A stretch of DNA of 64,000 nucleotides from Patescibacteria group bacterium (GTDB lineage Bacteria; Patescibacteriota; Patescibacteriia; Patescibacteriales; JAQTRU01): the NCBI GenBank assembly GCA_041645555.1, contig JBAZPX010000003.1, positions 599 to 64,598 on the forward strand, read 5' to 3'. A model generated the notes under the pieces. That model was not told the DNA's origin. It saw only the letters and a list, made by a program, of their open reading frames with translations, and did no database searches. A program made the position numbers and the translations under genes. Shown here one piece after another: positions 1-64,000 of the stretch. Positions within the stretch are counted from its first letter, which is position 1; each line of letters opens with the position of its first letter.

Positions 1-1
1 A

Positions 2-133
2 ACGTACCAAGACGGACAATGGTGTATCCCGCTTAGTTTTAATCATCGATTTAATACTTCCTTACGCGTCCAACACTATGCTGCCTATGACAACAATACC
101 GTAACGACGTATGTGACTTATACAACTGATTAA
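2..133 (+). CDS. C-terminal end of an ORF entering from upstream of the window
   Basis: Frame 2 stays open from the window edge to TAA at 131-133 (...YDNNTVTTYVTYTTD*). It is Asn/Thr/Tyr-rich like the next gene, so possibly a tandem paralog. No start is visible. Confidence 0.3.
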   Translation, partial: TYQDGQWCIPLSFNHRFNTSLRVQHYAAYDNNTVTTYVTYTTD

Positions 134-174
134 AAAATCGGAATTCTTTAAACAGCACAGTAAATTGTTAGAGA

Positions 175-1236
175 ATGGATAAACAAATTCTAAAAACCAA
201 ACTTGAACAGCAAGCCAAAAATCTGGCTTGGCGGGCAATTACCACGGTTATTTTAACTTTGACCGCGGTTATTACGGTTTGGGCTTATGCGGCGTTTGTT
301 GAGCCAACCGCTGGGCCGAATGATTCAGACCAAGACTTTGCCCAGAATATCTTAGGCAATAATGACGCTAATAATGATTTTTCTTCGTCTAACGTTGTTT
401 CGAACGCAGACGGCAGTATTATTGAAAGGACTGAATACCTTCAACAAAAATTTACTGAAATACTGCCTAGCAAAGTATTTATTCATCCTCTTGTAGAAAA
501 TTTCGCTGGTTATCTACACCAGGATACGTCGGTAGCTGCTAACAATGCCATAACATCCACCCAAATAAAAGAGCAGACATCGCGTTATCCGTGGGCACCC
601 GCGTGGACTTGTAGAAATAGTGCTACGGGCAGTCCGTCGTGTTATGTATATATTTCCAGTGCCCAACAATATGGTCTTTATGTTTATTCCGGTGGTGTGG
701 GTTCAGCCAACATAGGCGCTATTTACCCCATTACCTTTGCCAGAAATGGTTTATCTACATTTGCGCCTGATCAGGATGTTTTTGTATGGGAAGCTCTGGT
801 AAGGGCTAATCAGTATACGGATAATGGGAATACGTTTGGCATTTTTATGGGAATAGCCAATGTTGACATCGCCGCCGATTGGACAGCATCCGATTTAAGT
901 GGAAAATCAACAGCTAATCCCGCCCGTATAGGTTTCACCACAAATAACTCGGCTGATAAACATTTGGTCGGGGTAAGTTCAAACGGGAGCACAATAGCCA
1001 ACACAACTTCATTTGATGCTGTTGATCTTACTTTGTACCATCATTATAAATTCGTTTATACCGTCGGTGTGAGTGTTGAGTTCTTCTTTGATGGTGTGTC
1101 CGAGGGAACAATATCAACGAGTCTGCCAACCAGTAATGACAGGACATATATACCGATATTTCAGGCGAAATATATATCGGCTACTGTTGGAATACAAAAT
1201 GTAAGTGCTGTACGATGTTATTTTCAGTCATTATAA
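175..1236 (+). CDS. hypothetical membrane-anchored or secreted protein
   Basis: 353-aa ORF with a single N-terminal hydrophobic helix (AITTVILTLTAVITVWAYAAF), then an Asn/Ser/Thr/Gly-rich beta-looking ectodomain. No catalytic motif I can name. Confidence 0.6.
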   Translation: MDKQILKTKLEQQAKNLAWRAITTVILTLTAVITVWAYAAFVEPTAGPNDSDQDFAQNILGNNDANNDFSSSNVVSNADGSIIERTEYLQQKFTEILPSKVFIHPLVENFAGYLHQDTSVAANNAITSTQIKEQTSRYPWAPAWTCRNSATGSPSCYVYISSAQQYGLYVYSGGVGSANIGAIYPITFARNGLSTFAPDQDVFVWEALVRANQYTDNGNTFGIFMGIANVDIAADWTASDLSGKSTANPARIGFTTNNSADKHLVGVSSNGSTIANTTSFDAVDLTLYHHYKFVYTVGVSVEFFFDGVSEGTISTSLPTSNDRTYIPIFQAKYISATVGIQNVSAVRCYFQSL

Positions 1237-1332
1237 GGGACTATTATTAAACAAAGGGAATAATAAAATAAGACAAAAATGGCCTATTTTTTAAGGAAAA
1301 TGGCCGTTTTATGTTTTGGGGCTTATTCACTC

Positions 1333-1361
1333 TTGCCCTATTTCAAGTTTTCCTGTATAAT
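1333..1361 (+). promoter_or_regulatory. candidate sigma70-type promoter of uvrA
   Basis: TTGCCC (1333-1338), 17-nt spacer, TATAAT (1356-1361), about 70 nt upstream of the uvrA ATG. An 8-bp hairpin ATGAAATT/AATTTCAT lies in between. Confidence 0.4.
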
Positions 1362-1430
1362 AACGGCTGTTATCTAAACAATACTTAAAGATGAAATTAA
1401 GGAATTTCATTTTTATTTTTATTTTACAAC

Positions 1431-4322
1431 ATGGCTTCTAAAAACGGTTCTTCTTTTTCAGAAGGAAAAATTAAAATTAAGGGGGCGCGGGTTCATAACT
1501 TAAAAAACATCAGTTTGGAAATTCCCCGCAATAAATTTGTGGTGATTACCGGTCTGTCCGGCTCGGGAAAATCAAGTTTAGCTTTTGATACGATTTACGC
1601 CGAGGGCCAGCGCCGTTATGTTGAATCTTTATCCGCTTACGCCCGGCAATTTATTGGTTTAATGGATAAGCCGGACGTGGATTCAATTGAAGGTTTGTCG
1701 CCGGCAATCTCCATTGACCAGAAATCCACTTCCCATAATCCCCGTTCTACGGTCGGCACGATTACGGAAATTTATGATTATTTGCGCCTGCTTTTTGCTA
1801 GGATCGGCGTGCCCCATTGCCCGAAGTGCGGCCGAAAAGTAAAACAGCATTCTTTGGACGAAATTTTTGACCAAGTGGGAAAAACTTATTTAGGAGAGGA
1901 AATAATAATCCTCGCTCCGATTGTTAAAGACCGGAAGGGGGAACACAAGAATATCGTGGAAAGAATCGTTAAGGCCGGTTTCAGCCGCGTCAGGTTTGAC
2001 GGCGCGATTTTTCCTTTGGAAGAAATAGAAGATATGATTGTGGACAAAAAGAAAAAACATACGGTGGACATCGTGATTGACCGCCTGACGGTTAGCAAAG
2101 ACAAAGAGGACATAGCCCGGCTGTCGGAAAGTTTAGAAAAAGCCTTGGACCTAGCCAACGGATTGGTAACCATAACTTCTCAAAATACAAAAAGTAATTC
2201 CCAGTTGCCGGAGGAAACCACTTATTCCCAACTTTTTGCCTGCCCGGATTGCGGCATTAGTCTGCCGGAACTGGAGCCGAGGAATTTTTCCTTTAACTCG
2301 CCTCACGGCGCCTGCCCGGAATGCTCGGGGCTAGGGACGAAACTGGAAATTGATCCGCAGTTAATAATAAATTCCAATTTAACTATTGCTCAAGGCGCGA
2401 TCAGGCCTTGGGCCCATAATACCGCTTCGGGGCAAACCTGGATGATGAGGATTTTGGGCACGGTCGCGGAAAAGCATGATTTTGATTTAAATACGCCCAT
2501 AAAAAATTTAACCAAAGACCAGCTTAACGTTGTCCTTTATGGCTCAGGCGATAAAAATTACAACGTGGAATATTCAAGCGACCGGTTTACCGGCGAGATG
2601 ACGACTGATTTTGAGGGCGTTATCCCAAATTTGGAAAGGCGTTATAAGCAAACCGAATCAGACTATATCAGGAAAGAAATTGAACAATATATGCGGGTCT
2701 TGGTCTGCCCGGCCTGCGGGGGTAAAAGGCTAAAACCGGAAATGCTGGCGGTTAAAATTGATAACCTGTCAATTCATGAAGTTTCTACCAAGGCGATAAA
2801 CGAAGCCAAGAGTTTTTTCGAGCAGCTGGAAAAATCCAAAAATTTATCAGCCCGGGACAAAAAAATTTCGGCGCAAATCGTAAAAGAAATCTGCGCCCGG
2901 CTTGATTTTCTTTCCAATGTCGGGCTTGATTATTTATCTTTAGACCGGGGCGCGATTACTTTGTCGGGCGGCGAATCCCAGCGCATCCGGCTGGCGACCC
3001 AAATCGGTTCGGCCTTAGTCGGGGTTTTATATATTTTAGACGAGCCTTCAATCGGCCTCCATCAGCGGGATAACAATAAGCTTATAAACACCTTAAAAAA
3101 ATTGCGGGATTTAGGCAATACCGTAATTGTGGTGGAACACGATGAAATGACAATGCTCGCGGCAGACCATATTGTTGATGTCGGCCCGGGCGCGGGAGAA
3201 CATGGCGGAAAAATTATTGCCCAGGGCACGCCTAAAGAGATAAAAGCGTCTGCCTCTTCTTTAACCGGCCAGTATTTAGCCGGCAAGAAATCAATTCCAG
3301 TGCCGGCGAAATATCGGGCGGGTAACGGCAAGAATTTAACAATTTTTGGTGCAACTGAACATAATTTAAAAAATATTGATATTGCCATTCCTTTAGGAAA
3401 ATTTGTGGCCATTACCGGCGTGTCTGGTTCAGGCAAGTCAACTTTAATGGACGATATTTTGGCCCGAGCTTTAAACCAGAAATTTTACCGGGCTAAAGCT
3501 GAACCTGGCCGGCATAAAAGAATTGAGGGCTGGCAACATATTGATAAAGTGATAAATATTGACCAGTCTCCCATCGGCCGCACACCCCGCTCCAACCCAG
3601 CCACTTACACCGGCGCGTTTACCCCAATTAGAGATTTATTCGCCTCTCTGCCCGAAGCCAAAATCAGAGGGTACAAAGCCGGACGTTTTTCTTTTAACGT
3701 GGTCGGCGGAAGATGCGAGGCCTGCGGCGGGGACGGGTTGGTAAAAATTGAAATGCAGTTTTTGTCTGACGTTTATGTGGAGTGCGAAGTCTGCCACGGC
3801 CAAAGATATAATAAAGAAGCTTTGGAAATTTACTATAAGGACAAAAATATTTCCGATGTTTTAAATATGACTGTGGAAGAAGCGATAAATTTTTTTAAGA
3901 ATATACCGGCGATTTATCAGAAACTGGCGACTTTAAATGAAGTGGGGTTAAGCTATATAAAATTAGGCCAGAGCGCCACGACTTTATCAGGCGGGGAAGC
4001 GCAAAGGGTAAAACTGGCAACGGAACTGTCCCGCCGGGCGACCGGGAAAACTTTATATATCCTGGATGAGCCGACTACGGGTTTGCATTTTGATGATATA
4101 AAAAGGCTGCTTGAGGTTTTAGGCCAATTAGCTGATAAAGGCAATACGGTTCTAGTTATTGAACATAATTTAGACGTGATAAAATCCGTGGACTGGGTTA
4201 TTGATTTAGGTCCGGAAGGCGGAGAAGCGGGCGGAGAAATCGTAGCCGCGGGCACGCCCCGGGAAGTGGCGAAAGTCAAAAAGAGTTATACGGGTCAGTA
4301 TTTGGCGAAAATAATAAAATAA
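1431..4322 (+). CDS. uvrA: excinuclease ABC subunit A (UvrA)
   Basis: 963-aa ORF with two ABC ATPase modules (Walker [10 protein letters not shown] and GVSGSGKST; LSGGE signatures) and Cys-cluster zinc fingers ([30 protein letters not shown]). Canonical UvrA layout. Confidence 0.97.
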
Positions 4323-4332
4323 AAAGATGTTT

Positions 4333-4364
4333 GCCCCCTTTCGAAAAGGGGGTTGGGGGATTAA
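4333..4364. repeat. left terminal inverted repeat of the DUF559 cassette; also a self-complementary hairpin that could terminate uvrA
   Basis: GCCCCCTTTCGAAAAGGGGGTTGGGGGATTAA. The reverse complement of 4787-4819 is ACCCCCTTTCGAAAAGGGGGCAAGGGGGATTAA. Confidence 0.7.
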
Positions 4365-4379
4365 TAAGCGCCAAGCGCT

Positions 4380-4778
4380 ATGTTTATAAAGTCAAACAAA
4401 TTTTTACCATATAATAAGGAGTTAAATAAAAAAGCAAAGCATTTAAGAAATGAAATGACGGCCGCTGAAAAGAAATTATGGTATGAATATTTGAGAGACC
4501 ATCAATTTCAGTTTCTAAGGCAGAGGCCGATTGATAAGTATATAGTTGATTTTTATTGTCCTAAACTAAGGTTAGTTATAGAAATTGACGGGGAAACTCA
4601 TCTCTCTAAAGAAGATAGAGAATATGATAAAAAAAGAACAAGGGCATTAGAAAGTTATGGGTTAAAAGTTTTGCGTTTTTGGAATGATGATGTTTTAACT
4701 GGAATTGAGATAGTTAGTGAAATAATAGAAAATGAAATAAAGAAATTAAAATTCATTTTGTCTTCTTCTGCAAATTAA
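4380..4778 (+). CDS. DUF559 / Vsr-like endonuclease-fold protein
   Basis: 132-aa ORF. The stretch DFYCPKLRLVIEIDGETH ... RFWNDDV matches the DUF559 family pattern as I remember it. Confidence 0.8.
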   Translation: MFIKSNKFLPYNKELNKKAKHLRNEMTAAEKKLWYEYLRDHQFQFLRQRPIDKYIVDFYCPKLRLVIEIDGETHLSKEDREYDKKRTRALESYGLKVLRFWNDDVLTGIEIVSEIIENEIKKLKFILSSSAN

Positions 4779-4786
4779 ATAATAAT

Positions 4787-4819
4787 TTAATCCCCCTTGC
4801 CCCCTTTTCGAAAGGGGGT
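4787..4819. repeat. right terminal inverted repeat of the DUF559 cassette, followed by a T-run
   Basis: TTAATCCCCCTTGCCCCCTTTTCGAAAGGGGGT. It mirrors 4333-4364 apart from a TT versus CAA difference. Confidence 0.7.
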
Positions 4820-4825
4820 ATTTTT

Positions 4826-4870
4826 AAATAAAAAAACAGGGACAGCGAATTGGTGAGATTCACTGTCCCT
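4826..4870 (-). terminator. intrinsic terminator at the 3' end of the GC-rich minus-strand unit
   Basis: On the minus strand, GGGACAG (4869-4863) and CTGTCCC (4845-4839) form a perfect 7-bp stem with a 17-nt loop, followed by TGTTTTTTTATTT. Confidence 0.7.
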
Positions 4871-5881
4871 TTACTGCAAGCGGAGTTTCCTCCCGATAAA
4901 ATGAGCTAGACCCATTATTCCCCAGTGCATGCTCCCGGTTGGATTATCCGTAGGATTGGAGCCGCGGGAGGTTGGATGGGGCGGCGGGGAGTATCGCGAA
5001 AGTTGCGTTCGCCGGAATTTCTCGGCGGCGATTCCCCGGAATGGTTCTAGTCGTGAGGTAAACTTCGCTGTCCTTTAAGGTGGACAAGTCCCTGTCTTTT
5101 CTGGTTGACAATTCCCCCGCGCTTTGGGCTTTGGTTTTTGTTCGTCGAGTCAGGAGGTCTACGACGCTCCTTCGGACGCTGTTGAGCCGCTTGCGCAGAT
5201 TGTTTTCACGCCTTTTGGGCGTTCGTTGATTTTTTTCTTATTGATTTTTCAAAGATCCAGCTCCTACAACGGATCGAGCCGTTGCGGTTGGCTGACGACT
5301 TCAGCAGGCTTTGTGGCCATGCTTCCCTCGTTTTTGGTGTGGGTGGTGGAGCGGAGGTTTTTCACCGCCGCGACGAATGATTTCCTGTTCTTAGAGGCGG
5401 ATCTCGCCGCTCCAGTAGCAGGCGATTATGACGAATCTGCGTACCACGCGATTGTCTCCTCGCTTTGGTTTTCCACCCCTATTCCCGTTGGCATCGTGCC
5501 CTCGCGGTTTTGGGGTGAAGTTGTTCTTCGATCTTTCCGGGCCGCTACCGTGATATCTCCCGGGGTTTTACCGGAGTTGCGTGGGAGCGGTCGCCGGCGA
5601 GATCAGATGACGGCGGTGTGACCGAGCGCCGTGGTGGCGGAGCTGACCGCGATCTTGTCCTTTTTCGGGCCGTTGGCCCTGGAGAGGGAATCGGTGTCGG
5701 GTTTGGGCGCTGCCCTGATCATGGAATGCCTCCGGCGTTGGGGGGATGGTTCAGACCCCGGTCTCCGATAATCAGAGACCGCTCTGCGGCTCTATTCTGT
5801 TACACCGCAATATTTTTTACTATTATTTTTCAACCAATATTTTTATTTTATACTTTTATATTTATTTGTCAAATAACACGA
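4839..5881 (-). ncRNA. candidate ~1-kb GC-rich structured non-coding RNA (or multi-micro-ORF transcript) of unknown family
   Basis: A GC-rich block bracketed on the minus strand by a consensus promoter and an intrinsic terminator. The track shows no minus-strand ORF of 60 aa or more. The plus-strand ORFs look spurious. No known RNA family motif recognised. Confidence 0.35.
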
Positions 5882-5887
5882 TTTAAC

Positions 5888-5916
5888 AATATATCATATC
5901 TTTTAAATATTGTCAA
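5888..5916 (-). promoter_or_regulatory. consensus sigma70-type promoter driving the GC-rich unit
   Basis: On the minus strand: TTGACA (5916-5911), 17-nt spacer ATATTTAAAAGATATGA, TATATT (5893-5888). Confidence 0.6.
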
Positions 5917-5966
5917 CGGTTAAAGAGTGAAATGGTTAATATTCGTTTAAAATTAGCTAAAAATTG

Positions 5967-6539
5967 TTATTTAATATCCTTCTCGTTAAATACTTGAGCA
6001 GTAAAAGTTTTTAGTTTAACATTAGGGTCGTTTTTATAGCAATCCGCGGGCAGTCCAGCTTTTTGGGAGCATAACTGGCCCAAGAATTCTTCTAAATCCC
6101 AGCCGGTTTCGGTCGCTACTTGGGGCAAGAATACGCCTCCACACCCTCCTTTTTCTACAATTACTCCGTGCTCGCTAAGTTTAATATTCTGCCAATTATC
6201 AATTTCTTTTGGCACAGACAAAACGCTTATTTCATAATCTAATTTATTTAATTCATTTTCTGCCACCGGGCTGAATCTATAATCCTCGCTGCAAGCCGCT
6301 ATAGCCATATCGCGCGCTACTTCCCAAAGAGGCTGGTCGGAAGGAATAATCTGGCCAATGCAGCCGCGTAGCTCTCCGGCTTTATGCAAAGTAACAAAAG
6401 CGCCCTCTTTCTTTTTCAGTCTCTCGTCTTTAATGTTAAATTCCGGAGTTTTACCTTCTCGCACATAACTTTCTACGGTTTGTCTGACAATATCCAATAA
6501 TTCTTTTTTTTGATTTTTATTTAATAGTTCCGAGCTCAT
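5967..6539 (-). CDS. AMMECR1 domain protein
   Basis: 190-aa ORF. GAFVTLHKAGELRGCIGQI is the characteristic AMMECR1 motif. Confidence 0.85.
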   Translation of the reverse strand: MSSELLNKNQKKELLDIVRQTVESYVREGKTPEFNIKDERLKKKEGAFVTLHKAGELRGCIGQIIPSDQPLWEVARDMAIAACSEDYRFSPVAENELNKLDYEISVLSVPKEIDNWQNIKLSEHGVIVEKGGCGGVFLPQVATETGWDLEEFLGQLCSQKAGLPADCYKNDPNVKLKTFTAQVFNEKDIK

Positions 6540-7345
6540 ATTTTTTTCAGAACATTTAAAATACTTTTATGAACCTGGCCGTTGCTGGCGGCTATGTCCC
6601 TGTTATCTAAGCTCCACCTTCGGCCGGAGAAATCCGTTACCTTTCCGCCGGCTTCTCTAACCAGTAATGCGCCGGCGGCTACGTCCCAGGGATTAGTTTC
6701 GGGAATGACTATTGTTTCCACCCGGCCGCAAGCGACATAAGCTAATTCTAAGGCGGCGCTGCCCAGTTGCCGGCAATCAAGGCCGTTTAGTTTTTGTTTG
6801 GTATAATATTTGATAGCTTTTTTTATAGCTTTGGTTGTGTGGCCGTGGCAGAAAGTATTTATAATTTTTCCTTTAGAAATTTTTGAGACTTTAATTTTTT
6901 TGTTATTTAAATAGGCGCCCTTATTTTTTTCCGCCCAGTATAATTCATTTAAAACCGGAATGAAAATTATGCCCAAGATAATTTCTTTATTGTAAGCCAA
7001 GGCAATGGAAATCGACCAAAGAGGATTACGCATGGAAAAATTAGTGGTGCCGTCTAGAGGGTCAATAATCCAGAGATAATCGGATTTATTTTTTGTCCAA
7101 CCGGCTTCTTCCGACAGTATCTGATGGGAGGGAAAACTTTTTTTTATGGCTTTAATTATAATTTTTTCCGCGTCTAGATCGGCTTTAGTTAAAATTTCAT
7201 GGCTAGATTTCAATTCTATTTTACTTCTGTCAAAATTGGCATATTCGCGCAGGAGAACCCTGCCTGCTTTTCGGGCGGCTTCTATGGCAATATTTTTTGT
7301 TTGGTCGTTCACCCCGTTAGAAATTTTGTTATTTTTTTCGCTCAT
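6536..7345 (-). CDS. inositol monophosphatase family protein (SuhB-like)
   Basis: 269-aa ORF with the WIIDPLDGTTNF metal-binding motif and a WDVAAG motif. Its first ~13 codons (MSEKNNKISNGVN) are encoded by the repeat element at 7307-7345. Confidence 0.9.
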   Translation of the reverse strand: MSEKNNKISNGVNDQTKNIAIEAARKAGRVLLREYANFDRSKIELKSSHEILTKADLDAEKIIIKAIKKSFPSHQILSEEAGWTKNKSDYLWIIDPLDGTTNFSMRNPLWSISIALAYNKEIILGIIFIPVLNELYWAEKNKGAYLNNKKIKVSKISKGKIINTFCHGHTTKAIKKAIKYYTKQKLNGLDCRQLGSAALELAYVACGRVETIVIPETNPWDVAAGALLVREAGGKVTDFSGRRWSLDNRDIAASNGQVHKSILNVLKKI

Positions 7346-7620
7346 AATAATATTTCAACCTGTTTTTTAAATATTTTTTCCCCATTCCGCTCTTTAGATA
7401 TTTCTCTCTGGCGAAAGCATCATATTTATTGCATGAAACTTCATAATATATTAAAATCAATGGTTTTCTCGATTTAGTGGCATAAACTTTGCCATCGTTA
7501 TGGTCTTTCAGCCTTTTGATTAGATTATTCGTGCAACCAGTATACCAAAGCTTATCTTTTAAACTTTCTATGACATAGACATACCAAATATTTTTATCCG
7601 AATTTCTAACGGGGTTCATA
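7307..7620 (-). mobile_element. GIY-YIG minielement bounded by inverted repeats of the ACCCCGTTAGAAAT family
   Basis: GTTCACCCCGTTAGAAAT (7307-7324) and ATTTCTAACGGGGTTCATA (7602-7620) bracket the GIY-YIG ORF. The right repeat contains the ORF start (ATGAACCCCGTTAGAAAT). The left end carries the start of the downstream suhB-like gene. Confidence 0.6.
7329..7619 (-). CDS. GIY-YIG nuclease family protein (UPF0213-like)
   Basis: 96-aa ORF. WYVYVIES...WYTGCTNNLIKRLKDHN fits the GIY-YIG motif. Confidence 0.85.
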   Translation of the reverse strand: MNPVRNSDKNIWYVYVIESLKDKLWYTGCTNNLIKRLKDHNDGKVYATKSRKPLILIYYEVSCNKYDAFAREKYLKSGMGKKYLKNRLKYYYERKK

Positions 7621-8107
7621 TTAACTCCAATAATTTTAATTCCAATTTATTGTTTCTCGTATTCCAGGTAGCAAAAGTGGCTTTTCCCCACATTCCTCCT
7701 AATTCTCCGGGATTGACCAATTTAACTTCATCAATTTCTTCCAAAGCGGGTTTGTGGCTGTGGCCGTAAAAAACTATATCGCAATGGCCGGAATGTAAGA
7801 CTTTATCAATAAAATGGGCTTCGTGGCAAAGGCCGACAATTTGGCCATCCAATTTGAATCGGCCGGTTTTACCGAAATAGTTTATGTTTTTAAATTTTTT
7901 TAATTCTTTTTCCCCGTATAACTCAATATTACCTTTTACCAGATAAATGGAATTTTTAAATTTTTTTCCCAGAGTATGGAGAGTTTCGCTATTAGTAAGG
8001 TCGCCCGCGCAGATAATTTTTTTAATTTTATTTTTTTTACTCCAATCCAGGAATTTATTTAAATTAACTAAATTATCGTGGATATCGGCGATGATGGCAA
8101 TAAGCAT
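7616..8107 (-). CDS. metallophosphoesterase (YfcE / MJ0936 family)
   Basis: 163-aa ORF with the motifs IADIHDN, GDL, GNIE and GHSH in the canonical order. Confidence 0.85.
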   Translation of the reverse strand: MLIAIIADIHDNLVNLNKFLDWSKKNKIKKIICAGDLTNSETLHTLGKKFKNSIYLVKGNIELYGEKELKKFKNINYFGKTGRFKLDGQIVGLCHEAHFIDKVLHSGHCDIVFYGHSHKPALEEIDEVKLVNPGELGGMWGKATFATWNTRNNKLELKLLELI

Positions 8108-8111
8108 AAAT

Positions 8112-9251
8112 TTAATTGGCGAAAAAATAATAAACCTCGTAAATTAAACCGAAGATAAATAAAGAAGAAAGCAGGATTATGGTTAGCTTGTTTATTTTAT
8201 TTTTTATTATAGACGGTTGTTCTCTTTTCTTTTTAACTTTTAAGAGGAGCCAGATATATAAAAGGCCGATTAAGCCGCCGGTAAAAGCGCCGGCCAGGCT
8301 TACTATTTTCGTTAAGTCGCGCAGCCCCAATAAATAAAGGAGGAGCGGGATAAAACAGGCCAGGGCCCAGGCGATATTTTTATTAATTTTAAAATCCCAC
8401 CAAAAAGTTTCCCGGACAGACTGGGCCACAACCAAAAAAGAAGTGATAATTGCCAGTAGCCCCAAGATTAAGGCGAAGACAATAATGCCGTCGGATAAAA
8501 CCGAGCGCAGGCCGACTAAAGTGTCGGGAGAAGTATTATTCCCGGTAATCCCGACAATAACGAAAGTAAAGACCAGCATCATCGCCACCGGGATGAAAGT
8601 TCCCCAAAAAATCGCGCTTTTGATATTTTCTCTTTTTTGCGCCAGGAGTTTGCAGACTGAAGGGATAGCCGCGCTGCCGCCGACAGCGAAGAAAATCGGG
8701 CCGTAAGGCAGGAAAACATCAGGCCAGGAAACAAGCTTAAAGTTATCAAAGTTAATATAGCCCCAGCCATGCCAGGAAAGCAGGCCGACTATTAAGATTA
8801 ACAAGCCGGTCATGGCTAATTCCATAGAAGCAATTAATTTTATGCCGGAAAGGACGATAAAGGCCTGTAAAAAGAAGAGAATCAAAGAGTAAATAAAAAT
8901 GTTTCCGCCGAAAACCGGATTTAATAATTCATGGAGAAAAATCCCGCCAACAATAATATAAGCGAGCAGGGCGCCATAGTCGCCGACCAGGCCGATGATA
9001 AGAGAAATGACTTTCCCCTTTTTACTAATATACTTTTCCGCATAACCGGGCAGCCGGTGTTTTTCCTCGGTCGATAAAATTATTTCCGCATAAATTTTAT
9101 GGAGAAAATACTGGACGGCGCCCAAAAGGGGGAGATAAACAAAAAGTAAAATAATGCCGGCCTTGTTAATGACAAAAGGAATAGAAAACATACCGACGCC
9201 GATAATGGTGCCGGCCAAAGTGGCGACAGCGTGAAAATAGTTTTTACTCAT
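8112..9251 (-). CDS. amino acid permease-like polytopic membrane transporter
   Basis: 379-aa ORF with roughly 11 hydrophobic segments. The N-terminus resembles aromatic/hydroxy amino acid permease family members. Confidence 0.65.
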   Translation of the reverse strand: MSKNYFHAVATLAGTIIGVGMFSIPFVINKAGIILLFVYLPLLGAVQYFLHKIYAEIILSTEEKHRLPGYAEKYISKKGKVISLIIGLVGDYGALLAYIIVGGIFLHELLNPVFGGNIFIYSLILFFLQAFIVLSGIKLIASMELAMTGLLILIVGLLSWHGWGYINFDNFKLVSWPDVFLPYGPIFFAVGGSAAIPSVCKLLAQKRENIKSAIFWGTFIPVAMMLVFTFVIVGITGNNTSPDTLVGLRSVLSDGIIVFALILGLLAIITSFLVVAQSVRETFWWDFKINKNIAWALACFIPLLLYLLGLRDLTKIVSLAGAFTGGLIGLLYIWLLLKVKKKREQPSIIKNKINKLTIILLSSLFIFGLIYEVYYFFAN

Positions 9252-10398
9252 AAATAATAAATTTTCCTTGTTTAATTTGCTCTTTGTAGTTTTCTTCTAA
9301 GCTTGACCAGCTAATTAAGTTGGCCAGAAATTGTTCCTTTTCTTTTTCCGCCATGAAGTCCGGCTGGGCCAATTTTGATTTTAAGGAATAGAGATAAAAT
9401 TCAGTTTTTTTATCCGCGATATTTACGCCGACAGCTAGTCCTTCCTGCGTATCAGAAGAAAAATATTGGTCAAAGATGAAATTACCCAAAGAATAAAAAA
9501 TCGGTTTATTTTTATAAATTTCAAGGCCTTGGACGACATGCGGGTGGTGGCCGATTATTAGATCGGCTCCGGCATCAACTAAAACATGCGCCGTTTCCTG
9601 CTGGATTTTATTAAATCGATGCTCGTATTCTGTCCCCCAATGGATATTAACGATAACGATATCAGTCTGCCCGGCTAAATTTTCTATCGCCTTCTTTATG
9701 GCCTCATCATCCAATTTTTTATAAACCATACTGAACCCGGCCAAGCCGATTTTTTTTCCGTTCGCCCTGTTAGAAATTCCGTCATTTCTAACGGGGTAAA
9801 TTTCAATAATTTTTCCGCTGCAATCTCCGCTTTGGCCGTCCTGGCAGCCGCTATAATAAAAACCTTGGGTTTCCAGGTTCTTTCTGGTTTCAATTATACC
9901 ATGCTCGCCCTGGTCGGCAAAATGGTTATTAGCCAGGTTAAAGAAATTAAAATTATATTTTTTCAGATTGGAAACTATCTCCGGAGAAAAAGAAAAATCA
10001 TAAGCCATCTCCGGTTTGTAATGCGCGCCTTCGTCCGCGACCGCTCCCTCAAGATTGCCGCTTATAAGGTCATAACCCCGGAAGAATTTTTTTTCGTCTA
10101 AATTTTCCAAAAGATAAGGAAAGCCCTTTTGGCTTATTTTTTCTCCCACATGGCGGTCAAGCATTATATCCCCGAGAAAAAGCGTTTTTAGGGACGAAGA
10201 GTTTTTCTCTGGCTCTATTTTCCCCGGGGCAAGAAAATAACTGTCTGTGTCTTTAATCTCCGAATAAAAAACTAGTATCAGGAAAAGACTGACAATAGAA
10301 ATTGCCGCCAAACTTAATATTTTTATTTGTTTTTCCGGGTCAATTTTTAAGAGGGGATTCACCCCGTTAGAAATTTTTTTCCCTTTTTCCCCCATCAT
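9244..10398 (-). CDS. CapA family (poly-gamma-glutamate capsule synthesis / metallophosphatase-like) protein
   Basis: 384-aa ORF with an N-terminal TM anchor. FLGDIMLDR, LANNHFADQG and IIGHHPHVVQG match the CapA/PGA_cap pattern. The N-terminus MMGEKGKKISNGVN is repeat-encoded. Confidence 0.85.
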   Translation of the reverse strand: MMGEKGKKISNGVNPLLKIDPEKQIKILSLAAISIVSLFLILVFYSEIKDTDSYFLAPGKIEPEKNSSSLKTLFLGDIMLDRHVGEKISQKGFPYLLENLDEKKFFRGYDLISGNLEGAVADEGAHYKPEMAYDFSFSPEIVSNLKKYNFNFFNLANNHFADQGEHGIIETRKNLETQGFYYSGCQDGQSGDCSGKIIEIYPVRNDGISNRANGKKIGLAGFSMVYKKLDDEAIKKAIENLAGQTDIVIVNIHWGTEYEHRFNKIQQETAHVLVDAGADLIIGHHPHVVQGLEIYKNKPIFYSLGNFIFDQYFSSDTQEGLAVGVNIADKKTEFYLYSLKSKLAQPDFMAEKEKEQFLANLISWSSLEENYKEQIKQGKFIIYE

Positions 10399-10486
10399 AA
10401 TATTTTACCTATTTTTAAAATATTTTTTTCCACGCTAAAAATTTCGTTATTCTTTTTATTTAACCAAATTTCTAACGGGGTTCATA
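10357..10486 (-). mobile_element. ORF-less (MITE-like) derivative of the GIY-YIG minielement
   Basis: ATTCACCCCGTTAGAAAT (10357-10374) and ATTTCTAACGGGGTTCATA (10468-10486) are only 93 nt apart. The GIY-YIG ORF is reduced to MNPVRNLVK*. The capA start codon lies inside the element. Confidence 0.55.
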
Positions 10487-10505
10487 GTCTAATTATAACG
10501 CAAAT

Positions 10506-10544
10506 AAAGAAAAAACCATATCAGGGTATGGTTTTTTCTTTATT
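10506..10544. terminator. bidirectional hairpin terminator
   Basis: AAAGAAAAAACCATA / TATGGTTTTTTCTTT stem with A- and T-runs on both sides. Confidence 0.6.
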
Positions 10545-10560
10545 TATGGATGAGATTTAT

Positions 10561-10680
10561 CCGCCTTCGCAGAAGACCTGTGCGCAAGCATGCGGGATGA
10601 ATGCTAAAACCTTCTGCTTCGGCGGATTTCGCTCCGCCGGCCGGAACAAAGAGATGCCGCATGCGTAAGCTTGCGGAGCT
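10561..10680. repeat. GC-rich palindromic intergenic block (REP-like)
   Basis: CCGCCTTCGCAGAAG ... CTTCTGCTTCGGCGG and GCGCAAGCATGCGG ... CCGCATGCGTAAGCTTGCGG are inverted segments, in sharp compositional contrast to the flanks. Confidence 0.5.
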
Positions 10681-11250
10681 TCATTTTCTCATTTTTATCT
10701 CGTAATTTATTTGTTCTATCTTCCTTAAATTGCCTTTAGCTTGGTCGTATTTAGTGCGTAGGTAGCCGGTCATGTCAAAGATTATCAATTGGTCCATAAT
10801 TTCATTCAGGGTGTTTTTTATTTTTTCCACTTCAGAAAATTTTCCGGCCGCCGCCTGGTTAACGGCGTAGCGGACTAATTCGCCGGTCGTATCGCAAATT
10901 CCGCCCAAATAGCTCTCAAAGCTTAAATTTACTTCTTTGATTTTATCAATTTTTTTGCTGGTAATTAAGAAATAAAACATTTTTGCTTCGGCATATTCTT
11001 CCGCTCCGGCCCGATAGGACCCTTCTTCGTTAATTCTTTTCCAACCGAAATTCTTTTCTAATTTTTGGAAAATTTTTTCTATGGCCGCGAGATTCTCTTC
11101 CGCTTGTTTAATATCTCCCCGGTGCAGAGAAAAAATTACTCTTTTGGAATCATGCAAGGCAATATTGGCTAGGCTTATAATTTGCCGGCGCTGGCTATTT
11201 TGCTCGTCATGGTCCTTTTTTAATTTCTCAATGAATTTTTTGTTTATCAT
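10681..11250 (-). CDS. translin-family-like protein
   Basis: 189-aa all-helical ORF. YLGGICDTTGELVR resembles the translin Y..G..D..GEL motif. Assignment is from memory only. Confidence 0.45.
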   Translation of the reverse strand: MINKKFIEKLKKDHDEQNSQRRQIISLANIALHDSKRVIFSLHRGDIKQAEENLAAIEKIFQKLEKNFGWKRINEEGSYRAGAEEYAEAKMFYFLITSKKIDKIKEVNLSFESYLGGICDTTGELVRYAVNQAAAGKFSEVEKIKNTLNEIMDQLIIFDMTGYLRTKYDQAKGNLRKIEQINYEIKMRK

Positions 11251-11368
11251 ATGAACACGAATAGTCGCGAATAAACACGAATAAAACGAATTATTGTAAT
11301 CGTGCTCGCTTGTTAAAATTAAAAACTGTAAAAATATTCCTAATTAACTAATCAACTAATTAACTAAT

Positions 11369-13075
11369 TTATTTTTCCTCCGCCACCCTAAAGACTTCAT
11401 CAACGCTGGTAGTTCCCGCCAAGGCTTTTAAAAGGCCGTCCTGGACCATGGTCACCATCCCGTTTTTAACCGCAATTTCCCGGATATCATATTCGCTTAA
11501 CTGCCCGGACAAAATCAGCTTTTCTATTTCTTTATTCATAATTAAAATTTCATAAATTCCGATCCGCCCTTTATAGCCGATTTCCTGGCAAACCGGACAA
11601 CCGGTGCCTTTGTAAAATTTTAGGTTATTAAAATCAATTTCCTTTTTGTCTTCCTCCGTTAGTTTTTCTAAAATTTCTTTCACTCTTTTTAAAGTTTCCT
11701 CGTCAACTTCCGCCGGCTGTTTGCATTTTGCGCAAAGCCGCCTGACTAAACGCTGGCCGATTATGGCGTTAATGGCCGGGGCCAGCAAAAATGATTTAGC
11801 GCCCATAGATAAAAACCTGGGAATAGCGCCGGCGGCGTCATTAGTGTGGATAGTGGACAAAACCAGATGGCCGGTTAAAGCCGCCTGGATGGCGACTTCC
11901 GCCGTTTCCAAATCGCGGATTTCGCCGACCATAATCACATCCGGGTCTTGGCGGACAATCGAGCGCAGGGCTTTGCCGAAAGTATAGTCTTTATTGGTTT
12001 GGGATTGGTTTATTCCTTGAAGCTGGTATTCAATCGGGTCTTCAACCGTTATGATTTTAGTTTCCGGGCTGTTTAGTTTTTTTAAGATGGCGTAAAGGGT
12101 GGTAGTTTTGCCGGATCCGGTCGGCCCGGTCGTAACAATCATGCCATTAGGCCGCTCCACTTCTTTTTTCAGCTGGTTAAAAGATTTGTCTCTTATGCCT
12201 AAATCTTCAAAAGCCAATCCGACCGTGCTGGAACGCAGGAGCCTCATAACCACGCTTTCGCCATAGTTGGTGGGAAGAAAAGAGACCCTGATATCAATTC
12301 GTTCCTTTTTGGTATAAATGGAAATGCGGCCGTCTTGGGGCTTATCATTAATATTGATTTTCACGCCGGCCAAACCTTTTAAGCGGGAAATAATTTTTTG
12401 CCAGAACTGTTTGTCCAAAATAGCGATATCATGCAGGACGCCGTCAATTCTTAACCTCACCTTTATTTCCTTTTCTTCCGCCTCTATGTGCATATCCGAA
12501 GAGCCGGATTTAATGGCTGCCGCCATGATAATGGTAATGGTATCGCTAATTTGGGCGCCGTTAATTTTTTCCTGCAGATCGCGGAAAGAGGAAAATTCTT
12601 CGCTGTATTTTTCCAGTTCTTCTTCGCTTATGCTTACTCCTTTTATATGCTTTGTGATTTTCGGGATTGTTCTATAAAGTTTTAAAGCGTAGTTTAAGCT
12701 AAAAGAAGAAATTAAATAGATTTTTCCCTCGGTATGGTATTTTTCATTTATTTTTTTAAAAAGTTCTTCAACCTCGTTATTTCCCGGCTCCGCCGTTCCT
12801 AAGTGGATATTCCGGCCGTCATAATGAAAACAGACCGTTTTTAAGCGGCGGGCTTCCTTTTCTTCTATAAGAGAAATCGCTTCGGGGCTGATAGGAAAGC
12901 CGTATAAGTTAATATAAGGCAAACCTAAGCCAACCGCCTCTCTTTCCGCCGCCGCCTCCGCTTCTTTCATTTTTATTTCCCCCTGTTTTTTTGAAAATTT
13001 GGCCTGGGCGCTTTCGTCCTCGGCTTCCCCCGCGGGCGTGATTAAATCTTCAATTGACTGGCTATTTTCAGACAT
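11369..13075 (-). CDS. pilB: type IV pilus / type II secretion ATPase (PilB/GspE family)
   Basis: 568-aa ORF with Walker A GPTGSGKTTT, Asp and His boxes, a C-terminal CAKC...CPVC zinc cluster and a GspE-type N-terminal domain. Confidence 0.9.
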   Translation of the reverse strand: MSENSQSIEDLITPAGEAEDESAQAKFSKKQGEIKMKEAEAAAEREAVGLGLPYINLYGFPISPEAISLIEEKEARRLKTVCFHYDGRNIHLGTAEPGNNEVEELFKKINEKYHTEGKIYLISSFSLNYALKLYRTIPKITKHIKGVSISEEELEKYSEEFSSFRDLQEKINGAQISDTITIIMAAAIKSGSSDMHIEAEEKEIKVRLRIDGVLHDIAILDKQFWQKIISRLKGLAGVKININDKPQDGRISIYTKKERIDIRVSFLPTNYGESVVMRLLRSSTVGLAFEDLGIRDKSFNQLKKEVERPNGMIVTTGPTGSGKTTTLYAILKKLNSPETKIITVEDPIEYQLQGINQSQTNKDYTFGKALRSIVRQDPDVIMVGEIRDLETAEVAIQAALTGHLVLSTIHTNDAAGAIPRFLSMGAKSFLLAPAINAIIGQRLVRRLCAKCKQPAEVDEETLKRVKEILEKLTEEDKKEIDFNNLKFYKGTGCPVCQEIGYKGRIGIYEILIMNKEIEKLILSGQLSEYDIREIAVKNGMVTMVQDGLLKALAGTTSVDEVFRVAEEK

Positions 13076-13125
13076 AGACTTTTTTATTAGCGTTATAACT
13101 AAATCATAACAAAATATGGAAAATA

Positions 13126-13154
13126 AATAAAGAAGGCGGGTCGCCTTCTTTATT
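13126..13154. terminator. bidirectional hairpin
   Basis: AATAAAGAAGGCG ggt CGCCTTCTTTATT, a perfect 13-bp stem. Confidence 0.55.
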
Positions 13155-13175
13155 TATAAAAATTTTTATTTTTCC

Positions 13176-14174
13176 TTATTTTTTCCATTCTTCAACGATT
13201 CTTTCAATCTTACTCACTCCCCCGCGGCCGATTAACTCCGTAAAAAGACCGGTCCAGGAAACCGTCTGAAAAGTTGTTAAAGCCGCGCCACCGCCGACAA
13301 TAATAGTTAATAGAACTATTAAGCCAATAACAATTATCAGCCAGAAACCGATAAATGATATGGCTTTATAGAGGATAAGAGCCAGAAACAAGAAAGGCAC
13401 AATCAGGATTAAGACAGCTAAAATTATACCCAAGCCAACCAGGAAGTTGATAAAAAATAAGATAAAAGCCATTTCTATGCTTATCAGCCAGTTTTTAGTA
13501 AACAACTGCCAGCCCTCTTTTATGGCGTTTATAAAATTGCTGCCTTTTATAACCACATAGCAGATAGCGTATTTAATTATAAAAGATAGGACAATGGCCA
13601 GCGGGATAAAAATTATAAACAGAATTATATATAAGGAGCCATTTACGACCGGGTTCATTTTAGCCGCCCAAAAGACAACCGGCAGGCTGATAAAGAAAAA
13701 GGCTAGGCAGATAATAATTTTTATAATTATATTTAACCCCAGGACCGGCCAGAAATATCTGACTCCGGCCGCCACTCCTCTTCTAACTCCGGAAGATAGC
13801 TCCTTTTTTCCGCTGATAATTTCCGCTGAATTATTCACTAAAGCGGTTTGGGAAACAGTCATCAGCCAGATCAAAAAAACTATGAGAGCTAAAATAATTA
13901 AGCTTACCAGAATTAAAACAATGGCCGTAAAGGGGTCATTTTTCAGGAGCTCGCCCATATTAGCCAAACCGCTTCGGCTAAAGATTCCGGTTTCCGCCAG
14001 CCGGGAAAAATTAGGGAAAAGATTCTGAGCCGTGTCGCCGCCGATTCCTTGCACGAGAACCTGATATTCTCCGCCGCCGCCGATTAAAGTGGCGAATAAA
14101 CCGAAGAACCATAAATATTTGTGGCGCCAGGTAATGGAGAGAGCTTGTTTTAAAATGTTGCGATAAAGAGACAT
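13176..14174 (-). CDS. polytopic membrane protein, function unknown
   Basis: 332-aa ORF with about 7 long hydrophobic segments. No motif recognised. Confidence 0.6.
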   Translation of the reverse strand: MSLYRNILKQALSITWRHKYLWFFGLFATLIGGGGEYQVLVQGIGGDTAQNLFPNFSRLAETGIFSRSGLANMGELLKNDPFTAIVLILVSLIILALIVFLIWLMTVSQTALVNNSAEIISGKKELSSGVRRGVAAGVRYFWPVLGLNIIIKIIICLAFFFISLPVVFWAAKMNPVVNGSLYIILFIIFIPLAIVLSFIIKYAICYVVIKGSNFINAIKEGWQLFTKNWLISIEMAFILFFINFLVGLGIILAVLILIVPFLFLALILYKAISFIGFWLIIVIGLIVLLTIIVGGGAALTTFQTVSWTGLFTELIGRGGVSKIERIVEEWKK

Positions 14175-14290
14175 ATTTTTAAAATTAAAAAATAAAAATA
14201 TTAAATAAAAATAAAGTTATTTGTAGCTATATTTATATTATAACATAATATTTTAGAATCAAGAAGCGGGAGGGTATTATTTTGTTTTAG

Positions 14291-14319
14291 TTGACAAAAA
14301 TTGGGTTATATGCTATATT
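14291..14319 (+). promoter_or_regulatory. consensus-like promoter at the left edge of the GC-rich island
   Basis: TTGACA (14291-14296), 17-nt spacer, TATATT (14314-14319). Confidence 0.55.
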
Positions 14320-14368
14320 TTTAAATCAAAATTATAGTCCATTAACATAACAGAACCAGGAGGCAATT

Positions 14369-14809
14369 ATGCCGGGTAATAGCGAGGAAGACCGAGTAAG
14401 AAAAAAGATTCTGATAGTCTGTGAGGTTTTTGTTCGGCAAAACATCATGAGAAATATTCTGTCTTCCATTTTTAAGGGAGCAGAGTTAATCGTGATGAAA
14501 GATGCGAAAGACGCGCTTCCTTATTTATGCGCGAATCGGCATGAAATAAGTTATATTTTTTGCTGCCACAGCGACAAGACAGACAGCCTTGCCTTTTTGC
14601 AGATGTGGCGGGAAGTTGAGGAATTTTCGTCTTTACCATTCATCGTAGTAGTAATGGACGAAAATTTTGTCAGGGTTAGCGAAGAAGCGAAGAAGAAGGG
14701 AGCTATTTTTATCCGATTCCCCCGAAACCCAGACAGAAAATCCTGCGCTGACCTTATCGCTGGCGAAATTGCCAGAAGGGAAATGATGCAGAGAAGGAAA
14801 GATAAGTGA
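14369..14809 (+). CDS. hypothetical protein, possibly a degenerate CheY-like receiver fold
   Basis: 146-aa ORF with AGGAGG 6 nt upstream. The pattern KKILIVCE...SYIFCCHSD...PFIVVVMD resembles a receiver beta-alpha layout, but the acidic pocket residues are not evident. Confidence 0.45.
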   Translation: MPGNSEEDRVRKKILIVCEVFVRQNIMRNILSSIFKGAELIVMKDAKDALPYLCANRHEISYIFCCHSDKTDSLAFLQMWREVEEFSSLPFIVVVMDENFVRVSEEAKKKGAIFIRFPRNPDRKSCADLIAGEIARREMMQRRKDK

Positions 14810-14841
14810 GCCGTTTTTTTTCAAAAAAACGGCTCTTTTTT
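14808..14841 (+). terminator. intrinsic terminator
   Basis: GAGCCGTTTTTTT / AAAAAAACGGCTC hairpin followed by TTTTTT. Confidence 0.65.
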
Positions 14842-14846
14842 ATAGT

Positions 14847-14962
14847 TTGACTTTCAAGGGAAAATTAGGTAAATTTAAAGCATAAAAACAACTAACCCAA
14901 GGAGGAAAAACCCCAGTGAGATAAAGTAATGTCTCACGGGGTAAAGGAGGGTTAGTTTTTTT
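14847..14962 (+). promoter_or_regulatory. candidate promoter plus terminator-like leader hairpin upstream of the PurL-like gene
   Basis: TTGACT (14847-14852), 17 nt, TAAATT (14870-14875). Then a nested hairpin: AACTAACCC (14890-14898) pairs with GGGTTAGTT (14949-14957), enclosing CCCCAGTGAGA/TCTCACGGGG, followed by a T-run. Confidence 0.35.
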
Positions 14963-15025
14963 GTCCTTTGACAGACGAATAACGTATTTTTGGATAAATC
15001 ACACTAAACCGAAGGGAGATTGGAA

Positions 15026-18000
15026 ATGTTAATGCATTTCTACTCAAGAATCAGTCCCACCGAAGAGCTCTGCTATAACGTAGAAGTTGACGGCGCTTTT
15101 TCTCGTCGTCAGATTAAAAAGTTAAAGAGTTTCTTCAGGGAAAAAGGCACGGAGCATATTTTCTCCGCCAGCCGCCTAAGAGGCGACGTGGCGGAGGTGG
15201 GACCTCACCCGCAGATGCGGACAAATTTTTGTTCGCAGGCCATTGAGCTCTTGCATGACTGCGGATTGTTCAAAATTAAAATTGTGGAGGTATCACGGAG
15301 AATCGTAGTCCCGGCCGGTGTTGACCGCGACTCGTTTGTGGCGGATTTGTATGATCCGATGCGGGAACGTATTTACTATGAACCTTTGCAAAGTTTTGTG
15401 TCTAACATCGTTCCGCCTCCGGTAATAACTGTACCCCTATTGGGTGAAGGTATGGAGGCGATGGCCCGGGCTAACAAAGAATATAAACTCGGGTTTGATT
15501 CGCAGTTTCAAGAACATTTCTTCAATTTGTTTGTGAATTACCTCAAACGCAATCCGACTAACGCCGAACTTATTCAGTTAGCGGCAATGTGCTCAAACCA
15601 TTCGTTTCACACCTTATTCGGAGCAGTGGTGAGTATCGACGGCCAACGGATGGCGCACACCTTGATGGAGCTTATCAAAGAGCCCTGGCGCCGGAATCCT
15701 GGCAACAGTGTCGTTGCTTTTCATGACAATGCTAGTGCAATTAGGGGAGCTATGGCGCGCATATTGCAGCCGGAAAATCCTGGGCAACCTAGCCGGATGA
15801 TTTTTCAGGAAGCTTTATGGCACATCTCCACAACCGTGGAAACGCATTGTTACCCCACGCTCTGGTGCCCCTGGCCAGGAGCGCAAACCGGTATTGGTGG
15901 CTGTTTGCGCGACGGACTGGCTATTGGTCGCGGTGGTGATCATCGCCATGCCATTGCCGGATTCTACACGGGCAACTTATTTATCGATGATTACCCCATG
16001 CCCTGGGAAATAGGAGCGCCAATGTTTCCTTCAAGGGTAATGGCGTCTCCGCTTCGGATTATCAAAGACGCGACTTGGGGAACTTGGGCCTATGGCAACC
16101 AGTATGGTGTTCCGGTAACTCAGGGAGTCGCCCGGACGTTTGGCATGATTTTCCCCAGCGGAGAACATTACGAGTATTACAAGCCAATTATGATGGCCGG
16201 ACTTCATGGCGGTGTTCGCGATGAGCATGCTGCCAAAGGCAAAGCCAGCAAGGGATTGACAATCGTTGGAATCGGCGGACCAGGATACCGGATTGGTTAT
16301 TTCGGCGGTCCTGGTTCAAGCGAGATAACCGATGAAGCAAAGGAAGTTTCTGATCGTAATGCTGTACAACGCGGCGACTCTCTAATGGGTCAGGTAACCT
16401 GGCGGGTTATTCGGGCCTGTACCGAACTCGGCTCCAGAAATCCGATTATTTCAATCCATGACCAGGGCGCGGTCGGACCTTGCGGGGTTCTTACCGAACT
16501 CATCGAGAAGTCTGGCGGACGCATCAGCATCCGCAAGATCCATTTGGGTGATTCGACTTTGTCGTTTGTGGAGATATGGGTTTGCGAATACCAGGAAAGA
16601 TACGGTCTTCTTATCCATCCGGATGATCTTGATCTCTTTATCTCCATCTGCGACTATGAAGGTTGCCCGGTTGAGATTTTGGGCGAAGTCACAGGCGACG
16701 GCAATATTGTCGTTTATGACGAACTCGATGGTTCAACACCCATTGATTTTCCAATCGAGGCCGCGCGGGCCGGATTACCGCAAAAGGTTATTACCGATAA
16801 GGCTCCGGCTTATTTGGGCGGTCCGATTACTATTCCTGGAAACCTGACGCTGTCCGAAGCTCTTGACTGGGTAATGAAATTTCCGCATGTCGGGAGCAAG
16901 GACTGGCTCGTAGACCGGGTAGACACTACGGTCGGCGGTCTGGTTGTCCAAAACCAGCGTTGCGGTCCGCATCGCTTGCCATTATCCAATGTGGCAGTGT
17001 CGGCTTTAGACTTTTTGGGCAAAATCGGAAGCGTTACGGCTTTGGGCGAATGTCCGCCGAAGATGATGCTTAATCCTCGGGCCGGCGCGCGTATGGCGGT
17101 AGCGGAAATGCTTACTAATCTTGCAGCCGCTCGAATTACCAAACGTGAGGATATCAGGGCGTCTGTGAATTGGATGTGGCCGGCAAAAGGCATCCCGGGC
17201 GGCGTTGCCAAGCTTTATTATGCTATGGAAGCGTTGACCGAGTTTATGATGGCTTTAGGAATTGCCTGCGACGGCGGTAAAGATTCTACATCTTTGGCCG
17301 CTCTTATCGCCAAGATGCTTATCAAATCCCCGGAAACCTTAGTGATTACCGGGTATGCGATGGTGCCGGATTTCCGAGAAGTCGCCACGCCGAATATTAA
17401 GTCGCCGGGTCAGAGCCGATTGCTTTATATTGATTTTGGCGGCGGCAAATACCGGCTGGGCGGATCGGCTTTCCTGCAATATCTAAAACAACTTGGCGAG
17501 GAGTGTCCGGACATTGAAGACAGAGATCTGTTTGTCCGCGCCTGGGAAGCAATTCAGAGACTTCATGATATGGGCAAACTCTTATCGCTTCACGATCGCA
17601 GTTGCGGCGGGCTCTTGATTACTATTCTTGAGATGCTTTTCGCCGGCGATTGTGGGGCATCAGTTAGTCTTAAGGGCGCCGATATCTGGGGCAAGATGTT
17701 TGCGGAAGAAGCCGGGTTTGTTTTGGAAATTCATGAAGATGATCTCCCGGACGTGCTGGCGTTGTTTGAAAAATGCGATGTGCCGGTAGTTGAAATCGGC
17801 CGGACAAAGGTTGAGAAAACCGTTAAGGTCGCTTTCAACAACGAAATCGTTCTGGCCGGATCAGTTCCGGAACTGCGGAGCGCTCATCGGGAAACAAGCC
17901 ACCAGATTGACCGGCTGCAAATCAACCCGGTTTGCGCAGACCAAGCCAAGCAAAATTTGCTTGATCCCGGAATCCCGTCCCTGGAACTTACTTTCACTCC

Positions 18001-18832
18001 CAGACCAACACCCCGGGAAATTTTAGAAGGAGGATTAAAGCCGCGGGTGGCGGTTTTGCGCAACAAGGGAACGAATGGAGACCGGGAAATGATTGCCGCT
18101 TTCAAGGCAGTCGGCTTCGAGGTTTACGACGTGCACATGAAAGCTCTGATTACCGGGCAGATAACCCTTGATTTCTTCCAGGGCATTGTTTTCGCCGGCG
18201 GATTTTCCTTTGCCGATATTTTCGGCGCTGGCAAGGGTTGGGCGATGCAGGTTCGGGAATGCCTGGCCGGGCAACTCAAAAAATTCATGGCTAGGCCCAA
18301 TACCTGGATTCTCGGGGTCTGCAATGGTTGTCAGGCTGGCGCGCTCTTGGGCTTAGCGCCATTCGAGAAGCTTGACCGTAAACGGCAGCCGCTTTTCCTC
18401 AGGAATACGTCGAGAGCATTTGAATCTCGATCAGTCGAAGTCGGGATACTGAAAAGCCCTTCGATCATGTTCACGGATATGGCCGGCTCGCGTCTTACTA
18501 TTCCGGTAGCGCATGGAGAAGGACGGATGTGGTTCCCGGATGAGGGAGCGATCCGCGAAGTGGCGGAAAATTATCTCGCTACTATGGCGTTCGTTGACAA
18601 CTCTGGCAGCCCGACCATGGATTATCCCCTTAATCCGAACGGTTCGGTTTATGGCTGGACTGGCCTCTGTGATCCTACGGGCCGGTTTAATCTTATGATG
18701 CCGCATCCGGAACGGATCTTTCTTCTGCAACAATGGCCGTGGCTGCCGCAAGGATGGGATGACCTTCTGGCCTCTCCGTGGATTCGGCTATTCCAGAATT
18801 TTTACGCGTTCTCGGTCGCGCATTGTGATTAA
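15026..18832 (+). CDS. purL: phosphoribosylformylglycinamidine (FGAM) synthase, large single-chain PurL type, divergent
   Basis: About 1268 aa from the ATG at 15026 (GGGAGA 6 nt upstream). It is collinear with E. coli PurL as I remember it. The C-terminal glutaminase motifs are intact: GVCNGCQ, HGEG, MMPHPER. Several synthetase-domain motifs are altered (SNHSFHTLF, ETHCYPT). Confidence 0.85.
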   Translation: MLMHFYSRISPTEELCYNVEVDGAFSRRQIKKLKSFFREKGTEHIFSASRLRGDVAEVGPHPQMRTNFCSQAIELLHDCGLFKIKIVEVSRRIVVPAGVDRDSFVADLYDPMRERIYYEPLQSFVSNIVPPPVITVPLLGEGMEAMARANKEYKLGFDSQFQEHFFNLFVNYLKRNPTNAELIQLAAMCSNHSFHTLFGAVVSIDGQRMAHTLMELIKEPWRRNPGNSVVAFHDNASAIRGAMARILQPENPGQPSRMIFQEALWHISTTVETHCYPTLWCPWPGAQTGIGGCLRDGLAIGRGGDHRHAIAGFYTGNLFIDDYPMPWEIGAPMFPSRVMASPLRIIKDATWGTWAYGNQYGVPVTQGVARTFGMIFPSGEHYEYYKPIMMAGLHGGVRDEHAAKGKASKGLTIVGIGGPGYRIGYFGGPGSSEITDEAKEVSDRNAVQRGDSLMGQVTWRVIRACTELGSRNPIISIHDQGAVGPCGVLTELIEKSGGRISIRKIHLGDSTLSFVEIWVCEYQERYGLLIHPDDLDLFISICDYEGCPVEILGEVTGDGNIVVYDELDGSTPIDFPIEAARAGLPQKVITDKAPAYLGGPITIPGNLTLSEALDWVMKFPHVGSKDWLVDRVDTTVGGLVVQNQRCGPHRLPLSNVAVSALDFLGKIGSVTALGECPPKMMLNPRAGARMAVAEMLTNLAAARITKREDIRASVNWMWPAKGIPGGVAKLYYAMEALTEFMMALGIACDGGKDSTSLAALIAKMLIKSPETLVITGYAMVPDFREVATPNIKSPGQSRLLYIDFGGGKYRLGGSAFLQYLKQLGEECPDIEDRDLFVRAWEAIQRLHDMGKLLSLHDRSCGGLLITILEMLFAGDCGASVSLKGADIWGKMFAEEAGFVLEIHEDDLPDVLALFEKCDVPVVEIGRTKVEKTVKVAFNNEIVLAGSVPELRSAHRETSHQIDRLQINPVCADQAKQNLLDPGIPSLELTFTPRPTPREILEGGLKPRVAVLRNKGTNGDREMIAAFKAVGFEVYDVHMKALITGQITLDFFQGIVFAGGFSFADIFGAGKGWAMQVRECLAGQLKKFMARPNTWILGVCNGCQAGALLGLAPFEKLDRKRQPLFLRNTSRAFESRSVEVGILKSPSIMFTDMAGSRLTIPVAHGEGRMWFPDEGAIREVAENYLATMAFVDNSGSPTMDYPLNPNGSVYGWTGLCDPTGRFNLMMPHPERIFLLQQWPWLPQGWDDLLASPWIRLFQNFYAFSVAHCD

Positions 18833-18859
18833 GAATTGATCTTTTTTAAACATGAAATA

Positions 18860-18897
18860 ACCCGCTAGACTTAGAGGAACTAGCGGGTTTTGTTTTT
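18860..18897 (+). terminator. intrinsic terminator of the PurL-like gene
   Basis: ACCCGCTAG / CTAGCGGGT stem followed by TTTTGTTTTT. Confidence 0.7.
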
Positions 18898-19094
18898 AAG
18901 TGAAGTTTAAGCGGGCTAATGCCCGCACTATCTTCACATCCCGCTGCTTCCAAAAAATTTGTTTAATTTTTAAAAGTTTTTTCAAGAAGTAGCGGCTTCG
19001 CCTTTCTTTCGGCTGCTTTAAAAGTTTTAATTCGCCGAAGCAGCGGGATATACCGGTCCGCCCCGCCCATTGCGAGGAGCGTGGCGGCTTTCGG

Positions 19095-19148
19095 TATAAA
19101 AAAAGAGGCTCGGCTAAACGTGATTGAGTTATCACGCTTAACCGAGCC
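19095..19148 (-). terminator. strong intrinsic terminator ending the small-ORF operon
   Basis: An 18-bp stem (19148-19131 with 19124-19107) that is complete only on the minus-strand RNA, where two positions are G-U pairs (they are C-A mismatches on the plus strand). Followed by TCTTTTTTT. Confidence 0.7.
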
Positions 19149-19153
19149 AAAAG

Positions 19154-19186
19154 TTACCACCAGTCGTCCCAGCTCCAGCCGCCCAT
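19154..19186 (-). CDS. 10-codon Trp-rich micro-ORF MGGWSWDDWW
   Basis: ATGGGCGGCTGGAGCTGGGACGACTGGTGGTAA. Its ATG starts 1 nt after the upstream ORF stop (GAGGTATAAAATG), which suggests translational coupling. A terminator follows immediately. Confidence 0.35.
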   Translation of the reverse strand: MGGWSWDDWW

Positions 19187-19187
19187 T

Positions 19188-19343
19188 TTATACCTCTGCC
19201 GTTTCGGTTTCGGGTTCAGACAGTATCTGTCGTGCCACGAGGAGTATTCTCCCTGCCTTTTTTGGGAAAGCTTGGAGAACTCTTTCTATCTGTTCCATCG
19301 CTAGTTCCTCGGGCGTTAGCGGTTTTTCATTTTTTTTAGCCAT
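19188..19343 (-). CDS. 51-aa small helical protein
   Basis: MAKKNEKPLTPEELAMEQIERVLQAFPKKAGRILLVARQILSEPETETAEV. AGAGGAAAC lies 4 nt upstream of the ATG. This is the internal start of track ORF 19188-19418. Confidence 0.5.
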   Translation of the reverse strand: MAKKNEKPLTPEELAMEQIERVLQAFPKKAGRILLVARQILSEPETETAEV

Positions 19344-19377
19344 TTTGTTTCCTCTTTCTGCGGTGATATTTGTTTTT

Positions 19378-19557
19378 TTACCATTTTCCCCAAGGGCCGG
19401 GTCCCATCCTGCCGACAAAACCTTTTCTGTCTTGATGATCCAGGTTTTCCCCTGTTGCCTTTACGGAATTCGGAAATCCCGTTTCCGCTGTTTCGGCGTT
19501 TGATTGTTTTTTGTCATTTCCGGTAAAGTCAGCCGGATTTTTTTCTTGTTCAGCCAT
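19378..19557 (-). CDS. 59-aa small protein ending GPGPWGKW
   Basis: MAEQEKNPADFTGND...GRMGPGPWGKW. AAGGAGG lies 6 nt upstream of the ATG. This is the internal start of track ORF 19378-19629. Confidence 0.5.
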   Translation of the reverse strand: MAEQEKNPADFTGNDKKQSNAETAETGFPNSVKATGENLDHQDRKGFVGRMGPGPWGKW

Positions 19558-19831
19558 TGTTCCCTCCTTTTGGGTTGGCTGTTTGTTTTTAAAAAGGACG
19601 TGAAATTTTTGTGCGGTTTTCCGATACAAAAAACTGGCTCCCCTGTACGAGGAGCCAGTTTTCGTTTTCCCTAGTGAGTCTAACTTATATAGTTAAAGCA
19701 TCACAAAAAACTGATCTCCTCGTAAGACCATAAAACCAGAAACCGAAGAAATAAGTTTTTCGTAATGCCTTAGTCATAAAATATTGAGTTTACCCCGTTA
19801 GATAATATATTTAATGGGATTTTACTCTCTG
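19558..19831 (-). promoter_or_regulatory. ~270-nt leader containing an intrinsic-terminator hairpin (candidate attenuator, riboswitch or separate sRNA)
   Basis: The hairpin CTGGCTCC/GGAGCCAG (19634-19658) is followed by TTTTTTG on the minus strand. It lies between the promoter at 19838-19865 and the first small ORF. Confidence 0.35.
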
Positions 19832-19837
19832 TGGATA

Positions 19838-19865
19838 ATTATATCATAGATATTGGTAAAGTCAA
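19838..19865 (-). promoter_or_regulatory. near-consensus promoter for the small-ORF operon
   Basis: On the minus strand: TTGACT (19865-19860), 16-nt spacer, TATAAT (19843-19838). Confidence 0.55.
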
Positions 19866-19917
19866 ACGAAATGTGGATTTTTATGATTTTTATTATATAA
19901 ATTAGCTAATATTAGAT

Positions 19918-19955
19918 ATAAATTAAAAGGCAACTTGTTTTTAGCAAATTGCCTT
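19918..19955 (-). terminator. terminator after the 129-aa gene
   Basis: On the minus strand, AAGGCAA / TTGCCTT stem followed by TTAATTT. Confidence 0.5.
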
Positions 19956-19976
19956 TATTTCCCAAATTTTTGCATT

Positions 19977-20366
19977 TCAGGCCGTTAAGTCCTGAAAGCA
20001 GTTGAGCATGGCCTTAGCTAAAGCCATATGGGAGTTGGTTGGGTGTTTTCCACCTCTTTTGCAGCTTCGGCCATCTCCATTTGAGCCAATCCGGATATGG
20101 GCGTGAGCTTTACATCCGCCTTTATAAGGCGAGTTAGCTCCGCAAGAAAGAAGAACTATTTCCTGGCCATCGCCTAAGACAGGGGCGCAAGAAACAAACA
20201 TTTCTCTTATTGCCCTGAATATGGCATGATGGACATTTTCTTTTCCCTGGCTAGCGCAGGCAACCTTTTTTTCGCCCGCTGAAGTGGCGAAAACCAGGGT
20301 AGCAGTCGGAACCATTTCCGTCCCATCTGATACCTGCACAGTTTTTACGGCGAGATTAGCAATCAT
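19977..20366 (-). CDS. stand-alone LeuA/CimA allosteric (LeuA_dimer-like) domain protein, Cys-rich
   Basis: 129-aa ORF. VKTVQVSDGTEMVPTATLVF...ASQGKENVHHAIFRAI and ...GGKHPTNSHMALAKAMLNCF parallel the two halves of the isopropylmalate/citramalate synthase regulatory domain as I remember it. Confidence 0.55.
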   Translation of the reverse strand: MIANLAVKTVQVSDGTEMVPTATLVFATSAGEKKVACASQGKENVHHAIFRAIREMFVSCAPVLGDGQEIVLLSCGANSPYKGGCKAHAHIRIGSNGDGRSCKRGGKHPTNSHMALAKAMLNCFQDLTA

Positions 20367-20379
20367 TTTTTTTCCTTGT

Positions 20380-20511
20380 TTAGAGATCCATTATGCCGAC
20401 GAAGGTTATTTCTTCCCCATTCCACCAAGTCAATTTTTCATCAGGGCTGGGGCTTTTAGGCGGTTCGTTTTCTTGGCCATCCGTTCCCGGTTTTTTCTCG
20501 TCTTCTTTCAT
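20380..20511 (-). CDS. 43-aa acidic small protein with a WW motif
   Basis: MKEDEKKPGTDGQENEPPKSPSPDEKLTWWNGEEITFVGIMDL. AAGGAGG lies 6 nt upstream. The ORF ends 13 nt before the 129-aa gene. It is below the track length cutoff. Confidence 0.45.
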   Translation of the reverse strand: MKEDEKKPGTDGQENEPPKSPSPDEKLTWWNGEEITFVGIMDL

Positions 20512-20739
20512 CTTGCGCCTCCTTGGTTATGGATAATTGTGCGGTTGCATACTTCGTAATGAACAATCAAAAAAACCACCCCATTTGGGTGGCTTTCCTA
20601 TAATATTATTTATAATTCTATTTATCTTTTATCTGTACGAAAACAAGCCACCCGAGAGGGAAGTAAGAGCAACAATCCTAACAGCAAATTTTTTTGGATA
20701 ACTTGTTTCATATTGTTAAAACCAGTATAGCATGCCCAG

Positions 20740-20781
20740 AAAAAAAAGCAACCCCCTTGCAAAATAAATTTTACAAGGGGG
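20740..20781 (-). terminator. intrinsic terminator of the citramalate-synthase-like gene
   Basis: On the minus strand, CCCCCTTG / CAAGGGGG stem followed by TTGCTTTTTTTT. Confidence 0.65.
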
Positions 20782-20790
20782 TTTTTATAG

Positions 20791-22353
20791 TTATTCTTTT
20801 CCCTCCTTTTCTTTTTCTTTAACAATTCGGTAAAGATAGGCATCCCAAAGAACTTCCCAGCTAGCTTCTTGGAAATCAGCATTAACACCGATGACAGTCC
20901 AGGATTCGTGCTCATCAGTAAAAGTAGCGATTACCCTGACTTTAGCCGCGGTGTCAAGTTCGAGATTAAAGACTTCCATCTTGAAATCAGCCAGCTTTAC
21001 TTCTTCTAAGAAAGAAAAATAAGGAAGTAAAGCTCGGCGCAGAGCCTGGTTTAGGCCGTCAACTCCGCCTGCTCCCTCGGCGTTAACCAGCTCTTTTTTA
21101 CCATCTACAAATATGGTTAGGCTGGCTTCACTTTGGACTGGTTGCCGGCGGATTTTTTCATCCCATGTTCTCCATTTTTCGAATCTAGGAAGGAGCGGAA
21201 GTTTTCCTAATTTTCCCAGGAGCCACAGATAAAGAGATGCCCGAGCCTGTCCCAAATCTTTGCCCTCGTCGCAGAACCGGTTAAAATCAGCCATGAATTC
21301 TTTGGCTAATTTTTTGGTGATAACCAGGCCAAGCTCTTTTGCCACTTGCACTAAAGTAGAAGCTCCGGAGCCTTTCCCCAGTTCGGTTCTTTTCTTGTTG
21401 CCGACAAATTTTGGGGGAGCATGGAGGTAGCTGCCAGGGTCCCTGGCAAGGCCATCTGAATGCATGCCAACTTTAGTAGCGAAGGCATTTTCTCCTACCC
21501 AGGGTTCAGACGGGTTTGGCTTGATGTTTAACGCCCGGCAGACGAGGAGATAGACAGAGCAAAGCTTTCGCAGGGAGTTAAGGGGAAAATTGTTTATTCC
21601 CCGCTCTTTCCAAACTAGGTTAGGAAGAAACGTAGTTATGGCTGCGTTGCCGGCTCTCTCACCGATGGTGCCGATCGTTCCCTGAATATGGCTTACGCCT
21701 AACCTCCAAGCTAGTTCAGATAGAGCCGAAGCTCTTCCTTGGTCATTGTGAAAATGGACGCCAAGCCGTTCCAGGGGAATGATTTTTGAAACCTCGGTGA
21801 TTACTTGTTCAACTTGATCAAAATCCATTCCACCGTTGGTGTCGCAGAGGACTATCCAACTTACCCCGGATTCGGCCGCGGTCTGAAGAATTTTTTGGGC
21901 ATAGTCTCTGTCACCATTTAACCAGGCGTCAAAAGCATGTTCGGCGTCAAAGATTACTTCTAATCCAGCCTCTACCAAAGTTCTTATCGAATCCCCGATA
22001 ACCCGGAGATAATCATCCGGATCCTGCCTTAATGATTTTTCCACATCCCGCCGACGGGTTTTGCCAACCAAGACGCCAACTGGAACCCCGAGCTTTATGA
22101 TGTTTTTTACATCATTCGGATGAGTTCGGCCAAAAACGGCAATCTTAGCTTTTAGTTTCAAAACTAGCGCTTTCTTGACAATTTCCTGGGTACTATTATG
22201 GAGATCTGCAAAACCTAATTCCAGGTACTTGACGCCTAATTTAGAAATCGCAGAAGCCGCTTTTAAAACATCAGCGGTGTTAGTTATTTCTGCTTCCATC
22301 CCTTGGGCGCCGTCCCGAAAAGTCGTGTCCAAAACTACTAATTTCCTTCCCAT
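20791..22353 (-). CDS. cimA: citramalate synthase / 2-isopropylmalate synthase family protein (CimA-like)
   Basis: 520-aa ORF. The N-terminal DTTFRDGAQG motif and HFHNDQG indicate a DRE-TIM aldolase. The C-terminal regulatory domain shows EGAGGVDGLNQALRRAL. The RDGAQ variant fits the citramalate-synthase subgroup as I recall it. Confidence 0.8.
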   Translation of the reverse strand: MGRKLVVLDTTFRDGAQGMEAEITNTADVLKAASAISKLGVKYLELGFADLHNSTQEIVKKALVLKLKAKIAVFGRTHPNDVKNIIKLGVPVGVLVGKTRRRDVEKSLRQDPDDYLRVIGDSIRTLVEAGLEVIFDAEHAFDAWLNGDRDYAQKILQTAAESGVSWIVLCDTNGGMDFDQVEQVITEVSKIIPLERLGVHFHNDQGRASALSELAWRLGVSHIQGTIGTIGERAGNAAITTFLPNLVWKERGINNFPLNSLRKLCSVYLLVCRALNIKPNPSEPWVGENAFATKVGMHSDGLARDPGSYLHAPPKFVGNKKRTELGKGSGASTLVQVAKELGLVITKKLAKEFMADFNRFCDEGKDLGQARASLYLWLLGKLGKLPLLPRFEKWRTWDEKIRRQPVQSEASLTIFVDGKKELVNAEGAGGVDGLNQALRRALLPYFSFLEEVKLADFKMEVFNLELDTAAKVRVIATFTDEHESWTVIGVNADFQEASWEVLWDAYLYRIVKEKEKEGKE

Positions 22354-22729
22354 CTTTTACCTCCGTTGATGGTTGCGGTTTTTATCTGTTAAGAAACATT
22401 TTTCAAAGAGCCAAAAAATAGACTAAACAAAAAATCGCCTTGCTTTGAAGACGATTTTTTGACGATTTTTATTTTAATATTTTGTTTATTCTAATTTTGC
22501 CTTCAAAGCACAATAAAAGTGATTATCAATAATGATAATCCCGATAATGCCAATAATAACTATTGTGCCTTGGATTAGATTCATATTATTATTTTTATCT
22601 TAAAGGATTATTTTTAATTTGTCAAATGCTTTATAAAATTAGGCAAATTCGGCTTTCCCGCTAATTTGCCAAAAGCCTTTAAATAATATAGAATAAAGAT
22701 ATATTTACTATATTATTTACAAAAATTAT

Positions 22730-23944
22730 ATGGCAAAAGTTATAACGGACAAAGACAAAATTGAGGAAGTTTTAGAGCGGGGAGTGGAAAATATTTATCC
22801 CAATCGCGAGGAGCTGGAGAAATTTTTATTGTCGGGGAAGAAATTAAGGATTTATAACGGCATTGATCCAACGGGCGAATTGCACATAGGCCACGGGGTG
22901 GTCTTAAAAAAACTTCGCCAATTTCAGGATTTAGGGCATGAAGTAATTGTTTTAATTGGTGATTTCACCGCCCGGATTGGCGATCCGACCGATAAATTAT
23001 CCGCCCGCAAGAAATTATCAAAAAAACAGGTTGAAGAAAATTCAGCTAATTATAAAAAGCTTATTGGGAAAATTTTAGATTTAAAAAAATCAAATGTCCG
23101 ATTTTTGCATAACGAGAAATGGACCAACAAGTTAAGGCCGGAGGATATGCTTGAACTCGCTTCTTATTTTACGGTTTCCCGGCTGCTGGAGCGCGATATG
23201 TTCCAGGAAAGAATCAAGCAAGAGAAAGAAATTTATGTCCATGAATTTTTATATCCTATCTTTCAGGCTTATGACAGCGTCACCATGGATGTTGATATGG
23301 AAATCGGCGGCAATGACCAGACGTTTAATATGTTAGCTGGCCGGACTTTGATGAGAAAAATGAAAAATAAAGAAAAATTTGTTCTGACTACTAAGTTGTT
23401 AGTTGATTCTGCCGGAAAGAAAATGGGCAAAACCGAAGGCAATATGGTTAATCTAGATGAGAAACCTTGGAATATGTATGGCAAAATTATGTCTTGGTCG
23501 GACGGGCTTATCGGGATAGGCTTTGAGATTTGTACCAACTTGCCTTTTGACGAAGCGAAAAAAATGCAGGCAGAATTGAATGAGGGGAAAATTAATCCCA
23601 GAGATTTAAAAATGAAATTGGCTTATGAAATTGTAAAAATTTATCATGGCGAAAAAGAAGCTAAGGCGGCGCAGGATTATTTTATTAAAACTATACAAAA
23701 GAAGGAAACGCCGGATGAAGTTAAGAGTAAAAAGCTAAAAGTAAAAAGTATAAATATAGTTGATCTATTGGTGGAGGTGGAACTGGCGAGCAGCAAGAGC
23801 GAAGCGCGGCGCTTAATTGAGCAGGGAGGTATAAAAGTAGATGAAAAAGTTGTAAAAGATATTAACGTGAAAGTTGAAGCGACAAAAGATGGTATTTTGA
23901 TACAGAGAGGAAAGAGGCAGTTCGTCAGAGTAGTTGGTAGTTAA
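22730..23944 (+). CDS. tyrS: tyrosine--tRNA ligase
   Basis: 404-aa ORF with class I motifs PTGELHIGHGV and KMGKT, and a C-terminal S4 domain (ARRLIEQGGIKVDEKVV). Confidence 0.95.
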   Translation: MAKVITDKDKIEEVLERGVENIYPNREELEKFLLSGKKLRIYNGIDPTGELHIGHGVVLKKLRQFQDLGHEVIVLIGDFTARIGDPTDKLSARKKLSKKQVEENSANYKKLIGKILDLKKSNVRFLHNEKWTNKLRPEDMLELASYFTVSRLLERDMFQERIKQEKEIYVHEFLYPIFQAYDSVTMDVDMEIGGNDQTFNMLAGRTLMRKMKNKEKFVLTTKLLVDSAGKKMGKTEGNMVNLDEKPWNMYGKIMSWSDGLIGIGFEICTNLPFDEAKKMQAELNEGKINPRDLKMKLAYEIVKIYHGEKEAKAAQDYFIKTIQKKETPDEVKSKKLKVKSINIVDLLVEVELASSKSEARRLIEQGGIKVDEKVVKDINVKVEATKDGILIQRGKRQFVRVVGS

Positions 23945-23947
23945 TTT

Positions 23948-23973
23948 GACGCTTCGCTAGGACCTGCTTTTGT
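23948..23973. repeat. 26-nt repeat GACGCTTCGCTAGGACCTGCTTTTGT (second copy at 29858-29883)
   Basis: 25 of 26 positions are identical between the two copies. Both start within about 20 nt after a gene stop (tyrS; comEC-like). Confidence 0.7.
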
Positions 23974-23992
23974 CATCCGGCCTTTTTTTTCT

Positions 23993-24196
23993 TTGTCATC
24001 CCGGCCTCCGAGCCGGGATCCAGGGTCAGGCGGCACGGACGCTGCATATAACATGAAGGGGGAAAGAAATTATTACGTCTATATTTTAGCCAGTAGAAGA
24101 AATGGCACATTATATATTGGCGTGACTAATAATTTATTAAATAGAGGTTTCCAGCACAAAATAAAAAAAGTAATTACCGAAAATTTTTCTTTATAA
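23993..24196 (+). pseudogene. truncated GIY-YIG nuclease gene preceded by GC-rich palindromic repeat
   Basis: NYYVYILASRRNGTLYIGVTNNLLNRGFQHK is a GIY-YIG N-terminal half. The ORF stops after about 45 domain residues. Upstream lies a CCCGGCCTCCGAGCCGGG hairpin repeat. Confidence 0.5.
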
Positions 24197-24222
24197 TTAA
24201 ATCTATTTGTTTGTCGTAGAAT

Positions 24223-24711
24223 ATGTCAAAATTAATAAATTATAGGGATATCCCAGTTGAAAAATGGTCGAAATCATTAAATATAAAATGGAGTTTCGAT
24301 TTAAAAAATCAAGTATATGACCGGTACAGGGAAGAGGCATATTATGATGATGGCACTCAATTTATAGCTGGCTGGGTAAATATGGATGTTTTTTTTCACT
24401 CCATACCTAAATTACATCAATTAAAGGGTAATGATATTTGGAAGTATAGAAATGTAAATAAAATAAACGGAGCAATAAATTTTTGGAAAAAGGGAGGAAA
24501 AATGACACCACCTATTATTGATACATTGGTAAATTATTCTAAATCGGCTAGACTGCCAATTTTAAAGATAAAAGATGGAATAATTATCAGAGCAGGATTC
24601 CATAGATTTTCAGTCTGTTGTCTGGTTAATTTAGATGAAATGCCATTTTTTACACCAGTAGAATCACAAAAAGATGTTGAGGCAAAATTAGGGGTTGTTC
24701 GTTGGGTTTAA
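24223..24711 (+). CDS. hypothetical protein
   Basis: 162-aa AT-rich ORF. A weak DG..R.G.HR-like stretch (KDGIIIRAGFHR) hints at a ParB/Srx-like fold, but this is not solid. Confidence 0.55.
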   Translation: MSKLINYRDIPVEKWSKSLNIKWSFDLKNQVYDRYREEAYYDDGTQFIAGWVNMDVFFHSIPKLHQLKGNDIWKYRNVNKINGAINFWKKGGKMTPPIIDTLVNYSKSARLPILKIKDGIIIRAGFHRFSVCCLVNLDEMPFFTPVESQKDVEAKLGVVRWV

Positions 24712-24840
24712 ATTATAATTTTTTTAAAACCATTTCAACTATATCCCAAGCTCTGAAATTTATTTGTAGTTTGTACGGTTTAACCCTGGATTCCCGCCTG
24801 TGCGGGAATGACAGTAACGGGGGGCACTAACATTAAGACT

Positions 24841-26604
24841 ATGTATACTTTAGAAAAAATAAAAGAACATATTGCGGAAAAAATAAATAAGGCGCTTGGC
24901 GGGACTTCGACTGGCTTCCCTCAACGAAGTTCGGGACAGGCAGCACGGGGGATTATCCAGGCGTCGGCTTTAGTTTATCCGCCGGAATCGGCAATGGGAG
25001 ATTTAAGTTTGTCTTGCTTCCAGTTAGTAAAAGCGACAAAAAAATCTCCGGCCGAGTCAGCGGATTTTCTAATCGGCAAGATTTCGGCTGATGATATGGT
25101 TGTTAATTTGAGAGCGGTTGGTCCGTATCTTAATTTTACGATTAACAAAGAATATTTAACCGGGGAAGTGATAAAAGAAATATTTAAAGAGAAGGAGGGG
25201 TATGGAAAAAATAAATCAGGCAAAAGCGAAAAAGTAATGATAGAATATTCCAACGCCAATACCCACAAAGAATATCATGTCGGGCATCTGCGTAATATCT
25301 GCTACGGGGAAGCGGTCAGGAGTATTTTAGAAGTTAACGGATATAAAGTAATTCCGGTTTCCTATATTAATGATTTTGGCATCCATGTGGCCAAGACTTT
25401 ATGGAATTATGAAAATTTCATAAAAGAAAAAAAATTGGGAGAAAAAGTAGAAGCGATGCCAGCCGAAGAAAAAGGTTATCTTCTTGGAGAAATTTATGTT
25501 GACGCCTGTAGGCGGGAGGAAAAAGATAAAACCGCCAAGACCATGGTCGGCTTTATGATGAAGAAAATTGAAAGCCGGAAAGGCGCTGAATTTGAGCTTT
25601 GGCAGAAAACCAGAGACTGGAGCATAAAATATTTTGATAAAATTTACAAAGAATTGGGAGTTGAATTTAAGGAAATTTTTTACGAAAGCCAGTTTATAGA
25701 CAAGGGTTTAAAAATGGTGAAAGAACTTTTGGCTAAAGGGATTTTGAAAAAAAGCGAAGGGGCGGTGATTGCTGATTTGGAAAAATTAGGCGTGCTTTTA
25801 TTCCTGCGTTCGGACGGCACCGCCCTTTATCCGGTCGCGGATATCCCCCTGGCAATTGAGAAATTTAAGAAATATAAAATTAAAAAATCGATTTATGTCG
25901 TGGATATCCGGCAGGGCTTGTATTTTAAGCAATTAATTTCTTTGCTTCGCCAGATGGGATATAACCAGGAAATTATTCATCTTGGCTATGAATTTGTAAA
26001 ATTACCTTCGGGCATGATGTCTTCCCGGACCGGCAATGTTATTACCTATAGGAGTTTAAAAGAGGAGATGCTTAGTCAAGCTATAAAAGAAACGAGAAAG
26101 AGGCATAAGGACTGGCCGCAGAAAAGAGTGGAAGAAGCGGCAGGAAAAATCACTTTGGGCGCGATGAAATTTGAGATGATGAAAGTTAGCGCCGGCAGCG
26201 TTATTACTTTTGATACGGCCAAGGCCCTGCAGTTTGAAGGCTATACCGCGGCTTATCTGCAATATACGTACGCCAGGATTCAGAGTATATTTAAAAAGGC
26301 AAAAGGCAAAAGGCAAAAGGCAAAAGTTGATAATTTGAAAGAAGAAAAAGAAAATAATTTAATTATCAAGCTGGCGAAATATCCGGAAGCGGTTAGAAAA
26401 GCCGGGGAGAGTTATGACCCGGCGGAAATTTCCAAGTATTTATTTGAACTAGGGCAGGATTTTAATGATTATTATCATAGCGTGCCGGTTTTAAAAGCCG
26501 ATGATGATATTCGCGAAGCAAGACTGGCAATGCTGGCCGCTATCAGCCAGGTATTGAAAAATGGGTTAGAATTATTAGGGATAGAGGCGATGGAAGAAAT
26601 GTAA
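24841..26604 (+). CDS. argS: arginine--tRNA ligase
   Basis: HVGHLRN (HIGH), the MSSRTG motif and a DALR-type C-terminus. The start is placed at MYTLEKIK (24841) because the longer track ORF (24808) begins inside a GC-rich repeat. Confidence 0.93.
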   Translation: MYTLEKIKEHIAEKINKALGGTSTGFPQRSSGQAARGIIQASALVYPPESAMGDLSLSCFQLVKATKKSPAESADFLIGKISADDMVVNLRAVGPYLNFTINKEYLTGEVIKEIFKEKEGYGKNKSGKSEKVMIEYSNANTHKEYHVGHLRNICYGEAVRSILEVNGYKVIPVSYINDFGIHVAKTLWNYENFIKEKKLGEKVEAMPAEEKGYLLGEIYVDACRREEKDKTAKTMVGFMMKKIESRKGAEFELWQKTRDWSIKYFDKIYKELGVEFKEIFYESQFIDKGLKMVKELLAKGILKKSEGAVIADLEKLGVLLFLRSDGTALYPVADIPLAIEKFKKYKIKKSIYVVDIRQGLYFKQLISLLRQMGYNQEIIHLGYEFVKLPSGMMSSRTGNVITYRSLKEEMLSQAIKETRKRHKDWPQKRVEEAAGKITLGAMKFEMMKVSAGSVITFDTAKALQFEGYTAAYLQYTYARIQSIFKKAKGKRQKAKVDNLKEEKENNLIIKLAKYPEAVRKAGESYDPAEISKYLFELGQDFNDYYHSVPVLKADDDIREARLAMLAAISQVLKNGLELLGIEAMEEM

Positions 26605-26618
26605 ATATTATTAATAAT

Positions 26619-27035
26619 ATGGGAGTAGTTAAGAAAAAATTAATGGTTGTCGGTAATTGGGCAGTAATTGTAAAAAGTAAAAAAGTACTGATGGTTAAAA
26701 GAGATGATCAGGAAATATTGGGAGCCGGAACCTGGAGCATCCCAGGCGGTAAATCCGAGAAAGGAAAAGATTGCTATAAGAATTTAGATAGGGAAGTTTT
26801 AGAGGAATCAAATTTAAAAATAAAGAATCCTGAATTTCTCTTGCATCTGGCTTGGCCCAGGGAAAACGATTGGGTAATGGGATTTTTCTGGTTAGTTGAT
26901 TATAAATCAGGTCAGGTTAAATTAAACCGCGAGCATACAGACTATAAGTGGATTTCCGGAGAAGAGGCTAAAAAGATTAAGACAACAAAGATGGTTAAGC
27001 GTATTTTAGAAGAAGCTTTTAAAAATATAAAATAA
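26619..27035 (+). CDS. NUDIX hydrolase
   Basis: 138-aa ORF with the Nudix box GGKSEKGKDCYKNLDREVLEESNL. Confidence 0.85.
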   Translation: MGVVKKKLMVVGNWAVIVKSKKVLMVKRDDQEILGAGTWSIPGGKSEKGKDCYKNLDREVLEESNLKIKNPEFLLHLAWPRENDWVMGFFWLVDYKSGQVKLNREHTDYKWISGEEAKKIKTTKMVKRILEEAFKNIK

Positions 27036-27040
27036 ATTAT

Positions 27041-28426
27041 ATGACAAAAAATGAGTTAATGGAGAAAATTGTGTCTTTAACTAAGAGGCGGGGTTTTGTT
27101 TTTCCCAGCTCGGAAATTTACGGGGGCCTGGCCGCGGTTTACGATTACGGGCCTTACGGCGTTGAGCTGGCGAACAATATCAAGCGGGCCTGGTGGCGCG
27201 AAATGGTGCAACTGCGGGAAGATATCGTCGGCTTGGATTCAGCCATTTTTATGCACCCGAAAATTTGGGAAGCCAGCGGGCACGTTGCCGGTTTTGCCGA
27301 TCCGCTAGTCGAATGCAAGAAATGCCATATTCGCCTAAGGCTTGACCATCTTTTGGAAGATATCGGCGTTCAGGCGGATGAAAAAATGTCTGAACAGGAA
27401 ATTGACCTTGCATTTAAAGAAAATAAAGCGAAAATCAAATGCCAAAGCTGCGGCGGCAAAGAATTTACGGATGTTAAGAAATTTAATTTATTGGTTAAAT
27501 CAAATTTGGGAAATTTTACTGAAGATTGGACAAAAGAACCGACTTATTTAAGGGGCGAGACCTGCCAGGGAATTTATGTTAATTATAAAAATGTCTTGGA
27601 CTCAAGCCGGGTAAAAATACCTTTTGGCATCGCTCAGATCGGCAAGGCTTTCCGCAATGAAATTACCGCCCGGCAATTTATTTTCCGCACGCGCGAATTT
27701 GAACAGATGGAGATGCAGTATTTTACCAGTCCTCAAGAAGATATGAAGGAATATAAAAAACTTAAAGATTATAGGTGGAATTTTTACTTATCTTTGGGGA
27801 TTGATAAAAAAAATTTGAAATGGATGAAACACAAAAATTTAGTTTTTTACGCCAAGGAAGCTTATGATATCGAATATAATTTTCCCTTCGGCTTTAAAGA
27901 GCTTGAGGGTGTTCACGCTAGAGGAAATTATGATTTAACCCAGCATCAAAAATTTTCCGGGAAAGACCTTTCTTATGTTGATCCGGCAACTCAAGAAAAA
28001 TATATCCCGCATATCATAGAATCGTCTGCCGGCGTGGGAAGAATTTTTTTAGCGGTTTTAACCGAGGCCTATTGCGAAGAGAAGATTGGCGATGAAACCA
28101 GAACCGTTTTAAAGCTTGATAAGAAACTTTCGCCTATAAAAGTGGCGGTTTTCCCGTTAATGAGAAACAAACCAGAATTAGTGAATAAAGCCAAGGATAT
28201 TTTTAATGATTTGAAGATGGAATTTATGTGCGAGTTTGATGATAACGGTAATGTGGGGAAGCGCTATCGCCGGCAGGACGAAATCGGCACGCCTTATTGC
28301 ATTACCGTAGACTTTGACAGTCTGGAAAAAGACGACGTAACCGTGCGCGACCGCGATAGTATGAAGCAGGTGAGGGTAAAGATAAAAGAATTGAGGGAGT
28401 ATTTTAAGGAGAGGCTGGAGAAATAG
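27041..28426 (+). CDS. glyQS: glycine--tRNA ligase (dimeric GlyQS type)
   Basis: 461-aa ORF. GLAAVYDYGPYGVELANNIKRAWW, class II motifs (FRNEITARQFIFRTREFEQMEMQYF) and an anticodon-binding C-terminus. Confidence 0.95.
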   Translation: MTKNELMEKIVSLTKRRGFVFPSSEIYGGLAAVYDYGPYGVELANNIKRAWWREMVQLREDIVGLDSAIFMHPKIWEASGHVAGFADPLVECKKCHIRLRLDHLLEDIGVQADEKMSEQEIDLAFKENKAKIKCQSCGGKEFTDVKKFNLLVKSNLGNFTEDWTKEPTYLRGETCQGIYVNYKNVLDSSRVKIPFGIAQIGKAFRNEITARQFIFRTREFEQMEMQYFTSPQEDMKEYKKLKDYRWNFYLSLGIDKKNLKWMKHKNLVFYAKEAYDIEYNFPFGFKELEGVHARGNYDLTQHQKFSGKDLSYVDPATQEKYIPHIIESSAGVGRIFLAVLTEAYCEEKIGDETRTVLKLDKKLSPIKVAVFPLMRNKPELVNKAKDIFNDLKMEFMCEFDDNGNVGKRYRRQDEIGTPYCITVDFDSLEKDDVTVRDRDSMKQVRVKIKELREYFKERLEK

Positions 28427-28475
28427 GATTCTTAAGATTCTTGGGATTTTTAGGATTATTGGGAATTGATCTAAA

Positions 28476-28518
28476 ATAAAAAGAAGCGGAACGCTTAAAA
28501 GTTGTTCCGCTTTTTTAT
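28476..28518. terminator. bidirectional terminator
   Basis: AGCGGAAC / GTTCCGCT stem flanked by an A-run and a T-run. Confidence 0.6.
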
Positions 28519-28535
28519 TCAGGAATACCAGATTT

Positions 28536-28721
28536 TTAGACTGGAAGGGGTCTTGGCTGCCCTTGGCGATGGGGGAAAGTGCCCCTAGGCATTTTATTTT
28601 TGGTGGTAGTGGTATCTTTTTCTGAAAGATCCGTAACTGAAATCTGCGAAAGATTACCCAATTCTCTCGCCCGTCGGTTCTTTAGACTATGTAGCCGCGT
28701 TGAAGTTCTGACCTGTCCCAT
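28536..28721 (-). CDS. 61-aa basic small protein (or sRNA) with its own consensus promoter
   Basis: MGQVRTSTRLHSLKNRRARELGNL.... AAGGGGG lies upstream of the ATG. The unit is framed by the promoter at 28776-28804 and the terminator at 28476-28518. Confidence 0.4.
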   Translation of the reverse strand: MGQVRTSTRLHSLKNRRARELGNLSQISVTDLSEKDTTTTKNKMPRGTFPHRQGQPRPLPV

Positions 28722-28775
28722 GGCTTAACCCCCTTTATAAAGAGTGAAAATTTGTTTTTTTTATTGTCTCTTTAT

Positions 28776-28804
28776 ATTATAAGACGTATAAGTCAAGTTG
28801 TCAA
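28776..28804 (-). promoter_or_regulatory. perfect-consensus promoter
   Basis: On the minus strand: TTGACA (28804-28799), 17-nt spacer, TATAAT (28781-28776). Confidence 0.6.
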
Positions 28805-28834
28805 AAACGAAAGGTAATTCTATAATTAAAATAT

Positions 28835-28984
28835 GCCTCACTCCCTCTCCCCCTGCCCCTCTCCCGCTCTTGTCATCGCGGGCGCGGGGAGCTAGGGAAA
28901 AGACTTTAAAATAGTTCCCTTCTCCCCGCCCAAGTTTCTCGCAGAAATTTGAGTGGGGAGAAGGGTTAGGGATGAGGGGAAAAT
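28835..28984. repeat. GC-rich C/G-tract hairpin repeats
   Basis: CTCCCTCTCCCCCTGCCCCTCTCCCGC..., and CCTTCTCCCC...GGGGAGAAGG. It shares CCCCTGCCCC with the block at 40478-40566. Confidence 0.5.
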
Positions 28985-29842
28985 ATGCCTGCCAAGCTTT
29001 ATAAAATTTTACTGGTTTTTGGCATAGTGGCGGTTTTATTAGCGGTCCCGATTTTCGTTTTTTCTTACAATCCGTCTCGAGAACTGGAAGTTAGTTTTTT
29101 GGACGTTGGCCAGGGCGACGCGATTTTAATTAAATCGCCGATGGGGCAAAATATTTTAATTGACGGCGGACCGGACAGTAAAGTCATAGAAGGGCTGGGG
29201 AAAAATTTGCCTTTTTGGGATAAGCGGATTGATTTAATGGTTTTAACCCATCCCCACGATGACCATGTGACCGGCTTAATTGAGGTGATAGAACGATATA
29301 GCGTAAAAAAGATTGTTTATACCGGCGTTATCCACGATGCGCCGAACTATCTGGAATGGCTGGGAAAAATAAGAGAAAGAAAAATACCCCTCGTAATTAT
29401 TGACCGGCCGCAAAAGATTGTTTTGGGCGATGATTGCTATTTAGAAATAATATCCCCGCGCAAAAGTTTATTGGGCCGGGAAACAGATAATCTAAATAAT
29501 AGCTCTATAGTGGCTAAGTTAGTTTATGGCCAGACGAAATTCTTGCTGGCGGGCGATGCCGAGATAGAAGTGGAAAAAGAATTGCTCTCCGGTGGCGGTG
29601 ATTTGTCCGCCCAAGTTTTAAAAGCCGGCCATCATAGCTCTGATACTTCTTCTAGCGAGGATTTTTTAGAAGCGGTTAGCCCCCAAATAGCCGTAATCCA
29701 GGTTGGCAAAGACAATGATTTCGGCCACCCCAATTTAAGAATTTTAAAAAGACTGGAAAGAATTGGGGCCAAAGTTTTTAGAACCGATGTTGACGAAACC
29801 ATAAAGCTGGTTAGCGATGGAGGAAAAATAAGTGAGAAATAA
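28985..29842 (+). CDS. ComEC/Rec2-type metallo-beta-lactamase domain protein with N-terminal TM anchor
   Basis: 285-aa ORF. SFLDVGQGDAILIKSP, ILIDGG and LTHPHDDHVTGL are typical of the ComEC MBL domain. The channel domain is absent. Confidence 0.85.
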   Translation: MPAKLYKILLVFGIVAVLLAVPIFVFSYNPSRELEVSFLDVGQGDAILIKSPMGQNILIDGGPDSKVIEGLGKNLPFWDKRIDLMVLTHPHDDHVTGLIEVIERYSVKKIVYTGVIHDAPNYLEWLGKIRERKIPLVIIDRPQKIVLGDDCYLEIISPRKSLLGRETDNLNNSSIVAKLVYGQTKFLLAGDAEIEVEKELLSGGGDLSAQVLKAGHHSSDTSSSEDFLEAVSPQIAVIQVGKDNDFGHPNLRILKRLERIGAKVFRTDVDETIKLVSDGGKISEK

Positions 29843-29857
29843 GAAAAATAAACAGGG

Positions 29858-30020
29858 GACGCTTCGCTAGGACCTACTTTTGTAACCAAAAGTAGGCAAT
29901 CCCGAGGCCTCGGGACGGGGGCCTCCCGCCGTCGCTAAAGCTATGGCGGGCAAGCAATTCTTAGCTCAGCCTGCCCCGCAGTATTGCGGGGTTCGGCCCC
30001 CGAACCCCTTGGTGATTTTA
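29858..30020. repeat. cluster of GC-rich palindromic repeats
   Basis: Contains the second copy of the 26-mer, the hairpin CCTACTTTTG/CAAAAGTAGG, and GCCTGCCCCGCAG + TGCGGGG (29969-29991). The last one recurs inside the interrupted tRNA at 59381-59415. Confidence 0.6.
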
Positions 30021-30142
30021 ACATCGAGTATTAGAGTTAATAAGAGATAATGAAGAGATAATAGAAAGACAGGTTAAATTCAAAAAACACCATAAATATT
30101 GGTGTTTTTTTGATTGTCTTATGGATTGACCGCGTAAGGGGG

Positions 30143-30171
30143 TTGACAAGACTATTTTTGTATGCTAAGAT
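30143..30171 (+). promoter_or_regulatory. near-consensus promoter for the rod-like RNA
   Basis: TTGACA (30143-30148), 17-nt spacer, TAAGAT (30166-30171). Confidence 0.55.
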
Positions 30172-30177
30172 ACCAAG

Positions 30178-30387
30178 TTAACAATTGAAGGCCGTTTTAA
30201 ACGGGTCAGGCACGACAAGCATGGGGATTTTCTTATTAGGGTTTTTAGGCCTATAATAGGAAGTAAAATAAGTAATTAAATTAATCCAGATATGCCGGTC
30301 AAGAAGAGGAATTTTTGTTTTCTGTTTTAGGCTTAGAAACACCTAAAGGAAATTTTCTTGCCTGCCCGTTTAAGTCGGTCTTTTTTT
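30178..30387 (+). ncRNA. candidate ~200-nt rod-like sRNA (6S-RNA-like architecture)
   Basis: GGCCGTTTTAAACGGGTCAGGCA (30190-30212) pairs with TGCCTGCCCGTTTAAGTCGGTC (30359-30380) over about 22 positions, with one bulge, one mismatch and G-U pairs. TTTTTTT follows directly. Internal hairpins are present and there is no ORF. Confidence 0.4.
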
Positions 30388-30536
30388 GTTGCAAATGCTA
30401 TCCCGCTAGAGCGGGACAGGCGAAGAAGATATTCAAATTAAAGTAATTGACCCAAGTTTAAATTAGTGGTATGTTGAAATAACAAAAAAAGTGAATTTGA
30501 TCTTTCGTTCTCATGTAGAGGGAAAGGAGAACTATT

Positions 30537-30860
30537 ATGTTAAATCCGCCCACCAAGGACCAGCTTAACCAAATACCGCAGCTACGCGAGACAGAGAGTA
30601 TCCCGGATGAAGAAAAAATGATTTACCTGCATTTTTTCCACGGTAATTGTCATTGGTTCATTGCTGAATTTGATGGAGAGAATACTTTCTTTGGATGTGC
30701 AGTCTCGGATGATGGCTCGGGGAAGCCCAACTGGAGAGATATCGATTTTTCAGATCTCAAATTGATCTGCGTTGATAGCCTTCAAGTTTCATGCGAACCA
30801 GGATGGGTAGTTAAGAAAGTTTCTGATATTGATATCATCAGACGTAGTATACTTTTATAA
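30537..30860 (+). CDS. DUF2958-like protein
   Basis: 107-aa ORF with AAAGGAG upstream. LHFFHGNCHWFIAEFDGENTFFGCAV resembles the DUF2958 core as I remember it; that family is often plasmid- or MGE-borne. Confidence 0.5.
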   Translation: MLNPPTKDQLNQIPQLRETESIPDEEKMIYLHFFHGNCHWFIAEFDGENTFFGCAVSDDGSGKPNWRDIDFSDLKLICVDSLQVSCEPGWVVKKVSDIDIIRRSILL

Positions 30861-30983
30861 CCGCTTCTTTGATTTTAAAAGATGGTAAGAGGGAGAGAAA
30901 ATTTGCGCGCAACCGCCAAGTTTGATACAAAACCGCCGGACATGGAGTTCGGCGGTATTTTTATTTAAATAGATTTTTCATCT

Positions 30984-32939
30984 TTAATTATTTCCAGTAG
31001 CTGGAGTATTATTATTTATAATTTCCGGCGGGATTGATTCGGTCGCGGGCGGGGGAGTGGCCGGAAGCGGTTCTTCTGCGGTCGGAGGCGTTTCCGTTAA
31101 TTTTTCCACGCCGATTAAACAAACTTCCTGCCAGGGGACATAGTGGGAGGAAAATCTTCTAGATTTTATTTCCGGCGTGGAAGTGGCTCCGGAAATCGGA
31201 TAGGTTACTTTGTAGTCAAAATAAGCGTCGGCGCCATTATGGGCTTTTTCCGTGCATTTTTTTTCTCCGGGTTTTAAATCCAAAGTTTCTATAATTTTTG
31301 TCGGTCCGGGTTTGACGATATTATAAATTTTTGGATCGGTTTTTTCCACGAGGCGGCCGTCTTTAGTTCCCCAGAAATCAAAATATAAATTATCGCCGGC
31401 AATCCGAGTTTGAATTAAAATATGGTTGCCGATATCGTTAATAAAACGGACATCGGGCCAAGGACTATAAATCGTGGCGTCGGTGCCGGCCGGTTCATAA
31501 TAGGAAACGCGGTAAGAATGATTTTGCCGCATAGTTATGGGCAAGCCGGTTGCTACAGCTCCCCGGAACATGGTCGTGCCGATTTGGCAGAGCCCGCCGC
31601 CGTATTCCGGAATAGTTTCATTGCCCTTTATAACTAATTCAGGCAGATAACCGGTTTCAGCCTCAATTTCACCCAAGGCTTTATTTAAAGAAAATTCTTC
31701 CCCGGGCTTTATTAAAATGCCGTTTAACGAATCAGAACCGACTTTTATGTTGTGGCGCCGATTAACCGGGGAGCCGGAAAAATTAGACTGGCCCGTGCCG
31801 ATAATTTCTTTTATCCCCAAATCATTTATTTGGCCGGTGCCGACCGTACTTTTTACTTCTTCAGTTATTAGCTCCACTATGTTGTTTTTATTATTAATAA
31901 ATTCATTTTTGATTTTTTCCAAATTGTCTGCCATTTTTAACTTTAAGCCGTCCTGGCTTCCCTGGAATTCCACGACCCGGTTATTGCTCATTTTAAAGCG
32001 GGCGTCAATCGGCTCCTTTTCTATTTCCGGAGCAACGGTTTTTTCTAAAAATTCAGTTAATTTTTCCGGGCTTAAATTAACTAATATTTCTCCCCGGCCA
32101 TTTTCCTGACGCTCCAAAGCCAGCCAATCGGCCAGCTCTCTTTTTTCTATAACCCATTTTCTTTCTTTGTAAGTTAAAGCCAGAGGGGCGGTTTCTAGAA
32201 TTTTTCCAGCCCCAGCTTCAACGTTTAAGCATTCGTTTTTGTAGATGGAGGGGTAATCGGTTTTAGTGGCGAGTTCTATGGAAGAGAAGTTTAGTTTATT
32301 TAATCTTATTTTCAGTTCTTCTAGGCCTTTCTCGTAATCTATAACTTTTCCCAGTTTTTCTTCATTTACGGAAAAGATAATCTCTTCCGGGTTAGCCGGC
32401 GTGGTGGTAGCGGTTAAAGCAGCGCTTTTAGCCGGGTTCTCAAATTTTTCATAATTGGCTTTAAGGATTTTTTTTATTTCCTCCTCATTCATGGTATAAA
32501 TTATTCCGGCCGGTTTTCCGAAAAGCAGGGCCGTTGCCTTATTCTCTAAATCAAGGAAAAAATTTTGGTTTCGGCCGAAAGAAAATATTTCTTCGCTGGT
32601 TTGTTCGGGATCAAAAGAGACGACCCGGTAAGCCAGGTCAGCTTCCAGAGAAGCGATGGTCGGCGTAAGGGTCGTCTGCGAGTCCTCATATTTAAATTTT
32701 ATTCCAGTTCGGTTAAATTCATCAATTTTTTCCTCAAATAATTTTTTCGCCCCCTCTTTTGTCAGCCCGCTTAAATCTACATTTCCTATTTTAATTCCCG
32801 AATAGATCCTCCCTTCGTACTGCTTATTGAGGATAAAAATAGCCAGAGAAATTATAACTAGAAAAATAAAAAAAACAGCTACGGGAAGAAGTAGCCATTT
32901 CAGAATCCGGCTTTTTGGCGGGTCTATCGCTAAAGACAT
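30984..32939 (-). CDS. VanW family protein
   Basis: 651-aa ORF with an N-terminal TM helix. GGGLCQIGTTMFRGAVATGLPI...HSYRVSYYEPAGTDATI is the VanW core. Pro/Thr-rich tail. Confidence 0.85.
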   Translation of the reverse strand: MSLAIDPPKSRILKWLLLPVAVFFIFLVIISLAIFILNKQYEGRIYSGIKIGNVDLSGLTKEGAKKLFEEKIDEFNRTGIKFKYEDSQTTLTPTIASLEADLAYRVVSFDPEQTSEEIFSFGRNQNFFLDLENKATALLFGKPAGIIYTMNEEEIKKILKANYEKFENPAKSAALTATTTPANPEEIIFSVNEEKLGKVIDYEKGLEELKIRLNKLNFSSIELATKTDYPSIYKNECLNVEAGAGKILETAPLALTYKERKWVIEKRELADWLALERQENGRGEILVNLSPEKLTEFLEKTVAPEIEKEPIDARFKMSNNRVVEFQGSQDGLKLKMADNLEKIKNEFINNKNNIVELITEEVKSTVGTGQINDLGIKEIIGTGQSNFSGSPVNRRHNIKVGSDSLNGILIKPGEEFSLNKALGEIEAETGYLPELVIKGNETIPEYGGGLCQIGTTMFRGAVATGLPITMRQNHSYRVSYYEPAGTDATIYSPWPDVRFINDIGNHILIQTRIAGDNLYFDFWGTKDGRLVEKTDPKIYNIVKPGPTKIIETLDLKPGEKKCTEKAHNGADAYFDYKVTYPISGATSTPEIKSRRFSSHYVPWQEVCLIGVEKLTETPPTAEEPLPATPPPATESIPPEIINNNTPATGNN

Positions 32940-32953
32940 AACGCTAATATCTT

Positions 32954-33175
32954 TTAATTCTCCTCAACCTTTAGGAGTTCGTTTAAAATATCCTTGGCCA
33001 GCCCCTTTTTATCATTTTCTTTTTCCTTATCCCCGCGGATGGAAAAAATCAGGACCGCGCTTTCTTTGGCTTCGGCTGGCAGCTTATCCTTCGGCCAGAT
33101 AATAGTTTCCCCCTTCTCGGTTTTTAAAACAGCTTTTTCATCTTCAAAGCGGTCTATGGTTAATAAATATTCCAT
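32954..33175 (-). CDS. DUF3006-like small protein
   Basis: 73-aa ORF. IDRFEDEKAVLKTE...LPAEAKESAVL fits the DUF3006 pattern. Confidence 0.55.
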   Translation of the reverse strand: MEYLLTIDRFEDEKAVLKTEKGETIIWPKDKLPAEAKESAVLIFSIRGDKEKENDKKGLAKDILNELLKVEEN

Positions 33176-33181
33176 ATTTTA

Positions 33182-33634
33182 TTATCTCTCCTTTATTTTA
33201 ACGGAAATCTGCTTAGTGGCTTTGGATTTCGGCAAAGCGATGGTTAAAACTCCGTTTTCTAAAACCGCTTCAATTTCTTCCGCCTTCACTTCAACGGGCA
33301 AAATTATGGAGCGGGAAAAGGAGCCCCAGTAGCATTCTCTATACAAATAGTCGTCATCTCTTATTTCTTCTTTTTCCTCTCTTTTCCCCCGGATGGTGAG
33401 CATATCGTTATTTATGGAAATATCAATATCTTCCGGCTTAACTCCGGCGATGGTTGATTTTACCACAATCATTTTCGGCGTCTGGAAGACATCAATTGAC
33501 AGCTGGCCTTCTTCGTAATCATCATCCATCCATTCATTGGTTTCTCCCTCATCTCTTATTTCCAATTCCTCGCCGGAATTTTTTTCCAGGTCCTTATTAT
33601 CAAATCCCGCCAGTTTTTTAAAAAAGTTTCCCAT
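33182..33634 (-). CDS. Hsp20 / alpha-crystallin small heat-shock protein
   Basis: 150-aa ORF. The alpha-crystallin domain shows GVKPEDIDISINNDMLTIRGKR and ENGVLTIALPK. A TTGCTT-17-TATAAT promoter lies upstream. Confidence 0.9.
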   Translation of the reverse strand: MGNFFKKLAGFDNKDLEKNSGEELEIRDEGETNEWMDDDYEEGQLSIDVFQTPKMIVVKSTIAGVKPEDIDISINNDMLTIRGKREEKEEIRDDDYLYRECYWGSFSRSIILPVEVKAEEIEAVLENGVLTIALPKSKATKQISVKIKER

Positions 33635-33722
33635 ATCTTTAAAATAATTAAATTAACATACCTCTATTATAAAATTATTATCGGATTTAAGCAAGGGCAA
33701 TTCGGTCGGAGGAGGGTATTTA

Positions 33723-34442
33723 TTATTCTCGTTTAAATTTAATCGGAAGGTAGGCAGAGACATCTTTCTGCGAGTAGCCGCGTTTCCTGAAAAAATCCAG
33801 AACTTTAGTGGTTGTTGCTTCGCCTGCCCGCTCGCCATCAAAAGCAAGAACTTCTTCCGCGGTCTCGGAATCAAAGTTATCATGCAGTTCTTCTTCAAAA
33901 CCAAGTTCGCCCAGTTCACCCTCTTCTTCAATGGCGTTAATGGCCCGGAAAAGATCAGCAAACGTGGCATTTCTGGAAATAGATACTTTTTTTTCTTTTT
34001 TTCTTTCCGTTTTTTCCTTTGTTTTTTTCCAATCCGCTTCATTTTTTTCATTAGCGAGTTTCCATTCTTCACTGTCTTTGCCGTATACATCTTCCGCAAT
34101 GCTCATAGCCAAACCGGAATCTCCGTTTTCAAGGAAAGACCTGTATGCCTGTTCGCCGGCGGCTCTTATCTCTTCCTCCGTGCCTATTCCCATGTTTTTT
34201 CTAAAGCGATATACAAAAGCATAATGGGTTTTTACGGTTTCTTGTGCGATGACGTGTTGTGCGAATAGATTAAGTTCTTCCGGCGGAACGCCCAGTTCCT
34301 TCCCTTTATTAATAACAAGAGCCGCAAGACCTGCGCCCTTTTGTTTCTGTTTTTCCCATTCCGCTTTGTCGTAAGACTCAGGCGACGCCGGCTCCTCCTC
34401 TGGTTGTCCGGGCAGTCCGCCCATTTGTTCCGGTGATCCCAT
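33723..34442 (-). CDS. hypothetical acidic protein in a GC-richer cassette next to tRNA-Val
   Basis: 239-aa ORF, the longest of several overlapping frames. Protein-like core (LFAQHVIAQETVKTHYAFVYRF...). No clear SD, so the start is uncertain. Confidence 0.55.
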   Translation of the reverse strand: MGSPEQMGGLPGQPEEEPASPESYDKAEWEKQKQKGAGLAALVINKGKELGVPPEELNLFAQHVIAQETVKTHYAFVYRFRKNMGIGTEEEIRAAGEQAYRSFLENGDSGLAMSIAEDVYGKDSEEWKLANEKNEADWKKTKEKTERKKEKKVSISRNATFADLFRAINAIEEEGELGELGFEEELHDNFDSETAEEVLAFDGERAGEATTTKVLDFFRKRGYSQKDVSAYLPIKFKRE

Positions 34443-34476
34443 AAAAAACAGTAATGATAAATCGATATGAAATTTG

Positions 34477-34550
34477 TGGGCTTAAGAGGGCTCGGACCTC
34501 TGACCTCCACGATGTCAACGTGGCGCTCTAACCAACTGAGCTATAAGCCC
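34477..34550 (-). tRNA. tRNA-Val(GAC)
   Basis: GGGCTTA TA GCTC AGTTGGTTA GAGC G CCACG TTGACAT CGTGG AGGTC AGAGG TCCGAGC CCTCT TAAGCCC A. Full cloverleaf with no encoded CCA. The T-loop reads TCC rather than the usual TTC. Confidence 0.85.
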
Positions 34551-34803
34551 AAGTATTTATAATGTTATTTATGACTTTTTTTAGGTATCTTCTCCCGGGC
34601 GCAGTTTTTAATTCCTTTTCCCTGTTTCTCGCTGATTTCTCATCAGGATAAAATTCTAAATATATAGGAATCCAAGGTTTATATAATTTTGTTGCCTCAA
34701 CTTCGCCTTTATTATGTTGTGTGAATCTGTGTTTAAAATTATTGGTACTGCCGGTGTATGTTTTGTTTTTATGTTTACTATATATTATATATACTATCCA
34801 CAT
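34528..34803 (-). CDS. GIY-YIG nuclease family protein inserted between tRNA sequences
   Basis: 91-aa ORF. WIVYIIYSKHKNKTYTGSTNNFKHRFTQHN is the GIY-YIG motif. Its last 23 nt overlap the 5' part of tRNA-Val. Confidence 0.85.
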   Translation of the reverse strand: MWIVYIIYSKHKNKTYTGSTNNFKHRFTQHNKGEVEATKLYKPWIPIYLEFYPDEKSARNREKELKTAPGRRYLKKVINNIINTWAYSSVG

Positions 34804-34807
34804 AATA

Positions 34808-34879
34808 CTTGGCGCTCTAACCCGCCTCGCTGAAGCCGAGCTTCAGCTCGGCGAGGCGGGCCAACTGAGCTATAAACCC
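34808..34879 (-). pseudogene. 5' fragment of a Val-like tRNA gene with a 40-nt GC hairpin inserted in the D-loop
   Basis: GGGTTTATAGCTCAGTTGG [CCCGCCTCGC...GCGAGGCGGG, 34860-34821] TTAGAGCGCCAAG, then 4 nt, then the GIY-YIG ATG. It matches positions 1-33 of the intact tRNA-Val at 31 of 33. No 3' half is present. Confidence 0.6.
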
Positions 34880-34905
34880 GTAATTAAATTTACGATTTAC
34901 GGTTA

Positions 34906-35529
34906 TTAAATTTTAAAGTAATCGGAAACAGCAGTCAAGAGTTCGCTCGGTTTATCAACAAGGCGGAAAGGTTTGCCTTTTAACAAAGCTTCCCGTTCCT
35001 GAAATCCCCAAGAGACGCCTATTGAATCTATGCTGAAATGCGATGCCTCCCGCATGTCTCCAAGAGTATCGGTTATAAAGATGTAATCATTCGGCTTCGC
35101 GCTAAATTTTTCAAAAACCATTTTTATTTTTTCAACTTTGCTCTCGTGCACATCATTGCCCATTATTTCGGTAAAATGCCGATCCAGCCCGTGATCCAGC
35201 AAAAAATCCCGAACCGGGCTCGTAATTGTTGAAGAAATTATTATCAGCTTGTAATTTTTTTCGAGCTCAATAATTATCTCTTTAATACCCGGTATGATCC
35301 GGACTTCATTTTTCATTCTCGGGACATATTCCGCAAAAAAATTGATATCGTGCCGGCACTGCTCGGTGTGATGGATTGGCTCTTTGCAATCATTAATATT
35401 TCTATCAAACCGTTTTCGATAAGCATCTTCATCCAAATGAGGACAAATCATTTTCTGAATTTCAAAAGCGAGATTAAAAGAATCAGCTATAACGCCGTCA
35501 AAATCAAATAAAATAAAATGTTCTTTCAT
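34906..35529 (-). CDS. HAD superfamily hydrolase
   Basis: 207-aa ORF with motif I FDFDGVIADS and later HAD motifs (ISSTIT, ITDTLGD). Confidence 0.85.
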   Translation of the reverse strand: MKEHFILFDFDGVIADSFNLAFEIQKMICPHLDEDAYRKRFDRNINDCKEPIHHTEQCRHDINFFAEYVPRMKNEVRIIPGIKEIIIELEKNYKLIIISSTITSPVRDFLLDHGLDRHFTEIMGNDVHESKVEKIKMVFEKFSAKPNDYIFITDTLGDMREASHFSIDSIGVSWGFQEREALLKGKPFRLVDKPSELLTAVSDYFKI

Positions 35530-35563
35530 AATATTTAGAATTCAGAAATCGTCAATTTGTATG

Positions 35564-35637
35564 TGCGCTTGGATGGACTTGAACCATCGACCCCCGCTTT
35601 ATAAGAGCGGTGCTCTAACCAACTGAGCTACAAGCGC
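35564..35637 (-). tRNA. tRNA-Ile(UAU)
   Basis: GCGCTTG TA GCTC AGTTGGTTA GAGC A CCGCT CTTATAA AGCGG GGGTC GATGG TTCAAGT CCATC CAAGCGC A. The anticodon reads TAT. Confidence 0.8.
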
Positions 35638-35660
35638 CTAAAAATAAAAAAAACCGCTTT

Positions 35661-35695
35661 ACCCCGTCAGAAATCCCCGTCCTTTCTGACGGGGT
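35661..35695. repeat. hairpin variant of the ACCCCGTTAGAAAT repeat
   Basis: ACCCCGTCAGAAAT (35661-35674) and CTTTCTGACGGGGT (35682-35695) form a 13-bp stem just upstream of tRNA-Ile on the minus strand. Confidence 0.6.
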
Positions 35696-35829
35696 AAACT
35701 ATTAAGAATTTATCATTATATTAATTTTCTGACAAGAAGGCAAGAAGAAAAGAAAAAAGAGGGTCGATTGCGGTCAACCCTCTTTGCCAAGGCACGGTTG
35801 TTTCATTTTCTGATATCTTGGCCTCCAGG

Positions 35830-36183
35830 TTATATCGGCCTTACCGGTTTTTTCACGATAACCCAACCGGCGCGAAGGCCCAACGGCGGGTCTCCTTCAG
35901 GGCGAACGTATCCGAGACTGGGGTAAATCAGGAAATCCCACAGGAATCCTTCCGCCAGCTTTTTCATCTCATACCTCTCGCCCTTTTTTGCCCTGCAACG
36001 TGTTATAAAAGTATACAGAGCTTTTTCAAGCGGAGTCATTCTCCTGACGAATGTTTCTCCCTCCCTTTTCTTTCCTCTTCTCCCGATACGGGCAAAAACC
36101 CCGATCTCAAGGGTTTTTAAAACGCCAGCATCAGCCAGGAAAGTCTCTTCAAACACTTCAGCCGCGTCCAGCAATGTTCTCAC
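35830..36183 (-). CDS. hypothetical protein in a small GC-rich cassette
   Basis: 117-aa ORF starting at GTG or TTG after GAAGGGGG. A 100-aa ORF on the opposite strand overlaps it, so the strand choice is uncertain. Confidence 0.35.
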   Translation of the reverse strand: MRTLLDAAEVFEETFLADAGVLKTLEIGVFARIGRRGKKREGETFVRRMTPLEKALYTFITRCRAKKGERYEMKKLAEGFLWDFLIYPSLGYVRPEGDPPLGLRAGWVIVKKPVRPI

Positions 36184-36232
36184 CCCCTTCTTGTTTAGAT
36201 TTGTAAAAAAGCAAGCTGATATTTGGAGCTAT

Positions 36233-37474
36233 CTATAAAGGAAGCTTTTTTAATTTTTGTTCTATAAGTTCGATTATTTCTTTTTCCGCGGCGGCTAAGG
36301 GCTTATTGATTTCCGCTCGGGCCAGTCGCCGGTCGCCGGTCGGGTTAAATTCCCTTATTAGTTCCATAGAATCAATATTCTTTACCGAATAAACGAATAA
36401 GCTGGTGGTCGGATAATTGAATTTTTGGGCGCTGGCTCCGTTTAGAGATAAATCTTCAACGCGGTTTAGCCCGTTTCCGGCCAGAGCGCTATCCGGTATT
36501 TTTTCGTAAATAATGGCGACAATTTTTGCCATCGGGATATTAACAATAAGTTCGTCGATTACCTCGCTTAAATCTTCTTCTTCAGCTTCGGTTTTTAGGA
36601 AATCAATATGGGAAAGAGTTGACCAGACTAATTTATTGTCCAAACTTCCGTTTAAGCGGGCCAGGACCCGTCCCCACAATTTTAAAACGTTTAAGGTGCG
36701 GGAGCGGTAAAGCATATTAACGATTTCCTCCCGGCGCGCGCCCATGGAAATAAGCTGCGAAGTGGCGTTTAAAGTATGGGGAGTTATGTTCGGCGTTTTA
36801 AAGCTTCTGGTTTTATAGATTATGCCGGTCAAGAGGCAAGTGGCGATATCTTCGTCAATTAACTCCCGGGAATAGCTTTCGAACAAAGAGAAGAGAATTT
36901 CGGAAACGGAAACCGCGTTTAATTCCGTAAAATTTATCTGCCCGAATTCTTCATTGTCGCTGTGGTGGTCGATATTTATTATTGAAGTTTTGTAAAAGAA
37001 TTCCGTGTCATTATCATAAATTTTTCCCAGGGATTCCAGATCAGGGGCATCAAGAGTAATAATCAAATCGTATTTGAACCCGCCGGTAGAAGAAGTTATA
37101 TCATCCTCGGTGAAAAAGCCTTCTTTAGGGGAGATTATAAAATTAAGGGCGCTTTTTTCCAGCTTGTATTTTATCTGGCTCACTTTGGCGTTGGTGATAT
37201 CCAGGGAAATTATGAATTTGCGCAGATTTTCCAACTCATTTTTTATTTCCGAAAAAGCCGGCAGAAAAGAAAAGAGTTTGCCGGCGGTTGGAAGAGTGGA
37301 GTTTGTCTGGGGTTTTTCCGCCACTATTTCCGCGTTCTTGCCCAATTTTTTTAAAAATAAAAACAACGCCAGAGCGCTGGCGACTGAATCCCCATTCCAG
37401 ACGTGGGAGAAAGTTATTAAAATATTGTTAGCTTTTTTGATTTGCTCAAAAATTTGCTGCTCTTGGGTCAACAT
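36233..37474 (-). CDS. DHH family phosphoesterase (NrnA-like)
   Basis: 413-aa ORF with GDSVASALAL and NIDHHSDN (DHH) motifs. The DHHA1 GGGH motif appears degenerate. Confidence 0.8.
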   Translation of the reverse strand: MLTQEQQIFEQIKKANNILITFSHVWNGDSVASALALFLFLKKLGKNAEIVAEKPQTNSTLPTAGKLFSFLPAFSEIKNELENLRKFIISLDITNAKVSQIKYKLEKSALNFIISPKEGFFTEDDITSSTGGFKYDLIITLDAPDLESLGKIYDNDTEFFYKTSIINIDHHSDNEEFGQINFTELNAVSVSEILFSLFESYSRELIDEDIATCLLTGIIYKTRSFKTPNITPHTLNATSQLISMGARREEIVNMLYRSRTLNVLKLWGRVLARLNGSLDNKLVWSTLSHIDFLKTEAEEEDLSEVIDELIVNIPMAKIVAIIYEKIPDSALAGNGLNRVEDLSLNGASAQKFNYPTTSLFVYSVKNIDSMELIREFNPTGDRRLARAEINKPLAAAEKEIIELIEQKLKKLPL

Positions 37475-37560
37475 GACTTGAGTTAAAAAATTATTTAGCC
37501 AGTCTTTTAATATATATTAATTTATCCTTAGTGTCAAGTGTTTAAATTGTGGGTTTTTTC

Positions 37561-37589
37561 TTGCCAAAATAAGCTAATTTTGGTAATCT
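37561..37589 (+). promoter_or_regulatory. candidate valS promoter
   Basis: TTGCCA (37561-37566), 17-nt spacer, TAATCT (37584-37589), immediately before the repeat element. Confidence 0.4.
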
Positions 37590-37595
37590 TTAAGG

Positions 37596-37786
37596 TATGA
37601 ACCCCGTTAGAAATCTAGCTGTAAATAAACGGAGGGGTATCAGCTGAGGTTTCGTGCTAAAGGCAAGTGGAGGGCCGTCTTGGCGGGAAATATCAAAATC
37701 AATTACATATTCTTATGGGAGAAAAAAATATCAAAATTTCTAACCCCGTTAGAAATAAATTTCTAAGCGGGGCTAACGGGGTGAAC
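37596..37786 (+). mobile_element. ORF-less derivative of the GIY-YIG minielement carrying the valS start codon
   Basis: TATGAACCCCGTTAGAAAT (37596-37614) ... ATTTCTAACCCCGTTAGAAATAAATTTCTAAGCGGGGCTAACGGGGTGAAC (37736-37786). The remnant ORF is MNPVRNLAVNKRRGIS*. The valS ATG at 37715 lies inside the element. Confidence 0.55.
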
Positions 37787-40456
37787 AAAGATCTGCCAAA
37801 AGCATACAATCCGCAGGATTACGAAGATAAGATTTATGAGAAATGGGAAAAATCAGGGTATTTCAACCCTGATATTTGTGTTAAGAAAAAAGTCTGCGCT
37901 AAAGATGCCAAGCCTTTCAGTATAGTTTTACCGCCGCCGAACGTAACCGGGCATCTTCATCTTGGCCATGCCGTAATGCTGGCGCTCCAGGATATTATGG
38001 TCCGTTATCACCGGATGAAAGGGGATAAAACTTTATGGGTGCCGGGAACTGACCATGCGGCGATTGCCACGCAAAGCAAGGTTGAAGCCCTGCTTTGGGA
38101 AAAAGAAAAAAAGACGCGGCACGATTTAGGCCGGATTGAATTTCTGAAAAGAGTGGAAAAATTCGCAAAGGACAGCCACGATACGATTATAAAGCAATGT
38201 AAAAAAATGGGAGCTTCTTTAGATTGGAGCCGAGAAATTTACACTTTAGATAAAGAGCGCAACTTGGCCGTCCGGACCGCTTTTAAGAAAATGTATGATG
38301 ACGGCTTAATTTATCAGGGAGCCAGGATTGTAAATTGGGATCCGAAAATGCAGACCACGGTTTCCGACGACGAGGTGGAATGGAAAGAAGAAAAGACGCC
38401 TTTCTATTATTTAAAGTACGGCCCTTTCGTAATCGCGACGGCCCGTCCGGAAACTAAATTCGGGGATAAATATGTGGTTATGCATCCGGATGACAAACGC
38501 TATAAGAAATATAAGCACGGAGAAAAGATAAAATTAGAATGGATAAACGGCCCGGTCGCGGCCACGGTTATAAAAGACAAAGTGATAGATATGGAGTTTG
38601 GTTCAGGCGTTATGACGATTACGCCCTGGCATGACGCGATTGATTTTGAAATTGCCCAGCGGCATAACTTAGATAAGGAGCAGATTATTGATAAAGAGGG
38701 AAAACTATTGCCTATTGCCGGGGAGTTTGCCGGTATGGAAATAAGAAAAGCGCGTGAGGAAATTGTGGCTAAATTAAAAAAGAAAGGTTTGCTGGTTAAG
38801 ATAGAAGAAAACTATATCCATAATATCGCGGTTAATGCCCGGGGCGGCAGCTTGATTGAGCCCCAGATTATGAAGCAGTGGTTTATTGGCGTTAATCAAG
38901 AATTCAAACGCGGCGGTCAGAAAACGACTTTAAAAAAATTAATGCAGGAAGCGGTGCGGCCGGGAAAAATTAAAATAATTCCGGAGAGGTTTAATAAGAC
39001 TTATTTCCATTGGATTGATAATTTGCGCGACTGGTGCATTTCAAGACAAATATGGTTCGGGCACCAGATTCCCGTTTGGTACAGAGAACACAAAAACACA
39101 AAAACACAAAAACACAAAAATAATGATAAGGAAATATATGTTGGCGTTAAAGCTCCAGAGGGGGAGGGATGGATTCAAGATCCCGATACTCTGGATACCT
39201 GGTTTTCTTCCGGGCTTTGGACTTTTTCGCCTTTAGGCTGGCCCCAAAAAACAGAAGATTTAAAAATCTATCACCCGACCTCGGTTATGGAAACCGGATA
39301 TGATATTTTATTTTTCTGGGTGGCAAGAATGATTTTAATGACGACTTATTTGTTAGACGAGATTCCTTTTAAAACCGTGTATTTGCACGGCCTGATCCGC
39401 GATGAAAAAGGGAAAAAGATGAGCAAGAGCTTGGGCAATGTTATTGACCCTTTGGACGTTATAAAAAAATACGGCACGGACGCGGTGCGTTTGTCCTTAG
39501 TTATTGGGTCTACGCCGGGTAATGACGTAAAATTAAGCGAAGAAAAAATCGCCGGGTACAGGAATTTTACAAATAAGTTGTGGAACATCTCGCGTTATAT
39601 AATTACGAATTATCAATTATCAATTACGAATTATAGGTTTAATTTAGAAGATTTAACCTTATTTGATAAGTGGATTTTATTGCAGATGAGAAATTTAGTT
39701 TTGGCAGTTTCTGAAGATTTGGAAAATTATCATTTTTCTCAGGCCGGGGAACGATTGCGTGAATTTACGTGGGATGATTTGGCTGATTGGTATTTAGAAA
39801 CCAGTAAATTTGAAAAAAATTCTTCTAAGAATCAAATATTGTCGATAATTTTAAATGATCTATTGAAACTCTGGCATCCGTTTATGCCATTTGTGACAGA
39901 GACAATATGGCAAGAAGCGGGAAATAAGAATTTATTGTTGATTGAAAAATATCCAGTGTTAGATAGCTACAAAGAAATATGGAAGGAAACAAATAACGGC
40001 GATTTTTATCCCGAAATGATACTTATTCAAAAAATTATCACCGCGATCCGTAACGCTAGAAGTGAAAACAAAGTTGAACCGGCTAAAAAAATTAAAGCGG
40101 TAATTTATACGAAGATTGAGGAGTATAGAAAGTTGATTAGAGATCATGAAGTTTTGATAAAAGGCTTAAAGACGGGTATAAGCGAGTTAGAAATTAAAGT
40201 CAAAGGTGAAAAAATTGCTGGAGCTATATACGCGGTCGTAGGCGATATAGAAATTTATTTAATCGGGGCGATTGACAAGGATAAGGAAAAGGAAAGAATT
40301 AAAAAAGAAATAGCTAATTATGAAAAAATGATTGTTGCGACTGAGAATAAATTAAAAAATAAGGAATTTGTCGCTAAAGCGCCGGCGGAAATAGTTAAAA
40401 AAGAAGAGGAGAAGTTAAAATCCTGGCAAGAGGCGCTTGAAAAAATTAAAGGGTAG
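37715..40456 (+). CDS. valS: valine--tRNA ligase
   Basis: PPPNVTGHLHLGH (HIGH), KMSKS, an editing domain and a C-terminal coiled coil. The start is taken at the ATG at 37715 (MGEKNIKISN...) rather than the alternative-codon start at 37667. Confidence 0.95.
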   Translation: MGEKNIKISNPVRNKFLSGANGVNKDLPKAYNPQDYEDKIYEKWEKSGYFNPDICVKKKVCAKDAKPFSIVLPPPNVTGHLHLGHAVMLALQDIMVRYHRMKGDKTLWVPGTDHAAIATQSKVEALLWEKEKKTRHDLGRIEFLKRVEKFAKDSHDTIIKQCKKMGASLDWSREIYTLDKERNLAVRTAFKKMYDDGLIYQGARIVNWDPKMQTTVSDDEVEWKEEKTPFYYLKYGPFVIATARPETKFGDKYVVMHPDDKRYKKYKHGEKIKLEWINGPVAATVIKDKVIDMEFGSGVMTITPWHDAIDFEIAQRHNLDKEQIIDKEGKLLPIAGEFAGMEIRKAREEIVAKLKKKGLLVKIEENYIHNIAVNARGGSLIEPQIMKQWFIGVNQEFKRGGQKTTLKKLMQEAVRPGKIKIIPERFNKTYFHWIDNLRDWCISRQIWFGHQIPVWYREHKNTKTQKHKNNDKEIYVGVKAPEGEGWIQDPDTLDTWFSSGLWTFSPLGWPQKTEDLKIYHPTSVMETGYDILFFWVARMILMTTYLLDEIPFKTVYLHGLIRDEKGKKMSKSLGNVIDPLDVIKKYGTDAVRLSLVIGSTPGNDVKLSEEKIAGYRNFTNKLWNISRYIITNYQLSITNYRFNLEDLTLFDKWILLQMRNLVLAVSEDLENYHFSQAGERLREFTWDDLADWYLETSKFEKNSSKNQILSIILNDLLKLWHPFMPFVTETIWQEAGNKNLLLIEKYPVLDSYKEIWKETNNGDFYPEMILIQKIITAIRNARSENKVEPAKKIKAVIYTKIEEYRKLIRDHEVLIKGLKTGISELEIKVKGEKIAGAIYAVVGDIEIYLIGAIDKDKEKERIKKEIANYEKMIVATENKLKNKEFVAKAPAEIVKKEEEKLKSWQEALEKIKG
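39089..39120 (+). repeat. tandem repeat (CACAAAAA) x4 inside valS
   Basis: Four perfect 8-nt units encoding HKNTKTQKHKN in a variable insertion of ValS. Confidence 0.8.
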
Positions 40457-40477
40457 TTAAAATAGAGATATTTCGTT

Positions 40478-40566
40478 CCCTTCCTCGATTGAGGAGGGGA
40501 TAAGGGGTGGTGTTCGCCGAACGACCATCAGACCACCCCTGCCCCCTCCTTATCTAAGGAGGGGAG
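40478..40566. repeat. GC-rich multi-hairpin repeat block
   Basis: CCTTCCTC/GAGGAGGG, GGGGTGGT/ACCACCCC and CCCTCCTT/AAGGAGGG hairpins in series after valS. Confidence 0.5.
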
Positions 40567-40648
40567 ACTAAAATTTAATATTTACAATTGGAGACGTTGT
40601 TTCTCTTTTCAAATTTATTCGATTTGATATAACTTAATTAACATAACC

Positions 40649-40942
40649 ATGTTTTATAATTTAAAGTCATTACTGCCTAAGTCAATCAAGCGGGCGGGCA
40701 TTGCTAACGAGCTTAAGAATAAGCAGATTATAGATTTTTTTAATTTAGCCAAGAAAGTATTTTTGAAGGCGGAGCTGGCCGACCGGATTAAGCCCATGTA
40801 TTTAAGAAACAAAATATTATATATCGCTTCTTTATCTTCGGTGGCGGCGGAAAGATTAGAGCCCAGGCAGGCGGAAATTATAATGGAAATAAACAAAAAA
40901 TTCGGCCCGGGGACGGTAAAGAAAATAAAATTTATCACTTGA
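40649..40942 (+). CDS. DUF721 (DciA-like) protein
   Basis: 97-aa ORF. The layout (LYIASLSSVAAERL...EIIMEINKKFG...VKKIKF) resembles DUF721 as I recall it. Confidence 0.5.
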   Translation: MFYNLKSLLPKSIKRAGIANELKNKQIIDFFNLAKKVFLKAELADRIKPMYLRNKILYIASLSSVAAERLEPRQAEIIMEINKKFGPGTVKKIKFIT

Positions 40943-40973
40943 AAGAAGCGGTTTAAAATGGTAAAGTTTTAAT

Positions 40974-41135
40974 GGGATTATCGCTTAATGCCGTTTCTAC
41001 TGCAATTCCCAATTTTCTGCTACGAAGTTTAAAAAGCTCCTCCGCTTATATTGGCATATAAACGTCGTCGCTTTTTAAATTTCTCGCGACGAAAATTGAA
41101 AATTTCGTAACGAAAGCGCATTAAGCGATAGTCCC
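40974..41135. repeat. ~160-nt long imperfect palindrome
   Basis: GGGATTATCGCTTAATGC (40974-40991) pairs with GCATTAAGCGATAGTCCC (41118-41135). The interior arms are also roughly complementary. Confidence 0.55.
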
Positions 41136-41142
41136 TATATAC

Positions 41143-41562
41143 ATGACCTTGAGATCTTACTTAATTATAATGGCGATTACGACCCTGGTTTGCTGGGCGG
41201 CTTTTATTTTTATCCTCGCCACGGTTAATCCGCAAATCACCAACTGGCTGGGTTTTTCCCTTTTTTACCTGTCTCTGTTTCTGGCTTTGTCCGGCAGCGC
41301 CGCCTTAGTCGGTTTTTTAGTAAGGTTTGTCGGCCTTAGGCACGAACTGGCTTTCTACTCGGTTAAAACCGCTTTCCGACAGTCATTTTTATTCGCTTTT
41401 TTAATCATCGCGGTTTTGTTTCTGCTGGCATATAACTTATTTACCTGGCTTAATTTATTTCTCTTGGTTATCGGGCTCTCACTTTTAGAGTTTTTCCTTA
41501 TAAACTACGGCTCGCGCCGGATAAAATATCCGGTTAATAATTTAAACGAAGAATTTAAATAA
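41143..41562 (+). CDS. small membrane protein (about 4 TM)
   Basis: 139-aa ORF, strongly hydrophobic, ending directly upstream of pheS. Confidence 0.6.
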   Translation: MTLRSYLIIMAITTLVCWAAFIFILATVNPQITNWLGFSLFYLSLFLALSGSAALVGFLVRFVGLRHELAFYSVKTAFRQSFLFAFLIIAVLFLLAYNLFTWLNLFLLVIGLSLLEFFLINYGSRRIKYPVNNLNEEFK

Positions 41563-41567
41563 TTTCT

Positions 41568-42593
41568 ATGAGAGAGAAAATAGAAAAATTAAAAGATGAA
41601 ATTTTAGACAGCCTGGTTAAGGTAAGAGAGGAAAAGGTTTTAAAGGATTTGGAAATTAAATATCTGGGCCGGAAAGGCGAACTGACAAAAATTTTGCGCA
41701 GCTTAAAAGATTTGAGCGAAAAGGAGAAAAAGGAAATCGGGCAGCTGGCTAATGAAATTAAAAAAGAAATAGAAGATAAATTTACCGAGGTGAAAAAAGT
41801 TATTTTAGGCAGCGCGGAGAAGGAACAGACGGACATAACTTTGCCCGGCGAAAAAATAGAGCGCGGCCATCTTAGCCCGATTACTATAGTCCAGAATGAA
41901 CTTGAAGATTTATTTACTTCCATGGGTTTTATGGTTCTGGACGGCCCGGAACTGGAAAGCGATTTTTATAATTTTGAGGCGGTTAATATCCCGCCAAACC
42001 ATCCGGCGCGGGATATGCAGGATACGTTTTATATCGATAAGAAAAATAAGGACGGCGAATACGACTTGGTTATGCGGACCCATACTTCTTCGGTGCAGGT
42101 AAGGGCGATGCAGAAATACGGAGCGCCTTTGCGCTGCGTCGTGCCGGGAAAATGCTTCCGCTGCGAAGCGACGGACGTAAGGCATGAACATACTTTTTAC
42201 CAGATAGAAGGACTAATGGTTGATAAGGGCATAAGCTTAAGCAATATGAAAGCGGTTTTAGAAACCGTGGCGAAAAAACTTTATGGCGAGGAGACGAAGC
42301 TGCGCATGAGGCCGAAATTTTATCCCTTTGTCGAGCCGGGAGCTAACGGGGAGGTGACTTGTTTCTTATGCCAGGGCAAGGGCTGCCTTTTATGCAAGAA
42401 CAGCGGCTGGCTGGAAATATTCGGTTCAGGCATGGTTCACCCCAATGTTTTAAAAAATGGCGGAATAGACCCGAAAATTTATAGCGGTTTCGCCTTTGGC
42501 TTTGGCTTAAACAGAGTTACGCAGCTTAAATACGGGATTGACGATGTAAGATTATTTAATGGCGGAGACCTTAGATTTCTGCAGCAGTTTTAA
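41568..42593 (+). CDS. pheS: phenylalanine--tRNA ligase alpha subunit
   Basis: 341-aa ORF with HPARDMQDTFY and class II motifs FRCEATDVRHEHTFYQIEG and GFAFGFGLNR. Confidence 0.95.
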   Translation: MREKIEKLKDEILDSLVKVREEKVLKDLEIKYLGRKGELTKILRSLKDLSEKEKKEIGQLANEIKKEIEDKFTEVKKVILGSAEKEQTDITLPGEKIERGHLSPITIVQNELEDLFTSMGFMVLDGPELESDFYNFEAVNIPPNHPARDMQDTFYIDKKNKDGEYDLVMRTHTSSVQVRAMQKYGAPLRCVVPGKCFRCEATDVRHEHTFYQIEGLMVDKGISLSNMKAVLETVAKKLYGEETKLRMRPKFYPFVEPGANGEVTCFLCQGKGCLLCKNSGWLEIFGSGMVHPNVLKNGGIDPKIYSGFAFGFGLNRVTQLKYGIDDVRLFNGGDLRFLQQF

Positions 42594-42715
42594 AGACTGG
42601 GAATTTGGATTTAAGTTTTTGTTTTGCTAAGAGCTATAGAGAATAATTAAAAATTTAAAAATCAAAATGTAAAATTTAGGTGTCGCTATCGCGACAGATT
42701 AATTTTAAATTTTTT

Positions 42716-45139
42716 ATGTATATTTCCCTAAATTGGCTAAAAGATTTCGTTGATATTCCGAAAAATATTACTCCGGAAGATTTAGGTTTGAAATTGTCCG
42801 CTCATACGGTGGAAGTTGACAAAGTCATAAACCAGAAAGAAAAATTCAATAAGGTCGTGGTCGGTAAAATTTTAGAATTAAAAAAGCATCCGTCCGCGGA
42901 CCGGCTGCAATTAGTAAAAATTGATATTGGCAAAGAGAAGTTAGATATAGTTTGCGGAGCGACTAATATTAAAGCCGGCGATTTTGTGCCGGTCGCTTTG
43001 GTTGGGGCGGTTTTGCCTAATGGCTTAGAAATTAAGACGGCAGAAATCAGGGGAGTAAAATCCAACGGCATGCTTTGCGCTGAAGATGAACTGGGAATGG
43101 GCGATGACCATGCCGGCATTATGATTTTATCCAAAGGCAAACCGGGTGAAAATTTAGCCGAATATTTAAAATTAGATGACACGGTTTTTGAAGTTGATAA
43201 CAAATCCATTACCAACCGGCCGGATCTTTGGAGCCATCTTGGCATGGCCCGGGAGATTTCCGCTTTCCTAGAGTTAAAATTAAAAGAGCCTAAGCTGGAA
43301 TTAAGCAGATTAGCCAAGGGCAAGGGAAAGTTAGAGAAAATAAAAGTGGAAGTGAAGGATTCTAAATTATGCCCGCGGTATATGGCGATTAAGGTTTCCG
43401 GGATAGCCATCGGCGCTTCGCCGGCTTGGATGCAGGAAAGATTATCCGCGGTGGGCATGCGCCCGATTAACAATATTGTTGATATTACCAATTATGTAAT
43501 GCTGGAACTGGGCCAGCCTTTGCACGCTTTTGACGCCAGTTTAGTTAAAGAAATCGGGGTCAGGCGGGCAAAGAAAGGAGAAACAATGGAAACTTTGGAC
43601 GGGCAGAAGAGGGAGCTGGACGAGAGCATGCTTTTAATCACGGACGGGGAGAAAGGAGTGGCTATTGCCGGAGTTATGGGCGGGCTAAACAGTGAAATCA
43701 GCCAGGAAACCAAAGCGATTATAATTGAAGCCGCCAATTTTGAACCGACGCAGATAAGGAAGACTTCGCAGAAACTCGGCTTGCGCACGGAAAGCTCCAT
43801 GCGTTTTGAAAAATCTCTTGACCCCAATTTATGTCAGTGGGCCATAACTCGGGCCGTGGAACTCGTAAAACAGTTATGTCCCAAGGCCGAAGTCATAAGC
43901 GATTTAGTCGATATAAAATCATTTAGTTTGGAGCAGGGGCCGATTGCCATAAGTTTAGAGTGGCTGGAAACCATAATCGGAGAAAAAATTGAAGAGAAAA
44001 AAATAATAAATATTTTAACCAGTCTGGGGTTTGCGGTTAAAAAGGATAAAGACAAACTAGATGTGACTGTGCCGAGTTGGCGGGCGACTAAGGATATTTC
44101 CATCCCCGAAGATTTGGTTGAGGAAATCGTCCGGATTTACGGCTATAATAATTTAGAGATGGTAATGCCGAAAGTGGTGATGGAAGCGCCGCTCGTTAAT
44201 AAAGAAAGGATCTTAGAAAGAAAAATAAAAGAGATTTTGGCTCAAGGGGCTCGCTTGTCAGAAGTTTACAATTATTCCTTTGTCAACGAGGAGCAATTGA
44301 AAAAATTAAAAATGGAGATAAGGGACTATGTGAAACTGGCCAACCCGATTATCAGCCAGCATACGCTCCTTCGCCAGAGCCTTGCCCCGTATTTGCTGGA
44401 AAACGTAAAAACTAACCAATCCCGCTACAGCGAATTCGGCTTGTTCGAAATCGGGAATATTTTTATGGACTTAACCGGCGAAGAAGATAAGGGCGGGGAG
44501 AAAGGGAAGTTGCCTTATCAGGAAAAAAAATTAGGGATTATCATAGCCGGCGAGAAAAAGGGAGAAATTTTCAGAAAAATAAAGGGCCTAGTTGAATATT
44601 TATTTGATTATTTCGGCTTATCAGCCAGCTTTGAAATTTTAGAAGACCGGCCGGGGTGGGCGGATAGTAAGGCCGCGGCTAAAATAATTTCCGGAGCCGG
44701 CGGGGAAACCGCTTTAGGTACAGTCGCCAGATTAGACAGCCAGATTGCCGCCACTTTAAACATAAAAAAGGAAGCGGCGATAGCGGAAATAAGTTTTAAA
44801 GAATTAGCCGGCCTCGTTCTAGACAAGGGCGCGAAAAAGTACGAAAAGATACCTAAATATCCGCCGGTTATAAGGGATTTGGCTTTTGTGGTCGGGAGTA
44901 AGACATTATATAATGATATAAAGAAAGAAATAGAGAGTTTCAGCCCGTTAGTAAAAGAAGTGGAATTATTTGACGTTTACGAAGGGGAAGGACTGGGCGA
45001 AAATAATAAAAATTTAGCTTTCCATATTATTTATCAGGCCCCGGACAGGACCTTGACGGCCGAGGAGATAGAGAAAGAGCAGGCAAAATTAATAAAAATA
45101 TTGGAGAAAAAATTTGAAGCGCAAATAAGAAATTTTTAA
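42716..45139 (+). CDS. pheT: phenylalanine--tRNA ligase beta subunit
   Basis: Starts MYISLNWLKDF (42716). tRNA-binding OB domain, B3/4, B5 and FDX-ACB domains in the usual order. Confidence 0.95.
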   Translation: MYISLNWLKDFVDIPKNITPEDLGLKLSAHTVEVDKVINQKEKFNKVVVGKILELKKHPSADRLQLVKIDIGKEKLDIVCGATNIKAGDFVPVALVGAVLPNGLEIKTAEIRGVKSNGMLCAEDELGMGDDHAGIMILSKGKPGENLAEYLKLDDTVFEVDNKSITNRPDLWSHLGMAREISAFLELKLKEPKLELSRLAKGKGKLEKIKVEVKDSKLCPRYMAIKVSGIAIGASPAWMQERLSAVGMRPINNIVDITNYVMLELGQPLHAFDASLVKEIGVRRAKKGETMETLDGQKRELDESMLLITDGEKGVAIAGVMGGLNSEISQETKAIIIEAANFEPTQIRKTSQKLGLRTESSMRFEKSLDPNLCQWAITRAVELVKQLCPKAEVISDLVDIKSFSLEQGPIAISLEWLETIIGEKIEEKKIINILTSLGFAVKKDKDKLDVTVPSWRATKDISIPEDLVEEIVRIYGYNNLEMVMPKVVMEAPLVNKERILERKIKEILAQGARLSEVYNYSFVNEEQLKKLKMEIRDYVKLANPIISQHTLLRQSLAPYLLENVKTNQSRYSEFGLFEIGNIFMDLTGEEDKGGEKGKLPYQEKKLGIIIAGEKKGEIFRKIKGLVEYLFDYFGLSASFEILEDRPGWADSKAAAKIISGAGGETALGTVARLDSQIAATLNIKKEAAIAEISFKELAGLVLDKGAKKYEKIPKYPPVIRDLAFVVGSKTLYNDIKKEIESFSPLVKEVELFDVYEGEGLGENNKNLAFHIIYQAPDRTLTAEEIEKEQAKLIKILEKKFEAQIRNF

Positions 45140-45141
45140 AC

Positions 45142-45234
45142 CCTACAAATTACGAATAAGTACGAATTTATGAATTTCCGTTAAAATATTTTGTATCGTA
45201 TTTGTGAATTTGTGATAGATTTGTAATTTGTAAT
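45142..45234. repeat. TACGAAT/ATTTGTA palindromic intergenic element, copy C
   Basis: CCTACAAATTACGAATAAGTACGAATTTATGAATTT ... TTTGTGAATTTGTGATAGATTTGTAATTTGTAATA. Confidence 0.6.
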
Positions 45235-45241
45235 AATAATT

Positions 45242-45577
45242 ATGAAAGAAATAAAAAGAATAAAAAACCTGTCCTTGGCTAAAATTACGGCGGCGATTTA
45301 CGGCTTAGTCGGATTCTTTGTGGCCATAGCCGTCGCTATCATAAATATGGCTAATATTTTAATTCGGGAAGATTACAGCAATTCGGTTCTTCTCATTACT
45401 CTTTTTAATTTTGGGATAGGAATTTTAATCGGAGTGGCAACCGCGGTCGCCACGGCGATTGTCGGCTGGGTAATCGGTTTTCTTACGGCCGCTCTTTATA
45501 ATATGTTTGCCAGGCGTTTAGGCGGAGTAAAGCTTGAATTAGAGGAAACCGAAGAAAAAAAAGAAGAGGGACAATAA
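45242..45577 (+). CDS. small membrane protein
   Basis: 111-aa ORF with 2-3 TM segments and an acidic tail. Confidence 0.6.
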   Translation: MKEIKRIKNLSLAKITAAIYGLVGFFVAIAVAIINMANILIREDYSNSVLLITLFNFGIGILIGVATAVATAIVGWVIGFLTAALYNMFARRLGGVKLELEETEEKKEEGQ

Positions 45578-45632
45578 AATAAAATTATTATTAATATAAT
45601 AAGGAGGACTATTTTTCTCCGTTCTTAAAAAT

Positions 45633-45944
45633 ATGTATCTAATTCAAGACAGCAAAGATCTCCTTTTTGTCGTACTCGCTTTCTGTATCCTCTGGCTGAC
45701 GATTTTTTTAGCCTGGTTTATCTATTATCTGGCGATGATAATGCGCCAGGCCTATAAGGCGGTAAAGGAGACCAGAGAGAAAATTAATAAAGTTGACGAA
45801 ATCCTGAAAGCTTTAAAAGACAAAATTGAGCACAGCGCTTCTTATCTGGCTTTAATCGGCGAAGGAGTTAAGAAGTTAGTAGGGGTTATAAAAGAAAGAA
45901 GCGAAGAGAAAAAAGAGAAAAAGGTTAAGGTAAAAGCGAAATAA
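45633..45944 (+). CDS. small membrane-anchored coiled-coil protein
   Basis: 103-aa ORF with one N-terminal TM region and a Lys/Glu-rich helix. Confidence 0.55.
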   Translation: MYLIQDSKDLLFVVLAFCILWLTIFLAWFIYYLAMIMRQAYKAVKETREKINKVDEILKALKDKIEHSASYLALIGEGVKKLVGVIKERSEEKKEKKVKVKAK

Positions 45945-45951
45945 ATTTAAA

Positions 45952-45982
45952 ACCCCATTAGAAATTCCGTTTCTAACGGGGC
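45952..45982. repeat. hairpin form of the ACCCCGTTAGAAAT repeat, 9 nt upstream of the next start codon
   Basis: ACCCCATTAGAAAT tcc GTTTCTAACGGGGC, then GAGTATATT ATG. Confidence 0.65.
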
Positions 45983-45991
45983 GAGTATATT

Positions 45992-46381
45992 ATGGCTAAG
46001 AAAAAACCAACGAAAGGCGGTTTAAACGCGCCGGTTCAAAAAGATTTAAGAGGGGAAATAAGAAGATATAATTTTAAGGGTGTAAAATTTAACGCCTTAT
46101 TTACCAAAGCCGGAAAATATAGAAGCGGCGATTTTCATCCAATTACCCAGTACGATTTAATTTTAAAAGGCAAATTCCAGATTACTTTTCGAAAAGGCGA
46201 TAAAGATATAGTTTTTACAAAAAGGGAGAATGAATTAATAATTATTCCGCCCAACACCCCGCATTTATTTAAATCCCTTACCAATACCGTGATGCTGGAA
46301 TGGTGGGACGGGCCGTTTGAGGTTGGGTATTATCAGCCGTATCGGAAGATAGTGGAAAAACAGTTTAAGAAGAAGAAATAA
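45992..46381 (+). CDS. hypothetical beta-rich protein, possibly cupin-like
   Basis: 129-aa ORF. LIIIPPNTPHLFKSL resembles a cupin motif-2 region. Weak assignment. Confidence 0.5.
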   Translation: MAKKKPTKGGLNAPVQKDLRGEIRRYNFKGVKFNALFTKAGKYRSGDFHPITQYDLILKGKFQITFRKGDKDIVFTKRENELIIIPPNTPHLFKSLTNTVMLEWWDGPFEVGYYQPYRKIVEKQFKKKK

Positions 46382-46564
46382 TAATTTATAGGAGGGTTGT
46401 TGCGTCGCCCGTTAATAGTATGTTATAATTGCATTACTAATGCGTATAATTAATCTTTGATTGAAATTGCTAATATTAGTATTTATTTTGATATATATTA
46501 TTTTTTGTGAGAAGGCCATTCTATTAAAAGTGTGTTTATTTTTAGGTTTAATTTAGTTCCATTG

Positions 46565-46593
46565 TTGACATATTAAAATAATTAATGTATAAA
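46565..46593 (+). promoter_or_regulatory. near-consensus promoter at the left edge of the AT-rich island
   Basis: TTGACA (46565-46570), 17-nt spacer, TATAAA (46588-46593). Confidence 0.5.
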
Positions 46594-46625
46594 TAGTAGT
46601 TAAATATAAATAATAATTTAAATTT

Positions 46626-47015
46626 ATGTTTTCAGTTTATTATAAAAATAAGATAAAAAACGTTTTTAGTAGTTTTACCCAACCAAAACCCTGCAGAGAA
46701 GTATTAGAAGCGAATTTTTATAAGCTCCCAGAAAAAATAGAAGTTAAATGGTTTCGGGATGGTAAATTTATAATTGGTATTATTAAAGACGGGGAACGTG
46801 AATATAAAACTCAAGCATTATCAGCAGATGAATTTATCGAGATGGTAAACGATACCTTATATACTGTTTACGATATCCCAAGTAATTGCATAAACATATT
46901 AAGTAAAATAAAAAGATTTTATCCAAAACAAGATGAAATTGATAAGTTAAGAAATGGTAAAATAAAGTATTCGGATATGTTTTTAGTCAGAGAGAAAGAA
47001 TTAATTCCTGCATAA
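46626..47015 (+). CDS. HicB-like antitoxin candidate
   Basis: 129-aa ORF ending 4 nt before the HicA-like gene. KIEVKWFRDGKFIIGIIKDGE...QALSADEFIEMVNDTL resembles the HicB N-terminal fold pattern. Confidence 0.35.
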   Translation: MFSVYYKNKIKNVFSSFTQPKPCREVLEANFYKLPEKIEVKWFRDGKFIIGIIKDGEREYKTQALSADEFIEMVNDTLYTVYDIPSNCINILSKIKRFYPKQDEIDKLRNGKIKYSDMFLVREKELIPA

Positions 47016-47019
47016 TAAT

Positions 47020-47274
47020 ATGGGGGAATATGCGAATGTGAAAAGAAAGAATATAGATAGTTTGTTAAAATGGCTTGTCAAAAAAAATCAGTCAATTAGT
47101 GTTGAAGCTGGAGGTAATCATCAAATAAAATTAAAATACAGTTTTTGGAGAGATTGTTTCCCGATACCATTTAATCATTCCGAAGTAAACAAGTATATCG
47201 TAAAGGATTTAATGGAAAAACTTGTAGCGTCAGGAATATGCACGAAAGAGGAATTTGATGATAAAATTAAATAA
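47020..47274 (+). CDS. HicA-like mRNA interferase toxin candidate
   Basis: 84-aa ORF. LLKWLVKKNQ..VEAGGNHQIKL...PIPFNHSEVNKYIVKDLMEKLVASGI parallels the HicA/YcfA pattern (G-S/N-H, then P.P.H...). Confidence 0.45.
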   Translation: MGEYANVKRKNIDSLLKWLVKKNQSISVEAGGNHQIKLKYSFWRDCFPIPFNHSEVNKYIVKDLMEKLVASGICTKEEFDDKIK

Positions 47275-47354
47275 TATTTACAGAAAAAGAGGAGTTAATG
47301 AATTTAACTCTTCTTTTATTTTACCCCAGTCTAAATTTCTAAACACGTTCTTGA

Positions 47355-47364
47355 GGGGGGGGGG
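47355..47364. repeat. homopolymeric G10 tract
   Basis: GAGGGGGGGGGGAG in an otherwise very AT-rich intergenic region, followed by a small hairpin and T-run (CAGGC/GCCTG TTTTTT). Confidence 0.9.
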
Positions 47365-47637
47365 AGCAAACACGGATGAGCAGGCCCAAATGAGCCTGTT
47401 TTTTCGTAGTCAAATTAGCAATTTATGATTTTGTCATACTAATTTGGAAAAGTCGATGATCTTGCTATTTTTGTCAGAATAAATTAATATTAATTTGTAA
47501 ATAAAAAATGAAAGCATTATGGCAATACAAAAAAGGTTGATGAAGCGATGAGTGCAGAATTTTTAAATAAATTAAAGGAGGTTGTAATAGAAAAAGATTA
47601 AGCAAAGGATTTCAGAATTTTAATTGGTAAAAAATTT

Positions 47638-48738
47638 ATGAATAAAGTTAAAATAAATATTCCTGGTTTTTATGATGTGGAAATAAATGATTTTGGCGAG
47701 AGTTTAACAGATCAATTTCAAATACTCATTGAAACTTTTTTGAAAAATGGTATAGTGAATATTACTTCTACTTTCGTTAAAGAAAGCGAAAAGGTGTTTA
47801 ATGGCTTTGTTAACCAACAAATATATGAGTTAAGTGATAGATATTTTGAGAATTTTACTATCGTAACAGAGAATTTATTAAACCCAGTCAGAGGTCAATA
47901 TAGAAATGCGCTTATTTTATGGGAGCAAGTACTTGAATTTGTAAAGAATTACGAAAAAAAAACTGGCAAGCAGTTGCACAAGAGAACTCCTTATTATTTT
48001 TCTTCTATCACAGCAATACTTAGTAATAATTTTGATGAAGCTCTTATTTTAATGCATTTAGCGCTTGAAGAAGATAAAAGAAAACACGGCAATTTTAAAG
48101 AGGATCCGGCTTATTTATTTTTGTCTTTAAATGATGAGAAACAAAATCAATATTTTAAACCTTTTGTAGACGGTATGGCCAATTTTATAAAGAAGAGATT
48201 GGATATAGGAAGTGATAATTATCAAAAATTAAGAGGCGGATTATTGGATTATGATAATTTTAGATTTAAATTTCTTGATAATGATTTAATTTCTGATGAA
48301 ATGAGGTTTTATTTTGTTTATTCCATAATTCGTCTCTGGCATTTAAGAAAATTACACAAAAGTAAAATAAGCGATAATATTATGGCCCCGACAATTTTCA
48401 CGCAGTCTTTGGGTGGGCTATTGATAATAATTGAAGAAATTATAAGAAAGAAATATTTAAGAAATACTTTTGGGCCAGCCCTTAAAGAGATGTCGAGAAT
48501 TTTGGGTTGGGATTCTGATATAGATTTGAGGATTATAAATAGTGCACGTGATACAAATTTTGACCAATGGGTAGATGATTGTTTGTCAGGAAATTCATTG
48601 TTGACAGATTTTAAATTGTCCTACGGTTTACGAAATTTTACTTTCCATAGTATTAAAAGTCAGAAAAAATTATGGGACGAATATACACGTATATTACAAT
48701 CAGTTTTGAATTGTTTGTTTAAGTTAGTTGAAGTTTAA
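47638..48738 (+). CDS. hypothetical all-alpha protein with a C-terminal HEPN-like R-x4-H motif
   Basis: 366-aa AT-rich ORF. YGLRNFTFHSIKS contains R-N-F-T-F-H (Rx4H) in a helical C-terminal region. No other motif recognised. Confidence 0.45.
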   Translation: MNKVKINIPGFYDVEINDFGESLTDQFQILIETFLKNGIVNITSTFVKESEKVFNGFVNQQIYELSDRYFENFTIVTENLLNPVRGQYRNALILWEQVLEFVKNYEKKTGKQLHKRTPYYFSSITAILSNNFDEALILMHLALEEDKRKHGNFKEDPAYLFLSLNDEKQNQYFKPFVDGMANFIKKRLDIGSDNYQKLRGGLLDYDNFRFKFLDNDLISDEMRFYFVYSIIRLWHLRKLHKSKISDNIMAPTIFTQSLGGLLIIIEEIIRKKYLRNTFGPALKEMSRILGWDSDIDLRIINSARDTNFDQWVDDCLSGNSLLTDFKLSYGLRNFTFHSIKSQKKLWDEYTRILQSVLNCLFKLVEV

Positions 48739-48826
48739 TAGTAATTTTGGGGTTAGTACTTTTTATTTTAGGATATATATAAAATAAAATCAGTCAGTTT
48801 TTTAATTGGCGTAATTATTAAATAAT

Positions 48827-49873
48827 ATGGGAAAAGGATCGATTGTAAATAAACCTTGTCATTGCGGGAGTGGTAAAAAATATAAAAAATGCTGCAAAGA
48901 TAAAGATGAATATATGAAAAAAGAAAAAATAAATGCTGCTTTAAGAAAGGAGTTAAATATTGGTAGTATAAAAGAATGTCTTTTTCCCGATAAGACAGGT
49001 TGTAGTGAGAAAGTGATTAAGGCTCATTCAATTCAAAATAATAGAATATTAGATGTATTGTCTGAAAATGGAGAAGTGATAATGCTGAGGCCAAATGCGA
49101 CTGAATATAATTTTAAAATACAAGCAGAAAAAATAGGACGGGGTAGAGCCACTACATTTACTGGGTTTTGCAGAAATCACGATAAAGTTATATTTCAGCC
49201 AATTGAAGATAGTGATTATAAATTTAATAACATAGAACAAAATGCCTTGTTTGCTTATAGGGCTTTTGTCAAAGAACAACACGCAAAATTAAGTCAGTAT
49301 AATATTTTTTCTAAATATAAAAATTCTTACGAAAAGATGGCGTGGGGGTTGATAGGTGCTGAGGCTGCCATAAAAGATATGGAGTACCATCTTGATATTT
49401 TTAGAAAAATCCTTTTTAAAAAAGAATATGATCTTATTGAAACGAAAATAATTGTTTATGACAAAATTTGTGAGTTTGCAGTGAGCTCAGCCTTGAATTT
49501 GAGTTATGATTTTGAGGGTAATAGCGTTAATAATTTAGATGACCTTAAAAAAAGAGCGATACCTTTATTTTTAACAGTACTGCCAAGTAATGGTAAAACG
49601 TATGTGCTTTTAAGTTATTTCAAAGAAGATAGAAAGCGCTTTATTTTTATTGATAAACAAATAATTGGAGTAGATGAGGGATTACAGCAAATAAGGCTTA
49701 CAAATATTCTGATGATAAATTGCGAAAATATTGTATTTTCCCCTCGTTTATGGGATAGAATTGATACCGAGAAGCAGGAATTATATTTTTCAAAATTGCT
49801 GAAAAATTTACATGAAGAAGAGTCGCCGGGTGATATAGCGGAAGATTATGGTTTAAATTTTTTTATCAACTAA
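48827..49873 (+). CDS. SEC-C motif-containing protein of unknown function
   Basis: 348-aa ORF. N-terminal CHCGSGKKYKKCC is a SEC-C zinc motif. It is followed by KAHSIQNNRIL ... FTGFCRNHDKVIFQPIE, whose family I cannot name. Confidence 0.65.
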   Translation: MGKGSIVNKPCHCGSGKKYKKCCKDKDEYMKKEKINAALRKELNIGSIKECLFPDKTGCSEKVIKAHSIQNNRILDVLSENGEVIMLRPNATEYNFKIQAEKIGRGRATTFTGFCRNHDKVIFQPIEDSDYKFNNIEQNALFAYRAFVKEQHAKLSQYNIFSKYKNSYEKMAWGLIGAEAAIKDMEYHLDIFRKILFKKEYDLIETKIIVYDKICEFAVSSALNLSYDFEGNSVNNLDDLKKRAIPLFLTVLPSNGKTYVLLSYFKEDRKRFIFIDKQIIGVDEGLQQIRLTNILMINCENIVFSPRLWDRIDTEKQELYFSKLLKNLHEEESPGDIAEDYGLNFFIN

Positions 49874-49977
49874 TAACGTGTTATTATTAAGATAGCGTCT
49901 CCACAAATTGTATTCCAACGGCAAACGCAAGATTTTGCGTCTCTACGACGGATATCCCCACGAACGCCGGAGACGCA

Positions 49978-50220
49978 ATGGCCGAATATAACAATAAATT
50001 TGGACCGCAATCAAAAAATTTATCGTCAATCATCAGGGGGTTTAAAATTGGTGTAAAAAATTTTTCTAACCAAAACAAGATGGATTTTATTTGGCAAAAT
50101 CGTTTCTATTATCATATTATCAGGAACGAAGAAGAATTAAATAAAATCAGGCAATATATTATTAATAACCCTTTGAAATGGGAGTTAGACATAAACAACC
50201 CTGAAAATTTGTTGATGTGA
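49978..50220 (+). pseudogene. C-terminal fragment of an IS200-like / REP-associated tyrosine transposase (RAYT-like)
   Basis: NKFGPQSKNLSSIIRGFKIGV...WQNRFYYHIIRNEEELNKIRQYIINNPLKWELD is the conserved C-terminal half of this family. The HUH/Tyr N-terminal half is missing. GC hairpins (GCGTCTCC...GGAGACGC) lie upstream. Confidence 0.6.
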
Positions 50221-50312
50221 ATATAAAAATAAAAAAGAGCGGAGATGTTTCCGTTCTTTTTTATTATAATTATATTTCTAATTACTAATACCTAATATCT
50301 GATAACCAACAC

Positions 50313-52547
50313 CTATTTCTTATATCCGCAGTCTTTATTACTGCATTTCACCCCGTCTTTCGCTTCTACCAATAGGGCTTCGCAATCAGGGCATTTCTCG
50401 CCCGTGGGTTTTGCCCAGAAAGCGGTTTTACAATCAGGATATTGGTTGCAAGCGTAAAATATTCCTTTGCGGCCGCGCTTCTGGACGATTTCCCCCTTCT
50501 CGCAAGCCGGGCAGTGGACGCCGGTTGGTTTACTGCCGGTTGTATTTTCTTTTATATTTTTTAAATTCCGGCATTTGGGAAAAGCGGAGCAAGCGAGGAA
50601 CGGGCCGAAGCGGCCGACTTTTATCGCCATGGGCGAACCGCATTTTTCGCAGGTTTCATCTTTATATTTTTTCTGGATTTCCTCTATTTCTTTATTATCC
50701 GCCTTACCGTCTTTATCCCGGTCAGTTCCGGGCATGGACTTAATATTCTTGCATTCCGGAAAGGCGCTGCAGGCCAGGAATTTTCCATAGCGGCCGGTTT
50801 TAATTATCATGGCGGCGCCGCACTTATCGCATTTTTCGTTTGATTTTTCTTCGGGCATAATTTTATTTTTATCGATTTCCTGATATTTATTAGTTAAATT
50901 ATCATGGAACGGCTTATAGAAATTTTCGATTACCGGCTGCCACTCGGTTTTGCCTTCGGCGATATTATCAAGATTATCTTCCATCTCGGCCGTGAATTTA
51001 TAGTCAACGATTTCGGAAAAATGCTTGACCAATAAATCAATCACGACGAAAGCGATATCGGTCGGAGCCAGTTTTTTATTATCGTCGCGGATAACATAAT
51101 TTCTCGCTTCAATCGTGGCAATAGTCGGGGCGTAAGTGGAAGGCCGGCCAATGCCGTATCTTTCCAAAGCTTTAACCAGGCCGGCGTCAGAATACCGAGC
51201 CGGCGGTTTGGTAAAATGCTGCTGGTTATCCAGTTTTTTTAAATCCAGTTCTTCTTTTTCTTTTACTTCCGGCAATTGCATTTCTTTGCTTTTTTCCGGG
51301 TAAATTTTTAAATAGCCGTCAAATTGTAAAACCTGGCCTGTCGCCCTAAACTGGTAAGCCGTATCTTTGGCGCTAACGTCAATAACCGTGGCGTCCACGA
51401 TTGCGGCCGGCATTTGGCTCGCTAAGCTTCTTTGCCAGATTAGATTATACAAGCGGTATTGGCCCCCGACTAAAGACGATTTAATCGATTCCGGAGCCTT
51501 GTCCGCTTCGGTCGGGCGGACAGCTTCGTGCGCTTCCTGGGCGTTTTTTGATTTAGTTTTAAAAACGCGGGGAGAGGAAAGGGAATATTCTTTTCCCAAT
51601 TCTTTTTCCAAGTAATCTTTGGCTTCGCTTAAAAACTTGCCAGAGAGGTTAAGGGAGTCTGTCCTCATATAAGTAATCAAGCCGCTTTCGTATAATTGCT
51701 GGGCAACCGTCATCGTCTGCTTGGCGGAAAACCCGAGCCAGCGGTTGGCGGTCTGCTGCAGAGTGGAAGTGGTAAAAGGCGTGGGCGGATTTTTCTTCGT
51801 TTCTTTTTTTTCAACCTTAGCGACGAGATACTTAGCGCCTTTAAGTTCATCTAAAATTTTCTTTGCTTCCTTCTCGTTTTTTATTTCCAGCTTATCAATG
51901 GTTTTTTCGCCGACTTTATTTAAAGCGGCAATAAATTCCTCTCCGCCCTCCTTTTTTAAATCGGCTAAAATACTCCAATATTCTTCCGGCTTAAAGTCTT
52001 TAATCTGTCTTTCCCGCTCAACGATTAAGCGGACGGCCACGGATTGCACCCGGCCGGCGGATAAGCCCCGCGCTACTTTCTTCCATAAGAAGGGGGAAAG
52101 CTCATAACCAACCAGCCGGTCTAAAATCCGGCGGGCCTGCTGGGCGTCAACCATTTTCATATCAATTTGGCGGGGGCTATTTAAAGCTTCCAAAATCGCG
52201 TCTTTGGTAATTTCGTGAAAAACTATTCTTTTGGTTTTCTTTTTATCAAGTTTTAGCGCTTCGGCCAAATGCCAGGCAATCGCTTCCCCTTCGCGGTCTT
52301 CATCAGAAGCCAGGATGACGGTGGTCGCTTTTTTCGCCAGGTCTTTCAGTTTAGCCACGGTTTTTTTTGCTTTGGCCGGGACGATATATTTCGGAGTAAA
52401 GCCGCTCTCAATATTAATCCCCATAACGCTTTTCGGCAAATCGCGGATATGGCCAAAAGAAGACTCGATTTTATAATCGGGCCCTAAAAATTTTGTGATA
52501 GTTTTTGCTTTGGTCGGCGATTCAACAATGATTAAATTTTTGCTCAT
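50313..52547 (-). CDS. topA: DNA topoisomerase I
   Basis: Starts MSKNLIIVESPTKAKTI (52547). Toprim domain, catalytic TYMRTDS, and several C-terminal C4 zinc ribbons. Confidence 0.95.
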   Translation of the reverse strand: MSKNLIIVESPTKAKTITKFLGPDYKIESSFGHIRDLPKSVMGINIESGFTPKYIVPAKAKKTVAKLKDLAKKATTVILASDEDREGEAIAWHLAEALKLDKKKTKRIVFHEITKDAILEALNSPRQIDMKMVDAQQARRILDRLVGYELSPFLWKKVARGLSAGRVQSVAVRLIVERERQIKDFKPEEYWSILADLKKEGGEEFIAALNKVGEKTIDKLEIKNEKEAKKILDELKGAKYLVAKVEKKETKKNPPTPFTTSTLQQTANRWLGFSAKQTMTVAQQLYESGLITYMRTDSLNLSGKFLSEAKDYLEKELGKEYSLSSPRVFKTKSKNAQEAHEAVRPTEADKAPESIKSSLVGGQYRLYNLIWQRSLASQMPAAIVDATVIDVSAKDTAYQFRATGQVLQFDGYLKIYPEKSKEMQLPEVKEKEELDLKKLDNQQHFTKPPARYSDAGLVKALERYGIGRPSTYAPTIATIEARNYVIRDDNKKLAPTDIAFVVIDLLVKHFSEIVDYKFTAEMEDNLDNIAEGKTEWQPVIENFYKPFHDNLTNKYQEIDKNKIMPEEKSNEKCDKCGAAMIIKTGRYGKFLACSAFPECKNIKSMPGTDRDKDGKADNKEIEEIQKKYKDETCEKCGSPMAIKVGRFGPFLACSAFPKCRNLKNIKENTTGSKPTGVHCPACEKGEIVQKRGRKGIFYACNQYPDCKTAFWAKPTGEKCPDCEALLVEAKDGVKCSNKDCGYKK

Positions 52548-52671
52548 ATTATAAAGTATTATATAATTTTTTGTTTTCCGCAAGTTAAATCTTATATGAC
52601 AACATGGTTTTAGGCAGTAATCATAGTTTTAGCTGATTGTTAGGTTAATACGATTATACATTGTTTATTTT

Positions 52672-52764
52672 CCTACGAATTACGAATTTTTTACGAATTT
52701 ACGAATTCTTTTTAAAATGTTTTATGTTATATTTGTAAATTCGTACTGATTTGTAGTTTGTAGG
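52672..52764. repeat. TACGAAT/ATTTGTA palindromic intergenic element, copy A
   Basis: CCTACGAATTACGAATTTTTTACGAATTTACGAATTC ... GTAAATTCGTACTGATTTGTAGTTTGTAGG. Confidence 0.65.
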
Positions 52765-52795
52765 TTTTAAAATCTGGCGAGCAAAATTACTTTTA

Positions 52796-53899
52796 TTACC
52801 TAGCTAAAATATAGTACATGCCGCCTAAATTTTTTATCATGCCTTTCATTTCCATTATGACCAGTGTACTATTTGCCGTCGCGGTGTCAAGCCCGGAAGC
52901 GCGGACAAGCTCGTCAATATGAATTGGCTCAAAAGAAAGAAGGGAAATTATTTTTTTCTCATTTTCCCCCTCCGGCATTATGATTTTAGCGCTGATGTAG
53001 GCGGTGGCCTGGGTTAAATTTAAGGTTTCAATAATGTCAGAGGCGCTGGTAACGACTTTTGCCCCTTCTTTAATAAGCTTATTGGGTCCGGCCGAAGCGG
53101 GCGAATAGATACTGCCGGGTACGGCAAAGACTTCGCGATTTTGCTCTAAGGCGTAAGAGGCCGTGATTAAAGCCCCGGATTTTTCCCCGGCTTCTATAAC
53201 TAAGGTGCCAAGGCAGAGGCCGGAAATAAGGCGGTTGCGTTGGGGGAAATTATGCCGCAACGGCGGAGTGCCAAGAGGCAGTTCCGAAATTACGGCGCCG
53301 TCAGCAGCGATAATTTTATCCGCCAGGTAGCGGTTCTGCGAAGGGTAAAGATTTTGCCTGTCCAGGCCCGAACCCAAAACGGCAATAGTTTTTCCTTTAG
53401 CCGCTAAAGTCGCCGAATGGGCTAAAGAGTCAATGCCCAAAGCCAGGCCGCTAATAATTGTTAAGCCGTTTCCGACTAATTCCTTTACAATATAATCGGT
53501 TATCTGCTGCCCGTAGCTAGTAAATTTTCTCGTTCCGACTACGGCTAAAGTAAAATCATTTTTTAAATCAAGTTTTCCTTTGTAGTATATAAGAGGAGGG
53601 GGGTTGTAAATTTCCCCTAAGAGGGCGGGATAGGATTTATCCGCAATCATCATGACTTTTATGTCTTCTTCAACCAATCTGGCGGCTAACCGGTCAGGGT
53701 CGATTTCCCTTCTGGCCGCGATAAATTCTTCGGCGATATTTTCTTCAAGGCCGGCTTTTAGAAGTTCCGGAAGACCGGCTCGGAAGGCGTTTTTTAAACC
53801 GGCGTCCCGGGGGTAAAAATATTTCAATAGTTTTTTAAACCGGATTGGCCCGAATTTCTGGAAATTATTTAAAGCCACCCAGTATTTCAAGTTTTCCAT
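52796..53899 (-). CDS. dprA: DNA processing protein DprA (Smf)
   Basis: 367-aa ORF. Rossmann-like core GLALGIDSLAHSATLAAKGKTIAVLGSGLD, FPQRNRLISGL, and a C-terminal winged-helix region. Confidence 0.9.
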   Translation of the reverse strand: MENLKYWVALNNFQKFGPIRFKKLLKYFYPRDAGLKNAFRAGLPELLKAGLEENIAEEFIAARREIDPDRLAARLVEEDIKVMMIADKSYPALLGEIYNPPPLIYYKGKLDLKNDFTLAVVGTRKFTSYGQQITDYIVKELVGNGLTIISGLALGIDSLAHSATLAAKGKTIAVLGSGLDRQNLYPSQNRYLADKIIAADGAVISELPLGTPPLRHNFPQRNRLISGLCLGTLVIEAGEKSGALITASYALEQNREVFAVPGSIYSPASAGPNKLIKEGAKVVTSASDIIETLNLTQATAYISAKIIMPEGENEKKIISLLSFEPIHIDELVRASGLDTATANSTLVIMEMKGMIKNLGGMYYILAR

Positions 53900-53912
53900 A
53901 CTTTAGAGGCTC

Positions 53913-53952
53913 GCCCCGTTAGAAATTTTAATTTTTAAATTTCTAATGGGGT
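53913..53952. repeat. inverted pair of the ACCCCGTTAGAAAT repeat in the dprA 5' UTR
   Basis: GCCCCGTTAGAAAT (53913-53926) and ATTTCTAATGGGGT (53939-53952). On the minus strand, ATTTCTAACGGGGCGAG lies 13 nt before the dprA ATG. Confidence 0.65.
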
Positions 53953-54009
53953 TGACTAAAAATTTAAGGTATGCTAAGGTAATATATCAAAACTCCTTTT
54001 TAATTGAGC

Positions 54010-62366: not shown

Positions 62367-62479
62367 GGGGCCACCTCCTTGATTAAAGGGTATAATATTG
62401 TTCCTAGTTTAAGAGCGAAGATATTTTGATGGTATACTTTTTCCTACTTTTTGTCAACCCTGGCGGGAGCTGAGGGAAA

Positions 62480-62508
62480 TTGACAGAAAAATTAGAAAGT
62501 TATATGCT
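62480..62508 (+). promoter_or_regulatory. candidate promoter with a ~190-nt leader before the last gene
   Basis: TTGACA (62480-62485), 17-nt spacer, TATGCT (62503-62508). Confidence 0.45.
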
Positions 62509-62705
62509 ACCTTATTATGGTTGAGGCTTATTTGCTTATTTTTTTGGTGTAATATAAGGTATTATATACAGTATTTGTTCATAAACTTGTTTATTGATTC
62601 ATATAAACAATAGTCGCTGTCCTTTTAAAATTAGCTTGTAGATAAGCAGTACCAGAAGGCGAAAACACAACACCACCACGTAATTCTGACAAGGGGGAAT
62701 AGTCA

Positions 62706-64000
62706 ATGAATATCCTAAAGGAAGTCCTACGAAATGAAGTGCGGCCGGCATTGGGCTGTACGGAGCCAATCGCTGTCGCTTATGCCTGTAGTTTGGCAAT
62801 GGCGGCGATTAAGAATAAACATCCGCAAGACAGCCATGAAATTTTGGAAATCACAGTCATCGTCGACCCGGGAGTATTAAAAAACGGTCTTGGCGTCTGT
62901 ATTCCCAATACTAATGGCCAGAAGGGAAATTGTATTGCCGCTGCTTTGGGCGCAATTTGCGGCGATTCGGCATTGCAGTTACGAGTCTTGGAGAAGGTGG
63001 CGCCGGATGATCTGGTTAAAGCTGAAAAGATGGTGAGAGAAGGCAAAGCGCATGTGTTATGCGAGGCCCATGATTCTCTTTACATCAAAGCGACCGTGAA
63101 AACTTCGACGGGAAACGCTTCAGCGATCATTAGGGATTCCCATACCAATGTCGTCGCTATCTTGGTTGACGGGGTTGTTATCGATGGTTCGGTGGAAGAA
63201 GATTGCGCCACCGTTGTTAATAAGGTTGCCCCTTACCGCCAAAATATGTCGACTATGCGTATTGCCGACTTAATTGATTGCGCTCAAGGCTTGGACGAGG
63301 ATGATTATCAGTATCTCCTCCGGGGTGTAGAGATGAACCTCGTTCTTTCTCGGGCAGGTTTACAATTGGGGAAATTCGGCAGCCAGTTGGCGGCTATGGC
63401 CGCTCAAGCAAACCTGGAGAACGAACTCTTCAAGTCAACGCAGATTTTAGTATCTTGCGCGACTGATGCCAGGATGGCCGGTGTTAATCTGCCGGCGATG
63501 AGCAGCGGGGGCAGCGGCAACCAGGGAATCGTAGCCATTCTCGTGCCTTATAATGTGGGCACGAAAGAAGGGATTCCGGAAAGACGCATTGTTGAGAGCA
63601 TTGCTTTATCGCATCTTCTCAATTCTTACGTCAAACAGTATACCGGAGAAATTGCCCCAATCTGCGGTTGCGCCATTGCGGCCGGATTAGGAGCCGCGGG
63701 AGCGATAGCTTACCAGCTTAGCCCTCGGGCAGAGACAGTCGGCTTGGCTATCAATAATGTTGTCGGTGATATTACCGGCATGCTCTGCGATGGCGCCAAA
63801 GGTGGTTGTACTCTGAAAGTCTTGAGTTCAACTGACTCAGCTATCAGAGCCGCTTATTTTGCCATTAATGGTTTTTTTATCTCAAGCAGCGATGGCATTA
63901 TCAGCGAAGCTCCCGAGGAGACAATCAGAAATTTGGGTCGGTTGTGCGCTTTGGGCCTTGACCATCTGAACGGAACCGTGCTTGATATCATGATAAACAA
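62706..64000 (+). CDS. UPF0597 / YhaM-type serine-dehydratase-alpha-like protein (cysteine desulfidase family), 3' end outside the window
   Basis: Hand translation from the ATG at 62706 (AAGGGGGA upstream): MNILKEVLRNEVRPALGCTEPIAVAYA..., SSGGSGNQGI, ICGCAIAAG, GMLCDGAKGGCTLK. The frame stays open to the window end. Confidence 0.8.
   Translation, partial: MNILKEVLRNEVRPALGCTEPIAVAYACSLAMAAIKNKHPQDSHEILEITVIVDPGVLKNGLGVCIPNTNGQKGNCIAAALGAICGDSALQLRVLEKVAPDDLVKAEKMVREGKAHVLCEAHDSLYIKATVKTSTGNASAIIRDSHTNVVAILVDGVVIDGSVEEDCATVVNKVAPYRQNMSTMRIADLIDCAQGLDEDDYQYLLRGVEMNLVLSRAGLQLGKFGSQLAAMAAQANLENELFKSTQILVSCATDARMAGVNLPAMSSGGSGNQGIVAILVPYNVGTKEGIPERRIVESIALSHLLNSYVKQYTGEIAPICGCAIAAGLGAAGAIAYQLSPRAETVGLAINNVVGDITGMLCDGAKGGCTLKVLSSTDSAIRAAYFAINGFFISSSDGIISEAPEETIRNLGRLCALGLDHLNGTVLDIMIN

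Follow-up and report, generated by a model that had tools for sequence, protein, structure and literature searches.

In the 64,000-nucleotide stretch of DNA analyzed here (the window), which comes from a Patescibacteria (CPR) genome, the minus-strand unit at 4830-5916 is flanked by AMMECR1 and uvrA. It is probably a gene with its own transcription that specifies a large, highly structured RNA from a clade-restricted family that has not been described before. The best reading of the element is that of a new lineage-restricted RNA that would be dual-function or act as a scaffold. The original prediction, a promoter-to-terminator large structured RNA outside the known classes, is thereby supported, with conserved transcription signals, covariation and negative Rfam searches all pointing in this direction. 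Its description of the unit as lacking a gene stands only in part: no long ORF is conserved on either strand, but a 39-codon ORF and its ribosome-binding site are kept in relatives. Since both are conserved, a large structured RNA carrying small ORFs fits better than a gene-free one. The features of the unit are listed in Table 1.

Table 1. Predicted features of the element, with window coordinates.
Feature	Coordinates	Strand	Basis
Predicted RNA, ~1.0 kb from P2	4830..5837	-	Bounded by conserved promoters and terminator
Promoter P1, TTGACA-17 nt-TATATT, TG-extended -10	5888..5916	-	Sequence and conservation
Promoter P2, TTGACA-16 nt-TAAAAT, 44 nt downstream of P1	5845..5872	-	Sequence and conservation
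5′ hairpin 1, GCGG...CCGC, type-A 5′ end	5786..5808	-	Common to L003, L018, L033
Hairpin 2, GGUCUC...GAGACC	5760..5780	-	Conservation
sORF1 with Shine-Dalgarno	5603..5733	-	GGAGG 5733-5729, ATG 5722, stop 5603
Long helix GACCGCUCCC.../...GGUAGCGGCC around small hairpin CUCCGG/CCGGGAG	5539..5592	-	Conservation
Type-A module helix UUCACCCC/GGGGUGGA	5472..5519	-	Covariation
Extra copy of ribosome-binding-site/short-ORF/hairpin module	5391..5465	-	Weak similarity to 5264-5338
Central module, ribosome-binding site and sORF2 into hairpin M1	5257..5338	-	Covariation and conservation
Short hairpin ACGCC-AAAAG-GGCGU, ahead of 3′ domain	5208..5222	-	Position conserved
Helix Ha, CUGCGC 5198-5193 / GCGCGG 5122-5117	5117..5198	-	Covariation
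3′ core, three-way junction	4907..5049	-	Covariation and single-sequence minimum-energy fold
3′ core, Hb	5049-5047/4909-4907	-	
3′ core, Hc	5044-5040/4916-4912	-	
3′ core, Hd and He	5038-5029/4996-4985	-	
3′ core, Hf	4980-4978/4922-4920	-	
3′ core, Hg	4970-4966/4936-4932	-	
GGAG-GAAA-CUCC hairpin, GNRA-type tetraloop	4882..4893	-	Covariation
Intrinsic terminator, hairpin 4870-4838 and U tract	4830..4870	-	Sequence and compensatory changes

Conserved transcription signals bound a GC-rich unit

The G+C content of the unit (4830-5800) is 0.559, the top 1-kb value of the window, in which 1-kb segments have a mean of 0.41 (s.d. 0.05) and reach 0.536 at most outside the unit. The spot counts reported earlier, 44 of 60 at 5581-5640 and 14 of 60 at 8101-8160, were borne out. 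The composition of the predicted RNA is A 0.29, C 0.30, G 0.25 and U 0.16. Its 5′ end was placed from P2, about 7 nt past the -10 element; a transcript starting from P1 would begin near 5880.

The promoter originally proposed, TTGACA-17-TATATT at 5916-5888 (P1), was reproduced, with a TG extension added. Its -35 hexamer is invariant and its spacing is kept in 9 of 9 homologous loci. A second promoter, P2 (5872-5845), had been missed in the original prediction; its TTGACA and 16-nt spacer are likewise kept in all homologues. Near-consensus promoters, defined by at most one mismatch, are found at 9 sites in the 64-kb window, compared with 2.9 in shuffled sequences, and the tandem pair makes up two of the nine. 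The twin-promoter pattern is unique to the element: neither the rest of the window nor the loci contain another instance.

The terminator hairpin and tail claimed for the other end of the unit were also found, as a 13-bp stem at 4870-4838 followed by GTTTTTTT. In 7 sequences, 7 of 11 terminator pairs are changed on both sides, and a terminator is present in all complete copies. That is, the unit has a predicted promoter and terminator of its own, both kept in relatives, as is generally expected of an independent RNA gene.

Compensatory changes support a 3′ three-way junction

The covariation check proposed with the original prediction was run on alignments of the homologues; covariation is present in the 3′ domain, the central hairpin and the terminator. 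Pairing over the 47 pairs of the 3′ domain amounts to 91.7%, compared with 43-52% in slid controls, and 17 pairs are changed on both sides, compared with 4-8 in these controls; 10 of the 17 lie outside the terminator. The observed values were reached by 0 of 500 shuffles, a control that can be beaten by relatedness alone. Compensatory changes thus exceed both slid and shuffled controls in a small sample of 7-8 sequences, and because these are related and come from one narrow clade, the counts are partly non-independent. Two measures favor the minus strand as the sense strand. G-U cells outnumber A-C cells in the pairing (29 vs. 13). In folding energy, the 3′ 372 nt surpass shuffled sequences on the minus strand (z-score -4.19, 0 of 100 shuffles), whereas on the plus strand they do not (z-score -1.81). 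Selection on the 3′ domain is indicated by its aligned identity of 0.57-0.78, compared with 0.44-0.62 at four-fold degenerate positions in the neighboring gene. No ORF is conserved across the 370 nt in which conservation and covariation are strongest.

The 3′ core is a defined unit of about 140 nt that is kept in every complete copy, and its helices reappear in the single-sequence minimum-energy fold. Its loop motif is CUCCAAUCCUAC. Conserved loop sequences of the RNA include CUCCAUWCCUAC and YNNGAU. A covariance model, R1, scored 97-140 bits on 7 copies, with no other match in 272 kb. Ahead of the core, the conserved block AGCGGCUCAACAGCGUCCGA lies inside helix Ha, together with a single-stranded, A/C-rich stretch (5143-5123 in the window) that is present in 8 of 8 copies; in L003, Ha takes the compensatory form CUGCAC/GUGCAG. 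The GGAG/CUCC hairpin is replaced by GAAG/CUUC in L003, L002 and L015. At the position of the hairpin at 5208-5222, every copy has a hairpin, of different sequence. We also considered a long-range interaction in which the central hairpin's tail would pair with the 3′-core loop; by eye it is inconsistently kept, and the local helix is better supported.

Ribosome-binding sites and small ORFs in the 5′ and central modules

Toward the 5′ end, the GGTCTC/GAGACC hairpin claimed at 5760-5780 (hairpin 2) was reproduced, with 10 pairs conserved across 4 sequences, one of these pairs via a change on both sides. The position of 5′ hairpin 1 is taken in other copies by a different hairpin, CGGUUUCC...GGAAACCG. 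The outer long helix (5539-5592 in the window) is found in all copies with changed sequence, for example GCCCUUGCCC/GGGAAGGGGC in L014, and 4 of the 8 pairs in the type-A helix at 5472-5519 are changed on both sides (4 sequences).

Between these structures lies sORF1, the 39-codon ORF that had been noticed at 5722-5603 with GGAGG 6 nt upstream and that was recovered here; the predicted product in the window copy is 39 aa, MIRAAPKPDTDSLSRANGPKKDKIAVSSATTALGHTAVI. The ORF encodes 38 aa in L003, 48 in L033, 37 in L018, 19 in L015 and 28 in L034, is cut to 5 codons in L002, and is missing from L014 and L026. Its Shine-Dalgarno sequence, 6-8 nt ahead of the ATG in copies with the ORF, is conserved in 6 copies. 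The N-terminus is conserved (MxRAAPNRK) and its codons differ synonymously (AGG/CGA for Arg, GCA/GCT/GCG for Ala, CCC/CCG for Pro); the C-terminus is hypervariable, with a GF(E/D)NP stretch common to L003 and L033. The GC3 of sORF1 is 0.87, compared with 0.37-0.48 in neighboring genes, so that in composition the ORF resembles the RNA and not the codon usage of the genome. From this pattern of conservation, sORF1 is probably translated.

The central module carries a second ribosome-binding site, GAGGGA, and an 18-codon ORF, sORF2 (ATG at 5320, end at 5264), which runs into hairpin M1 (5295-5279 paired with 5272-5257). In 8 sequences, the 14 pairs of M1 are 90.2% paired, compared with 29-49% in slid controls, and 8 of the 14 are changed on both sides. 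A Shine-Dalgarno sequence and start codon of the sORF2 type occur in 8 of 9 modules, but copies do not maintain the frame through the hairpin. The similar module at 5391-5465 (GAGGAG, GTG at 5447, 18 codons) aligns locally to 5264-5338 with a score of 32. Shuffled sequences give 19 +/- 3.4 with a maximum of 37, and an internal duplication of the sORF2/hairpin module is thus weakly supported.

The element in related genomes

Eight sequence-distinct homologues of 0.6-1.0 kb lie at the same site downstream of AMMECR1 in related metagenome genomes. The RNA of the window is homologous to units of this size in L002, L003, L014, L015, L026, L033 and L018. A ninth homologue, L034, is a distant, AT-rich version at the same site, in which the promoters and sORF1 are retained and the 3′ core is not; both promoters are kept in all nine. 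With model R1, the 3′ core was not found in the more distant loci L004, L005 and L034. Of the 12 loci picked up by scanning metagenomes with a conserved 20-mer, only 2 are true homologues. Within the window, neither self-BLAST, nor a covariance-model search, nor the twin-promoter pattern revealed further copies.

The element is absent from loci with 66-67% AMMECR1 identity, and sister lineages with the same gene order are without it, as in the outgroup L038. On the short contig L032, AMMECR1 is followed by an insertion sequence, with no sign of the element. Judged from this distribution, the predicted RNA family is, as known so far, confined to one small Patescibacteria clade, and the element is dispensable on evolutionary timescales. 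Because AMMECR1 lies beside uvrA without the element in L038, its adjacency is synteny and not evidence of a link. A connection to the AmmeMemoRadiSam system or a modified-peptide precursor was rejected, as neither Memo nor the radical SAM enzyme is adjacent to the unit.

Unit length among the copies ranges from 611 to 1012 nt, with entire modules present or absent, and L014 and L026, at about 610 nt, are naturally minimal forms. Between L017 and L018 the adjacent gene differs by 14%, yet a stretch of about 135 nt of the RNA is identical by inspection, with different 5′ modules. Five metagenome contigs break off within the element or at its edge, as strain variation would lead one to expect. 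The element is thus a modular mosaic, with 5′ modules that strains acquire, lose and recombine.

Searches for protein genes and known RNA classes

The original claim that the minus strand contains no ORF of at least 60 aa holds, the longest being 55 aa (4944-5111). The two plus-strand ORFs, 5124-5621 and 5618-5923, do exist. Among 5.8 billion proteins, however, the plus-strand ORF of 165 aa matches itself alone, and it has no match in Pfam or NCBIfam. The 8 homologues contain no conserved long ORF on either strand; an intact protein gene at such loci had been named as the finding that would speak against a structured RNA. Translated similarity between copies is limited to short patches spread over all frames of both strands, which is the pattern that nucleotide conservation gives. 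With no relative carrying an intact gene and no protein or family match, we rejected the reading as a pseudogene or an antisense gene. No toxin-like hydrophobic peptide is encoded in the element.

The proposed comparison with Rfam was made by cmscan with 4227 Rfam 15 models, which include RNase P, tmRNA, SRP, 6S, group I and II introns, OLE, GOLLD, ROOL, HEARO, raiA and small ribozymes. No model matched in the element at its gathering score. At E <= 10 there was no match in the body of the element; the only matches were chance-level ones to the terminators and one of 36 nt, at 15.9 bits against a cutoff of 77.3 bits. Four other copies gave nothing at E <= 1. ARAGORN, used to look for a tmRNA or tRNA-like domain, found 0 genes in 4000-7000.

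No repeats, integrase or reverse transcriptase adjoin the element. We rejected a diversity-generating retroelement or retron, as the window's ten largest ORFs outside the unit all belong to housekeeping genes, with no reverse transcriptase among them, and a phage association, as two conserved motifs had 0 exact matches in 2.9 million viral contigs. A role as a sponge is unconvincing: GGA (CsrA-type), Shine-Dalgarno and anti-Shine-Dalgarno motifs are at most about 2 s.d. above dinucleotide shuffles, and anti-Shine-Dalgarno-like CCUCC motifs are not enriched.

Discussion

We propose that the two tandem, near-consensus sigma-70-type promoters would drive strong transcription that ends at the intrinsic terminator. 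The RNA is predicted to fold into a chain of hairpins and the conserved 3′ three-way-junction core. The functional part may consist of this core, the conserved single-stranded loops and the A/C-rich stretch, with the core serving, as RNA, to scaffold or regulate a putative partner. Ribosomes would probably load at sORF1 and at the second conserved site, whose short ORF enters the central hairpin; such loading would make the RNA dual-function, as RNAIII and SgrS are. The 5′ modules would be dispensable add-ons, exchanged by recombination between strains. More tentatively, the element may represent a new class of large ornate Patescibacteria RNA, that is, a ribonucleoprotein or RNA-only assembly built on the three-way-junction core that engages ribosomes via mini-ORFs, and whose 5′ modules and sORF1 tail have been shaped by conflict or host interaction in these episymbiotic bacteria; we consider this possible, but would not bet on it.

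A rather unlikely explanation is that the unit is the mRNA of a small protein, in which sORF1, and perhaps sORF2, is functional and the other 85% is a structured untranslated region that stabilizes the message or controls its translation. The Shine-Dalgarno sequence and start at constant spacing, conserved for sORF1 in 6 copies and for sORF2 in 8 of 9 modules, agree with it, as do the synonymous changes at the sORF1 N-terminus, which suggest constraint at the protein level, and the shared GF(E/D)NP of L003 and L033. Besides the promoters, moreover, sORF1 is the sole part recognizable in the distant L034. Yet sORF1 is absent from L014 and L026 and reduced to 5 codons in L002, whereas the 3′ core is in every complete copy; sORF2 peptides fall out of frame across the hairpin, no ORF is conserved in the best-covarying 370 nt, and the GC3 of sORF1 departs from that of its neighbors. 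Module swapping could instead reflect an arms race rather than relaxed constraint, at a rapidly diversifying conflict locus that encodes a defense, competition or host-interaction RNA or a selfish element. The variation in length by whole modules, the stretch shared by L017 and L018 behind different 5′ modules, the five contigs that end in or at the element, and the hypervariable C-terminus of sORF1 are in line with this. We nevertheless consider it unlikely, because the position is fixed between the same two flanking genes in all copies, the element is single in the window and has no mobility genes or repeats beside it, its conserved motifs lack exact viral matches, and it encodes no toxin-like, hydrophobic peptide.

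Divergence of a known class (RNase P, tmRNA, SRP, 6S, group I/II intron, OLE, GOLLD, ROOL, HEARO or raiA) past recognition is very improbable. Size and degree of structure are within the range of several of these classes, and Patescibacteria often carry divergent RNAs and introns (PMC13011429), but Rfam 15 and ARAGORN were negative. Since sister lineages of the same gene order lack the element, it does not appear to be an essential housekeeping RNA, and since it interrupts no gene, it is not an intron. Barely credible is a decayed pseudogene or a functionless relic of GC-rich DNA of foreign origin: G+C lies well above the genome average and the long plus-strand ORFs are open, but no homologous locus has an intact gene, the 165-aa ORF is without relatives or family, translated similarity is patchy in all frames of both strands, and promoters, terminator and base pairs are under selection.

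As a structured RNA gene, the element invites comparison with several known systems. In GOLLD, the 3′ half is conserved and the 5′ half variable. Like OLE, GOLLD and ROOL, the element stands alone as a gene, exceeds 600 nt, and combines many covariation-supported helices with a conserved core and a variable part; here it is GC-rich in an AT-rich genome. It differs from them in that it matches none of their Rfam models, belongs to a different host phylum, is not prophage-associated, is known from one narrow clade, and has conserved ribosome-binding sites and a small ORF (for cryo-EM structures of these large ornate RNAs, see PMC12286853).

With RNAIII and hld, SgrS and SgrT, or SR1 and SR1P, the element shares a long structured RNA, its own predicted promoter and terminator, and a small ORF. 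Dual-function RNAs of this kind are structured, have their own promoter and terminator, and encode a peptide that is dispensable in some relatives. In the element, conservation extends over the Shine-Dalgarno sequence, the start and, with synonymous changes, the N-terminal codons of sORF1, and the ORF is absent in two copies. In contrast to these RNAs, the element has no sequence or structure homology to them, is 2-5 times longer than most, and its Shine-Dalgarno/anti-Shine-Dalgarno-like motifs are not clearly enriched. The element also resembles tmRNA as a structured RNA with a short internal reading frame, but it has no tRNA-like domain, as indicated by ARAGORN and Rfam, and its ORFs have a Shine-Dalgarno sequence and a start codon, whereas the tmRNA tag frame has neither.

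The M-x-R-A-A-P start of sORF1 resembles the R-A-G-P and R-A-P-P of the arrest peptides SecM, ApdA and ApdP, a resemblance that is a lead only. The described arrest cores, RAPP, RGPP, RAGP and RAPG, do not include RAAP and tolerate few substitutions (PMC12992588). Known motifs are C-terminal in a longer nascent chain upstream of a regulated gene, whereas the RAAP of sORF1 is at residues 3-6 with no same-strand gene downstream; the literature does not support RAAP as an arrest motif.

Structured bacterial RNAs of more than 500 nt are rare, and RNase P, tmRNA, group II introns, OLE, GOLLD and ROOL have each revealed unusual biochemistry. Patescibacteria are ultrasmall symbionts with very compact genomes, in which a 1-kb non-protein gene with two strong predicted promoters is costly to keep. 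We found no literature report of such a large RNA from this group. What is new here, as far as sequence comparison goes, is an RNA family without detectable relatives and of narrow distribution, not a mechanism. The locus also raises the question of how a hairpin and a ribosome-binding site, both conserved, are reconciled, and it is practical for structure work, with a core of ~140 nt, a minimal version of ~610 nt (L014, L026), and natural module-swap variants.

Composition, promoters and terminator of the unit

The unit has a G+C content of 0.559, the highest 1-kb value in the window (mean 0.41, sd 0.05). The features from which a large structured RNA had originally been predicted were recovered in the sequence, namely spot counts of 44 and 14 G+C per 60 nucleotides, the TTGACA-17-TATATT promoter (P1), a terminator made up of a hairpin and a T run, the GGTCTC/GAGACC hairpin, and a 39-codon ORF with GGAGG 6 nt upstream. 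No minus-strand ORF reaches 60 aa, as had been stated; the longest is 55 aa. Absent from that prediction was a second promoter, TTGACA-16-TAAAAT (P2), 44 nt downstream of the first.

Near-consensus promoter sites (at most one mismatch) number 9 in the 64-kb window, versus 2.9 in shuffles, and the tandem pair accounts for two of them. All nine loci compared have the two -35 hexamers unchanged, at the same two spacings and with the same 44-nt offset; no other instance of the twin pattern turned up in the window or in the loci fetched. A hairpin and T run end every complete copy; 7 of the 11 terminator pairs are changed on both sides among seven sequences. No part of the locus is better conserved than the promoters, which argues for selection on expression.

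All remaining short stretches of high G+C in the window (16801-17100, 18201, 27101, 53101, 58201) fall within long ORFs, the first two in a PurL-like gene and 27101 in one for a class II tRNA synthetase. No second element of the kind is among them. Elsewhere, between an ORF ending at 28426 and another starting at 28985, the minus strand carries a perfect-consensus TTGACA-17-TATAAT that overlaps a near-consensus plus-strand promoter; the two may form a divergent strong-promoter pair.

Positions of features in the window and in related loci (L handles, AMMECR1-containing loci of relatives)
Feature	Sequence	Position	Strand	Remark
uvrA	window	1431-4322	+	
DUF559 endonuclease-like gene	window	4380-4778	+	between uvrA and element
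Palindromic motif GGGGCAAGGGGGATTAAA / CCCCCTTGCCCC	window	4786-4826		
Palindromic motif	L002	7545-7590		
Palindromic motif	L015	about 6590-6690		
RNA element	window	4830-5916	-	between DUF559 gene and AMMECR1
3' domain	window	4830-5201	-	3' 370 nt
Central hairpin	window	5295-5257	-	
sORF1	window	5722-5603	-	Shine-Dalgarno upstream of ATG
P2	window	5872-5845	-	
P1	window	5916-5888	-	
AMMECR1	window	5967-6539	-	same strand as element
Inositol monophosphatase gene	window		-	beyond AMMECR1, same strand as element
AMMECR1 and overlapping gene	window	5967-7345	-	
ORF syntenic with Translin-family gene	window	10681-11250	-	
PurL-like gene	window	15020-18832		
Candidate divergent promoters	window	28798-28833	both	
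Translin-family gene	L012	609-1181		
Insertion sequence	L032	1164-2111		
83-aa ORF	L034	4961-5212		within unit
Radical SAM-Memo-AMMECR1 operon	L037	951-3555		
AMMECR1/uvrA spacer	L038	3560-3884		

Homologues and distribution

The search for homologues was anchored on AMMECR1 in species-representative genomes and public assemblies, together with one motif scan of metagenome contigs; it made 7-8 sequences available, from one clade. The closest relatives of this AMMECR1 are in metagenome-assembled genomes labelled Patescibacteria group bacterium. The element lies directly downstream of AMMECR1, between it and convergent uvrA, in L003, L002, L014 (=L012), L015 (=L016), L026 (=L024, L017), L018 (=L019) and L033. 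Predicted RNA lengths are 611-1012 nt. L034 (=L035) carries a much-diverged, AT-rich version, and a hydrophobic 83-aa ORF in that unit matches no known family and does not resemble the window element.

Lineages at 66-67% AMMECR1 identity lack the element; one of them, L038, has the same gene order with a 320-nt repeat-filled spacer instead, and in L036 and L037 other genes occupy the position. Thus, the family is narrow and evolutionarily dispensable.

The L038 spacer, from a Falkowbacteria relative, consists of (CACGAAAA)n and four copies of a repeat of about 30 nt. In L032, an insertion sequence with an rve-family transposase lies just downstream of AMMECR1 and follows a conserved block, GGCTAATTTTAAATAAATATTAG, that elsewhere lies upstream of P1; the element was not seen on this 2.7-kb contig.

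A conserved RNA fold

The search for covariation proposed with the original prediction revealed compensatory changes above controls in the 3' domain and the central hairpin. RNAalifold on seven sequences gives 47 pairs in ten helices for the 3' domain, with 91.7% of cells paired versus 43-52% after sliding the partners by 1-3 columns. Changes on both sides occur in 17 pairs (4-8 in slid controls), 10 of them outside the terminator; these counts are partly non-independent because the sequences are few and related. In 500 shuffles, pairing, compensatory counts and covariation score all stayed below the values observed. From 5' to 3', the domain comprises a long-range helix (CUGCGC/GCGCRG) surrounding a conserved 20-mer and an A/C-rich single strand, a three-way junction (helices Hb-Hg), a GGAG-GAAA-CUCC hairpin, and the terminator. 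Folding the window sequence by itself gives a minimum-energy structure with the same junction.

Pairing in the central hairpin reaches 90.2% across eight sequences (29-49% in slid controls), and 8 of its 14 pairs are compensatory, again with partly non-independent counts. Additional hairpins recur at fixed positions with sequences unrelated between copies, and the window-like (type-A) 5' module has conserved helices in four sequences. Fold z-scores are -4.19 for the sense strand and -1.81 for the antisense strand; G-U cells number 29 versus 13 A-C cells. The loop CUCCAUWCCUAC is conserved in 6 of 7 copies, and the central hairpin has a YNNGAU loop.

No family in Rfam 15 matches the element, ARAGORN was negative on it, exact matches of two conserved motifs were not found in viral contigs, and no large structured RNA from Patescibacteria came up in our literature search. 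The large ornate RNAs OLE, GOLLD and ROOL (PMC12286853) come nearest in size and architecture, and dual-function RNAs such as RNAIII in combining structure with a small ORF. The evidence does not support placing the element in any of these families.

Coding capacity and interpretation

The description of a unit without a gene holds in that no long ORF is common to the copies on either strand, but the unit is not ORF-free: it carries sORF1 and a second ribosome-binding site. Translated matches between copies are short and scattered over every frame of both strands, the pattern that nucleotide conservation would give. Neither the 165-aa nor the 101-aa plus-strand ORF has a Pfam or NCBIfam match, and a search of 5.8 billion proteins with the former matched only its own gene call.

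A Shine-Dalgarno sequence precedes the ATG of sORF1 by 6-8 nt, with varying spacer sequence, in the window, L003, L033, L018, L015 and L034 (39, 38, 48, 37, 19 and 28 codons, respectively). The N-termini align as M-x-R-A-A-P-N-R-K, with Arg encoded by AGG in three copies and CGA in four, and with Ala and Pro codons varying at third positions; since these codons differ synonymously, they indicate protein-level rather than RNA-level constraint. As a lead only, RAAP resembles the RAPP/RAGP arrest motifs. Where present, sORF1 is probably translated. The C-terminal halves are highly variable. On the limiting side, only 5 codons of sORF1 remain in L002, L014 and L026 lack it, and its GC3 is 0.87, versus 0.37-0.48 in neighbouring genes. 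Upstream of the central hairpin, 8 of 9 modules have the second ribosome-binding site (GAGGAGG or GAGGAAA, 5-8 nt before ATG or GTG), whose ORFs (sORF2, 16-30 codons) extend into the hairpin; because the frame across it is not maintained, the sORF2 peptide is probably not the conserved entity. As judged from these alignments, the conserved common denominator of the family is the RNA. We regard a unit that is mainly a small-protein mRNA as unlikely and a genuine structured-RNA gene as highly probable; for an RNA-level function with a translated sORF1, the chances seem about even.

For such an RNA, strong transcription would begin at P1 and P2, and the transcript would fold co-transcriptionally into hairpins and the three-way-junction core. 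The two conserved loops and the A/C-rich stretch could serve as contact surfaces for a putative partner. Ribosomes would start translation both at sORF1 and at the central ribosome-binding site, where it would compete with hairpin formation.

Modularity and gene neighbourhood

Two types of 5' end occur, one with GCGG...CCGC and GGUCUC...GAGACC, the other with CGGUUUCC...GGAAACCG; a block of about 450 nt with sORF1 is present in some copies and absent in others. L017 and L018, 86% identical in AMMECR1 DNA, share an RNA stretch of about 135 nt, identical by inspection, behind differing 5' modules. Five independent metagenome contigs (L012, L013, L017, L018, L019) stop within or right at the element, which fits recombination between co-occurring strains and strain-level mosaicism breaking assemblies there. 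The element (identity 0.57-0.78) evolves faster than adjacent coding DNA (about 0.80) and more slowly than the adjacent gene's four-fold degenerate sites (0.44-0.62).

The DUF559 gene, with a very-short-patch-repair-like endonuclease fold and a G+C content of 0.28, lies between terminator and uvrA in the window's lineage only, and looks like a recent insertion specific to it. Directly after the terminator, several loci carry a GC-rich palindromic motif, a perfect long palindrome in L002; this motif may be either a short repeat element or a terminator that works in both directions. In the more distant relative L037, AMMECR1 belongs to the canonical operon with Memo and the radical SAM enzyme; AMMECR1 of the window's lineage has no Memo or radical SAM neighbours and overlaps the inositol monophosphatase gene instead. 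The conserved gene row of relatives includes a member of the Translin family (PF01997), nucleic-acid-binding proteins that are rare in bacteria, and a window ORF is assigned by position as its syntenic counterpart.

What the first reader, a model, noticed from the sequence alone, without database searches (positions are those of the whole stretch)
19095..19865. Promoter-leader-terminator unit followed by three translationally linked tiny ORFs ending in MGGWSWDDWW
On the minus strand the order is:
1. TTGACT-16-TATAAT (19865-19838).
2. A ~270-nt leader containing a full intrinsic terminator (CTGGCTCC/GGAGCCAG followed by a T-run, 19658-19626).
3. A 59-aa ORF with a perfect AAGGAGG site, ending GPGPWGKW.
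4. A 51-aa helical ORF.
5. One nt after its stop (GAGGTATAAAATG), a 10-codon ORF, MGGWSWDDWW, with 4 Trp in 10 codons.
6. An 18-bp terminator whose two non-Watson-Crick pairs are G-U only on the minus-strand RNA.

The 140-aa plus-strand ORF in the track overlaps all of this and lacks comparable signals.

Possible readings:
- a conditionally terminated (riboswitch- or attenuator-controlled) small-protein operon;
- a precursor-peptide locus, since Trp-rich C-termini are typical of several modified-peptide families, although no modifying enzyme is obvious;
- a Trp-sensing leader whose read-through would run antisense into the convergent PurL-like gene.

A second Trp-pair micro-protein (..LTWWNGEE.., 20511-20380) heads the neighbouring operon.
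Basis: partly seen in the sequence, partly recalled or inferred. Interest (0 to 1): 0.6.

Follow-up and report, generated by a model that had tools for sequence, protein, structure and literature searches.

The report
Aromatic amino-acid attenuator before tiny genes
The supposed leader is a textbook-style ribosome-sensing switch with a hidden 30-codon reading frame rich in phenylalanine, tyrosine and tryptophan, which decides whether three tiny downstream genes are transcribed in a small-genome groundwater bacterium that apparently cannot make these amino acids itself.

Summary

This ORF and its RNA are the conserved part of the locus, not the tiny ORFs. I count 46 of 316 genomes of the same order with a match at E<=1e-6. 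In 32 loci read:
- the ORF is intact in 31;
- length differences are multiples of three in 31;
- each peptide carries about 5-6 Phe, 2 Tyr and 1 Trp.

Three mutually exclusive helices (1:2, 2:3 antiterminator, 3:4 terminator) all covary. This is a classical leader-peptide transcription attenuator for aromatic amino acids. It is a family that Rfam does not hold, in a Patescibacteria-group lineage.

In relatives it precedes prephenate dehydratase, chorismate mutase or DAHP synthase. In this genus only the small ORFs follow. 32 of 46 attenuator-bearing genomes have no prephenate dehydratase at all.

- The 59-aa ORF belongs to a clade-restricted family of 7 proteins.
- The Trp-rich 10-codon ORF is intact in only 3 of 5 relatives, and its hairpin has no antiterminator.
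- The plus-strand 140-aa ORF is spurious.
- Leu- and Ile-type attenuators on the same scaffold lie just upstream.

The parts
19838..19865 (-). Promoter: -35 TTGACT (19865-19860), 16-nt spacer with TG extension, -10 TATAAT (19843-19838)
   Evidence: 11 of 12 matches, TG present. -35 TTGA(C/T)T and TGnTATAAT recur in the aligned loci.
19830..19838 (-). TTATCCACA directly abutting the -10. Matches the E. coli-type DnaA box consensus (consensus recalled, binding not tested).
   Evidence: Present after the -10 in 27 of 32 loci, whatever the distance to the ATG (-2 to 104 nt). In G000 the arrangement TATAA+TTATCCACA is unique among the 37 copies of the 9-mer.
19788..19822 (-). 35-nt insertion in the 5' UTR that forms a small hairpin (19818-19793). 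Present only in G000 and G002.
   Evidence: The alignment shows a gap in the other 10 loci. Short matches to this stretch lie at other places in relatives' genomes.
19685..19777 (-). Leader-peptide ORF, 30 codons plus stop: MTKALRKTYFFGFWFYGLTRRSVFCDALTI
   Evidence: Intact in 31 of 32 loci. Reading phase kept in 31 of 32 across five different lengths. 260 of 985 residues are Phe, Tyr or Trp.
19754..19772 (-). Region 1: 5' arm of helix P1 (codons 3-8)
   Evidence: the P1 helix has 21 pairs, 97.8% of cells paired, and 10 pairs with changes on both sides.
19730..19753 (-). Regulatory codons Y F F G F W F Y, the proposed stall site
   Evidence: Direct reading. The aromatic core is conserved in composition but not in sequence.
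19694..19723 (-). Region 2: 3' arm of P1. Its 5' half, GGAGATCAGTTTT, mimics the terminator's 3' arm and pairs with region 3 to form the antiterminator.
   Evidence: with region 1 masked and region 4 absent, region 2 pairs with region 3. G000 energy is -29.3 against -14.4 +/- 2.7 for shuffled region 2; 14 pairs, 85.0% paired against 40.5-56.8% when slid.
19682..19694 (-). Small hairpin P2, which holds the leader stop codon
   Evidence: Seen in the folds of relatives. Stem kept with changed letters in G027 and G005 (read by eye, not counted formally).
19663..19678 (-). Highly conserved stretch CTCACTAGGGAAAACG, unpaired in the terminated form. CTCAC pairs with the end of region 2 in the antiterminated fold.
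   Evidence: Invariant columns. Folds. The invariance of GGGAAAAC is unexplained.
19620..19662 (-). Attenuator terminator: region 3 (19662-19649), loop, region 4 (19643-19628), T-run
   Evidence: 13 pairs, 91.6% paired, 9 pairs with changes on both sides.
19378..19569 (-). AAGGAGG (19569-19563) and the 59-aa ORF (19557-19378)
   Evidence: Family alignment A2 of 5 sequences has invariant M1, F11, G13, G46, F47, W56. Only 7 proteins at E<=0.001 among 1.84 billion representatives. No Pfam family above cut-off.
19188..19343 (-). 51-aa helical ORF with AAGAGG site
   Evidence: Counterparts of 48 aa (G002) and 47 aa (G004). No Pfam. No Atlas lead. Not related to the 'GGN' small proteins of other loci (hhalign probability 0.2%).
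19154..19186 (-). 10-codon ORF MGGWSWDDWW
   Evidence: Intact in G000, G002 and G003. G001 has ACG in place of ATG and only one Trp. G004 has a stop at codon 4. Trp-rich mini-ORFs occur in 3 of 32 loci, all in this genus.
19097..19148 (-). 18-bp hairpin plus T-run: terminator of the small-ORF operon
   Evidence: The hairpin is conserved in 5 of 5 family members, but G004 has no T-run and prephenate dehydratase follows there.
19081..19503 (+). 140-aa plus-strand ORF: judged spurious
   Evidence: GTG start. No Pfam above cut-off (Tad_C 14.2 bits). It runs antisense across two ORFs, an intergenic gap and the terminator hairpin. Antisense ORFs in relatives vary from 98 to 202 aa.

Best explanation
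The unit 19865-19620 (minus strand) is a classical ribosome-mediated transcription attenuator that senses the supply of charged aromatic tRNAs.

How it works:
- A strong promoter makes a leader RNA that encodes a 30-codon peptide. Its middle is a run of Phe, Tyr and Trp codons.
- When these codons are read quickly, the ribosome reaches the stop codon in hairpin P2 and covers region 2, or helix 1:2 re-forms. Regions 3 and 4 then fold into the terminator and transcription ends at about 19620.
- When the ribosome stalls on the aromatic codons (19753-19730), it holds region 1. Region 2 (GGAGAUCAGUUUU...) pairs with region 3 (AAAACUGGCUCC), so the terminator cannot form. Transcription then runs into the 59-aa, 51-aa and 10-codon ORFs and stops at the 18-bp terminator (19148-19097).

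Shown by computation: the ORF, its codon phase, the three alternative helices and their covariation, and the link to aromatic-pathway genes in relatives.

Inferred: the stalling, the direction of the switch, and that the small ORFs are translated.

In this genus the aromatic-pathway gene that follows the same small ORFs in the sister genus (prephenate dehydratase) is missing from the locus. The small ORFs are therefore the only cargo.
For: Conservation
- The conserved DNA across the order is the leader (window 19781-19628), not the small ORFs (17 of 41 relatives). In one search, 90 of 316 genomes match at E<=0.01. I count 46 at E<=1e-6.

Coding of the leader
- The ORF is intact in 31 of 32 loci.
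- The distance from the ATG to the conserved GTGRTG motif is 70, 73, 76, 79 or 82 nt in 31 of 32. The one exception, 75 nt in G082, is the frame-shifted locus.

Regulatory codons
- 178 Phe, 58 Tyr and 24 Trp among 985 residues. The typical peptide has F5-6, Y2, W1.

Structure
- The full leader folds into P1 plus terminator.
- RNAalifold gives 31 pairs, 20 with compensatory changes.
- P1 plus terminator: 34 pairs, 95.5% of cells paired against 43.5-60.3% when slid, 19 pairs changed on both sides, and 0 of 500 shuffles reach any of the five measures.
- Antiterminator 2:3: 14 pairs, 85.0% paired against 40.5-56.8% when slid, and 24 cells with double changes (0 of 500 shuffles reach this).
- Column 96 covaries with column 36 (UA 17, CG 10) and with column 166 (AU 12, GC 11). 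Column 166 covaries with column 190 (UA 13, CG 12).
- With region 1 masked and region 4 not yet made, region 2 pairs with at least 8 nt of region 3 in 26 of 32 loci. The mean z against shuffled region 2 is -4.3.

Cognate genes downstream in relatives
- Pfam finds PDT (G004, G136), PDH_N (G136), CM_2 (G068) and DAHP_synth_1 (G307, G033, G066, G022).
- Of the 14 attenuator genomes that have a PDT, 8 have it within about 2 kb downstream on the same strand (coordinates).

Paralogues on the same scaffold
- Leu-rich and Ile-rich leaders lie in this window. The Leu type is followed by leuA-like genes in G003, G010 and G143. A Val-rich leader occurs in G006, G057 and G060.
Against: - There is no transcript or ribosome data. 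No RNA run holds the stretch.
- No Shine-Dalgarno sequence precedes the leader ATG in G000 or in most relatives, although the downstream ORFs have strong ones.
- At equilibrium, with region 1 masked, the full-length RNA still prefers the terminator. The switch must therefore be kinetic, as in known attenuators, and this is assumed.
- In 12 of 32 truncated leaders the antiterminator is already the minimum-energy fold without masking.
- For the antiterminator, the count of pairs with double changes is reached by 42 of 500 shuffles, and alignment A1 is out of register for some terminators.
- In G000 no aromatic-pathway gene lies downstream. Its only PDT is on another contig.
- 32 of 46 attenuator genomes have no PDT, and chorismate synthase was found in 0 of 11 genomes examined. 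The classical logic of 'make more of the missing amino acid' therefore does not hold here.
- The Rfam Phe_leader model scores only 22.3 bits against a gathering score of 55.
Confidence: 0.8

Rival explanations
1. The promoter-to-terminator unit is mainly a stand-alone small RNA, or a dual-function RNA and peptide, that acts in trans. The attenuator-derived rnTrpL/peTrpL of Sinorhizobium works this way. Read-through into the small ORFs would then be secondary. This does not exclude the attenuator mechanism.
For: - It has its own strong promoter and terminator.
- It is kept in 32 of 46 genomes that lack PDT, and in genomes lacking DAHP synthase.
- An invariant stretch, CUCACUAGGGAAAAC, is unpaired in the terminated form and is only partly explained by the switch.
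- A precedent exists: PMC6614838 and PMC7298713 (abstract starts seen in the listing).
Against: - No target was sought or found.
- The helices and covariation are fully accounted for by the cis switch.
- Where PDT exists it is often directly downstream (8 of 14).
- No expression data exist.
Confidence: 0.12
2. The 30-aa ORF encodes a functional hydrophobic small protein, such as a membrane peptide or a type I toxin. The RNA hairpin would only stabilise or silence its mRNA.
For: - The ORF is conserved in 31 of 32 loci, with an aromatic, membrane-like core and charged ends.
- The mRNA is strongly folded.
Against: - Amino-acid changes at the two ends follow RNA pairing. Column pair 22-110 switches AU (27 sequences) to GC (5), which changes Thr/Val to Ala/Ala.
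- The core keeps its composition (F5-6, Y2, W1), not its sequence.
- Region 2 mimics the terminator arm and covaries with it.
- There is one copy per genome (no second copy in G000).
- No antisense promoter pairs with it.
Confidence: 0.04
3. The 10-codon Trp-rich ORF is a second, Trp-sensing leader that controls the 18-bp terminator. Read-through would run antisense into the PurL-like gene, or into pheA in relatives.
For: - 4 Trp in 10 codons, a Shine-Dalgarno-like site, and a stop codon 5 nt before the hairpin.
- The ORF is present in 3 genomes of the genus.
Against: - The ORF is broken in G001 (ACG start, one Trp) and in G004 (stop at codon 4).
- It is absent from the other 29 of 32 loci.
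- No alternative pairing for the hairpin's 5' arm beyond shuffled controls in 5 of 5 genomes.
- In G004 the hairpin has no T-run.
Confidence: 0.05
4. The small ORFs are precursors of modified peptides (RiPPs).
For: Trp-containing C-termini...VWP[RSG] in 6 of 7 family members and ...PWGKW in G000.
Against: - No modifying enzyme within the ORFs listed for 17000-22500.
- The family is restricted to 7 proteins.
- Gene content between the attenuator and the next large gene differs from genome to genome.
Confidence: 0.03
5. The leader is a ligand-binding riboswitch or a protein-bound attenuator, and the ORF is incidental.
For: The RNA is long, structured and conserved, and ends in a terminator.
Against: - No Rfam family reaches its gathering score.
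- Codon phase is kept in 31 of 32 loci across five lengths.
- The ATG is nearly invariant.
- Paralogues differ mainly in which amino acid is repeated: Phe/Tyr/Trp, Leu, Ile or Val.
Confidence: 0.03

Closest known systems
pheA attenuator with pheL leader peptide of Gammaproteobacteria (Rfam RF01859, Phe_leader)
   Same: A short ORF with a run of Phe codons, overlapping alternative hairpins and an intrinsic terminator. Prephenate dehydratase lies downstream in 8 relatives. The PMC3082878 abstract (seen in the listings) describes pheL as short, with runs of Phe codons, and controlling pheA by attenuation.
   Different: - No model match: 22.3 bits against a gathering score of 55, E 0.95.
- 30 codons, against about 15 in E. 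coli pheL (recalled).
- Tyr and Trp codons are kept beside Phe.
- The ORF spans both regions 1 and 2.
- The lineage is in the Patescibacteria group.
- In G000, and in most carriers, no aromatic-pathway gene follows.
trp, leu, ilv, his and thr operon attenuators (leader-peptide attenuation in Proteobacteria, Actinobacteria and Firmicutes)
   Same: The 1:2 / 2:3 / 3:4 logic and the presence of regulatory codons. The window also holds Leu- and Ile-type units. Passages read in PMC2965389 say that leader-peptide systems were known in Proteobacteria and Actinobacteria and were then found in Firmicutes.
   Different: - Here one RNA scaffold seems to be re-used for four amino-acid types.
- The cargo is often small ORFs with no known family.
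- I found no paper that joins leader peptides with Patescibacteria or the candidate phyla radiation.
rnTrpL / peTrpL of Sinorhizobium meliloti
   Same: An attenuator whose terminated RNA and leader peptide have roles of their own (abstract starts seen).
   Different: No trans role is shown here. It is only a possible reason why the unit is kept where the pathway is gone.

Membership tests
Leader-peptide (ribosome-mediated) transcription attenuator | Short ORF in the leader, enriched in codons for the sensed amino acid | tested here: met
   30 codons with 5 Phe, 2 Tyr and 1 Trp in G000. 260 of 985 residues are aromatic across 32 loci. The ORF is intact in 31 of 32 and codon phase is kept in 31 of 32.
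Leader-peptide (ribosome-mediated) transcription attenuator | Intrinsic terminator between the leader ORF and the regulated genes | tested here: met
   Regions 3 and 4 plus T-run at 19662-19620. 13 pairs, 91.6% paired, 9 pairs with compensatory changes.
Leader-peptide (ribosome-mediated) transcription attenuator | Antiterminator (2:3) that excludes the terminator and is itself excluded by helix 1:2 | tested here: met
   85.0% paired against 40.5-56.8% when slid, and 24 double-change cells with 0 of 500 shuffles reaching this. It forms in 26 of 32 loci when region 1 is masked. Caveat: the measure 'pairs with double change' is reached by 42 of 500 shuffles.
Leader-peptide (ribosome-mediated) transcription attenuator | Regulated genes belong to the pathway of the sensed amino acid | tested here: inconclusive
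   Met in relatives: PDT, CM_2, PDH_N and DAHP_synth_1 lie downstream, and 8 of 14 PDT-bearing carriers have PDT adjacent. Not met in G000. 32 of 46 carriers have no PDT.
Leader-peptide (ribosome-mediated) transcription attenuator | Read-through rises when the cognate charged tRNA is scarce | not testable with these tools
   No RNA run holds the stretch. The organism is uncultivated.
Rfam RF01859 Phe_leader | Score at or above the family's gathering threshold | tested here: not met
   22.3 bits against 55 at 19628-19762. Nothing at gathering level in the window except 3 tRNAs.
Riboswitch | Match to a known aptamer family, or a conserved ligand pocket without a coding constraint | tested here: not met
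   No Rfam hit. A coding constraint is present.
RiPP precursor locus | A maturation enzyme encoded beside the precursor | tested here: not met
   The ORFs of 17000-22500 are a PurL-like gene, small ORFs, a weak LeuA_dimer-like protein and an HMGL-like synthase. Only the neighbours named were scanned against Pfam.
DnaA box | 9-mer TTATNCACA (consensus recalled) that is bound by DnaA | tested here: inconclusive
   A perfect TTATCCACA follows the -10 in 27 of 32 loci. Binding is not testable here. The 14-mer that includes it also occurs by chance in coding sequence outside the order.

The most novel reading that the evidence does not exclude
In these Patescibacteria-group bacteria the attenuator has been uncoupled from biosynthesis. 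It would work as a stand-alone gauge of charged Phe/Tyr/Trp-tRNA that switches on lineage-specific small proteins. In G000 these are the 59-aa, 51-aa and perhaps the 10-codon products.

This would happen in cells that cannot make aromatic amino acids and must obtain them from outside. It would be part of a modular set of Phe-, Leu-, Ile- and Val-type gauges built on one RNA scaffold. The conserved DnaA-box-like 9-mer at the transcription start may tie it to replication.
Probability: 0.35. Interest if true: 0.75.

Novelty: new member of a known kind. Interest (0 to 1): 0.52.

Why it matters
Leader-peptide attenuation is a textbook mechanism. It has been described for amino-acid biosynthesis operons of Proteobacteria, Actinobacteria and Firmicutes (PMC2965389, passages read).

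Here a well-conserved family appears in small-genome, uncultivated Patescibacteria-group bacteria. Four searches-worth of evidence make it unusual:
- It has Phe/Tyr/Trp, Leu, Ile and Val versions.
- It is not in Rfam.
- Many carriers lack the cognate enzymes.

If the switch is active there, it gives a direct, testable handle on how such dependent bacteria sense amino-acid starvation. It also points to a set of unknown small proteins as the response.

For annotation, it shows that the 30-codon ORFs are leader peptides and that the 140-aa antisense ORF should not be called.

Tried and rejected
- Rfam, at gathering level and at E<=10: no family fits. The best local hit, mir-186 at 32 bits, only reflects the long hairpin.
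- nhmmer with the Phe-type profile against the whole genome: no second copy. It did not find the Leu and Ile paralogues, which are too diverged.
- A regex for M..K..QK peptides led nowhere.
- Sequencing runs: no RNA holder listed. I did not lay reads, because only DNA contigs were on offer.
- Word-index search with the 59-aa ORF: only itself. Protein Atlas with the 51-aa ORF: no usable hit.
- hhalign of the 51-aa family against the 'GGN' small proteins: probability 0.2%, so I dropped the idea that they are one family.
- The 129-aa ORF as a remnant of LeuA: no BLAST similarity to the leuA-like genes of relatives or to the adjacent synthase. Only a weak Pfam LeuA_dimer hit, 20.1 bits against a cut-off of 24.9.
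- The DnaA-box cluster at G000 C4:14440-14510 as oriC: dnaA lies 67 kb away on that contig, so this stays open.
- The 14-mer TATAATTATCCACA as a marker for the attenuator. Within the order, I count 17 of the 23 hit genomes as coinciding with BLAST-found loci. In the class sample (30 of 401 genomes with a hit), none of the 6 loci read is an attenuator, and 2 lie in a frame reading TYNYPQD. The marker is rejected outside the order, and 6 within-order hits are unverified.
- I could not see supplementary files of papers. Supplementary lists of predicted attenuators in PMC2965389 might hold related elements.
- Rows dropped: loci L001-L005 duplicate L015-L019 and were left out of the 32. L013 and L014 hold only the repeat element. 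Only the 30 best loci, plus the earlier ones, were read, not all 46 strong hits.
Full report
OBSERVATION

On the minus strand I confirm the following:
- the promoter TTGACT-16-TATAAT (19865-19838; 11 of 12 matches with a TG extension);
- the hairpin CTGGCTCC/GGAGCCAG with a T-run (19662-19620);
- the 59-aa ORF with AAGGAGG (19557-19378);
- the 51-aa ORF (19343-19188);
- the 10-codon ORF MGGWSWDDWW (19186-19154), starting one base after the previous stop;
- the 18-bp terminator (19148-19107), whose two wobble pairs exist only on this strand.

Promoter-like sites in the region are no more frequent than in shuffles (4 against 3.9 +/- 2.2). Terminator-like sites are (9 against 4.0 +/- 2.2).

WHAT IS CONSERVED

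The genome is 1.28 Mb in 35 contigs. A DNA search of 41 relatives matched in 17, and the shared part across families was window 19781-19628, which is the leader and not the small ORFs.

Across all 316 genomes of the order, 90 matched at E<=0.01. I count 46 at E<=1e-6.

A close relative's record is titled a Patescibacteria group bacterium (L061). Ribosomal protein L30 was not found in G000, which is 93.7% complete. Absence of L30 as a mark of that group is recalled, not tested.

THE LEADER IS TRANSLATED

I read 32 loci: the 30 best plus earlier ones, with duplicates dropped.
- The ORF is intact in 31.
- The distance from its ATG to a conserved motif in region 2 takes five values, 70, 73, 76, 79 and 82 nt. 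All are in the same phase, in 31 of 32 loci. The exception (75 nt, G082) is the one frame-shifted locus.
- The peptides hold 178 Phe, 58 Tyr and 24 Trp in 985 residues, typically five or six Phe, two Tyr and one Trp. The order of residues in the core varies.
- The conserved N- and C-terminal residues coincide with the two arms of a long helix and change together with it. Column pair 22-110, for example, is AU in 27 sequences and GC in 5. I read this as RNA-driven conservation, not peptide-driven.

THE SWITCH

The full leader folds into helix P1 (regions 1:2) plus the terminator (3:4).

On alignment A1 these 34 pairs are 95.5% paired, against 43.5-60.3% when the partner is slid. Nineteen pairs change on both sides, and none of 500 shuffles reaches any measure.

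The 5' half of region 2, GGAGAUCAGUUUU, resembles the terminator's 3' arm and can pair with region 3.
- The 14 pairs are 85.0% paired, against 40.5-56.8% when slid.
- There are 24 double-change cells, which 0 of 500 shuffles reach.
- The weaker measure, 'pairs with a double change', is reached by 42 of 500 shuffles.

One column of region 2 (96) covaries with region 1 (column 36) and with region 3 (column 166). Column 166 in turn covaries with region 4 (column 190). This is the pattern expected of mutually exclusive helices.

When region 1 is masked, as by a stalled ribosome, and region 4 is not yet made, region 2 pairs with region 3 in 26 of 32 loci. The other six reflect my crude definition of region 3. 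In G000 the energy is -29.3 kcal/mol, against -14.4 +/- 2.7 for shuffled region 2.

At equilibrium the full-length RNA keeps the terminator even with region 1 masked. The decision must therefore be kinetic, as in known attenuators. That step is inferred.

WHAT IT CONTROLS

In relatives the genes after the terminator, usually behind one to four small ORFs, include:
- prephenate dehydratase (G004, G136);
- prephenate dehydrogenase (G136);
- chorismate mutase (G068);
- DAHP synthase (G307, G033, G066, G022);
- a DeoC-type aldolase (G294);
- an ATP-grasp protein (G034).

By reading ORFs, 11 of 32 loci have such an aromatic-pathway gene within 1.5 kb.

In the whole order PDT is present in 51 of 316 genomes. 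Of my 46 attenuator genomes, 14 have a PDT. In 8 of those it lies within about 2 kb downstream on the same strand: G004, G067, G068, G069, G070, G082, G136 and G311. The other 32 have none.

Further absences:
- Chorismate synthase was found in 0 of 11 genomes examined.
- PDT was found in 0 of 5 and DAHP synthase in 0 of 5 near-complete carriers.

G000 has one PDT, on another contig with no attenuator in front. In all four genomes of its genus the convergent PurL-like gene follows the small ORFs.

So the unit is an aromatic attenuator by design and by association. In most carriers, G000 included, it has no biosynthetic cargo.

THE THREE TINY ORFs

59-aa ORF
- It has counterparts of 59-62 aa in G001-G004, each with a Shine-Dalgarno site.
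- Alignment A2 has invariant M1, F11, G13, G46, F47 and W56.
- A profile search of 1.84 billion representatives found 7 proteins. Six end in VWP/IWP plus one residue. G000's copy ends PWGKW.

51-aa ORF
- It has counterparts in G002 and G004 only. G001-G003 carry a different 72-78-aa ORF with a GGN motif, which is weakly related to small ORFs at other loci (hhalign probability 45%; 0.2% for the 51-aa family).
- No Pfam family fits any of them.

10-codon ORF
- It is intact in G000, G002 and G003.
- In G001 the start is ACG and one Trp is left. In G004 codon 4 is a stop.
- Elsewhere it is absent (3 of 32 loci).

The hairpin after it is conserved in all five genomes. It lacks a T-run in G004, where PDT follows. 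Its 5' arm has no alternative partner beyond chance.

I conclude that the 59-aa and 51-aa ORFs are probably real, clade-specific small genes of unknown role. The 10-codon ORF is doubtful, and it is not a Trp-sensing leader.

The plus-strand 140-aa ORF has no family. It runs antisense over two ORFs and a terminator, and its counterparts vary from 98 to 202 aa. I judge it spurious.

CONTEXT

The same strand carries two more units of the same design.
- An Ile-rich leader, MNLIQGTIVIIGIIGIIIIDNHFYCALKAKLE (22584-22486), with a terminator, lies before the HMGL-like synthase.

The Leu type matches in 41 of 316 genomes at E<=1e-4. All 20 loci read have a Leu-rich leader. In G003, G010 and G143 it is followed directly by a leuA-like gene, recognised by eye and not run through Pfam.

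A Val-rich version lies about 600 nt upstream of the Phe type in G006, G057 and G060.

COMPARISON AND NOVELTY

The mechanism is that of the pheA/pheL, trp and leu attenuators. Membership of the mechanistic class is met on four structural criteria. The cargo criterion is met in relatives but not in G000.

It is not a member of Rfam's Phe_leader (22.3 bits against 55).

Passages of PMC2965389 state that leader-peptide systems were known in Proteobacteria and Actinobacteria and were then found in Firmicutes. Two full-text searches found no paper:
- leader peptide + attenuation + Patescibacteria;
- candidate phyla radiation + leader peptide + terminator.

I therefore file it as a new member of a known kind. 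The bolder reading, a tRNA-charging gauge uncoupled from biosynthesis, remains open.

UNEXPLAINED

- TTATCCACA abuts the -10 in 27 of 32 promoters, whatever the distance to the ATG.
- GGGAAAAC is invariant in the unpaired stretch.
- No Shine-Dalgarno site precedes the leader ATG.

Noticed in passing
window 20568-20745 (minus strand): A Leu-type attenuator. It has promoter-like TTGCTT-17-TATACT, the leader MKQVIQKNLLLGLLLLLPSRVACFRTDKR (20711-20622), and terminator AAAGCCACCC/GGGTGGTTTT (20600-20568). The region-2 stretch GGGTGGCTT is complementary to the terminator's 5' arm. It precedes the 43-aa (..LTWWNGEE..) and 129-aa ORFs. It matches in 41 of 316 genomes of the order and is followed by leuA-like genes in three.
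   Followed up: partly
window 22420-22620 (minus strand): An Ile-type leader, MNLIQGTIVIIGIIGIIIIDNHFYCALKAKLE (22584-22486), after TTGACA-17-TAAGAT and before a terminator and the 520-aa HMGL-like/LeuA_dimer synthase (22353-20791). I did not work out an antiterminator.
   Followed up: partly
L007:2188-2345, L032:2194-2353, L039:747-904: A Val-rich leader, MKSIKLQNTYFLRALILVVVVVGLWEISLL, with its own terminator, about 600 nt upstream of the Phe-type unit in three genomes of another family.
   Followed up: partly
window 19830-19838 and the same place in 27 of 32 loci: TTATCCACA (DnaA-box consensus by recall) directly after the -10. G000 has 37 copies of the 9-mer, against 12 of the backwards control. 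Three boxes cluster at G000 C4:14440-14510, but dnaA is 67 kb away.
   Followed up: partly
window 19050-19103: A repeat element that starts right after the 18-bp terminator (TATACCGAAAGCCGCC...). It has copies at G000 C11:479-532 and C9:15031-15081. In G001 a copy lies directly after the attenuator terminator.
   Followed up: no
window 19788-19822: A 35-nt hairpin-forming insertion in the 5' UTR of G000 and G002 only. Similar short stretches occur at several other loci in relatives such as G016, G124 and G294-G296. It looks like a tiny mobile repeat.
   Followed up: no
whole genomes G000-G006, G033, G066, G068, G136, G307: Chorismate synthase was found in none of the 11 genomes examined, though some carry DAHP synthase, chorismate mutase or prephenate dehydratase behind the attenuator. 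These are partial aromatic pathways.
   Followed up: partly
loci L006, L007, L012, L028, L032, L033, L036, L039 downstream of the attenuator: Recurrent 47-67-aa helical ORFs with a ..GGN(T)KK.. motif and no Pfam family. Several loci also carry small Cys-rich (CxxC) ORFs. The cargo differs strongly between families.
   Followed up: partly
loci L008, L029, L033, L034, L036: In five loci the leader ATG follows the 9-mer within about 1 nt (TTATCCACATATG), so the leader mRNA would be nearly leaderless.
   Followed up: no
window 19977-20366 (minus strand): A 129-aa ORF with only a weak LeuA_dimer match (20.1 bits, cut-off 24.9). It is conserved at 53-83% identity in G001, G002 and G004. It shows no BLAST similarity to the leuA-like genes of relatives. 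It may be a stand-alone regulatory-domain protein under the Leu-type attenuator.
   Followed up: partly
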